The notes under the pieces: model-generated | Told to the model about the DNA's origin: nothing | Databases searched by the model: none | The model's input: only the letters and a program-made list of their open reading frames with translations | Program-made: the position numbers and the translations under genes | Source of the DNA: Gonapodya sp. JEL0774 | Taxonomy: Eukaryota | Assembly (NCBI GenBank): GCA_027604505.1 | Contig: JADIIX010000097.1 | Location: 1 to 64,000, forward strand | DNA length: 64,000 nucleotides | Reading direction: 5' to 3' | Shown here: piece by piece, positions 1 through 64,000 of the stretch | How positions within the stretch are numbered: the stretch's first letter is position 1 | Layout of the letters: each line of letters starts with the position of its first letter

Positions 1-147
1 CCCAATATTTTCCCCCGTGCCACATACCTTGTGTGCACCAAAGTCGTGATAACTAAATTCTGCGCAACCTCTCTAATGGAAAGCGACAACAAGAATTCTG
101 CATCCAGCTCCAGCTCTTTGTCTTCCCCCTCCTCCTCAACTTCCACG

Positions 148-2760
148 ATGTCTTTTACCAGGACAGCAAGCCTCCTTTTTCTCCTCCTCACCACAATTCT
201 AGGAGTCTACATTTTGACTCTTGCTTCCTTCATTTCGGATCCACGGCAACATATCAGGAGCTCGGAGAAAGCTGGAAGAGTGTGGACAGAACAGGTTTTG
301 GCAAACAAGAGTCTGTGCATGCAGAATGCTCGTATGAGCCCACCAGTGCTCCGTCAACTTGTTGCAAGACTCAAGTTTCCATGTGGGACACTACGTGGAC
401 TTGCAGATGGTGTTCAGTCACAGTTGAAGAGCAGTTAATGGGCTTCCTCTACTGGGTTGGGCAACGTTCATTCACCTGGAATCAGGCCAGCTGATTCGAA
501 CACTCCACAATTGCCATGTACTGGCTCATCTTTTTGCACTGGCTAGCTAATACATCAGGCTTCCAGACACTGCTAAGGGTCCTGACCAGGAACAATTTTT
601 GGAGAGCAAAAATTGCAAGTTTCGACAATTCTATGGGGCGTTAGGAGCAGTCAACAGAACGCACATCCCCATCTTTGTTCCGGAGTCTGAACAAGGTCTT
701 TTGCAAAATCAGAAAGGACACATTACACAGAATTGTCTGGGTGTGGTGGACTTTCACCAGTGTTTTGTGTATTTTTGGGCAAGGTGGCAGGTCAAGCTAT
801 GACAAACCGAACTCGGCACAAAAAAAGATCACCAAAACAAGCTTTTGAGCACACATTTTGTGATCGAATCAAACCTCAAACTCTGACATCCTTGATCGAA
901 CCGAACTCTGATGAGAACATTGATTGTTTTCGAACTTCTTAGCTAAACTAAACAGATATAACAGTAGAACTTCAATCTTCGTCAGTACTCAAGTCATCAT
1001 GTGACTCCACATCCTCCCATTTGTTGGTTTTGTAATTACTTGAATGAGAGCTTTCAAAAGCTCCAAGGTTGCATAACTTGTTTGTGGGCTCAGCCAGAAA
1101 ACAAACACACTCTGGGCAATTAAATACTAATGCTGGTAAATATTACTTATTCATTATTGACATGTCTGCTACAAAGTCTATTGCTAAGAAATAAGAATAC
1201 CGCATCACCCCCACCCACCATGTCCTAGCTGCTAGTTGACTGAGTGGACAACACGAGACTTGAACCCATCCACAAGTTAGATGTCACACCTTTGCAGGAC
1301 AACCAACAGCCACCAGACAGTGAGAAAACTTGCTTCCTGACGCTGCTGGAGGTGAGTAACAAAAAAGGCAGTTCAAGAACTCTGCCTCCAAATGGACTGT
1401 CTCACATGCAAATTGGTGTTGGAACAAGGGGTGAGTAGTCTGGGGATTGATACGGGGAACAGGCGTGGTGCTGGAGGGCACCACATCCCACGAGCTAATG
1501 GATGGGTGTTGGGGGAAAATGACATCAGCCTAAAGGAGGCTGCTGAAGCCAACAAACCACGCCCCAAGCACCATTGGTACTAGGTCAAGCGGCTGGGAGC
1601 TTTGGGAATGGTGGCAAGCAGTGGAGGAAGCAAGATGTCAGTACAAACCAACCCAGTGATGCTCAGTTCGCTGACGTGAACACCAACATGCGCGCAAGCC
1701 CACCTCCCATCATCTGGGAAGATGTAGCAATGGGTGACGCGGCCATCGCGTTTGATTTCTGGACACCAGGAGCCCCAACAGGTTCGGGGTACCCATTGCA
1801 CGTGCAATTTGAACCTACCTTGAATACCTGGAGGCTTTTCCACTCACTCTTCATCCTGAATGACAATGCAACGACGGCTCCTGATCTAGACCACTGTATT
1901 CCTTTGAAATCATGGTGGTATGGCGCGAAAATTGTGAACAGGGACAAAGGGGCGACGATGGAGGAACAAGGGTAGCGGAATTGAATTCTACGAACAAAAA
2001 CAAAAAATGAGAGAAAAACAAGGAGATAGACAGAAAAACTTCGGCAGGAAAGGGAAAGACAGACGCTTACAAGGATGTGAGGACGAAGGTGGTCAGTGAA
2101 CCCATCTATCCAAAACTTCCAAGAGTCCACGACCCACTGTATCCGTACTCTCATTTCCTGAAATAGGGGTGGGGAAGTAGATTTGTGCCGCAATAGTGTG
2201 GCCAGTGGATTGGTGGAGACAATATTTCGAAGTGTGCAGGTAAGACGTGGTCAGCCACAAAACAAACATGTTCAAAAACTGCAACCCCAAGTTTGAGTTC
2301 GATTTGAGATCGTCTACAAAAAGATTTTATCTAAAAATCTAAGTTCGAGATCAGGTTCGGCTTGTCAAACTTCGAGCGAACCGGAACTTATAGAACGTTT
2401 GTCATAGCGTGAGTGGCAGGGATCGGTGCTCGATGATGCCAGGGCACACAGATTTGATGCATCACCTGGGCAATTCTATCTTGGTGATGCCATCATACCA
2501 GGGTGATTGGTATCATTTGAAGGAATGGGGTGAAGGACAATTGAGGTGAGTACGACTGTACGTTTCAGCTGCAAGGATGCATCACAACACCTTTGACAAT
2601 CACAGACCTTATAGTGCTCAGGAACTTTTCAACCGTCGCCATTCTTCTCTGAGAAACATTTTAGAACGAGCGTTTGGAATCCTGAACAAGCTCCAATAAT
2701 GGAAACCCCTACGCACTACAGCATAGAGATACAGGTTGGCTGGTTTGTCAGCCTGGTTGA
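148..2760 (+). pseudogene. PIF/Harbinger (DDE_Tnp_4-type) transposase pseudogene, split by a nested insertion at 792-2412
   Basis: 5' part: GALGAVNRTHIPI...QNQKGHITQNCLGVVDFHQCFVYFWARWQ (degenerate GAIDGTH...RNRKG...AGWEG). After the insertion it continues in frame: GSVLDDA...GQFYLGDA, then PYQGDWYHLKEW and ELFNRRHSSLRNILERAFGIL. Contains stops and frameshifts. Outer boundaries approximate. Confidence 0.85.
792..2412. mobile_element. Non-autonomous TIR DNA transposon, hAT-like (8-bp TSD)
   Basis: Left TIR TCAAGCTATGACAAAC (792-807) versus right GTTTGTCATAGCGTGA (2397-2412), 15/16 match as an inverted repeat. Flanked by perfect direct repeat GTGGCAGG (784-791 and 2413-2420). Subterminal CGAAC/GTTCG motifs at both ends. 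No intact transposase ORF. Confidence 0.85.
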
Positions 2761-4207
2761 TGCATGGCCAAGGTCACAGCACAACAGGCTGGCACTGGCC
2801 GGACTAGTTGAGACGATCCCGCCACATAGCGACCAAAATCCCACTCCAGAAAGAGAACCACAGCCTAAATTCATACAGGGATTGTAACTAGAACATGATG
2901 GACATATATGCAATTTGTTTCCTTGCTTTTGAGGGAAAGGAATAATTTCCATTTCTCCGGTTAGGCAGGTCAAGATAGTGCAATGTCATTGCCCACACAA
3001 CCTTCCAGTCAGAACATTCTCAAGCCAGAACCCATCTCAGCCATCTCACATATAATCGAGGTCCCTCCCAGTGATCAGAAGACCAAAGGCAAATGTTGCC
3101 ACACGAGAAATGGATGACGGGACCATCCAGAAACCTCAAGTTCAAGGCTATTGCTCTTCCAGAGGACCCTGCTGCTGGTCTTGCCCTAAAAACAAGGCTT
3201 CTTGGACCTAGGCTTGGGTTCACCGAGATGAGATCCCCTCAATCCAAAGCTCTCGTGCAGGTTCTCTTCCATGGGAAAGATCTTGGCCTGTATACCACAG
3301 CCGCCATTAGTGGGGAAAGTGAGTATAGTGAAACAGACAAATACACAAACGTTAAACAAACACTTTAAACGTTCAAACAATCGTGCGCGCCTTACTTAGC
3401 GAAGTTAAGAAAAGAAATCTTTTTGGTGGGTAAGGATAGCCAAATTGCCTGTGTGATTGAGAATGTGTCTGGCAGTTACACATTGTGCGAGACATAGCAT
3501 GTAGCCTAACTGGCTGAACGAAAGTGTCTTTTGGTCTTAGTTGTGTGTTCAAACCTTGGTGGTCTTTTTCTTTAAGTCCAGACGCAAGCGAAAGCTTAGT
3601 AAGGCTTAAGATCAACCGCTAAGGAAGGGATAAGCGTTAGTTGGCCCATTTAGTGCTTTAATCATTATCTTTATAGTGATTGAGTACCTTTTAGTGACTT
3701 GTTGTTTGGATTGAATGAAGTAATCACTTAGTTCTGGCTGCTGGGTAAGTTGTCCATTTGGCCGGGAAAGAGAAGTTACTCTGCAAACTGAAGTGCTTTG
3801 GGAAGCATCTTTCTGAGTGAGTTCTAGTGCCAGTTCTTGGTGCTGGAACTCAAATTTGTAGAAGTCGTATTTCACAACTAAAGCTGTCTATCTTGAGTTA
3901 GAGGACTGAGTATCAGTAGAGTGAAGAGAACTTTGACTAGTTGTACTGCCTGAACATAGTTGGAATACACTGTTGTTTGAGCATCGACTTTCATTTACTC
4001 TCTTCGATTTACAAACTCGAAGTTCTTTAATCTCTTTGTGTTCATTGGACCTACAAGTTCAAGTCGTCATACTTGGGCTTTAAAGAGACAAATAAACAAA
4101 CTATCTTGTGGGACATAAACCCTCCTACAACGTATGACTGTCGGTGAGTGTTTCGCAATTACCACCGCTCATGAGGCTCATGTCTCTGACTGGTTACTCG
4201 CTCTCAG

Positions 4208-4395
4208 ATTTTGCGGTGCTAATCAATTGGTGTACCGCGGCGGACCCCGAAGATCGCCCGATTGCCTCCGAAATTCTTGCATCAGACTACGCAAGGGCCA
4301 GGATTGATGACCCACGGTATCGGATGGATCCCACTGGTGATCTAAACCCCCGAGTGTACTGGCAGAGTTTCGATACCGACCGCGCAGCAGGCTGA
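4208..4395 (+). pseudogene. Possible remnant of a protein kinase C-terminal exon
   Basis: DFAVLINWCTAADPEDRPIASEILASDY resembles kinase subdomain XI (DP..RPTA.E.L). It follows a GTGAGT...CTCAG intron. Upstream sequence is stop-ridden. Confidence 0.3.
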
Positions 4396-7300
4396 TAGCC
4401 AAGTTTAAGTTGGGGTTCATGTATTGGTCAATACAATGCCATGTTGAATCTGCATTGTAATTGTTCGTACAATCGCTCATGCTGATCCGCTAGCGTCTTG
4501 CGAGTAGTCTCGGCTGCGCATTTTCCAGTCAAGTCCACTTCGAGCTCAAAATCTTGTCCCATGCTTCACAGCAACCCTTCCTCCGTCATCACAACTACTC
4601 ACCACCTGACTCTCAATGTCACAGGGCTGAAGTTGGTTGCACATGTCTGAATGAGATACCTTTTGCGGAAACAGGAGGTGCTGAAGCAGTAAGCGTGTGA
4701 AATGATTGGGGGAAGTGGACTAGAGAACGAATAAGTAGATTTCAGAACCGCTGCTCACACCTCACCTCACTTCAGTCCACTTGTGAACACCCCCGCCTGC
4801 TCTTGCCATGCTGAAAATTGAGTTAGTTTCTCTGTGCAAGTAGTCTCAATGTTGCCAGGTATGGTCGTGTACCAAACGGACAGTCCAAGGACCTTCACAG
4901 ATATCCTCGGGCCAGAAGCTTGTGAGTTAGCCAACCAAAAAGCTCGAGGGCTGGCATCAGCTCTCTCAAGCAACACGTTCGGGGAATTTTCTGTGACCAG
5001 GGTTTTCAGTCATAATATGGAGGATCTGCACTACTTAAAAGCTCAATCTCTCGAGCTCCACGTCAATCCAACCTCTCTTTAATCGTGCCGAAGTTCTCTC
5101 TTTCAGCAAACACCCTTACAACTCACCTTTACGTGGCTTATCCACTCCACCATTCGCCAACTGCTCTCATTAGTTATTCCCGTCCATGCGTCTATGGAAT
5201 CTCAAAACTCCCGTGTCGAGGGATCCAGGCCGACCTGCGGCCGGAGAAGCATATTCGGCGAGCGATTTCGAGACTGGAGTCGTGGCGACAAGATTGGTCA
5301 AACAGAAGCAGTGAGAATACTCACGAAACATCCTGGAGTCACCACACTCCCTAACTCTGTGCCGTCTTCGGATCTCCAGGGATTGCAACCGCCATTATAT
5401 CCTTCTCGTCAAGTTTGTCACTGGTACGCCGACCTCAAACAAGCCCCATTGATTCAAAGCAGGAGGTGCATTCCAACTGAGAATCGTTCCTTGATACCGA
5501 GATTTTGTTGACCGAAATCGGAGCTGTATTGTCTCCATTGCTCCCGACCGACAAGTGCACAGTACGGGCTACGATCCGATCAGTGGCACTCGCAAACTGC
5601 GGTATTAATCGACCGGCTCCACAGCACAAACACAGCAATCCGCACTTATGTGATCCACGACACGGGAGTTTGGCCGACGTGACAGTCCCGTGTTAAACAT
5701 GTTAAAGAGTGGTAGGTCCGGTGGGTGCTTTGATCTTCTCTGAAGTCAGTATCACATCCCTTGTCCGCTTTGTCTCGCTGCCTCCACTCTCGCTCTTCCA
5801 CTGTCTCAAAACCGCGGCGACTCTTTGATCACACCAAGTTGCGCACCTCTCATCTCACTGGAGTCCCCGTGCGCCTCGTCGCCAAGCACACCAGGAAACG
5901 ACGTTGGGCCTGCTCCCATACAATCAACAATCCACTTGTAACAACTGTGCGGACCTCGAATTTGGACCAGCCCTCATGCTCTCTTCATGCAACGACAATG
6001 GGTTCGCATTGAGGGCTCGTGGGCCACCATCATTTGAAGTACGGCTGGGAAGAGATGCGATGGATCCATCAGCGTCCGGGATGCCGCGTTGCACAAACCA
6101 GGAGCAACGAACATAAGCACCGCGGGTGAGGCACGCTTACTAATTGGGCCGGAATGCGGTGAAAGATTGTGGTGACGTAGCTTAAGGTGGGGGAGCGTTC
6201 TTGTTGGGGTGGGACAGCGGAAGGACTGTGGATGCTCGACGCGGTGAGTACCAGAACAGTACCGTTATCACCACTCACAAATGTTGTCACCTACTCTCCG
6301 TCTCCAAAACATACAACAAATTGCACGGATGCGTCGGTGGGAGTCCCTGGCCCCACTCTTGTCCCACCGGTTACTTGGGCTAGAGGCTTCCGAGGTGTGG
6401 TGGCGCTGGTTGCCAGGATTGCAAGGAAAGTACCCGGTGCAGTGCAATGACTGAATTTTAACTCCTCGAACTTGTGTTTGCGCCGATTCGGGGAGCAGTG
6501 CTTGAAAGTGTGATTCCCGTGGAGCCCAAGTAGAATTGCTCATCACCACCACCAGTACTGCCTGTCCCACCACCTAATCCACCGATGAGGCTGGCGGTAT
6601 TAGGAGGCTGGCGGTAGTTAAAGCAGTGGAGGAACCGTCTGCGGGACTGGAGCATCGCCAGCGGTACGGGAAGTGTGCGCGTGAAAGTCGCGCATTGACT
6701 CGTGGAGCATTGCGCCATGGTTACTTGTAAATGGTGATAATAATGATGATGAAGGGGTCATCGTCCTGAACTGGTGTTTGGCGTCTGTGAATATACGGTC
6801 GGGAAAAGATGACGACACGCAGTCCGTAGGATGTGGTTGGCGGGCGTAAGAGAAGCCGGTGAGATCATTTCATGAGGACGATGCCGTGAGGTCGGTTTCT
6901 TCGAGTGTGGAATGGTGGGTTTTGACGAGCGCGAGGGTGGAAGGTGTCTGATGCTTTGAGTGTTCGGGGATGAGTTACGAGCACGTAGAAACACAAGGCG
7001 TGGCTGGATTTGTCATAGATGAAGGAGTTTCATCACTGTCGGCGTTGCCGTTGTTGTAGAATGGCGACGACTCTCACTTCAGTATTGGCGGGAGGAATCC
7101 ACCTCGAGGAATTCCAACCTCTGTTCATCGAGTGTTTCGGGTCATCACGCTCCCTCAGTCCCGCCACCAAATTTTCCTCGTTCGGTAACTTCTTGTCCTT
7201 CCTGTCTCTGTCTGTCAGCTGCCCTCAGTACCACCAAGGTGCCCTCACACATAATATGTCCAGATCCCGTCTCCATCCTCTGAAGACACCGACGGAATGT

Positions 7301-7614
7301 CCACATCCTCGATCTCCATCAACACATCCGCCTCATTTTATCGCCTAAGCGCCGAACTGAGGCTGTGATATCCAGCTAGCTCATTGGGCCGGTTCTCGCC
7401 GACCAGTTCCGCTGCCCATCGTGGTGTCTGTCAATTAGAAGGATTGGGCGTTGAAACAGGGTTTTCATGGGTTATGGCGTTGGATTGTTCTCGCGTCGCA
7501 AGTGGATGATAAGTTTCGCTTCTTGTCTGCTGGCCCTGCCGTTGATTGCGGGTGAACCTCAACTTCTCCGAAACCTTCCCAGTCCCCCCATGGACTGTTC
7601 CACGCTTGGACGCC

Positions 7615-10600
7615 ATGACGAGTTTCTTTACCCGTCCTGCCCGATCTTCGAGCGACGATGATTTTCAATCGATGGCGCCCGTTGGTCCCAAATCTCGAAT
7701 CAAACCAAACGTGTCCAGTCTCCCACAAACTCCAACATTCGCAAACTCAAAGAAGCGCAAGCGGACACTGAACACTAAAAATGCGAGTACGGTATCATCG
7801 GCTTCAGCTTCTGTGAAACGGCTCAAGAAAGAGTCTCCCAAGAGTGGTCGAAATGGAATCATGTCGTTCATGCGCACTCAGCATCATGCGGTTGATTTGG
7901 AAGTAATAGACGTGGACGCCGAGGACAACGACACGAGTTTGTCCATCTCGTTGGTTGAAAGCTGTGCGGTGCCCTCGGTGGACAGTTGCATGCTTGACTC
8001 CGGTTATGGGACTGTCAACCATCTCATTGTGGAGAGTTCTTTTGCTGCAGAGGAAAAGCTTGATGGACGGACAGGCGCAGACAATGTGGGACAATCGATC
8101 CCCGCTCCCGAGTTCGCGGACCCTGCATTTGTCCACGACGAAGTTCCAGACAACCCCCACGACCCCCTTTCGTCGTTTCTGGCAGCATCCGCTGCCATAT
8201 ATTCGAGTCAATCCCAATCACAGTCCTATTCGCAATCTTTGGATGGTGACGATGTGGACAATGACGGAATCGGAGAGCTCCTCGCCGAAATGGAGCACGA
8301 ACACGATGACGACATCATGTCGGTGTGGAGCGAGGAAGGCGAAGTGCGTCAGTCTGATCGTTTAGGCGACCATTCTCGCGTTGTATCGGACAGTATGGAT
8401 GTGGACGTCGACACTCCATTTCTTGATCCTGCCGAGGCACCTGCCCCAGTCGAAAACTCTGAGCAGGTTGAACGAGAGGACCCCATAGCCAATAACCTTG
8501 AAGACGTCCAGGACTCCTTCGATCTATGGGCAACGCAGGCGGAGCGGGAGCTTGTGGAGGCGTTGGGCCTCGTGGAAGACTCAGGCAACTCATTCGCGGA
8601 TGGCCAGGACGAGAGAGTGTCACCACGTGCTCAAACATGTCCAGTATGTTGCGTGACGTTTGGCAACGATCACCAAGCTGTATGTGTGCACATATCCTCA
8701 TGCTTTCACTGCCGTAATATTCAACAAAGCTGACTCTACGTCAATAACCAAGGCTTTCTCCGACCACGTTAACGCCTGCGTCCACAACAAGTCGAACGAC
8801 CCGGTCTCAACCCTCCGCAACTCCAACATATCAGCCGTGCTTGATGGTTTCCGATATTCCCCTGGGCAATCCGCCAACCCAACCGCTCGACCCTTGTCTA
8901 CCCTCCAATCACGACATTTCCACTCCGCGGGCGAAAGTGCTGCTAAGACTTCCTCGTCTGTGAGTGTGTCGGCTCCGACAAACTCGGGATCACGGAACGG
9001 AGGATGGGGTTGGGGCGCGTGGAGCGGGAAGGGCAAGGGGAAACGGGAGTGTCCGTTCTACAAACGGATACCTGGTGAGTTTTTGTGCGTTTCCGTTTTA
9101 CACTTTCGAATGGCGCGGCTCATGAGTTGGCTGTGCATTCGATGTCGACCAGGTACATCGTTTGCGGTGGACGCCTTCACGTACGGAGCGATCCCTGGAG
9201 TTACTGGCTACTTTCTGACACATTTCCACAGCGACCACTACGGTAGGTGACTCAAGCTCCCAATAAATTCTCATCTTATATCCGCGTGATTTCCACTCTC
9301 TTTCCCCGTTCGCTCAGGTGGACTCACATCGACTTTCAACCACGGAATGATTTATTGCTCCCCCGTCACTCGTACATTGGTACTGATGCAACTCCGAGTG
9401 GATGAATCCCGAGTAGTGGCGCTGCCTCTCGGGGAGGAAGTTGAGGTGGAGAGCGCTGGGTCATCGCGAGGTGGGGACAAGAAAGGGAACGCCGTGAAGG
9501 TGACATTGATGGAGGCGAATCAGTGAGTCAAGAGTATGCACTTTGTCCGTCATCTGATCTGAATAAAACGGTTGGGTTTTGTTCATTGAAGCTGCCCAGG
9601 CTCGGTTCTCATGCTCTTCAAAGTTCCCAACAGCCTTCCGAACTCTCCTCATTACACGTATCTCCACACAGGGGACATGAGAGCTCACCCTCCTCACCTC
9701 CAACTTCCGCACCTTACCTCGTTACCTCGCATCGACGCACTCTTTCTCGACACCACCTACTGTCGCCCTCAGTATCGCTTCCCGCCCCAAGACGAAGTGA
9801 TCCGAGTGTGTTCGGAACTCGTTGTGGGGATGGCGGATGGGAGAGATTCCAGGAAAGTCATTGGAGATGCATGGAAGGAATGGAGGAGTAGACAGGTCGA
9901 AGCCACAGCAGGGACGGGAGACTCCTCAGAGAAGCAGAGCAACCCACCAAAGCCGACGGGGCTGTTGGGATGGTTGCGCATCACTCCAAAAGAATCAACC
10001 TCGTCCGTCGTTGCGAAGCCACGCACATCCGGCCCTCTCAACGCATTCACGCGACTCCTGAACCCGCCCCAGCGAACACTCGTCACCGTTGGCGCTTATC
10101 AAATCGGCAAAGAGCGCCTGTTCAAAGCTCTCGCCTTGTCGCTCCGCACGTCCATCTTTGCTCAAGACTCACACAAGCGCCGAGTGCTCCGATCCATCGG
10201 AGACCAGCAGCTTGCCCGGCTTATCGTTGATGATCCATGCGGTGCATGCGTACACGTTGTGGGGATGGGGAAAGTCGACAAGGACGGGGCGTTGGAGGCC
10301 CTCGAGTATGCTAACTCCCGTGGGGGAAACTTTTCTCGAGTCATTGCGATCAGACCGACAGGCTGGACGTGGGGAGGGGGAAGCAAAGGCGGAAGAACCG
10401 CGAAAGTCGAAACGACAGGTCCGTTTTCGGTGAGAGATCTGAGACCGTACCCTGCACACCCAAAAGTGACGGTCGTCCCTTTGCCGGTGAGTTGTACCGA
10501 ACGATGTTTCTGTAATCAATCAATTGTGTGACCTTACGACAATGCTCACTGCAACATCCCATATAGTACTCGGAGCACTCGAGCTTCGACGAACTGGAGA

Positions 10601-10856
10601 TGTTTGTGTCGGGTCTGGCAAAACACCCAGGTGAGCAGTTTTTAGTGTCCGGGTGCTTCATCAGGACCTAAACCGTACCACAACAGGTCTCCGCAAAGTT
10701 GTTCCAACGGTTGGTTCAGGTCAAGGCTTCCGGGAAACTCAGCGGTACTGTGACGGCTTCCGCGCGGCTGGCGAGGCGGCTGCTCGACATGTGCCAGCGG
10801 GATCACCGAGTGAGCGAGATTGCCCACCCCTGACGTTCCGAGACCGGCAGGAATGA
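7615..10856 (+). CDS. PSO2: DNA interstrand cross-link repair nuclease PSO2/SNM1 (DCLRE1A-like; metallo-beta-lactamase/beta-CASP), multi-exon
   Basis: CPVC...HVNAC zinc finger; FAVDAF...[63 protein letters not shown]; canonical introns join these. Confidence 0.92.
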
Positions 10857-11332
10857 GCGTTGTTCGTACTTAGCCTTGTATATGTGTAAATATGTATTTT
10901 TGGTTGTATGAAACTGGTGGGAACCAGTCGGCGGGGTGCTGCGGAAGTCCTCTCGTGCACGGGGTGTCCAGGGGTTGTGCAAACTTTTTTGCGGGTATAT
11001 TTCATTGGGAAATTGACGAGTTTGTTATTGAGCGCTATGCGCCATAATTTCTCTGTTTGATCATGAATTCACCTCGATCTCCCTGTTACGCTCTGATGGG
11101 TTTCCAGCTTTCCTGGTGCCCCTGTGCGTTCCCCTCATACCTTTTGCAGGCTCATCACCTGGCTTAGTCACAGCCACCTTCTCGTTGTTGATTCCACAGC
11201 CGGACACAGCTCCAGCATGACACTGCAGATCAGCTAGTAACACAGGTATTACAAATGCTCGTGACTGTTATTTTGGTTACGTCGCAAACTGGTTCATCTT
11301 TCCATTACAGTTAGCGACTTTCACCACGTACT

Positions 11333-12695
11333 TCACACCAACACCTCCATCTTCGCCCCCACACCCAGCCCCCGCTGCACGCTGCTGTCTGTTACTTCGA
11401 GTCTGTTCAGCACTTCCCGCAGCGAGCCGCTCTCTCCTGTTGTGCCAAACACTCCGCCTTGCATCTTTGTCTGGCTTATCGCGCCAGCCCAATGGTCAGG
11501 GTATGCCGCGGCTGTGCAGTCGGTGACCATGATGCATTCGTAGCCGCGGTCGTTGGCGGCGCGCATCGTGGAGTGAACTGGCAGTGGATTTGGGATGATA
11601 TGAGATGCAGTGATGAAGACGTAAGAGAAGTAAGAATACGCACCACAGACGTCCGTTGTGACGCCAGTCAAAATGAGGTTCTTGATACCTGGTATCGTGG
11701 AATTTTCAGTTCATTTTAGGTCAGGGTTAGCTCTGTCCACTCGCGTCATGCCTGGTCCGCTCAGGGGAAACGCACCTCGCAGCTGCAGCGTCATGTCAAG
11801 ATCCGTAGCGTAGAAGCTGTTCTTGCCGGGTTTGTCGATCACAATTTCACCCTTTAGGGGTGCGAGTTCGGGAATGATCTCCCAGCCGGGTTCGCCGCGA
11901 ACAAGGAGGCGACCTGAGCAGTGAGTGGAAGAAAGGCAAAACGTCAAACACAGAAGGATGTAATTGTGTTCCAAAAGAGTGTGATTTTGGAGGGCTCGAG
12001 TCACTTTGGATATTTGAGAGGATGACATACCCAGCGGTCCCTTGTCTCCGATACCAATTCCTCCAGCACAGACAGCTCTCGTTCGGACACGTTTGCTCTC
12101 AGGCATGTCGGACAAATCTGGTCGATGACCTGTCGATCGCAGTTGTTGAGGTGTATTTCCGGTAGCGACAAGAGGGAGGTTGTCAACAGAGCGACGCCAG
12201 AATCATAACGGGTTCATGCTTGCCTTCGCGTGTGTGTATAATGGTCAGGCCAGATTTCCGACAAGTTTCGAGGAGAGACTGGATGTTGGGGATGATTGCT
12301 CGACATGCATCGAGTGATATGCCCTGAGAGTCAAGGTAGCCACCCTTTTCGCAGAAATCGCGTTGCATCTTTCATTGAAGTTGGCGAGCATGTAATATTT
12401 CAGTACGCGGCGCAGAGCGAACAAGACGATTTGACCCAAATTCGTCGAGATCAACTCACATCAATAATAATGAGCGCAGTGTTACTATATAAAAACGATG
12501 AAGCCATGAAAACATATGTTAATTACAACTCTTGAGTTTTCCGCAGGCGTATGAATCGCTCGAAAAGTCTTCCCATGCAGCCTCCAACCCCAATCATTCC
12601 ATTCCCCATCCCCACCTAGCTGTCAGATCTCCATCCCATGGCCAAGCATATGGTACTGAGTCCGATACCGTGAGAAATTGCGGGTGTCCGTTCAT
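11333..12695 (-). CDS. Isochorismatase-family cysteine hydrolase, divergent biuret/guanylurea-hydrolase-like paralogue, multi-exon (alternative in-frame ATG at 12749)
   Basis: [98 protein letters not shown]. Asp-Lys-Cys triad intact. Confidence 0.88.
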
Positions 12696-12836
12696 TCTGG
12701 CGCGTGTCGATCGCAACGGGGAAATTCTTATCAGGAACCTCTGAGGCATCTTGGGCCACAAACTTTCAGCAAACCTTTCCCTCTGCTGGCTGCCATAGAA
12801 CGTCAACGTTCTGAAACGCTCCAGAATACGTGATCG

Positions 12837-14263
12837 ATGACACTCTTTGTTCAAGCAGATCCATCGCCATGGCCATATGACGGCAATCTGACGCCAAGCA
12901 ACACCGCAATCATCGTCATCGATGTATGTGGGACATTCTCGCAGACAAAAGTCCTCAGTCCAAATTCTTCATTAATCAATCTTTTGGAACTTTCAGATGC
13001 AAAGGGATTTCTGCTCACCCGGTGGCTACGTGGATGTTATGGGTTGTGGGTTCATAAATCGCATTTCGCGAAACAGGACTTCTGCTGATCCCATTGCTCT
13101 CCTACAAACCACTGTTCAGACTCTCTTGTGAGCTCATAGATATCATCCATTTTGTTGTGTGAAGCTCTCCATGTTTTATTGATTTGCTACCATCGTGACT
13201 CTGGTAGGACGCCGCCCGAAAGTGCATCCAACCCATCGCCAACGTTCTCGAAATCAGCCGCCGAAAGGGGTTCCACGTTGTTCACACACGTGAAGGTGCT
13301 AAGAAATTGTTGTTTCGTCTCCGTGCTGGGCGACCCCCAACAACCCAAGTGACGAAATCGCACGACATTTGCAAAAGGCCACGATCCAGACCTCCATGAC
13401 CTCCCAGCGAATAAGCGGTGGCGTAGCAGACAAATCGGCAACGGAATTGGAATCGGTGATAAAGGCCCACTTGGTGAGAAATCAGATCCTTCATGTCTTT
13501 ATGTGGAACCATCGGAGCCTTCCATGGCGGATGTGAATGATGCTGTGTATATGTGTATACACACAGTGTTGTTGCCTATCATCATCACCCCCATCCACTC
13601 CAGTATGCTGATGCCGTTCCAAACTCTTCCCAACATCAGGCCGAATCCTCGTCCGCGGAGAGCCAGGGTGGGAGATAATCCCCGAACTCGCTCCTATTCC
13701 CAACGAGGTCATCATTGACAAACCAGGGAAGGGATCTTTCGTGAGTGCAATCGCGGCCAACGTACCATCCGTGTGTTCTCCACTTCCTCCTTTTGTCGCC
13801 GCTTTCTCAACAAATTGCTAGTACGGGACGGATCTAGAACTTATCTTAAAGCTCAAAGGTATGTAACTGTCAGTCCGGCGAGATACTTCGCGCAAATAAT
13901 TCTTCAGCTGTCTCCCACCCAACCCCCCACCACCCTCCCTCCTCCCAGGTATCCGCAACCTGATCATCCTGGGCGTCACAACGGACGTCTGCGTGCAAAC
14001 TACTTGTCGAGATGCGAACGACATGGGTTTTGAATGCGCGCTATTTCGCGATTGCAAGTTGAATGGTTCCCATTTTCTCGCGGTGACCCCTCAGTGAAGC
14101 ATTTCCACACCAACGGACACACACAGGCACCGCAGCGACCGACTTTAATAACTATCTCGTTGCTTTGAAAACTGTTTCTCAGCAGGGTGGACTATTTGGA
14201 TCTGTTTCGGACTCAACGTCCTTTATTGAGGCCGTCTGGGGACTTCCCGATATTTCATCATGA
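12837..14263 (+). CDS. Biuret hydrolase-like (BiuH) cysteine hydrolase, 9 exons
   Basis: [115 protein letters not shown]. Closely resembles bacterial BiuH as I recall it. Confidence 0.88.
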
Positions 14264-14346
14264 TCAGAAAGTCGTATGTGAATGTTAATATTAGCGAAAC
14301 AACAGGAGAGCATGCCCAAAGCAAACGGAGGATACAAATTTGAGAT

Positions 14347-14395
14347 CGATAACGTGTATCCCGTTATCGGGGGTGCTGATCAGTGGAGCGATAAG
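14347..14395. promoter_or_regulatory. Clustered GATA elements upstream of the permease (candidate nitrogen-catabolite-repression sites)
   Basis: CGATAACG (14347-14354) and CGTTATCG (14362-14369) form a perfect inverted pair; GATAAG at 14390-14395. Confidence 0.45.
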
Positions 14396-14733
14396 AAGAA
14401 ACGCCGACGGGAAGAACCCCTTTAGGAGAACCCCTGTTGCCCCTCCACATTTATTAAACCCGATCGCTTCCTTCCGGATTGATTAGCGAAGTCATTCCGG
14501 TTTCCACTTCCACTCTATACAGCCCAGGATTGAGACGTGCCCGAACCTGCAATTATGTCGGTGAGTTGCTTTCTTACGGTCCTCTGCCTTGTGCCTGCGC
14601 CTTGGCCATTCGTACCTTCCGCGTGATCGGTCACGCCGCGGATCCATTAAGACGCGAATGCGGCGTTTCGAACTCAAACAATGGATGCTGAGCGTAGAGG
14701 AAATGCAGGATCCCATGAAATCGAGCGAGAAGG

Positions 14734-17700
14734 ATGGTTCGCCCTATTGTCCCTGTCACCCACCTGCTCACACCAACTTACATCCCTCCCATTAATCGAA
14801 ACACCCGCTCACAGTTCCTTCAAACGGTTAATAAACGCGTCGCCGAATCACCGATCGGAACGTGGTTCTGTCTAGAGGGCTCCAAGGCCAAGCTTCCCGT
14901 CAGTTGCTTCTGGTAACCCCTTTTGTCGGCCGTATCTCATCCTAGTGAAACCCACAAATAGCGCGCAGGAACTACATTTTTCGGGGAGATTCGCGCGGGG
15001 CTTGCAACCTACATCACTATGGCGTACATCATCTCTGGTGCGCTCATCGAATAGCCCTTGGTTTTGATGTGGCGTTTAAATACTTTTCCGATTGCCTTCT
15101 CCCATCAGTAAATGCAAATGTCCTGTCTTTATCTGGAGGACCCTGTGTCTGCACTGCTGGACCATCTGATCCCATTTGTAAGTTGTTTGTAAGTCACCGC
15201 GTTAGTTCTTTGATCCAACCTGGTTTGGGCCTTCCTATTAGGTGCTGTGGACCCTGCCTACAATGCTTGTGTTTCCGGTGAGTTAAACTCTCGACGGTAG
15301 TGCTTATTGCACTTGTTTTAGCTCACTCACGTTGCCCATTTGTTTCATAGCTGTCCGCCGTGACATGGTGACAGCAACGGCGTAAGTTGCTGCTCTCCTT
15401 GCCAGAATGTCATGTGATCTTCGCTCACTTCCCACTGTGAAACCAGTGCCATTAACGCCCTGTCCACCGTATTAATGGGAATCGGTGCCAACTTGCCGTT
15501 CGCGCTGGCACCAGGTCTCGGAGCGTCTGCTTACTTCACTTTTACTGTCGTTGGATTCCATGGCTCTGGCTCCACCAAAGTATGTCGGCGCCGCCCAGAG
15601 TTGGAGTTTGATTGAAACTAACTCAAGAATAAACCCTTGATTTCATTGATTCTAGTATGGGGACGCTCTCGGCGCCATTTGCCTCGAGGGTATCATTTTT
15701 GCCATTCTCTCAATCTTGGGTGTCCGTCAATGGCTCGCGCGGTGAGTTGCGGATCCTGCAATCCCGAGCCAAGACTCACAGTGCGATCTCCCCGAACAGT
15801 CACATCCCAGACACCATCAAAACAGCAACTACTGGTGGAATTGGATTCTGTAAGTGCAATAATGCTGATTCTCCTACCGGCGTGCTGAACGAATTATATC
15901 ACCCATTTAAGTCTTAACATTCATCGGTCTGCAAAAGTCCGCCGGTGTTGCGATGATCGTTGCTGGTGAGTGATCCACGCTCCTTCTTATGGACTCGCTC
16001 TTAGTCATTCGCTCTAAATAGACAGTGCAACTTTGGTGGCCCTTGGAGGGTGTCCTTTGGGCGACATCGATTCGGCTGGTGAGCAACTCCTGTTGTGACC
16101 ACCTTTGTTGATCAACTTTAACGTGCATTTATGCGCTTTAAAAAGGCTTCTGTAATGGTAACCAGATGCGTAGTCCCACTCTATGGATTGGAATTCTCGG
16201 ATTTTTCATCATCATTTTGGTGAGAGAAAAATACCGACCTCAATTCGAGTATCCCTTGTAACCGAAAATGCGAATTTCAGGGAATGGCTTACAAGGTCAA
16301 GGGCTCCATTCTTATAGGCGTCCTCTTTGTGGGATTACTCTCTTGGATCCCTAACACACCTTTCACGTACTTCCCAAACACAACTGATGGTCAAGACCGC
16401 TTCTCGTATTTCAAAAAGGGCGTTGGTAAGTTCTACTTGTCGGTATTATTTCGCGTGATAGGCGATCGGACCTACCCAAATCCGTTTCTTCTCCCAGACT
16501 TCCACGTCATGGACACAGTGCCCGGCTCGATACGTTTCAACCTTGCGAGTGACAAAGTGTGGGGAGCATTGGTAGCTTTCCTCTTTGTCGTGAGTTGAGA
16601 GGCTGGTCGTCTTTTCGTATTGTATGTTGAACAGGTGGTTGACCCTTTTGTTGTTCACTTTCACAGGATATTCTCGACACCACAGGATGCCTGTTCTCCA
16701 TGGCGCGATATGCGGGCTTGATGAACTCACGGGGAAATTTCCCCGGCGACTGTAAGTTTTCTTTTCGCAAATCGTTTAAACAGAACTTTTCCTATCTAAA
16801 CATCTTTGCCTGACCTCTGGCCAAACAAACACTACTTACATACATCAGACGCCGCATTCATCATTGATGCAACATGCATTGCTATTGGCGCACCCCTCGG
16901 CACCTCTCCCGTGACGGTGTACATCGAATCTGGCGCTGGTCTGCAGGAAGGTGGACGGACTGGTCTGACGGCTGTCACGACCGGTATCATGTTCTTCCTC
17001 TCCTTGTTTTTCGCGCCGATTTTTGCTTCGCTACCACCGTGGGCTAGCGGACCTGCACTTGTTGCCGGTGAGACTGGAAACTTGGAACCATTATGTTCCC
17101 TTCGCCCGACTGAAACTTCCCTCACAACTTTCCCCAGTTGGCTCTATGATGATGCCCGAAGTAACTCATTGCAACTGGAAGTACATGTGAGTGATGCACA
17201 GGGTGGGGAGACAGGAATCATGATTGATCTAACTGGCATATTCGGATTCTCCTCTCTTGTGAACTCTAGCGGTATGGGTCTTCTCAGCGTGGAATTCTTG
17301 TTTATGGTTATCCAGTCCCTCATTCGATCGATTGTGTTATTATTTTTTCAGGCGATGCCGTTCCGTCCTTCCTCACCATTATGTAAGTTGCAGTTCTTGG
17401 AGGGGAGTCGGTTTTGACCAACAGAGCTAATCTTGCGTTCAAACTTAAAGTATTATGCCCCTCACATACAATATCGGTGAGTTTCATCCACTTGTCTCGA
17501 GAGGCGCTCGCCATCAAACTTGCTAATCTTCCGTCCTACTTTTTTGTAGCGGTGCGTGTGTTTGTTCTCTGTTGATCCTCCAAAACTGAAAATTGCTCAC
17601 TGCAATCTTCTTCTCGTAACTGTTTGTCCCAATGACTGCAGTACGGCATGTTCGTAGGACCATGGCTTGTTCAACTTCAGTTGTCATTGACTGACCTTGG

Positions 17701-18106
17701 TATCCTCCATTTCCCCGCAAATCTCACAGTGGCGCCGGCTTGTTCAGCTTCATCGCGATCAATGGCGCGATCTTTATCATTGAAAAGGCCAGCGGTGGCA
17801 GGATAACCACTGATCAGACAGACCGTCAACCGTGGCGCCAGGAGGGTGACGACAACTTCGTGAGTGATTCGATTGTTATTTCTCGATCTTGCTCGGTGTG
17901 TTCCAAGCATGATATCAACCATGCTTCTCAACTGATCTCACTCGTAGATTCTCCCCGACTGGGCTGTCCGTCGACTGTACGGAAAGAAGGACAAGGACGT
18001 CGACTCGCTTGACATCAAGCAAGTTCCTTCCGAGGCGGTGCCTTCGGAAATGGGTACCATCATTGTCGCGGACGAGCTGGCGGAGACTGCACCTGCAAAG
18101 GTGTGA
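14734..18106 (+). CDS. azgA: AzgA-type (NCS2 family) purine/nucleobase permease, about 20 or more exons including micro-exons
   Basis: [112 protein letters not shown]. The start is inferred as an ATG-only first exon at 14734. Confidence 0.9.
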
Positions 18107-18374
18107 CCTGGCCAAGTGCGGGAGAGGGGTTGATGTTTGGGAACAGCTGCTAATATAATCATCGTCATTGTATGGGGCGGTTCAACGGGACTTGGTTATG
18201 ATCAAATCTAATGGGTCAGAAGGTCTAGCGTGGTTTGTAATGAAGCCAGACGATACATACGACTATATAACATTAGCGACGAAACTCGTCGAACGAATGA
18301 ATTTTGGACGGCGTTTGTTCTGGTCTGGGTATCGGTGAACAGTTCAGATTTGTCGAAACATTGACACCAGGCAT

Positions 18375-18906
18375 CTACATAAGAAAGTCCACACATGTCT
18401 CGTATCGAGACCAAGCATCTTTGGCAGATTGGACTGCCTCCGGTGATGGATGTTGCAACGAGCAATCAGGGCTATCGGCAAAGAAATGGACAGGCCGCTC
18501 GTAGATCGCGAGGATGATGCAGCCCTCCGGGGAAGAAAGCGAGTGGCCGCTACCAGGATAGTGCGTCTGCGGAATTCATAAGATACTGCCAGATCGGAAT
18601 CGTCCCCCGACAACTCCGTTTCCTCACCCTCATCTGGCCCTTCTTCACCACTCCAAACTCGTCTTCCTGCGATCCATCCAAGACGATGATATTCTCGAAA
18701 CCTCGATGCACGTGAAAAGGCACTTTCGCTCCTGGACTGTACTTTAGAATCCGGGCTGACGGTCCATCAGTGACGTTGTAGAGCGGGTACTGAACTACGC
18801 CAGGGCGGAACGGCTGGAACGGGAGTGCGGCGAGATCGGAAGGAGAGAAAAGCGAGCAGGGCAGCAGGGAGTGTGCGCTGGACGGGAAAGATGTCGGTGA
18901 TGACAT
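18375..18906 (-). CDS. Small ChrR-like cupin protein, 2 exons
   Basis: LPFQPFRPGV...ARILKYSPGAKVPFHVHRGFENIIVLDGSQEDEFG, intron, then THYPGSGHSLSSPEGCIILAIYERPV. Shows the cupin HxH...E and later H metal ligands. Confidence 0.85.
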
Positions 18907-21564
18907 TCCGGGTGACACAGGAGTTTCACCGAGAGTTGATCGATATCTCGTCGGGGATGGACCCTCACAAAAGCATTGAACGATAATTTACATAACCCCC
19001 GCTTTATCACAACGAATGGAAGTGAAAATCCAATGTTAAATAGCGAACTTCCTGCACTTAGGATATGCTTCTGCGAGCTCTTCCCGTAGGACCTGGATGG
19101 GAGGTGTGTCGTGTTCTTCGAACCAGTATACGTTGGCACGCTTGTGTCAACAAGGAGATTGTGGGGTCATCTGTTCGCGCTAGATGTCATACGATCCTAG
19201 CATCTCTTACTGAGACGCCTCGATGTCAGATTTTGAACGGAATGCCGAGGTCGGGCATGGGGAACTTGTTCTGAGCACCTCAGAAGTGTTTCAATGAACG
19301 AGAATGGAAGGCTGTTCCACGGGGAAATCGGCAAAAAGATTGACGTGTTAAGCTAGTACCTCTACTGATAGTGTGAACTGGGTTGGAATGTGTCCCACTT
19401 TCCCAAATGAATACGAAACCCTCCAAAAGAAAGAATGGGCGGGAATGGTAATGACATGGCGCCAAGCTCACGATATTCCAGATGCAGCATCTCCGCCGAG
19501 CAAAGGAGCTCTTCACGTACAAACGAGGGCGGCCCCTGACTCTCGTCCGCCGCGTCTCAAAATCAAGCCCCACAAGGACCTAAAGAAAACCGATGTGGAT
19601 TCTCTCCGGACGTGTCCTTCAAGAGGGAGGACGAGGTCGTGTCAGTCGGCGCTTCATGTTTGCCCATGTACCTTAAATGGTTTGTCTGGCTGCCGCTGCC
19701 GCTCCGGAAAGGTGCAACTGTTCTGATTTACGTTGAAGAGGAGTACGCGGTCTTTGCCATGGGGTGAAGCAGACCTCCCTATTGGTACGCACAAAGCCAG
19801 TCCAGCTCAAGTTTAACAGTGTCAACGAGAACCGGTACCGGGCTCTTATCAAGAACTTCCCCATGCTCGCATGGAGCGCAAATCACGAGGAAGAGAAGAG
19901 AGGGTAGTGGTTCGAACCCACCCCTCCGAGCTACACTGCCGGAGGTACCTTACAATTCTGGACGAGGATCCCTACCATGGCTGAGATGGAGACATTTGTC
20001 AAGGAGTTTCATGCACAACCCAAGAAGGCGGCCGCTTTGGTGGGATGGTGACGGTATTCCCTCTCGAACACCCCCCGACGTTCTCAACATTCGCAACCGG
20101 CACTTTGAGGCGCTGTCCCACCGGTGCGTGTTGTTTTCGTTTCCATCCTTTGTTGCCTTCCTTGCACAGAACATCGCACGCACCCTCACGTCAAAATCAT
20201 TTGAAAGGGTCTTCGACTAGATGAAAGCTTGTCCGGTGCATTGGTTGAAATGCGATCGCGATACAAGCCCTGTGCAGACGAACCGCATGTATACTACATG
20301 GGGAGGGGTTCCCGGAATTCAAATTGAAAGAAAAACAAAGTTGTAGAAATAGGGGAATGTGCTTCGATATAAGGAAACACTAATGAGCTTGAATGTGACT
20401 TTCCAATTGTTTTCTTTCCCGGTTTCCTCCATTGATCTAGGTTACGCTCGTTCCTTTTCACAGTCGAAACATTTAACGCTCATATTGACGTTTATGACTG
20501 GCTGCGTGGTACCGTGCCGAGTTGTAGTGCAGCTGCTAAGTACCCTCCTCGCCGTTTGCGTGTAATGTGAACAGCTTTACTATGACAACATGAATTGTGT
20601 TCCACAATGTTTAATGAAATTACCAAACTTTACATTGCCGCTCGCAAGCAGAGTCCGGTGAAAGTATCTTGCTCTCTCTCTCGGTTAAGGCATCTATCTG
20701 CGTAGTAAGCGTAGGCACCTGCTCTCATAACATGACTGTAAAGTTGGTCCGGTCACGTGAATCATCCGTCTGCAAATTTCTTGTGTTTACAGTTGGACAA
20801 GCAATGAAGCAGGCCTTGCGAGGACTGTATGGATTTGCATGTTGAAATGTGTTTGCTTGGATCGGTTTACCGCGTGCGTCCATTCTCACCATTCTCACGG
20901 GGGTGCATACCATGTATCACCAACCTTGCAGTTTTGTTGTGATGATGACTGTTCCAATGAAACGGAAACCAAACACAATATTATATCGGGGAGTTGGACC
21001 AATCGGGTGAACACAGCACCCTTTGGGGCGGCTCCTCACCGACAGACGACAACAAAGCAGACCAGAAAAAAGGACAAAAAAAGGACGTGTTCCTGCGACA
21101 TTTTCGCCTGCGAAGTTTTTTTTGGCCAAGCGGGGAACAATCCAGGAGGGTTGTTATAGGGAACTAGAGAATGACATACGACGCTTGTGCTTCGCTTGTT
21201 CTGTCGTGGAATAAGATGAGCGGACTCAAAGAAGCTTTCCGTGTCCGCAACGGAAAAAAAGAGTGACAGCAGGAGGCTGCCGCCCTCCTCTCTCGGAACG
21301 GCGCATTGGCTTGTGTATAAAAGCAAGGTTTCTTTCATTTCCGTTTTCATTGTTTCATATACGTTCTCAAGGTAAGAGATGGAAGTTCCAAATCGTATTC
21401 GTGTCCGCCTTGTGTTCACTTTGGCTTCATCGTCCCTCTGCGGCTGTTGGTCCCACCTCATCCGTAAAAACTCCCTCTCAATCGTTCTCAAATCCTCCCA
21501 TCACACCAGCCGCGTTTCTTTTTCCTATCTTGCTCTATACTCTTCTCCCATCACACTCTCCGCA

Positions 21565-22508
21565 ATGGTCTCCAAGTCCCTCCTCTTCGCCATGGCCGCC
21601 CTCTTCTTTTCTGCCTCGACAACTGCCCACGTCAGCCTAAAACCCACGTCGGTTGCCAACGGGACCACTACCGACGTGAGTATTTTGTTTTTGAAGCGAG
21701 TTGTTGATTGCATACATAGCCCTCGAGATGATGACACAATCATGGATGGATCCGTCTCTCTGTTGTGATATTGCAGTTCGCCTTCAGAATCGGTCATGGC
21801 TGTGACGCACTCTACGACACAGAGGCGATGCTTATCACGATTCCACCTCAATTCACTTCTGTCAGGCCGAGGTTTAGTTTGAACCAGAACGTTACGGTAC
21901 GTGTTGCAAGACAATCCGCAGTACTCTTCCGAGAATCTCAACCCTGGTTTCCTTTTCATTCACCTATCTTTCAATCGAACCATCTATGATTGTTTCCGCA
22001 GGTCACCAAGACTGCGAACGGAACTACCGTCGCCGTTCAGTTCCTCAAGTCTGTTCCCAATGCCTTGTACGACTACGTTGAGATCGGTACGTGCCAAAGC
22101 GGGGACATTCTGCGCTTACTTTTTCAATCTGTAGGAGTTAGGTCTAACAACGACACTCCCTCCTCTTTGATCCTAGCCGCCAAGTCCCCAGCGACCGCTG
22201 GAGTCTTCTACTTCCCCGTCAACCAGACCTGCTTCAACAGCTCCTACACAAGCTGGACCCAGATCAACGCGACCGGCGATGCTGAAGTACCCAACTTTGG
22301 CCCCGCACCGTCAGTCACGGTGACTCTGCCCCAGACCAACCCTACTCTCCAGGTCGTGCCCTCTGCCAGCGCCAGCACCAGCGCCACTGCCACTTCAACC
22401 GCTTCCGCTGCTGGCTCCAAGGGAAACTCGGGAGCTCGCTCTAGTGCTGCGTCTGCCGCGGGAGGGATGGTTGCGATGGTGGCGGCGATTGCCGTTGCGG
22501 CTCTGTAG
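21565..22508 (+). CDS. YcnI/DUF1775-like secreted protein with Ser/Thr/Ala stalk and putative GPI signal, 4 exons
   Basis: Signal peptide ending STTA followed by mature N-terminal His-Val; RIGHGC; FYFPVNQTC...W; GPAPSVTV; hydrophobic C-terminus MVAMVAAIAVAAL. Confidence 0.75.
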
Positions 22509-23311
22509 GTTTCGTACAGAAAGTCCGGACACTGAGGAAGTCCGTGTAATTTTGTGTGTATCAACAACACCGACAATCCGAGTAATATTGGTTAGAAGAG
22601 CACACGTATAGTAATAAATACAAGTGTCTATGTCCCGATGCTGTAGCACATTCTCGTCGCCTTTCTCGCCTGTCCGCCCCGAACCAGGAACGAATCACAA
22701 CCTGCATAGCAAGGAATTTTAGTTGGATAATCCACTTTCTCGCCGATTTTCGCCTATTTTCGGTGGCGGTTGCGACTCCCATGTTGTCAGAGCATAATTC
22801 GTAGTTGTTCAGGAGGTTCCATTCTTCCATCATGATTGACGGGAGTTGGGCCAATCAGATGCAGCCACGAGTGCGCAGTGACGGGCCTGCCCTGACCACC
22901 CAGAGGCGCCAACAGACGGATCTTCGATGAGCGATTATCGCCATTCAAGGGGGAAAAAATATGGGATGTTTGCGGGGCCGCCAAGCAGTTCAATACTGAA
23001 TTACCAGAGTGTACAAGAACGAAGAATGAGAAGCATTTGTACTCCGAGAAATCGGAAAAAATGTCAGGGTCCTTGCCGCAACTGAGGAAGCCAAGAGGTT
23101 ATAAAAACAACGGTTTACACTTAGACTTCCATCAGTTCCCCATCTCCACATCTCCCCCCACCCTCCTGGTATGTGGATGCTCCACTTGTGTGTGACAAAC
23201 TGATCCATCTTGTGAAATGCGTTTGTGGCTCCCTCTGATGGCTTGTCCCGAATTCTCTTCGTCCTTTCTGAAGCCTCCGATTTCGGAATCGAACCGTCCC
23301 CCGCCCACACG

Positions 23312-23982
23312 ATGCTCGTGAAAATGTTGCTCGCTGTCTTCATGGCATTGATTGCTGCCAGCTCTACCTCAGCACATGTGGAGTTTGCAGTAGAATCTGC
23401 TCCCAATGGCACAACTTTTGATGTGAGCGTTACCCGGCCGGAAGTGCCTCAATTTTCCAAACGGCGTGCTTTCTTTCATATCGTCTGTAAACAAACGTCC
23501 ATCTCTTTTTTTTTATGTGCTGGAACTCTCCAGGCCACAATGCGTATCGGTCACGGCTGTGCTGCTCTCTATGACACTCAGTCTCTCAACATCACAATTC
23601 CCGCTCAGTTCACATCTTTGAGACCCCGCTTCAGCCTGAACCAGAATGCTACCGTTACAAAGGGTGTGAACGGAACTTTCCTCTTTGTCAGCTTCACCAA
23701 GCCCGTTCCCAATGCGGACTATGACTACGTTCAGTTTGGTTTGTGGAAAGCGGTTTGGCCTTCATTGTGTGGGTCACCAGCCTCACGCCACGACTCTATC
23801 CGTTTTCCGAATCAGCTGTGAAAACCCCCGCCTCGGGCGGTAAATTCTACTTCCCAACGTACCAAGCTTGCGGTGCAAATTTCACCAACTGGGCCCAAAT
23901 ATCGATGGACGATGATGATTCCGGAGCGGAGACTGACCCAACAATGGGGCCGGCACCGGTGCTCACGATCGGTTCTAGTTGA
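23312..23982 (+). CDS. YcnI/DUF1775-like secreted protein (soluble paralogue), 3 exons
   Basis: Signal peptide ending STSA followed by His-Val; RIGHGC; ITIPAQFTSLRPRFSLNQN nearly identical to its neighbour; FYFPTYQAC...W; GPAPVLTI, then stop. Confidence 0.75.
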
Positions 23983-24723
23983 GCGCAGTTGGTGGTGGCG
24001 CCTGTTGCAATCCATTTAGAACGAGAATAGTGAACGTACTTCATTGAGGTTAGCAGGAGAGGAGTGCAATAGAAATTTTGAAGTCACGGAATTTGATTCG
24101 ACTTGATCTGTTACACTGATTCCACAAACGCCTCCGAGTTCACGAGACATTAAGATGTACAGAACCAGCAAGTTCACCCAACGCATCACCAGCAATGAGG
24201 GGCACCGCCGGTGCTACGTGGATCCATTGCGATCCATCCTGGTCTGGTGGACATGGTGGAGGAAGACAGAGTGATCCGTGCATTTGAGAATATTCTGTGC
24301 CTCGGAAAGGCAGCGAATATCACCAATCTTACCAAAAAACATGGAGATTTTCGACGGTAGTGGTGGAGTTGATCGCGTTCCAAGGAAGGAAGAACGAGAG
24401 GCGGCTGAGAGTGCGGCACCTATGTACTCGAAGTGTAAATAGAGAACTGTGCACGATGAACGACGTAACATGCGACGCTCGGGCGAACCATATTCTACAA
24501 AGCTTTCAGGGCATTGACAAATTTCGAGTGGCCACATTAGAGTCGTGAGTAGTTTTGTTGCCATTCTACGGTGCTCGGTTTCATTCTCTTCCAGCCAACA
24601 GCCATCTCTCAATGTGTTCAGTCGTGAATGTCGGCAGCAGACTTCACAACATTAAAAGCGTCTATTTCTCTATTTCTTGTTAGGCACCAAATTTCTTTTC
24701 ATTTTTGTCTTTCTGTTCTGTCA

Positions 24724-39185: not shown

Positions 39186-39928
39186 GGCCAGTCTCCTAGG
39201 GATAGAAATTTCGAAGCGTGGGCAATAAAGGGTGCTGTAAGAGAGTTAGAAACAGAACTGGTCAAAACTGGTAAAGTTGATCGTGTAATGAGCCCCGGCG
39301 GGTAATAGGTCCGTCCTGGGGGACCCGAGAATCGAGTATTAAGTGGTACCCGAAATGCAATGAAAGGCTGGCGTTCTGGTGAAGGGTTTATGGAATACTT
39401 TCGCGCTGGAAAGTTGCTCTCCCTCCAAGTGAAGCACAGCACAGGCAGGACAGGATTGGCCATCAAATTCACACCATCATGAGTAATCGAATCACTGACC
39501 GAAACTTGTTTATTGTCTGAGAAGCACTTCTGTACTTTGAATTTGAGATACGGCAACGCGCCCATCTTGGCGGGACTCTCAGCAAGATTTGATGTCCCAT
39601 TCTACATAGTATCCAAGAAAGGACGTAAAATACATTTCTCAACGACTAAGAGCGGCGTAAACAGGAACCTGGTGAGCAGTTCATCTAACGAGAAGCTCAA
39701 AACAAGTTGTGAGCTAGGCGGAGAGAAAATGTGGGGTAAAATATTTTTACTACTCTCCGTGATTTTATAGTCGGCTATTAGATTCTTGTGAAGCGATCAC
39801 CGAAAACCCCATTCGCAAATGGGGTCGGGGCGTTCGTGGTGTGGGGGTCATGATATCCGTCATCTTGCACCATTCTAGCTTCAACACACTGACCACCACC
39901 AACTGTCCGAACGAATCCGACTCATGAG

Positions 39929-42900
39929 ATGCCGCGTGACGGCGGACGAGCTAGTGGGGCAGGATCGTCCAGTGGCGGAAATAATGGAGGCGTATCCGGG
40001 TATGGGAGCGCTGGAGGAAACGGAGCCAGTGGTTTAAACGGAGCGATGGGGCAAGGACTGGGTCAGGCCGTGCTTGGATCTGGATCAGGAAGCACAAGGG
40101 GCACTGGCGAGAAGATCGGTGCTCGCTTGACGTTCTTTGCAATATTTAATCCAGCTTTGGGCCAGAGTGAAGAGAGTGAGCGTGAGCAACTCCTCTTTTT
40201 CCATCCAAAGGACTGGAGCAGCGACGACAAAATGAGACAAATCGGTCTCGCACAGGCGCTTGTCAATTTCTGCGGGGGATTCTCTCCCCGTTTGTGTGAG
40301 TCGGTCCATACTCAAAGATCCCGAATGGCGCTGAGAAGGGTCGAGCCCGACGCCGCGGGGAATGGGGGGTTTTGGATGCTCATTAAAATCAAGCTGCCTT
40401 CGGTGCGCAGACGTGGGGTCGCTCCTCAAACGCAAACACGGGCCAGCTCGGGTACAGCGTCCCCTGTCCCCGTGAAGGATTCCATAGAGTATCTTGACTC
40501 CGCGGTCGCCGACTCTGCGCTCCAGTTCGCGCTACTCGAAGCATACCGCACCTTTCGTCTCCTGCACGGCAGCTTCGCCACTGCGTGCTCTTTGAAATCC
40601 CCGGCCCATCTTCGCCGCATGTTAGATGTGTTTTTCTCCCGCTACATTCACCGTTGGACGGCTCTCCCCCTTCCCGCGATCACGTCGCACCCCTCGCTCT
40701 CGGCCCACCCAACATCTTCGTCTGCTGTGTCTTCGACCGTGTTGAACCTCTCTGCCTCCTCATCCTCCACGACATCCCCGTCGTCATCTTCAATGTCTCA
40801 CAGTGCATCATCCATATCTTCTTATTTCGAATCTATGGACCCCATTGCTGCGCTGGATGCCATGCCTGAGTCTCGTTTTGAACCAGCCGTATACAGAGAA
40901 GCCATTGAACTCTTACATGACATCCAGGACTGGTGTAACTACGAATTCGCCACAGAGTTTCCCAGAGCATCTGGAACAAAAGCTGATGGTGGCTCTGTGC
41001 CAACAGCAGTGGAATCGGGGGGCATGGGTGACGGTGGCCACCCGCGGCCTTCTCAAAGGCCCTCACCGAATTCCTCCGACTCCCACCGATCGTCATCGTC
41101 CCGCCCCGATGGCCCAACGCCCACTCAATCTTATCACTCTGCACATCCTTCGACGGGCTCGTCGTCACCGTCCATGCGCGCCCGAACTCCTCCACCTGGT
41201 CCCTCGGCAACCCCTCCGACGTCACCCTCCCACTCCATGCAAGCCCAGCGCCCTACTGGCCCACCGTCGACCTCATCTAAAACCTCTTCTTCCTCCACCT
41301 CGTCCAAACAGCACTTACCAGCACCTCGCCGTGTGCCTTTCGCTTCTCTTCCCGTTTCTAGCGCACCCCCACCGCCCTTCGTACCGCACTCAGCACTCTT
41401 TTTCAAGCACCACCTTGTTGCAACAACATTACCGAACCCGGGATCTTTGCGGCCTCTTTACGAATTTTTGTCGGATGGAGGTTGGGGAGTGGTGGAAAGC
41501 AGAATACGATCCCCAGGGGTGGGTGAGGTAAGTCAGAGAATGCGTGCCATAATGTAGAGAGGGTCACTGGTGTGGATTCTGTGGGAGCTGTGGATGGTAT
41601 GGAAGCGTTGAGTTGAGGTATGGTTCTGCATTCAGGCTGAGCAGTAACAGCAGCTGTGGAGTAAAGAGCTGTTACCTTCAAAGAAGTAGGCTGCGCTGTG
41701 GGCTCGGCTGTGGCAAATTGAGCTCGTAGAGCTTAAAGTTTCGCTCACGCGATCTCCACCCCAGCCGCCCATCCCCACCCGACCATCCTCCTACATCCAT
41801 CCCAATCTGCTGTCCCCTACCCCTTCTTCCTCCACCACATCAACATCAAATTTTCTTTCTCCCTTCTTCAAACCGTCCTCTGGGCCGTCACCTTCCCCAT
41901 CTTCTGTTTCTGCTTCGGCTTCGGCAACTTCTGCCTCCCCCGCATCACGCCGCCTCCATGCCAAATCCCAACCTCCATTTTCGGGATTTTTGACTGGCCC
42001 AGTTAGCTTGGTTGAGGCGGAAGCGAAAGTGGAGGTGCAAAGAGTGTGGTTGGGTGGGTTTGGAACTGAGGCGAACGCGGGTAGTGCCGAGAAGGGCGAG
42101 GGCGATTTGAGACCGTTTTGGGTCGTGATCTATCAAGTGAGTTTCGAGAGTGCAAGAGATGATGATCGTAGAAGGATGTTATTCGGGATGGATAGTATCG
42201 CTGAGTGTCGAACCCCTTGCATGACTGTGAATGTATTGCTGAACCCCCTAGCACCTCTCCGACACCACCCTCGTCCTCTTTGTCCCCGCTTCGCCTCTTG
42301 CTTCGCTGCCCCCCGGCTCAAAGCCTCCCCCAAGCCCCCCAGGCTCAGCTATGGGAGCCTCACCATCCAGGCCGGTCGGCATGTCCCGTTCAGCCTCGCT
42401 CACGGGTCGCCCCGAGGTGCACGGTGTGTATGCAAGTAACTGGGCAAGGGTCGCTGGATTGGAGTTTTATCATTTGCTGGAGGCGAGGTGGAGGGCGGGG
42501 CTCGAGAAGGTTGCAGAGCGAGCAGTCAATGGCTCTGCGAGGTGAGCAGCAATTCATTTGTCGAGCGTTTGACATCGCGGAAGCGATCAACGTCGATTTT
42601 TGTGTTGTTCTCCTAGTGATGATCTGCCCACACCCCGGTTTGTCCTGTTGACGCGACACCCTCCACCCACCACGTCCACACTCCGCACAGCACCACCCAG
42701 TGATGGTCACGTCACGGTGCGGACGAATATGGCACATGGGAGGGTTTGGAGTGAGGAAGTGTGGAAGGGTGTGGAGAGGTGTCGGGACGAAATGGCGCGG
42801 TATGTGTTTTCTGTGGGCAATCACTCACCAGAACCAGCAACTTCAAGTTTTGTTCAAATCTTTCAACTGAAAAGATCACCCTCGCTTACCACCCTCACCA

Positions 42901-43233
42901 TCAAACTTCCTCCCCCGATCGTCGGGGGATTGAGCTTAGGTGGTGGAGGCAACGGGTCTGGGGCAGGTGACCAGTGGGTGGTGGCGAGGAGGTCCGAAGA
43001 TGGAGGTAGGATGCTGATAGCCGTAGTAGATGGTCAGGGATGGGGTGAAGCGGAAGGTGAGTTGGGTCCAAGGTTACGGTGCATTTGCACGAAGTCGAGT
43101 GCTGACCTTTTATGTCCTCTGCCACGACCCCTAAATTCCATTTGTGTTTGATATTGTCATCTTCATGATTATCGCCATAGTGGAGCTAAGGAAGCTCCTG
43201 AGAACCATGCCCGAGGCGTTTGGGGACTGGTGA
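39929..43233 (+). CDS. CCZ1: Vacuolar fusion protein Ccz1 (longin-domain subunit of the Mon1-Ccz1 GEF), multi-exon
   Basis: FFAIFNPALGQSEESEREQLLFF...KMRQIGLAQALVNF..FS..CESVHTQRSR...VEP...FWMLI; C-terminal WVVARRS. Long Ser/Pro-rich inserts. Confidence 0.8.
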
Positions 43234-44104
43234 AGGGTGGTGGAGACACGCTTACTGTAACGCGTACTGTAACGCGTGTAGGAAGCCGGTCTTGGACAAA
43301 ACCAATGTGCAGAGAGATTGAATGGATCCGTCTACCCGTACATGTGTACGTTTGAAATTGCCGCCCAATGTATCGTTCGACCAATTCACCTGGTTCCAAA
43401 CTACTGTGCGAAATGACAAATAATAACACTTGCGGTGAAACATTTGCTAATGATTTTACTCATCTCGTAGTTGTTGACGTGTGTAAATTATGAACAAACT
43501 ACGATCATTCCAGCCTCACCTCACTTCGTTGAGAAAGAATCTTATCCAAAAGCTGCCGGTCTAAACCTTTTAGAAGGGCTCTCAATAACCCAAACTGCAG
43601 CATTAAAGGAATCGGAAGTGCCCCAACGTTTTAGGCCGTGCGAGCAGAGTTCGGACAGGACGCTGCGCTTAGGAACAACCAAAGCCGTGGACGTGGAGAG
43701 ACTTGACTTGAACAAAACAGTGATCAAAAACGTGAGTCTAATTCCTTGAAATTGATGGATCTGGATGGACGAACGGCGGTTTGAGCGAGCTTTTGGAGTC
43801 GGGATGATGGTGCTGCGCGAGGATTGCACTTCTCAGATTGAAGCCATTTTTACTCGTAATCTGGAGACTACAGTGTTCCCGTCATATTTCTGCGTTGTCT
43901 TTCAGCGTTGCGTGTCACGCCTCGCGATCTTTTCTCGCTCTTGTAACTTGTGACTATCGAGATCCACAAAAGCAAACCTGTGCTCAGATTTCTTGCTGTT
44001 CAGCTCATTCCGAGCTCTCCCTCCTACTCAGCGAAATTCGGCCACTAGAGTGTAACACCTCCCCTTAATCCAGTGCATCCACCGCCCCACGACCTCACCT
44101 CGCC

Positions 44105-47100
44105 ATGGCGGAGGAAGTCGGCCGTCGAATTCAATATCAGTACACCGCGAACTCCAACCTCGTCCTACAAGCTGATCGTTCTCTCATCACCCGACGCGAT
44201 AACGAACCCACGGGTGAAGCGGAGTCGCTCTGGGGGAAAATCAATCCGAAGGGCTTCGGTGACCGGGCGCAGAGGACTGTGGACGACGAGAAGAAGAAGA
44301 GAGAGGAACGAAAGAAGGAAAAGGAGGAGAAGAGGAAGAGAAGAGCTCAGGAGGGCGGGACCGGTGCGGGTGGCTTTGAGGATGAGCTTGACGATGGGGT
44401 GGGGAGGCGGAAGGAGAATCAAAGGTGAGTTTTGTTTGTCTAATTGATTGTTACAGCGCCCTCTTCAAGTATTTGAGATGGCGAACGTGAGAGCCAACTG
44501 GAGGTCGAGTTTACTTCTGTCTCCAAACGTTGGCAAGGGTTTTCTGGGTGGTGAAACCATCGCAGACCAAAGCATGAGGAGCAATCAAGGAAATTCCTGG
44601 CGCTGCCCGCCGAGTCTTTCCTTTACTTACATTCCGTTTATTCTAATTTACACGCTCTCTCTCCGCACCGTCTCAGGGGGGCTTCTAACATCCTCTCTGC
44701 TACCGACCTCGATGCAGAAGTTGCATACCGCCCGCGTACGCGGGAGACCCGTCAGGCTTACGAACTCATTTTAGCGTTTTGTCAACAGCAGATGGACGAT
44801 GTGAGCAGAGATGTCCTGAGGGATGCGGCAGATGAGACGATTGCAGTATTGAAGGATGAAAGTTTGAAAGTAGGTCTTGTGCTGTGCGGACTTCGGTAGA
44901 TTGAATTCTCATGGCGATTGGATCTTATTGCTTCGCTGGGCGATCTCCAACCAACCCTCCACTGCCCAATCCCCCCTCACCCCCTTCCGTCCCCCACTGC
45001 CATGCAGGACCTCGACAAGAAGACTTCCATCGAATCGTACCTCCGACCTATGTCATCTGAGCGTTTTGCGCAAATTGTCGCGCTCGGCAAACGCATCACC
45101 GATTATCGCCCCCCCACAGACGATGCAGGCGGTCCTGCTGCTGACGACCGAGACCGTGCCGCGACGATGGATGAGGAAACGGGTGTTGCGGTAGTGTTTG
45201 ATGAAGAAGAAGACCAGGATGATGAAGAGGAGGATGAGGATGTTGAGATTGTGAGAGAAGAAGAGGATGACGATGAAATGATGGATGACGGGAGGGAAGG
45301 GGTGGAGGCGGATGCGGGGAGTGCGTTGCGGTATGCGGATGGTGGAGATGGCAAAAATGATGACAATGTGGACGACGAGGAAGGCACGGAGAGGATTGTG
45401 CTGTCGAGCGAGAACGTCCGTGGTGGGAAGGGCGCCGAAGGCCGACGAGGCGACGATGCAACCACTGCCGCAGGATCCTCTGGCACTTTATTATCCGTAC
45501 ATGACATCGACGCATTTTGGCTTCAGCGTGCCGTGTCAAGGCGATACCCGGATGCAGTCACTTCGCAGCGAAAGACTGAGGAGGCGATGCGAGTGTTGGC
45601 GTCAAGTGCAGATGCACGAGAGGCCGAGAATCTGCTTATGGAGCTCTTCGAATACGAGCACTTCGACCTCGTCAAGGATTTAGCTAGGAACAGAGCATCA
45701 GTGGTGTGGGGAACTAAATGGGCAAAAGCTGGCAACGACCAGGAGCGGAGAGAAGTAGAGGCGGAAATGGAGGCCAGTGGAGATGCCGCAGTGAGGTCGG
45801 CATTGGCCGCTTTGAAGGGAGGAGAGAGGAAGGCGAAGGGCGAAGGGCTCCGGCGAAAGGGTGTCGTGGAAGGCGCAGATAAGATGGACCTTGACGACAA
45901 GCCGGGAGTAACAGTGACAACGGCAACTGGACAGACTGTGGAGACGGCTTCCCGGCCAGGAGGCGGGAGAGGCAAGTTTACCGCACCCGCTACAAGACCT
46001 CCGCGCCAACTGTTGGATTTAGATCAGATCGCGTTCACGCAGGGCAACCATGTCATGTCTAACAAGAAATGTCGGCTGCCCGAGGGATCTTTCAAACGCA
46101 CTAAGAAGGGATATGAGGAGATTCACGTACCGGCGCCCAAAGCGAAGCCGTTTGCCAGCAATGAGAGGTTAGTTGAGATTGCCGAGATGCCTGAATGGTC
46201 GCGCAAGGCGTTCCCCAACACTGCCCAGCTCAACCGAGTGCAGTCTCGAGTCTATAAATCTGCCTTTGAAATGGACGAAAATATGCTCCTGTGTGCGCCG
46301 ACTGGTGCGGGGAAGACCAACGTGGCAATGCTAACAATCCTGAGAGAGATTGGCAAATACCGCAACCCTGAGACCGGAGAACTCGCACTAGACCAATTCA
46401 AGATTATCTACGTTGCACCCATGAAAGCGTTGGTTCAAGAGATGGTGGGGAACTTCGGAACACGGTTGGCATCATTTGGAATTAAAGTTGCGGAGCTGAC
46501 GGGTGACAGGCAAATGACTAAGCAGCAGATTGCCGAAACACAGATCATTGTCACGACCCCCGAGAAATGGGACGTCGTGACACGTAAAGCCACGGATCGG
46601 AGCTACACTAACTTGGTTCGCTTGCTCATCATTGACGAAATCCATTTGTTGCATGATGACCGTGGTCCGGTTCTCGAGAGTTTGGTCAGCAGGACTCTGA
46701 GGAACATTGAGACGACGCAAGAGTACGTAAGACTGGTTGGTCTGTCTGCCACGCTGCCCAACTACGCGGATGTCGCCGTGTTCCTGCGGGTGGACCCGCA
46801 GAACGGTCTTTTCTTTTTTGACAACACATTCCGTCCTTGTCCTCTGAAGCAACAGTATATTGGCATCACTGAGAAAAAAGCGATAAAGCGGTATAACATG
46901 ATGAATGAGATCTGTTACGACAAAGTGATGGAGGAAGCCGGCAAGAACCAGATGCTGATTTTCGTTCACTCTCGGAAGGAGACTGCCCGGACTGCTAAGG
47001 CCATCAGGGATATGGCTCTTGAAAAAGATACCGTTGGCAAAATTCTGAGGCAGGATGCCGCGAGCAGAGAGATTCTCCAGACCGAAGTCAACGACGTCAA

Positions 47101-50100
47101 GAATGCCGATCTCAAGGACCTCTTGCCGTACAGTTTTGCTATTCATCACGCCGGAATGACTAGGGCGGATAGAACCTTGGTAGAAGATTTGTTTGCAGCG
47201 GGTCACGTTCAGGTGCGTTGACCTTCCTACACTTCGACTTTCTACCTTCCGCAACTGTTTTTCTCACAAGATAACTAATCTAGGTTTTGGTGTCTACTGC
47301 GACTCTCGCGTGGGGTGTTAACCTTCCCGCTCACACCGTTATCATCAAAGGAACCCAGGTGTATTCCCCAGAGAAAGGACGCTGGGTTGAGCTATCACCG
47401 CAAGACATGCTTCAGATGTTGGGTCGTTCCGGACGTCCTCAGTTTGATACGTTTGGGGAGGGTATCATCATAACTTCTCATGCGGAGCTGCAGTATTACC
47501 TATCACTTCTGAACCAGCAACTTCCAATCGAATCGCAGTTTGTGAGCAAGCTGCCTGATAACTTGAATGCTGAGATTGTCCTTGGTACCATTCGCAACCG
47601 TGACGACGCAGTTCAGTGGCTTGGTTACTCTTACCTGTATGTGCGAATGTTGAGGAACCCCGGGTTGTACGGAATATCCCCGGAGGAGAGTTCCGATGAC
47701 CCTTACTTGGAACAGCGGAGAGTTGATCTTATTCACTCTGCGGCAACTATGCTGGATAAGAGCAATCTAATCAAGTATGACAAGAAGACAGGTCGTTTCC
47801 AGGTCACGGAATTGGGTCGCATTGCAGCTCACTACTACATCTCTCACACCTCGATGGCTATGTACAACCAGCATTTGAAACCTAGTATGAGCCTCATCGA
47901 TTTGTTTCGAGTGTTTGCTTTATCCGACGAGTTCAAGTATATCCCTGTTCGTGAGGAGGAGAAGCTTGAACTGCAAAAGCTAATGGAAAGATGTCCAATT
48001 CCCATCAAGGAGAATCTGGAAGAACCTACCGCCAAGGTTAATATTCTTCTTCAGTCGTACATCTCTCAATTAAAGCTGGAAGGGTTTGCTCTCATGGCAG
48101 ACATGGTGTACGTGACGCAGTCAGCAGGGAGACTTCTAAGGGCAATCTTCGAGATCTGTCTCAAGCGGGGATGGGCGCAAATCTCCCGTAGGTCCTTAGA
48201 CCTCTGCAAAATGGTGGATAAGCGGATGTGGTTATCAATGAGTCCTCTGAGACAATTCAAGAGCACTCCACCGGATATTATCAAACGATTGGAGCGGAAA
48301 GAGTTTCCTTGGGACCGATATTACGACTTGAACCCCCAAGAGTTGGGGGAATTGGCTGGTCTGCCCAAAGCTGGTAAACTCATCCACAAGTTCGTACACG
48401 AGTTCCCAAAGCTCGAACTTCAGGCACGTGTGCAGCCCATCACTCGCTCGCTCTTGAAAGTCGACTTGACAATCACTCCAGACTTCCAATTCGATGAGAA
48501 AATCCACCTAGGAGGCGCCGAGCCTTTCTGGATCGTCGTTGAGGATGTGGACGGAGAAAACATTCTGTTCCATGATATATTCCTCCTCAAGCAGCGGTAT
48601 GGACAGGAAGAGCACTTCGTCACGTTCACCGTGAGTTTCAAATAGTTCATTCCTAAGTTGCGAGTTCTTATGATGTATTCCGTAGGTTCCCCTATTCGAA
48701 CCACTCCCTCCCAATTATTTCGTCAGTGTCGTCAGTGACCGATGGCTTCACTGCGAGACCCGCGTGCCGATCTCTTTCAAACATCTTATTCTTCCTGAGA
48801 AGTATCCGCCTCACACGGAGCTGTTGGATCTGCAGCCCCTGCCAGTCTCCGCTTTGCGAAATAAAGAGTTTGAAAATCGTTACAGCGAGATTGGTATAAA
48901 GACTTTCAATCCGATCCAGACGCAGGCGTTCAATTCTCTGTACAACTCAGATGACAACGTTTTTGTTGGAGCTCCTTCGGGCTCCGGAAAGACAATCTGT
49001 TCCGAGTTTGCTCTAATGCGTCTTTGGACTCACAACCCACGTGCGCGGTGCGTTTACATTGCACCTTTCGAGGAAGTTGTGGAGCACAAAGCAGCAGAGT
49101 GGCGTGAACGATTCGGCCAGGTGCTGGGAGGGAAGAACATTGTAGAGTTCACTGGAGAGACTGCAGCAGATCTCAAATTGTTGGAGAAAGGGGACATCGT
49201 CTTCTCCACGCCCGAACGTTGGGACGCCATCTCCCGCAGGTGGAGGCAAAGAAAAAATGTTCAGACTGTGGGACTGTTCATTATGGATGAAATTCACTTG
49301 GTGGGCGGGGAGGGTGGACACACGATGGAAGTCATCACCTCAAGGATGCGCTTCATCTCTGTCCAAAAGGAGAAGCAAGGTGAACCCAAAACCCGAATCA
49401 TTGCTTTGGGTACTTCACTTGCCAATGCCAGAGACCTGGGCGAATGGATTGGAGCAACTACTCACTCTATCTTCAACTTCCATCCCAACGTGAGGCCCGT
49501 ACCACTCGAGATCGTCATTCAAGGTTACAATGTCCCACACTTCGCTTCGCTCATGCTTGCCATGACCAAGCCGACGTATCTCGCACTTGGAGATAAGCCT
49601 GCAATCGTTTTCGTGCCTAGTAGGAAGCAAGCCCGTCTCACCGCGGTAGACTTGCTGACTTACTGTGCTGCGGACGACGAGGAGCGCCGCTTCTTGCATG
49701 TCAAAGATGAGGAAATGGAGCCACATTTGAAACGTGTGCAAGACAAGTCGCTCGTGGAAGCTCTCAGCTTGGGTGTCGCGTTTTATCATGAGGCACTGAG
49801 CAAAAACGACAAGCGTATTGTTGAGCGGTTGTTCACGATTGGCGCCATTCAAATTGTCGTCGCGAGCAGGGAAACTTGCTGGGGTCTCAATTTAAAGGCT
49901 CAAACGGTTGTGATAATGGGGACGCAGTACTACGAGGGCAGGGAACACCGTTACGCCGATTACCCTATCACAGATGTTTTGGAAATGATGGGCAAAGCAA
50001 CGAGCACGGATGAAAACGAAACCGGGAAGTGCATCCTCATGTGTCAGGCGGTGAAGAAAGATTTCTACAAGAAGTTCCTTTATGATGCTTTGCCCGTGGA

Positions 50101-51471
50101 AAGCCACTTAGACCACTACCTTCACGACCACTTTAATGCGGAGATCGTCACGAAAACGATTGAAAACAAGCAGGATGCAGTTGACTACCTCACGTGGACG
50201 TTCCTCTTCCGCCGTCTGACTCTTAATCCAAATTACTATGGCCTGCAGGGCAAAACCCCACGACACTTGAACGATCACTTGTCTGAATTGGTTGAGAAAA
50301 CCATTACCGATTTGGTGAACAGCAAGTGTATTTCCGTTGAAGACGATATTGAAGTGAACGCTCTCAATCTCGGAATGATCGCTGCCTTCTACTACATAAA
50401 CTACGCAACTATTGAGATGTTTGAGCTATCGCTCACTTCAAGTACCAAACTTCGTGGCCTATTGGAGATCGTTGCTGCTGCCGCAGAGTTCGAGACCGTC
50501 GCCATCCGGCTCCATGAAGATATTGTACTGAAGCGGCTGTACGATCGGTTGCCAGTAAAGTTGACCAACCCCAACTTTAATGACCCTCACATCAAGACCA
50601 ACATTCTTCTGCAGGCACACTTCTCGAGGCTCACTCTGCCCCCCGACCTTGAGTCTGACCAGCGTTCTATTTTGACGAAAGTCCTTAACCTCATCCAAGC
50701 GGCGGTCGATGTCATCAGTAGTAACAGCTGGCTTTCACCTGCGCTCAGTGCGATGGAATTGAGTCAAATGTGCGTCCAGGCAGTGTGGGATAGGGACTCG
50801 CAGTTGAAGCAAATCCCTCACTTTACCAACGAGATGATCGAGATTGCAAAAAAACTTGAAGTCGAAACAGTGTTCGATATTTTGGAGATGGACGATTCTA
50901 AGAGACAAGAGCTTTTGAAAGGCCTGAAACCAGTTCAAACGTCAGAGATTGCTAAGTTTGCTAATCGGTATCCCAACATCAGTGTTGCATTCAAGGTAGA
51001 ACCAAAGCAGGTGGAGGCTGGTGAGCAGGCTGTCGTGCTGGTAACCTTGGAGAGGGAGGCCGACGAAGAGGATGAAGAGAAGCCAACTGATGTAGGGCCT
51101 GTAATCGCTCCGTTCTTCCCTATGAAGAAGGATGAAGGATGGTGGCTTGTTTTGGGCGAACAGAAGAAGAAGAGCTTGCTAGCAATCAAGCGAACAACAC
51201 TCCAGCAACGTGCGACGGTTAAGTTGGAGTTCACTGCACCTGAAGTGCCGGGCCAATACGACTTGAAATTGGAGTTCATCTCTGACTCATTCATTGGAGC
51301 CGACCAGGTTTGTGGGCTGTTTGGAAGTTTTTGTTTTTTTTGACTCCTTGCGGTCTCTGATTAAACCTACCTCCTTGTTTCATCCATTCGCAGGAGTACG
51401 TAGTGTCGTTGGAAGTCGTTGAGGGTGAAGGAGGTTCGGATGAAGACGAGGACGAAGAAATGGAGGGATAG
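44105..51471 (+). CDS. BRR2: U5 snRNP 200-kDa Ski2-like RNA helicase Brr2/SNRNP200, multi-exon
   Basis: [74 protein letters not shown]; a second helicase cassette [13 protein letters not shown] and Sec63 domains. Confidence 0.98.
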
Positions 51472-51676
51472 AGGCGAGAAGACGACGCGACACCTATTGT
51501 GCCTATTGCATGTATATTTTGCCAAGAAATCGAAAGCTGACATTTTTCTACATTATGAATCTGTGTACCGTAGTGTATAAGTCCCCCCAAGGTCCTTTCC
51601 CGTTTGACAAAGGTTCCAGTGAAAGACGAAAAAGCTATTTTTCACGGAGAGGAAAACCGATTGCGACTATCCAGGT

Positions 51677-54600
51677 CTAAGTTTCTGTCGTGGTGTGTGC
51701 TGTAAGCAGATTGGGAAGATGCGTGGGTGTGCTCCAGCCTTTCACCATGTCTTTCCTTCCGTTTAACCGCCGCCATGCAGTTTCAATAATTTTACCGACA
51801 AGATCGGCATACTTGAGTCCTTCAAAATTGGCCATGTACGCCAACTTTCCATCCCAACACCAACCAGGGTTAGGGTTGACCTCAAGAAGTTTAATCGTTC
51901 CACCCAAACCATCGTAGCCATCTCCCTTCCCGACGTCGCTGCGAAAATCAAATCGAGCATAGTCCACACAGCCAAATCTCTCCCAGAGTACAACGCAATG
52001 CCTGCGCAGATCTCTCTCCACTGTGGGGTGGAGTTGCGCTGGACGGTATTTGATTTCGCTCCAGTAGGGGGAATTTGGATCCCATTTGCTTTCGTAGCCC
52101 AGAATAGGCGGTAAGTTACGCTCCACAATCTTGGAGTAATCCACTTCTAGAGTCGGGAAGAAATGGAATCCAGTTTCGGCGTTACCAATCATCCCCACAC
52201 CATACTCAGTACCCTGAAGATATTCTTGGACAATCATATCACGTATTCCCCAGGCGCTAAGCTCCTTCATATACGCTTCAAGTTCCGATTTGTCCCTCAC
52301 GATGGATCTCGTTGTTATCCCCAAGGAGTTGTCCCCTTTCACAGGCTTCACAAACGAGGGGTATCCAACCCTGCGGATGACCAATTCGTGTAGCTCATCA
52401 AGGCTTGCTGCTGTTCTATTTGCCGACTCGGTTGTTGTCGTCTCATCCGGCGAGGAGTAATACACCTCTCGAGGGATGGGCACATTGAGAGTTTTGGCGG
52501 TTCTGTTTACAAGCCCCTTGTCATAGCAGAACGCAAGGCAATTCGGACCAGCTCCTGTGTACGGTATCTCAAGGACATCCATAATCGCGGGGATATGAAG
52601 TTCTTTGTTTGCATCATTGTCGAATCCCTCGTCACACAGGTTCAGCGCGAATTGAGGACGGTCAGTTTTGGCTGGGCTCGCCCACTCCCGCAATAGCCGA
52701 GAGTGGTCCGAGAAGACACTAAGATTTCCAGCCTTTTCTGAGAATCCAACGTGAGCGAGCGCGTCGAGCAACTTGCGCCTGGTCTCCATGTCCTCCGCGT
52801 TCCACGTGTTGTTGAGCTTGCCGAAACAGGGGCGACTTGGATCCCCAAGAACGACACTTAAATGAGGAATGTGTGAGACGAAGTCAAACTGTTGGTCATG
52901 AGTGGCTAGTGGCAATGACTCGGACAGAACGTGGACACCGTCCGGGAAGTTGTCAGAATGTTTGAAAATTGAGAGCGACGAAGCACCTCCATCCGTCCCA
53001 CTATGTAAACAAGAGCAATGCAATTGTCAGCAACCGAACACAGTAGTCGACTATTCTACAGAGTGGTTATCTCACCTGTTCGTTTCATCATCGGCCACTA
53101 TGGTTTCAACCGAGATGGCCTTACAAGCGATCACCGTATCTGGAGTTGATGAAAGTTCGTCTGTATGTACTTGGGGATGTGCAGCCATCTGAACCTGCTG
53201 GAATATCTGAACCAAGCACTTAGATCATTTTGGAAATGCGACTTTCGGTCAACTCTCTGTAGGTTCACCTCATGAGCGGCATCGCTGCCATATTCTTTGG
53301 CAAGCTTGAAGTTATTAGGGTCGTCATTGTCGTCTCCAGGTTCTTCATCAACAATACCTGTCTCCAGCGCCATCTTCTCCCTGTGTATACTAGGGAGCAT
53401 CATCCAGCCCCCTTTCTCGTCGCGCTCCGAGTCTACCCTAGGAAGATCTTCAGGACCTCCTGCCTTGTAAAATTTGACAAGGATGCGCCGTTCCATCATC
53501 CCCAGATCTTCTTGCCTCTTCGACAGCTCCTTTGCAACTGTGACAACACCGGCGTCACCACGTTCTACTATCCCTGAATCGGAGTCGCGGGCCGTCTTGG
53601 AACCACGCTCATCTTCACTGTCGCAAGAGGAGCCGTTGGGTTGAGCTGAGGCGAGGTGAGGTCCACTGCCGGTGGCGGAATCACTGGTTGGACTTGGGCT
53701 CGGGGCGGCACCGCGACTCTCTTCGTCCCGTACGATGAGAAACCCGGCACGCCGCACGAGCTCCTCTATCTCGTCTCTTGAGTAAAGTCTTTCCTGATAA
53801 AATTGATCCCGCACAACTCCCTTCCCAACGGCGGTGATGACCTCACGGGAAACGAGGCGCTTGCCGTCTGCCGATAGTTGGCGCTCACGACATACAAACG
53901 TCGCGTCGTCAACCCACTCCCAACTGCGTTCTGCAAAGCTACTCCTCATATGTTCACCATCTGTCAGGTCGAGGACACCGCGACCTCCCGGTGCCATAAC
54001 ACGATGAATTTCTGCGAGAACTCTCGCATCCTCCTCATCTTCGGCGTGATAACCAAATGAATTTCCCATGACCAAGACACAGTCGAACGCGGAGTTCGGA
54101 TAGGGAATACGACGTGAATCTCCCACCGTGAAACGGGCGTTGTGGGTGGAGACTGTGTGGGTAGCGCGTTCACGTGCTAAATTGATAAGATAGCTGGATT
54201 GGTCGTGACCATGAAGATGAAGGTGGGGATATTCTTGAGCCAGAAATAGCAGGTGGCGGCCTTGACCGCAACATAAGTCTAGGACGCGAGATGGGGCTTT
54301 TGAAGCTGGGGATGAAATGTTGGAGGATGTGAAATTAGAGGTATGGCACTCTTTTGGTAGACGATTAGAATTTCATCGCAGATGAAGTCGTTGTGGCTCA
54401 ATTTCGCTGAAAGATTTAGCCTGTGTCCTCCATGCTCCTAGACGCAACACTCTACCCCACAGACTTCACCTCGAGGTCAACGCAGGGGAACCAATCTCAG
54501 GCGCAAAAGCTTCGTCATTGTCAAGCTTTCGAGATTTGTTCGCCTCTGGACTTCATATTGCCAAACTGAGACCGCTCTCCATGTCAGTGTCAAGCCCGTA

Positions 54601-54932
54601 ACCTCGTTGCTATGATACTCACGATCACCTTCTGCCTTTCGAAAAATGTCCACTAGATATAAATCTTCCTCCAGCATTCTTATTTCTTCCCGGGTCACGT
54701 CGGGATCCTCCACCACGTCTCCGTCGGTCTTGAGGTACATGTGATCCCCAAATACTCCGCGCCACCAGCGAGGTGGCACGTGGGCTGACAAATCTGAAAC
54801 ACGACCGTGACAAACGGGGTGAGCAATTGGGGCTGGAGGTGTGGTGGATAGCGTCTTCGAGCGCGGGGAGCGAGATGGCGGCGTGAAAGAGGGTCGAGAT
54901 GGTGTCGGTGGGTCCTGGTTTGGCACAAACAT
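51677..54932 (-). CDS. Fusion of a class I SAM-dependent methyltransferase and a D-Ala-D-Ala-ligase-like ATP-grasp domain, about 4 exons
   Basis: N-terminal WWRGVFGDHMYLKTDGDVVED, RVLDLCCGQGRH, MGNSFGY. C-terminal NLCDEGF, EIPYTGAG, CYDK, FVKPVKGDNSLGI, VQEYLQGTEY, YARFDFR, LLEVNPNPGWCWDGKL. Confidence 0.85.
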
Positions 54933-56319
54933 GATTTGTGTTTGTAAAGTGCGGTGGAATTCTATCGTGTGAGTGGAAAGGTGTTGAATGTGGTAGATTC
55001 AAGAAAAACGGAGCGTGCCGGAGGCGGTGGAAGGAGTTTGGAGAAGCTCTGACAAAAACCAAGTCACTAGCTAGCAAATGAATCTTGGTACGGTAAAACC
55101 CTCATACGGTTGGTGTTGGGAACAGTGTTCTGTGGACAGTCACCCACGGCATCGTAACGAGGCGAGAGTCCAGAAGGAAACCGGTGATTGAGGGTTATCA
55201 CTAGACAAAAAAACATTGCTCACACTCAGTTGTCAGAGCAAGAGCACACCGGAGATCTTCTGTGGGGCCTCAAGTTCCCCGAAATAGGTGTTGTTGGGGG
55301 TTTGGGGTACTACTTCAGGCCCGTATTGACAGTAGAAGTCTCGGAAACACAGAATCCAGTCCTTCTGTAATAGATAATTGACGATAGACGGAAATCAGTG
55401 AAGATTACCGGGTGAATGGCTCAAATTTGACGAGGGATCATGATGATGAACAAGCTCGGCACAACGGCCACCTGGGTTACAACCACATGAGGCTGTCAAG
55501 AAGTCCTCCAGAATGTGACCCATAAATAGAGCATTGGCGAGATGCCGCCGCCGTTTCTTATGTCATCCTTGCTCCGACAAGGTGGAAGCGCCGGCGCTGG
55601 TCAAACGCTATCGGCTGATTTCATTATTCCTGTCGTTTTCTATTGTCACACTCACGTTGGTTTGTTTTGTGTCCCGGAACCGCGCGGGTGGTCGGACGAG
55701 CTGTACGATTTTGAAAGATTTCGGCGTCGGTGCTTGGGAATTGTCATAAATCCGTGGTGTAGTGCACATGCTGGTGACTCCACCCACCACTCAATATTGC
55801 CATAATGGGAAGGGATAGGCGGGCGCTCTATTTTCATCCTTTATTGATTCCATTATCAACAAATAAGACGACATCACATCAATTGGCTCAGCGTGGGCAT
55901 CAACTCAGTCTGGCGATGACCTTTCTTGAGGAAATAGACAAAGAACGTTTCCTTTGACTGGGCCGTCTATACAAACAGACGACTTACATTTTTAGTTGGA
56001 TTTCTGAACGGAGATGACAGCGATCTCTAGGTGATAATCACAATCTTGTGTCAATGACTCGGGACGACCAACGTGCATCTGAGATTGCGAAGGCGGTGTG
56101 AAGGTGTGTTGGCCGTCGACTGGGCGAATCAACAAAATTAGTTGGAGTGTTCATGAACGCTCCAGTTGATCGGATGCCTATTATGGCAAATGCAGTACTG
56201 CAATATTCTCCTGACATGCGTGAAATGACATCAGGAGAATGCGGGTCACACTCCGAAATTCACGTTCATCCGTGCACACTCCAGTTTCACAACGGACCTA
56301 CTCGTCGTCGTTAACGAAA

Positions 56320-57787
56320 ATGCTGTCCACTTCACCGGACTCCTCTTACAGCACTCTCGCGGCGAACGAGTCGGGCTCGGAGTACCAATGGACTTTCATT
56401 ACCCCGCCAGGAACTCCACCCAAAATCTCGCAGGCGTCACCCCCGGCACCCAGTCGCTCTCGGTCTCCCCGCAATTTTGCAGACGAAGCAGCCCCCTTTG
56501 ATCTTTTCAGCTCACTTGACCAGTTTCCGCAATTTGCTGTGATGATCCAGGGGGATGAAACTTCCAACTTCCCTTACCCTGCGATCACACACCCAGACGT
56601 CCAGGCAAACCCTCTAGGGGGGTCGTCGCCGCTGCACTCATCACTGGGTTCTCGTGCTTCGCCATCCAAGGAGCAGGGGAGCGAAGTATTTGTAAGTTCT
56701 TCCATGCAGCCGGGACACGTCATTCCTCCAAATACCTTTCTACTCTTGACAAAATGTACCAGGATCAATGGCCCTTCCCTCAATCATATTTGAGCAACAA
56801 CAACTTTGGATCTCAACCTTTTATTCCTGACGAAGCTATGATTCAATCTGCGCTGAACCACGGGCCGGAATCGTTCCAATTTCCTTTAAACTTTCCGAAC
56901 CTCGGAATCACCCCAGCACTGGAAATGTCTTCATTTGGCAATTATCCGCTACGCACTCCTCATGATGCGGTGATTGATTATTCGGCTGTCAGCTTGCACG
57001 AACCTACGAACGATCACCATCCCCGAACATCCATGGCTGCCGATCGCCCCAACACAAATAGAAGAAATACTTTTCCTCTGCAAATATCTCAAAATCAGAC
57101 TGGTCCGCCAGAATTGGAGAAACGGATTCCTAACTTTGAGCACGACGGAACAACGACCGATCCAGCACGGCAAGAAATTCCGCTCCGCCCACCGCTAAAG
57201 CGCGCCTCTGCATCCTATGTGGAACCCACTAGTCCTTCTCTTAGCCATGTCGGAGTTGGGGCCACGGTGTTGGAACCAGCCATGCGCAAGGTCCTGGGGA
57301 GATCAAAGTCACTGAAATTGGATGATATCCAAGATGATTCAACGCGAGCCCAGGTAGGTACGATGTTCGATTTTGCGAGACGAAATTGCAAGTCGACAGA
57401 CATTTTCGGACCAACCTCTTGGGGTTCCAGATCACCAGCGAAATCATTCGACGTCGCGAGATGGTGAGGATTACTCGTTTGTATCGTCGCAACATCATAA
57501 CTGCCAGAGCTGTACCTTTCCTACATCAGAACACACAAGCTGCTCGACGTTCCAGAGCTAAGAGAGTGATCCGCGTTCACGAACTCGAAGAAGTCGTTGA
57601 GCGACTGAGACAAGAAAACTCGATGCTTCGCAGCCGCTTAGCGCTATATGGGGACGATTTGGACATGGATACCGTGATTACCTGTGTGGGCACATCCCCA
57701 TCCGCAGCAAGCGGCGTTACCGACCCAATAAGCGGGTCCAACAGGCGGTTGAGGGGGTCTGATCTGTCACACGGAGAGGAGGAATGA
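56320..57787 (+). CDS. bZIP transcription factor, GCN4/CpcA-like basic region, 4 exons
   Basis: Spliced C-terminus RRREMNTQAARRSRAKRVIRVHELEEVVERLRQENSMLRSRL (NxxAAxxSR plus leucine zipper); Ser/Pro/Phe-rich N-terminal region. Confidence 0.8.
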
Positions 57788-58005
57788 GAAAATGAGTGCA
57801 ATTTTGCTAATTTTACAGTTTTGAGTTTGAGAGAAGTGCATATAATGATAATGCAAGTCAGAAGCAGTTGATCTGTTTTCTTTGTTCTTGGTAACAAATC
57901 GTCACGTTCTGAATAATAGCATTGCACCAATTCATACATCAAGTTACAATTCTCTCCTCAACAAAAATCAAAAGTAGTGTGAGAATGCAGTCTCGAACGT
58001 CCCAA

Positions 58006-61000
58006 CTAATCTTCTTCATCAGAGTCCGGGCCTTGCTTCTTCATGAGGGCGGACGTATCTGGTCCCGCCTGCTGCATCTCCCTGGCCCGTTCCTTCCCCT
58101 TCTTCTTTTTCTCCTTCTTTGGCTTGCTTTTGCCCTTATCTTTGCGTTTGCGTCCACTTTCTGGGTCTTCCGTTTCGGAATCGGCGGCCTGGCGGCTGAT
58201 GATCCGGCCAGATTGATCATAGACGTAGCCGATTTCGTCGTCATCGGAGTCAGCAGCTGGATAATTTGCGAAAAATGAGCGAAAAGGAGATAAAGGGAGC
58301 AAGGTGAGAATTTTGAACAGGATCGAGAGCCACGGGACGAATACCGACATTCCTCATCATTCTTCGCTTTCCTTCTTCGGTAGATAACCACACCAAGAAC
58401 GGTCAGCAGAGTTGCAGCTATGACGGACGGTATACCTATCAAGGGAGTCGAGGTCAACATTGTTCGATTTCCCTACAAATCAATTATGCATTGCCACTCA
58501 CCAGCAATCAACGCCATCTGCCAAGGCGCTATCTCCCCTCCAGTTATCAAACCAGTAGCGCCGCCAAGTCCTCCAACCGCTTCACCCGCGGACGGTGGAT
58601 GTAATATGCCTTGTCTACCAGCGTTGATCACCAACGCCGCATCAATGGGTGCGGGGCCCATCCCATACGCCTCGAGCAGTCTACGTACGTCTGCCTCTGA
58701 AACTGTTCCTGCATTCAGCGCATTGGCAATTGCTGCGGGATTCCAACCCTGGAAAGGTTCAATAGGTGCAATGTCCGGCTGCACCGGGAAGGGGACTGGA
58801 GCTGGTTGAGCGGGCGCAGGTATTGGGGGTACCTGAACGACTGGCACCGCCGGCGCAGGGATTGCCGGAGCAGGGACTGGAGCGGTCTGGAAACTCTGAA
58901 GAATTTGAAGAGCCTCTGAAAGCGGGTTCGAGGGTTGATTATGCTGTCTGAGCATTTGAAATACTTCGTAAGGACTGACGTCACCAGCCCTGATGGTCTC
59001 GGCAATGACTTCGGGGTTCCAATTGTCGAAAGGATTTGCCGTGAGCGGCACCACAGGTGGAGCTACAGGAGGCACAGGCTGTAGCTCGGGAGGAGAGAGA
59101 TGCTGCAAGATATTGAGAGCGTCCGTGAGCTGTTGCGCCGAGCTGCCAGGGTGATACATTTGAATGAGATCGTAGACTAAACGTGGAGTGACGGCGCCGG
59201 ATTCGATGGAGTTGGCAATGGTCACAGCATCAAAACCATTGAATGGCTCCGGACCAAGCTCTATCGGGGGTGTAGACCCCTGGCTGGGACCGGCTTCACT
59301 GGGAAGAGGGTTAGGAAGTTGCCCTCCAGCGCCAGATGCGGGATTGGAGCCGGGAATCCGCACTCGCCCTCCTGAATCGACATACGCCTGGATGAACGTC
59401 TCCAGAGACTCCGGGGGTACGTTCTGGTAGATTTCTGCCGCCGTGTTGAGTACTTGCCATGTTGCGGCTGGTGCACCCAGTCCGCGGAGTGTCGCGAAAG
59501 CCGTCTCCGGGGTGGATGCACCTGCTGCAAACTGTCGTACCAGAGCAGCAACGCTAGCCACATCAACCGAGGCAGGATCGACGTTAGAGTTGAGTGGGGG
59601 CGGCTGCTGTGGAGGTGTTGATCCCACCACCGGAGGCTCGTAGCCAGGTAAAGAAGACAGAAAGGCCTCCACATTGCCAGCGGGGACGTTCTCAATAATA
59701 GTCAGAGCCGTCCGGTAGGCGTTCATCGTGGCTGGACCCGCTCGACCGTTGATGAGCGATTGTTCAAGGCTCTGCGGGGTGAGTTGATTGCCTGTCATGA
59801 GACGAACCATGGACGCGACAGAAGGATCGAATACTGTAGGTAAGGCAGAAGGTATGTTGCCCAGAGGTGCGTTGCCCACTTCCGGAGGAACGTAGCCAGG
59901 TAGAGAAGACAAGAAGCCCTCCACATTGCCGGCCGGAACACTCTCGACAATTGCGAGCGCCGTCTGGTAGGCGTTCATTGTGACGGGGCCAGCGTTACCC
60001 GTCTGAAGAGATTGATAAAGGTCGAGGGGGTTGATCTGACCAGCTGCCATAAGACGAGCCATAGATGCAACAGTGGGGTCGAAGGCTGAAGGTAAAGGAG
60101 AGCGCGAAAGAGAATCTTGAGGGCTAGTTGGCCCAGACGAGCCTGCTTCGGCAGCATTGTATAAGTTCAAATACGCCTCCAATTCTTGAGGGGGAACAGT
60201 GCCCGCGATTCGGGAAGCCTCTCGGAGGTTGGCGTATGCCCATTGTGGAGCGTTGGCGTTACCCAGGATCTGAGTAAGTTGTGCAGCGGTAAGAGACTGT
60301 GAAGAGATTGCGCGGGCCATAGTGGGAACGGAAAAGGCGGTGGACCAGGAGGACCCTGGAGGAATATCCAGAGGGGATGGGGGATCATTGAATGTGACGG
60401 GCCCCTCCTGCAGAATCCGCATCGCACGGTTAAGAGGAGTGTAGTCGCCACCGTTCAAAGCGTCCAGGGCGTTTCGAACCCGCTCAGGGTTGGTGGCTCC
60501 GGACGCAAGTTCCTGACTGATAACGGTGGGGTTGAAATTGTCGTAGGGCAAAAAAGAGGAACCCTCTGAACCCTCAATCGGTGGTGGGAGAGGTAGAGCC
60601 TGCGCTCCTCCGAAAATTCCGGTAGCAATCTCGAGTGGCGTCAAGTCTCCACCGTTGAGACTCCGGAGAAGATCAGCAACCTGACTTGGTGTTGTAGCGC
60701 CCTGATTGAGGGCCTCCCTGATTTGGATCGGATTAAAATCATCGAAAGGAAGGTGATCGACAGGTGCTGGATTGGGTTGAGAATACTGTGGGGTGTCGGT
60801 TGGGAACAAATTGAACGTGAATGTTGGTGGTGGACAACACGAAAATCCGACGGGCCATGGGGACCAGGAAATCAATAGGGGGATTCGTCACAGAATGGAG
60901 ATATGTTGTCAGTGGAAATCAAACGAGCAACCGTGAAAAGCTCTACCCCTGGGAAGAAATATCTGTGGGGAGAATTTGTCACCTCTCACCTTCCACGTTC

Positions 61001-61244
61001 CAGTTGCAGAGTCAAACTAATTGCAAGGCATAACAAGCGGCAGGCATTGGCAATCAATTGAAATCCGTTCGTTTGGTGTTGTGTAGTCCCAAGGTAATGT
61101 GGTTTGAAAAGGAGCAGGGGAACAGAGTCGACAGAGAACCAGTGTTAACTCGTCCACAACAGAGCAAGAGCAATCGAGCCTTGAGCTCGAACTCACAAAA
61201 GGCGCGGGATTGGGCGCTCCAGCATATGGGTAGGCACCAGACAT
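58006..61244 (-). CDS. Single-pass membrane protein with nine internal repeats of two types; 5' end unresolved
   Basis: An 800-codon exon of repeats spliced to TM segment WQMALIAGIPSVIAATLLTVLGVVIY followed by RRRKAK, then an acidic/Lys-rich tail. Confidence 0.75.
59625..60105 (-). repeat. Recent intragenic tandem duplication (two copies of about 240 bp)
   Basis: Near-identical peptides FDP.VASM.RLM...AGP.TMNAY.TAL.I.E.VPAGNVE.FLSSLPGY.PP.VG, with DNA-level identity (e.g. gtagccaggt.. and cctccacattgcc in both copies). Confidence 0.85.
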
Positions 61245-62371
61245 GTCGGAGTATCCGGATACGCTATGACGCACTTTCACACGATGAGACGAAGCCCCAG
61301 AAAACTTTCACTGATTCTTCTTCCACTGGTTGCTACCGGAAACCGTTTCGCGGTTTCTGAGCTGTGGGGGGAAGAAGTGCTGGGGCTGGACGGGAACCGT
61401 TGCTTTCATTTTTAGCACACAGCCACCTTTTGGGCGGTGTGATAGCCAGATACACTCCACATATATTATTCTGGCAAGTAGCTTGATCACAGGAAATTCT
61501 CGTCATGCATCTTCCGAAAACATAGAACGAACGCCTTTTCTCTTCCGAAGATATTGTTCAATAAACACTACCTTGCCTTCCATACAGGTCAAGGATTTCA
61601 AAGAATCACTGATACTATCTTTCTCTCCGGCTTCAGGTGCTGCCATGAACCCAAAGCGTTGTCACGACAATGCAACTCTATGTCTCGTATTAGGTTGGAG
61701 AGCAGTAGTGTGGTATTTTCTGCTGAAATGTATATGGTCTCTTTACTCGGCAGGCTCATATTGCACCACGATGGCGCGGACTTAAAACAGCTCCTTGATG
61801 GTGCGTAGTGGCTCCGTTTGTCACTGCTTAGTTGGCACTATGTAATGTGGATTGTGCAGTTTGTTATTCTCATTGCACCAAAATAGTCCTCCGAACTCTC
61901 CGTACGCCAAAATTTAAGCTTATTGATGTAAGGTACATGTGGGAATTTGATTGTCGTTCCAGCCTTGAGTTGAAGTGTTGAAAGATGGCCTGTAATATAT
62001 TTGTAATACAGTTCTGAACAAGATGCCTGCTACTAATGGCGATATCGGTTTGCAGAAGCGCTCACTAATATTATGCTATGTAGCACAGCTTTTTCTATCA
62101 CTGTACAAACCATCACGGCGCGCAGTCATTTTGGTGGGATGGGGTCACATCCGGCGGCGTTGTTCGCGAGCCGGCTAAAAATTGCAGGTGAGATAGGGAC
62201 CTGCGTACCTTCAATCCTCATTATTCCAGGAACAACTGCGTTTGTTAAAAGCTCAACCCGGACCGCAAAGAACCCCCTATTTAAACCAATCGACTGTCGG
62301 TCGAGCTTCCTTACATTACCAGTGCTTGCCCGCCTGTCCGGTCGAGCTTCTATCGGCCGCCAACGTCCTCA

Positions 62372-64000
62372 ATGTTCTCGCCAATCATCGCCCGGGCCAC
62401 TGCCACGTCTCTCAGTCTCTACATCATCGCCCTCGCCCTGCTATCGTCGTCTGCTCTTGCGGGCCGGTTCTGCTCTCCAAGTGATCCCACTCTTTGCGTG
62501 CAGGCTCAGGATGCCGGGAACGGGGTGGCAAGGATAACTCTGACTTGGACTCAAGCGAACGTTGGGTGAGCACAGTTGGAGTGGTGATGTTCTTTTCTTC
62601 CTCCGATTGCCTCGGAGGGGAATGACTGGACATGATTCCGATTCGGGCGACGGGTGATTAGTCATGTAATGGCTGACTTGGTGGTTTTCAGATGGGCCGC
62701 CTTTGGAATTGCACCGCAAGCTCAAATGCCGGGATGTGATATTTTCCTGGCCTGGCCTTCTGGCTCCAACATAATCATCTCGGACCGGATGGCTGTCGCT
62801 CGGCTGGCACCTTCAGCCGATGCCTCGCAGGACATCACACTGGGTGCGGGAAGCTCCGCCACGGCTGGGAACTTCACTGTAGTTTTCTTGAGGAAGTATA
62901 ACACTGGAGACTCGAGTGATAACCAACTTCGGAATGGCACCCAGACCTACGCGCTGTGAGTAACGGTGGGGTGAATTTTAGTGACTCCGTACCCGAATGA
63001 AAGCCCCCTCGAACGCAGCGCCTACAAAATCGGAGCTTCTCCTGGTTCTTCATCCACTGTGACCCTTCAACAGCACGACGCCGCTGACATCATCTCCGCC
63101 AACCTCATCGACTTCACCCCATCTACGGAGGCCGCCGCCCCCGCGACGGCTACGGGCCCCGCCGGAGCCACATCTACTGCTACCTCAGGCGGGTGAGTAA
63201 TCACTACGTGGATAAAATCGATGCATTCCTATGTATCCTGTTCTCTGCTCAACTGTGCTTCCGTACTCAATTCAGAGATCGGGCCCCCCCCTCCTCGAAT
63301 GGTGCAGCTTCGTCGGCGGCAGTAAGCGCCGAACAGCTGGATCCTTATAACAATTACTTGAAAGCGCACGGTTCTCTCATGTTCATCGCTTACGGCGTAC
63401 GTGTGTCACTTTTGATTGCCGACAACCGCCATTCTCACGCGTCTCTGACAAACCAAAATTGTGTCGTTGATGTGCAAATCAGGTTCTCGCCCCCTTCGCG
63501 GTAGCGCTCGCTTTCTACTCTCGTGGCAAGCCGTATTTCAAACTGCACTGGTACATCATGTATGTTTCGGTGCTTTGTGCCATGGCGGGTTTCGCCATGG
63601 CAGTTTACTGGACGCACATGTCGCTTGGTGCGGAGAATCACTTCAAATTGGCGAAGGAGCACACCGTCACTGGTTTGGTCATTGTTTTGGTGAGTTTTGA
63701 GAGTTCAGGGGCGGAGTGAAGTGCGTGACCACACCAAAACGTCCGCTGCAATCAAGGTGACGGTGGTTCAAGCAACTCTTGGCTATGTGATCCACGCCAT
63801 GGGTTATTCGGGTGCTCGCCCGTTGCGGAATTTGGCACACATGTTGCTTGGGGTAAGTACATTTGTGCTGAGGGCGAATTTGAAAGTATGGTCCTTTTAC
63901 AGATCCGCGCCCCCTTTTACTTACCTGTCGATATAGCGCGGATTGTTTCTTCTTGCTATTTGCGTGAGTTTGGTCCCGTAGCATCACTGAATCCACTCAA
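62372..64000 (+). CDS. DOMON plus cytochrome b561 (CYBDOM/ferric-reductase-like) membrane protein, truncated by window end
   Basis: Signal peptide; GWAAFG...QMPGCDIFLAW (DOMON heme Met), QQH; b561 His residues in AHGSLMFIAY, LHWYIM, GAHTVTGLV, LAHMLLG. Confidence 0.85.

What the first reader, a model, noticed from the sequence alone, without database searches (positions are those of the whole stretch)
11333..18906. Candidate fungal gene cluster for urea-derivative/purine nitrogen scavenging: two biuret-hydrolase-like enzymes, an AzgA permease and a cupin
Seen: four adjacent genes in 7.6 kb. Two isochorismatase-family hydrolases lie head-to-head only about 90-140 bp apart, followed by an NCS2/AzgA transporter and a convergent small cupin. 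Known: bacterial BiuH, TrtA and GuuH are related isochorismatase-like hydrolases acting on biuret, triuret and guanylurea, and AzgA proteins import purines. Inference: this is an operon-like eukaryotic pathway that imports a purine or a ureide breakdown product, with the cupin doing an unknown ring-opening or decarboxylation step and the two hydrolases releasing ammonia in sequence. The hydrolases and cupin look bacterial in style and may be horizontally acquired. I know of no description of such a cluster in fungi.
Basis: partly seen in the sequence, partly recalled or inferred. Interest (0 to 1): 0.88.

Follow-up and report, generated by a model that had tools for sequence, protein, structure and literature searches.

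The report
Fungal triuret-biuret cluster, remodelled hydrolase
An early-branching aquatic fungus keeps four neighbouring genes (two relatives of biuret hydrolase, a purine-type transporter and a small cupin whose bacterial relatives nearly always sit beside biuret genes) that likely import triuret and biuret and strip their nitrogen, with one hydrolase likely re-tuned to stand in for the bacterial triuret enzyme that the cluster lacks.

Summary
Observation confirmed: four intact, intron-bearing genes of a monoblepharid fungus. Gene B is a biuret hydrolase (BiuH) by residues and tree. Gene A is neither TrtA nor canonical BiuH. It is a BiuH duplicate with the catalytic triad intact but the substrate gate rebuilt. 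The same rebuilt signature occurs in a chytrid of another phylum (A plus orthologue, support 100/98). The cupin is no bystander: 74 of 80 bacterial loci of its subfamily carry biuH or trtA within 8 kb. It tracks trtA in one family (50 both, 18 neither, 3 discordant at contig ends). It never shared a locus with the AtzH/HpxZ family that holds the known decarboxylase TrtB, so it likely replaces TrtB. The AzgA permease has Ser at the purine-binding Asn, and GATA sites are enriched upstream (6 seen, 1.3 expected). Best reading: import, triuret to carboxybiuret (A), to biuret (cupin), to allophanate (B). No activity, expression or linkage in a second fungus was shown. The bacterial pathway is published, and this scan met bacterial versions before; no fungal cluster was found in my searches. 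New variant of a known kind.

The parts
11333..12695 (-). Gene A: fungal BiuH paralogue with rebuilt substrate gate (258 aa). Exons 12695-12616, 12484-12460, 12368-12224, 12129-12031, 11913-11776, 11688-11644, 11577-11333. Triad D35/K144/C177 and Q217 kept.
   Evidence: Gene model; residues; the C-terminal 167 aa are database protein P0121; orthologue P0277
12696..12836 (.). 141-bp gap between the start codons of A and B (likely shared promoter), one GATA site at 12728-12733
12837..14263 (+). Gene B: biuret hydrolase (BiuH) type, 235 aa. Exons 12837-12923, 12997-13045, 13120-13127, 13208-13295, 13378-13473, 13640-13740, 13822-13858, 13949-14053, 14127-14263. Triad D29/K137/C170, Q210.
   Evidence: Gene model; BiuH residue at 5 of 6 published discriminating sites; last exon matches solved BiuH and not TrtA at E<=1; profile score
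14347..14394 (.). Three GATA sites within 48 bp upstream of the permease, the only such triplet in the 64-kb window
14555..18106 (+). AzgA-like (NCS2) permease, 567 aa, 24 exons with two 2-nt micro-exons (17270-17271, 17550-17551). Ser128 replaces the purine-binding Asn of motif 2; the acidic residues of TMS8 and TMS10 are kept.
   Evidence: exon matches to AZG1/AZG2 structures; motifs from PMC11527162
18375..18906 (-). ChrR-type (Cupin_7) cupin, 156 aa, exons 18906-18628 and 18566-18375; His65, His67 and Glu71 invariant in a 45-sequence alignment; member of the biuH/trtA-operon cupin subfamily
18981..19009 (.). Two GATA sites 75-103 bp upstream of the cupin start

Best explanation
Four adjacent intact genes form what is likely a nitrogen-regulated fungal version of the bacterial triuret/biuret pathway: the altered AzgA permease would import triuret or biuret, hydrolase A would deaminate triuret to carboxybiuret, the cupin would decarboxylate that to biuret, and hydrolase B is predicted to deaminate biuret to allophanate. 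Allophanate would be finished elsewhere, since no AtzF homologue was found in the window. Shown: the gene structures, the residues, BiuH-clade membership of A and B, the A-type signature in a second fungal phylum, and the cupin's tie to bacterial biuH/trtA loci. Inferred, with my odds: cluster serves biuret/triuret-type ureide catabolism 0.85; B hydrolyses biuret 0.85; cupin is a carboxybiuret decarboxylase 0.5; A hydrolyses triuret 0.45; permease belongs to the pathway 0.65.
For: B has the BiuH residue at 5 of 6 published BiuH/TrtA discriminating sites (sites from PMC7948467). A keeps 64 of 68 positions shared by BiuH and TrtA but only 15 of 29 BiuH-specific ones. Its changes include BiuH Tyr53 to Ile, the residue PMC7948467 proposes hinders the substrate-binding Gln from moving outward, and Met51 to Gln, a tunnel gate in PMC5806882. 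A or its orthologue also carry TrtA-like I54, P56, aromatic 196 and T217 (B numbering). The chytrid protein P0277 shares 10 of 13 A-signature sites against 0-1 in 177 other BiuH-like proteins, and A plus P0277 group at 100/98 and 96/90, so the changes are conserved, not decay. A and B share 4 of A's 6 intron positions and group together in BiuH-only trees (99/95; 98/93 with P0277). Cupin: biuH/trtA in 74 of 80 loci and 37 of 40 full-flank loci. It holds the slot behind trtA that hpxZ holds in another operon (against 65). HpxZ was in 0 of 80 cupin loci and 2 of 37 of their genomes. In 80 biuH-anchored loci, 19 had HpxZ, 5 the cupin and 0 both. In one family of 71 genomes cupin and trtA co-occur 50/2/1/18, with no AtzH-like gene over cut-off. 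One genome with biuH-formamidase-atzF on a 4.6-Mb contig lacks both trtA and cupin. Permease: Ser where AZG1 and AZG2 have Asn, outside the published [NT] motif of 155 sequences. Six GATA sites in 732 bp upstream against 1.3 expected.
Against: A has none of the six TrtA residues and keeps Tyr at TrtA F35 and Asp at E160; those swaps cut TrtA's triuret activity to under 10% and to 50% (PMC7948467). A still scores nearer BiuH than TrtA (+62 bits; held-out BiuH +147 to +196, TrtA -72 to -166). B also loses BiuH-specific sites (20 of 29 kept), so part of A's departure is ordinary fungal divergence. The cupin is tied to biuH more strictly than to trtA: 9 of 37 full-flank loci lack trtA nearby. Three of those genomes and one plasmid show neither a TrtA-like gene nor AtzD (positive control 132), so they have no known source of carboxybiuret. 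Cupin/HpxZ exclusion is confounded by taxon, and operon genes are gained and lost together. With TrtA in the tree, fungal monophyly is neither shown nor rejected (p-AU 0.47), and A is drawn to the base. The rest of the genome could not be searched, so a true trtA elsewhere is not excluded. Linkage in a second fungus was not testable. AzgA occurs in 0 of 160 bacterial loci. The 13 signature sites and the 300-bp cupin promoter length were chosen after seeing the data; the region-own resample gave only 95 of 5000 for the GATA count.
Confidence: 0.42

Rival explanations
1. A has moved to a different ureide or purine-oxidation product (for example oxalurate, formylurea, carboxybiuret itself, a substituted biuret or guanylurea), and the cupin makes or opens that compound upstream.
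For: A's gate residues match neither BiuH nor TrtA at B-positions 44, 46, 195 and 200. The cupin's nearest solved folds include C-C cleaving dioxygenases and DMSP lyases (TM about 0.55). The permease is of a purine family. A second guanylurea hydrolase only 44.8% identical to GuuH is described (PMC9800807), so this family changes substrate readily.
Against: The cupin's bacterial partners are biuH and trtA, with AtzD in only 1 of 80 loci. It excludes the TrtB family. A keeps the Gln that binds the distal amide; GuuH having Glu there is recalled, not read.
Confidence: 0.25
2. The cluster handles biuret only: A is a second or generalist biuret hydrolase (like RhdBiuH) or a partner subunit of B, and the cupin acts after BiuH, turning allophanate into urea and CO2.
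For: All 37 full-flank cupin loci with a hydrolase have biuH, 9 without trtA nearby. Three genomes and a plasmid have cupin plus biuH without a TrtA-like gene or AtzD. No AtzF in the window. The active site is completed by the neighbouring subunit (PMC5806882), which allows a mixed dimer.
Against: The cupin co-occurs with atzF in 17 of 80 loci, so it does not replace it. A genome with biuH but no trtA also lacks the cupin. The A-type signature is conserved across two phyla, which fits a distinct job better than redundancy.
Confidence: 0.2
3. The two hydrolases and the cupin are a pathway, but the AzgA gene is an ordinary purine permease that lies between them by chance or only shares nitrogen regulation.
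For: It is a eukaryote-type AzgA close to plant AZG1 with the TMS8 and TMS10 acidic residues intact. The bacterial permease beside trtA shows no BLAST likeness to it. The genome is gene-dense.
Against: It sits inside the cluster, 291 and 268 bp from its neighbours. It departs from the published motifs 1 and 2, including the substrate-contacting Asn. Its promoter holds the window's only GATA triplet.
Confidence: 0.25
4. A descends from a true trtA that was partly overwritten by gene conversion from the adjacent biuH.
For: The TrtA-leaning signal is concentrated in residues 41-60 of A and P0277. A sits at the base of BiuH when TrtA is in the tree (support 57/15).
Against: A has BiuH states along its whole length and only 4 of 29 TrtA states at discriminating sites, two of them shared with B. 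It lacks the TrtA-type deletion near positions 96-97. Fourfold sites of A and B differ at 31 of 48, so no recent conversion.
Confidence: 0.08

Closest known systems
Bacterial triuret/biuret cluster trtA-trtB-biuH-atzF (Herbaspirillum sp. BH-1, Rhizobium leguminosarum/johnstonii 3841; PMC7948467)
   Same: Two paralogous isochorismatase-like hydrolases, a transporter and a small accessory gene kept together; the 3841 operon carries the same cupin directly behind trtA.
   Different: Eukaryotic, intron-rich and divergently arranged. No TrtA-clade gene, no AtzH/HpxZ-family gene, no atzF or atzD in the window. An AzgA permease stands in place of the BMP-type ABC importer.
BiuH, biuret hydrolase (PDB 6AZO/6AZQ/5BK6; NCBIfam NF050097)
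   Same: Triad, Phe41, Tyr47, Glu84, Lys145 and Gln215 equivalents in both A and B; both fall in the BiuH clade (100).
   Different: B has Leu for Val218 and a few other changes. A and P0277 replace Met51, Tyr53 and the Thr-Asp-x-x-Asn-His segment; P0277 scores 350.8, under the 370 cut-off.
TrtA, triuret hydrolase (PDB 6XIX/6XJE)
   Same: Proposed role of A; removal of the Tyr that BiuH has at TrtA N41; TrtA-like I54, P56, aromatic 196, T217.
   Different: 0 of 6 defining residues; different clade; A's role is inferred, not shown.
TrtB/AtzH/HpxZ (PF11533)
   Same: Same gene slot and, by inference, the same step as the cupin.
   Different: Unrelated fold family: the operon HpxZ genes are PF11533, the cupin is PF12973. 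That TrtB belongs with AtzH and HpxZ rests on a supplementary figure legend of PMC12625717; the TrtB paper was not held.
Green-algal BiuH-TrtA fusion proteins (P0001-P0014)
   Same: Eukaryotes keeping two hydrolase activities together.
   Different: They fuse a canonical BiuH domain to a canonical TrtA domain and branch apart from the fungal genes.
AzgA-like purine permeases (A. nidulans AzgA, PhZ, plant AZG1/AZG2)
   Same: Motifs 3 and 4 and the TMS8 Asp pair are kept.
   Different: Ser for the motif-2 Asn/Thr and Tyr for the motif-1 Phe/Trp.

Membership tests
BiuH (gene B) | Asp-Lys-Cys triad plus Phe41, Lys145, Gln215 equivalents | tested here: met
   D29, F34, K137, K140, C170, Q210
BiuH (gene B) | BiuH residue at the six BiuH/TrtA discriminating sites (Y, Y, S, D, T, V) | tested here: met
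   Y, Y, S, D, T, L: 5 of 6, the sixth a conservative change (sites)
BiuH (gene B) | Profile score in the range of known BiuH | tested here: inconclusive
   +124 bits BiuH minus TrtA: below held-out bacterial BiuH (+147 to +196), within the range of algal BiuH domains; whole-protein NCBIfam score not obtained
BiuH (gene B) | Hydrolyses biuret to allophanate | not testable with these tools
   needs an assay
BiuH (gene A) | Placement in the BiuH clade | tested here: met
   100; 100/99
BiuH (gene A) | BiuH gate residues Tyr53 and Thr (TrtA Y187 site); NF050097 cut-off | tested here: not met
   Ile and Ala, against Tyr in 183 of 187 and Thr in 185 of 187 BiuH-type rows; orthologue P0277 350.8 against cut-off 370, control P0031 415
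TrtA (gene A) | F35, N41, A134, E160, Y187, I205 | tested here: not met
   Y, I, S, D, A, V: 0 of 6
TrtA (gene A) | Specific triuret hydrolysis | not testable with these tools
   needs an assay; this is the 'works like' claim
GuuH (A or B) | Glu in place of the distal Gln (feature recalled, not read in a paper here) | tested here: not met
   Both keep Gln; no GuuH sequence was compared
TrtB/AtzH/HpxZ (cupin) | PF11533 AtzH-like domain | tested here: not met
   Cupin hits PF12973 only; HpxZ queries find nothing in the window
biuH/trtA-operon cupin subfamily | Nests among cupins linked to biuH/trtA, apart from ChrR and two-domain cupins | tested here: met
   Inside a 50-row clade (93/81, just under the starred level, 114 columns) that also took in one unlinked Streptomyces control; the other controls lie outside
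ChrR anti-sigma factor (cupin) | NCBIfam TIGR02451 cut-off, N-terminal anti-sigma domain | tested here: not met
   Exon 1 scores 32 against 124.5 and matches only the C-terminal half of the model
AzgA-like purine permease | Motifs 3 and 4, TMS8 Asp pair, TMS10 Glu | tested here: met
   Model read by eye against motifs; alignments
AzgA-like purine permease | Motif-2 [NT] (AzgA N131) and motif-1 [FW] | tested here: not met
   Ser128 and Tyr. That N131 is the motif-2 position is my alignment of the paper's statements
Conserved fungal gene cluster | Same linkage in other fungal genomes | not testable with these tools
   No fungal genomes are searchable; only the A orthologue P0277 was found, without its neighbours

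The most novel reading that the evidence does not exclude
Zoosporic fungi rebuilt the triuret pathway from different parts: they re-evolved a triuret hydrolase from a BiuH duplicate with a residue set unlike TrtA's, retuned a purine permease into a triuret/biuret importer, and use a widespread, uncharacterised cupin that is a second carboxybiuret decarboxylase, unrelated in fold to TrtB, across many bacteria.
Probability: 0.28. Interest if true: 0.85.

Novelty: new variant of a known kind. Interest (0 to 1): 0.66.

Why it matters
PMC7948467 could not interconvert BiuH and TrtA by single changes and left open how specificity switches; A and P0277 offer a natural candidate for an independent switch, testable with two purified proteins. 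The cupin is an unassigned gene in many bacterial biuret/triuret operons, including the model R. leguminosarum 3841 operon; the exclusion pattern gives it a concrete reaction to test. A paralogue conserved across two fungal phyla, with nitrogen-type promoter sites and its own permease in this genome, would imply an old natural supply of triuret or a related ureide in fresh water and soil, whose source is still unknown. It would also add a possible non-purine substrate to the AzgA family.

Tried and rejected
No whole genome is held, so trtA, atzF, urea amidolyase or a second azgA elsewhere could not be sought. No RNA holder was listed; this is not evidence either way. 'Cupin is TrtB': rejected, different family. 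'A is TrtA': rejected. 'Bacterial contaminant': rejected by introns, host-like GC3 of 0.54-0.61 against 0.55-0.62 in two neighbouring exons and housekeeping neighbours. 'The fungal permease is the bacterial permease found beside trtA': no BLAST likeness at E<10, and that permease has no Pfam or NCBIfam hit. An AlphaFold model of P0277 did not separate BiuH (TM 0.83-0.86) from TrtA (TM 0.81-0.83). The cupin model gave only generic cupin matches; the ESM Atlas gave only Cupin_7 clusters, and other Atlas and VIA-align requests did not complete. The mixture-model careful tree and its AU test did not finish; the supported trees use LG+G4, which is more prone to long-branch joins. A search with A's last exon scored only 10 candidates, and the wider ones scored only the top 8000, so further fungal orthologues, including of B, may be missed. 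Nineteen cupin hits besides the window's own, looked up for names, gave no named fungal protein. The supplements of the early-diverging-fungi HGT paper PMC11291939 held none of my five terms. No protein-complex job was sent.
Full report
Observation. The region holds four intact genes. Gene A (minus, 12695-11333, 7 exons, 258 aa) and gene B (plus, 12837-14263, 9 exons, 235 aa) are isochorismatase-like hydrolases set head to head, 141 bp apart and 56% identical (132 of 235). An AzgA-like permease follows (14555-18106, 24 exons, 567 aa), then a convergent cupin (18906-18375, 2 exons, 156 aa). All introns are GT-AG or GC-AG. The models are predictions from sequence. Database proteins identical to part of A (P0121) and to the whole cupin (P0122) are named by NCBI for Gonapodya sp. 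JEL0774, a monoblepharid fungus. That annotation cuts A to 167 aa and has only one locus tag between A and the cupin, so B or the permease is missed or merged there. Neighbours are fungal housekeeping genes.

Known background. PMC7948467 (parts 1-4 of 6 of the text, passages, and supplement legends without figures) describes TrtA (triuret to carboxybiuret), TrtB (carboxybiuret to biuret), BiuH (biuret to allophanate) and AtzF. It lists six residues that separate TrtA from BiuH and says the genes occur in 'some fungi and phytoplankton'. PMC5806882 (passages) names the BiuH pocket and tunnel residues.

The two hydrolases. Both keep the triad and the substrate-binding Phe, Tyr, Glu, Lys and Gln. 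At the six sites B reads Y,Y,S,D,T,L (BiuH consensus Y,Y,S,D,T,V) and A reads Y,I,S,D,A,V; neither has a TrtA residue. Both fall in the BiuH clade (100; 100/99). A keeps 64 of 68 positions shared by BiuH and TrtA but 15 of 29 BiuH-specific ones; B keeps 64 of 68 and 20 of 29. A replaces Met51 and Tyr53 (BiuH numbering) and the Thr-Asp-x-x-Asn-His segment, each held by 175-186 of 187 BiuH-type rows. With profiles trained on locus sequences, held-out BiuH score +147 to +196 bits (18), held-out TrtA -72 to -166 (15), B +124 and A +62.

A is a conserved fungal subfamily. The last protein search (top 8000 candidates scored, 120 listed) returned P0277, named for the chytrid Borealophlyctis nickersoniae, a different phylum in NCBI's taxonomy. 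It shares 10 of 13 A-signature sites, chosen after seeing the alignment, against 0-1 in 177 other BiuH-like proteins, many of them close kin. A and P0277 group at 100/98 and 96/90. P0277 falls under the NCBIfam BiuH cut-off (350.8 against 370). A and B share 4 of A's 6 intron positions and group together in BiuH-only LG+G4 trees (99/95; 98/93 with P0277). With TrtA present the grouping is neither shown nor rejected (p-AU 0.47), and a quick mixture-model tree pulled A to the base with a long-branch warning. I read this as an old duplication inside fungi followed by a change of specificity in A. Green algae keep both activities as BiuH-TrtA fusions with canonical residues (14 proteins).

The cupin. 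Its best plasmid matches are genes directly behind trtA or biuH. A profile of ten homologues, picked by likeness and not by context, found 131 related stretches in GTDB genomes, of which the best 80 were kept. Of these, 74 have biuH and/or trtA within 8 kb. Of the 40 with full flanks, 37 have biuH, 28 of them with trtA too. The fungal cupin nests among these (93/81, 114 columns; one unlinked Streptomyces control fell inside, the other controls outside). It groups with four unnamed proteins (94/97). It is not TrtB: a legend in the supplement of PMC12625717 aligns trtB with atzH and hpxZ (passages), and such operon genes are PF11533. In one operon hpxZ holds the very slot behind trtA that the cupin holds in others (against 35, 37). 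HpxZ was found in 0 of 80 cupin loci and 2 of 37 of their genomes. Among the best 80 of 587 biuH-anchored metagenome loci, all close to one query, 19 had HpxZ, 5 the cupin and none both (P=0.023 for the 38 loci of 9 kb or more, not independent). In one family of 71 genomes, 51 have trtA, 52 a strong cupin match (one weak match at 6e-19 dropped), 54 biuH and none PF11533 over cut-off. Cupin and trtA co-occur in 50, neither in 18, and the 3 discordant cases lie at contig ends. One genome keeps biuH, formamidase and atzF on a 4.6-Mb contig and lacks both trtA and cupin; a second biuH-only case ends at a contig break. Against this: of the 9 biuH-only full-flank loci, 6 genomes have a TrtA-like gene elsewhere, but 3, and one plasmid, show neither TrtA nor AtzD (control 132; incomplete genomes). 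The model is a plain cupin barrel (pLDDT 84.5) with invariant His-x-His-x3-Glu, nearest to dioxygenases, ChrR and DMSP lyase at TM about 0.55. Metal binding is predicted.

The permease. Exons match plant AZG1 and AZG2. PMC11527162 (passages) gives four motifs from 155 sequences and reports AzgA N131, D339 and E394 as substrate contacts. The window's protein keeps motifs 3 and 4 and the Asp pair, but has Ser128 where AZG1 and AZG2 have Asn, and Tyr for the motif-1 Phe/Trp. No AzgA homologue was found in the 160 bacterial loci; they use a BMP-type ABC importer or an unrelated 530-aa permease. The permease thus looks recruited from the host.

Regulation. HGATAR sites are at chance level over the window (116 against 113), but the three upstream gaps hold 6 in 732 bp (1.3 expected; 88 of 20000 random triples; 95 of 5000 resamples of the regions' own composition), and the permease promoter has the window's only triplet within 50 bp. 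That such sites mark nitrogen-regulated fungal genes is recalled knowledge, not tested for this lineage.

Mechanism. The cupin most likely does TrtB's step, which implies a source of carboxybiuret. The cluster has no TrtA or AtzD, but it has A, rebuilt at the gate that separates TrtA from BiuH. Hence: import, A (triuret to carboxybiuret plus ammonia), cupin (loss of CO2), B (biuret to allophanate plus ammonia), with allophanate finished elsewhere. Every arrow is inferred. The weakest are A's substrate (it keeps two residues whose swap harms TrtA) and the cupin's reaction. A trtA elsewhere in the genome cannot be excluded.

Origin. The hydrolases and cupin have bacterial nearest relatives, but introns, host-like GC3 and an orthologue in another phylum make any transfer old. 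No donor or direction was tested.

Novelty. Ten library searches listed no paper on a fungal cluster, on the A-type paralogue or on this cupin ('carboxybiuret' with 'cupin': 0 papers). The library lacks most subscription papers: Aukema 2020 was not held, Robinson 2018 and Tassoulas 2021 AEM were not seen, and Supplementary Figure 1 of PMC7948467, which labels trtB in gene maps, could not be viewed. Any of these may already mention the cupin or fungal pairs. PMC10805520, PMC12623156 and PMC9800807 were seen as passages; PMC11291939 only as a supplement term search. Earlier notes of this scan describe bacterial operons with the cupin unexplained and nothing on this genome or this cupin sequence. 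Verdict: a new variant of a known pathway, with three directly testable parts; interest 0.66.

Noticed in passing
window 51677-54372 (minus): Two long adjacent open frames with a D-Ala-D-Ala ligase C-terminal (ATP-grasp) domain and a class I methyltransferase; a bacterial-looking pair or fusion in a fungus.
   Followed up: no
window 17270-17271, 17550-17551, 17642-17649, 13120-13127: Predicted micro-exons of 2, 2, 8 and 8 nt that are needed to keep the permease and gene B in frame; GC-AG introns after 12224 (A) and 14053 (B).
   Followed up: partly
P0001-P0014: Two-domain proteins, nine of them named for green algae, with BiuH residues in the first domain and TrtA residues in the second.
   Followed up: partly
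L058:5628-7226, L054:5608-7209, L061:3950-5620 and others: A conserved ~530-aa membrane protein beside trtA in many cupin loci, with no Pfam or NCBIfam hit and no BLAST likeness to AzgA; in L033 a Tsx-like porin follows it.
   Followed up: partly
L056:3970-5429; W01:193208-194565: A further tandem pair of hydrolases 41-48% identical to TrtA; the L056 pair lacks the conserved Gln. A different subfamily.
   Followed up: no
P0123, P0132, P0135, P0145: Unnamed cupins, some two-domain, that group with the fungal cupin (94/97); possibly a eukaryotic branch.
   Followed up: partly
window 21990-22508 (plus): Weak DUF1775 (YcnI-like) match in a gene with a likely signal peptide and Ser/Thr-rich tail.
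   Followed up: no
L050: The record is titled Rhizobium sp., yet its family set includes genomes titled Tumidithrix; the title is probably wrong.
   Followed up: no
L086:3017-12640: The atzF-BMP-formamidase-biuH-trtA operon occurs on enterobacterial plasmids, here with neither cupin nor hpxZ.
   Followed up: no

Follow-up and report, generated by a model that had tools for sequence, protein, structure and literature searches.

The question raised by this locus is whether the gene of a putative purine permease in Gonapodya sp., a water-dwelling chytrid fungus that we take to belong to the Monoblepharidomycetes, contains coding exons of only two nucleotides, and whether such exons would be a regulatory device or an ordinary outcome of the way in which the gene is divided. 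The gene (14555 to 18106, plus strand) lies in a 64,000-nt stretch of DNA, the whole of which is here called the window. It has 24 coding exons with an open frame of 567 amino acids and no internal stops, and its coding length of 1,704 bases is split by 23 introns, all of them GT-AG in the model and 22 of them 56 to 97 nt in size. The 6-nt first coding exon and the 254-nt intron behind it were read by hand and not recovered by the aligner, and the last exon was taken from the public protein P0001. An independent whole-gene spliced alignment recovered 21 introns between positions 14899 and 17729, and three tiny exons of 2, 2, and 8 nt emerged from it unprompted. We consider these three exons to be needed by the conserved frame and likely to be ordinary, always-included exons that would be spliced by intron definition with stepwise intron removal, and we give this reading a probability of roughly 0.86.

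The permease was assigned to its family on the basis of PF00860, which was matched by one of its exons in a Pfam scan, and of full-length homology. The only PDB matches of a profile built from 21 fungal homologues were AZG1 (8IRL) and AZG2 (9J12). The translation also contains EGGRTG, which agrees with the sequence E-G-G-[RKA]-T-G that ends motif 4 as defined for AzgA/AZG transporters (PMC11527162; the comparison concerns the end of the motif only). Full-length homology and EGGRTG are the features that the permease has in common with AZG1, AZG2, and Phanerochaete PhZ (PMC11527162). By sequence, the permease is a member of the AzgA/AZG purine transporter family, with a putative role in substrate uptake.

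The tiny exons follow a 49-nt exon (17138 to 17186) that ends with the first two bases of Ile449 and has a GTGAGT donor at 17187 (8.7 bits). The next intron (17187 to 17269) contains a branch-point-like CTAAC (17229 to 17233) and leads to the first 2-nt exon, CG (17270 to 17271; TAG/CG/GTATGG), which supplies the last base of Ile449 and the first base of Gly450. This residue is glycine in 136 of 145 full-length homologues (500 to 660 amino acids, out of 224 proteins). The acceptor and donor of this exon (1.4 and 2.5 bits) are at the weak end of the range of the gene, as scored with a matrix trained on just 18 other introns. The spliced path continues through a 31-nt exon (17352 to 17382) and a 26-nt exon (17451 to 17476) that covers the IMPLTYNI region and has an AAG acceptor and a GTGAGT donor. 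Another branch-point-like motif, CTAAT (17523 to 17527), is found in the following intron (17477 to 17549), and the second 2-nt exon, also CG (17550 to 17551; TAG/CG/GTGCGT; donor, 7.9 bits), completes Ala469. Its GT and its AG are each the top-scoring site within positions 17477 to 17641. The 8-nt exon (17642 to 17649; CAG/TACGGCAT/GTTCGT) encodes Tyr470, Gly471, and two bases of Ile472; its donor is weak (-0.7 bits), and the two complete residues are conserved as tyrosine in 135 and as glycine in 145 of the 145 homologues. It is followed by a 130-nt exon (17730 to 17859). The introns that flank the tiny exons are 83, 80, 73, 90, and 80 nt long, and all of them are GT-AG introns.

The positions and splice dinucleotides of the three exons, as well as the starts of CTAAC at 17229 and CTAAT at 17523, thus agree with those given in an earlier sequence-only reading of this DNA, and translation bore out its claim that inclusion of the exons restores NWKYIGDAVP and TYNIAYGIGAG. 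In the best spliced path all three are internal coding microexons (at most 15 nt), each with an AG acceptor, a GT donor, and spliceable flanking introns. A recursive-splicing ratchet point is a zero-length AG/GT site at which no exonic bases are kept; the 2-nt exons do not fit this description, since their two bases are required for the frame.

How strongly the model is forced depends on the protein family. The microexon stretch spans 29 residues and is free of insertions and deletions in all 145 full-length homologues. When a dynamic programme based on these homologues searched for the best GT/GC-AG path on protein score alone, it returned exactly these three exons (140.0 bits). A lower limit of 3 nt on exon length reduced the best score to 125.8 bits, and a limit of 9 nt reduced it to 103.2 bits (GT donors only) or 119.0 bits (with GC donors).

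In the full-length family hidden Markov model (HMM), where the tiny-exon model scored 787.9 bits, the margins were smaller. The exons at 17270 and 17550 could instead extend to 8, 10, or 17 nt by the use of other canonical donors, in which case the frame is kept and the scores (776.9 to 781.3 bits) are 6.6 to 11 bits lower. However, these donors score -6.4 to 1.5 bits against 2.5 to 8.7 bits for the proposed ones and are each 6 to 11 bits weaker, and the resulting proteins either lose a tyrosine kept in 143 of 145 homologues or a glycine kept in 145 of 145, or insert two to five residues where none of the 145 homologues has an indel. We find this arrangement quite improbable.

The closest competitors by protein score, at 783.9 and 786.6 bits, were models with no 2-nt exons, in which the upstream exons are two bases longer and are followed by 163-nt GA-AG introns; the tiny-exon model exceeds them by only 4.0 and 1.3 bits, a modest margin. 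A glycine at position 469 occurs in 31 of the 145 homologues, and the reported frequency of GA-AG sites in Ganoderma (0.038%; PMC11590231) is not much lower than that of 2-nt exons in Coprinopsis. Frequent use of GA-AG sites is tied to two animals in PMC7072748. Under these models, however, a consensus GTGAGT donor two bases upstream would have to be ignored, twice. The first of these models also gives Met-Cys, neither of which is among the four commonest residues at those columns, and both leave unexplained why family-compatible AG-CG-GT sites lie in the middle of the supposed introns, each with a chance probability of 0.15 to 4% across criteria. GA-AG splicing is very improbable here.

The AG-CG-GT motif as such carries no weight. 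Across the window, AG-N2-GT was seen 4 times against 2.4 expected, which is not above chance, and a window-wide motif scan for exons of 1 to 9 nt found 21 candidates against 24.1 in shuffled sequences and was uninformative. Because the bare motif is at chance level, the evidence for the exons is their fit to the family and not the motif. Each of the two would-be long introns was dinucleotide-shuffled 20,000 times. Sites that preserve the family residue appeared in 450 and 799 of the shuffles, and when a GTRHG donor was required in addition, the numbers fell to 30 and 39. Multiplication of the rates gives a joint chance of about 9 in 10,000 for both family-compatible sites and of about 3 in a million for sites with consensus donors. 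These figures bear on the idea that the gene is a recent pseudogene, or that the assembly lost two bases twice, with the AG-CG-GT sites arising by chance. The chance-level frequency of the motif alone would suit that idea, but the remainder of the 567 codons is open and the splice sites are canonical throughout, and with the joint chance being so small we judge it extremely improbable.

The fact that both 2-nt exons read CG had been pointed out, but we see no signal in it: CG is the dinucleotide that most often ends an exon of the permease gene (7 of the 23 exons with a donor), and codon constraints fix the G of the first 2-nt exon and make C the preferred base in the second. Intron length was rejected as a decisive argument for the tiny exons, because the neighbouring hydrolase gene has a 166-nt intron with no need of a microexon. 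Three 1-nt or 2-nt exon candidates were picked out by motif only, at 30679 (plus strand, with a GTAAGT donor), 10451 (minus strand), and 3541 (plus strand), and their counts are at chance level.

The best database match of the gene, P0001, is labelled Gonapodya sp. and is identical to exons of the window, and its public model differs from ours at both ends. At the 3' end, it uses the acceptor at 17269, reads 17270 to 17314 as one exon, and then jumps to 17730, and in doing so it drops the 31-nt, 26-nt, second 2-nt, and 8-nt exons. The conserved segment from DAVP to YGI is consequently replaced by intron-derived residues. At the 5' end, the reading of P0001 begins at 15112 in a different frame, and the first three exons have no counterpart in it; it misses the exons at 14815 to 14898 and 14962 to 15037 and the true frame of 15109 to 15177. 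The family HMM score of P0001 is 621.9 bits against 787.9 bits for the corrected model, and a model with only the 3' error of P0001 scored 725.9 bits. The expectation that gene predictors would miss such exons therefore holds for P0001, in which none of the three is present as a separate exon. The correction repairs a public transporter record whose conserved membrane segment had been exchanged, and the annotation of intron-rich chytrids likely fails at such places.

We compared the sizes of the exons with those expected if the 23 introns had been placed at random. The mean number of exons of at most 2 nt was 0.59 against two seen, and two or more were obtained in 11.5% of 20,000 trials; for exons of at most 8 nt, the mean was 2.3 against three seen, and three or more were obtained in 40%. 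A cluster of six introns in 69 coding bases, as found here, is mildly unusual (2.5%). The small size of the exons is probably a side effect of a very high intron density, with introns falling 2 and 8 bases apart. Gonapodya prolifera is reported to have the highest intron density of the fungi analysed in PMC8476143; an orthologue from this species was not among the best 120 matches of either protein search.

The introns of the permease gene are not copies of one another (best local score, 24), and they gave no sign of an introner-like element. A metagenome scan with the family alignment yielded 80 loci, of which 24 that looked eukaryotic by identity and span were aligned and 56 were left out; a scan with P0001 gave 83 pattern matches, none of which was confirmed. 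The 24 fungal-like AzgA loci have 0 to 8 introns, whereas the Gonapodya gene has 23. None of the introns at profile columns 450, 451, 461, 470, 471, and 473 was found in the approximately 17 of these loci that reach the stretch, and none of the aligned loci was shown to be a close relative of Gonapodya. One intron position (column 91, phase 1) is common to the Gonapodya gene and three of them. The clustered introns may have been gained in this lineage, or they may be old and have been lost elsewhere.

In three neighbouring genes of the window, one of which was picked for having tiny exons, 4 of 34 internal exons are at most 8 nt long. A bolder generalization, which we regard as unlikely, is that the spliceosome of this group of chytrids takes almost no account of exon size, so that exons of 1 to 3 nt are under no negative selection and occur at the rate of random placement. 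Coprinopsis, as estimated roughly from the microexon counts and Table 2 of PMC12230235, is about fivefold below the random-placement rate. If size blindness were true, the Gonapodya genome would hide hundreds of exons of 1 to 3 nt, many public gene models would be wrong, and the organism would offer a natural system in which to study the lower limit of exon size. The six introns in 69 coding bases are in any case a compact substrate for studies of splicing order.

The consequences of skipping were followed by translation. Loss of either 2-nt exon shifts the frame, as had been predicted, and leads to a stop at codon 489 (17781 to 17783, in the 130-nt exon), and loss of both leads to a stop at codon 496; the translated skip forms end at codons 489, 496, 487, and 494. 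When all three tiny exons are skipped, the frame is kept but the conserved segment is replaced, and the score falls to 721.8 bits from 787.9 bits. The protein is likewise truncated or garbled if any of the four introns next to the 2-nt exons is retained. The C-terminal part, which is described here by a hydropathy sketch only, holds the last two hydrophobic stretches of the protein, and these are lost from the truncated forms. They are likely TMS13 and TMS14 of the gate domain, which comprises TMS5 to TMS7 and TMS12 to TMS14 in the PhZ model (PMC11527162).

Because the flanking introns are ordinary in size and ends, the splicing of exons this small would be most simply explained by intron definition, with the introns removed step by step. 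The spliceosome would pair the sites across each short intron and not across the exon. Each of the introns that flank the 2-nt exons (73 to 90 nt) offers it a GT donor, an AG acceptor, and a size usual for the gene, and a putative branch point is present in the intron that precedes each 2-nt exon. Once the first intron is gone, the two bases would be joined to an exon of normal size, and the second intron could then be spliced as usual. Skipping would be a splicing error in which the frame shift and the loss of the last two hydrophobic segments leave no working transporter. We infer in this way the inclusion of the tiny exons in the mRNA, their constitutive use, and the mechanism of their splicing. 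Ordered, intron-by-intron splicing has also been put forward for APC11 of Arabidopsis, whose 1-nt exon is constitutive (PMC4674806), and plant microexons are reported to be mostly included, with their flanking introns removed late (PMC8831610).

The sequence-only reading had further suggested that skipping could act as an on/off switch. In such a scheme, the 2-nt exons are real but are skipped under certain conditions, and the frameshifted message is degraded so that purine uptake is turned off. Message decay would be consistent with the position of the stop at codon 489, some 76 nt upstream of the last junction, the first 2-nt exon has a weak donor, and a condition-dependent microexon has been described in Trichoderma Xlr2 (PMC11121469). 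On the other hand, every frame-shifting exon has the same property, and 835 Coprinopsis genes have a microexon of this kind (PMC12230235). Skipping would also require a 165-nt intron in a gene where 22 of 23 are 56 to 97 nt, and the outcome of random placement indicates that the exon sizes need no special cause. Skipping a 2-nt exon gave neither an in-frame form nor a usable second protein, as a switch might be expected to do; it only destroys the product, and fungi are reported to show low levels of exon skipping (PMC6142364). The switch found no support, and we hold it to be improbable.

Exons of 2 nt had also been presented as being near the lower limit of splicing. This limit is not an unexplored one, as 1-nt and 2-nt exons are documented in Coprinopsis (PMC12230235) and Arabidopsis (PMC4674806). 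In the long-read-based annotation of Coprinopsis cinerea (13,617 genes), exons of 1, 2, and 3 nt number 13, 57, and 27, respectively (PMC12230235). The 57 exons of 2 nt are spread over 50 genes, and some genes there must therefore carry more than one. The Coprinopsis exons resemble those of the permease in being internal, in causing premature stops when omitted, and in having been missed by earlier annotation. However, Coprinopsis is a basidiomycete with long-read support and a mean of 4.8 introns (PMC12230235), whereas the case of Gonapodya, an early-diverging fungus, with 23 introns in the permease gene, is inferred from homology. The 1-nt exon of APC11 (PMC4674806) and the plant microexons of 1 to 15 nt (PMC8831610) are likewise frame critical, flanked by short introns, and misannotated in databases, but they have been tested experimentally and are conserved across plants, whereas the Gonapodya exons are predicted from sequence. 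In Trichoderma virens Xlr2 (PMC11121469), a fungal microexon also alters the product by its inclusion, but it is condition dependent and both isoforms are active, whereas skipping in Gonapodya truncates the transporter. Microexons down to 6 bp have been reported in Phanerochaete P450 genes (PMC1184071). A literature search by title and start of abstract, which reached few subscription papers, returned no report of microexons in chytrids. The permease likely adds a lineage of early-diverging fungi to the mushrooms and plants in which 2-nt exons are known, and no new mechanism is demonstrated by its tiny exons.

Unlike the AzgA/AZG systems with which it was compared, the Gonapodya permease adjoins two biuret-hydrolase-like genes. 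The first (12837 to 14236, plus strand; PF00857) is directly upstream on the same strand. Its best PDB matches are 6AZS, 6AZO, 5BK6, and 6XJM, and it was aligned in nine exons, with a GC donor at 14054 and the 166-nt intron mentioned above. It requires an 8-nt exon of its own (13120 to 13127; 384.3 bits with the exon and 370.9 bits without it). The second (11405 to 12662, minus strand) is arranged head to head with the first and has one GC donor. It lacks the two tryptophans of the KRWR stretch of the family, and its substrate may differ. The Pfam scans were run on 293 items, namely P0001, one exon, and 291 ORFs out of the 511 that reach 62 amino acids, plus one repeat; apart from the two hydrolases, they revealed no other gene that is rich in introns and has a family profile at hand.

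In a predicted protein of another chytrid, Nowakowskiella (P0122), a biuret-hydrolase-like domain is fused with an AzgA permease, and the two parts follow the order of the corresponding genes in the window (12837 to 18106). The pairing of hydrolase and permease may be conserved in chytrids, and biuret or a related product of purine breakdown might be transported by the Gonapodya permease. The best matches of the hydrolase domain of P0122 (58 to 70% identity) are mostly unnamed metagenome proteins; named matches are few and, apart from a Nowakowskiella paralogue, bacterial. This pattern hints at a horizontal origin of the P0122-type hydrolase, followed by intron gain.

Downstream, a ChrR-like cupin gene (18553 to 18987, minus strand; PF12973) is arranged tail to tail with the permease. 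The gene for the splicing helicase BRR2 (44555 to 51340, plus strand) has open frames of 773, 453, and 885 amino acids; with frames this long, intron density must vary widely between the genes of the window. Long open frames for a D-Ala-D-Ala-ligase-type ATP-grasp protein (PF07478) and a methyltransferase lie side by side at 51680 to 54372 on the minus strand.
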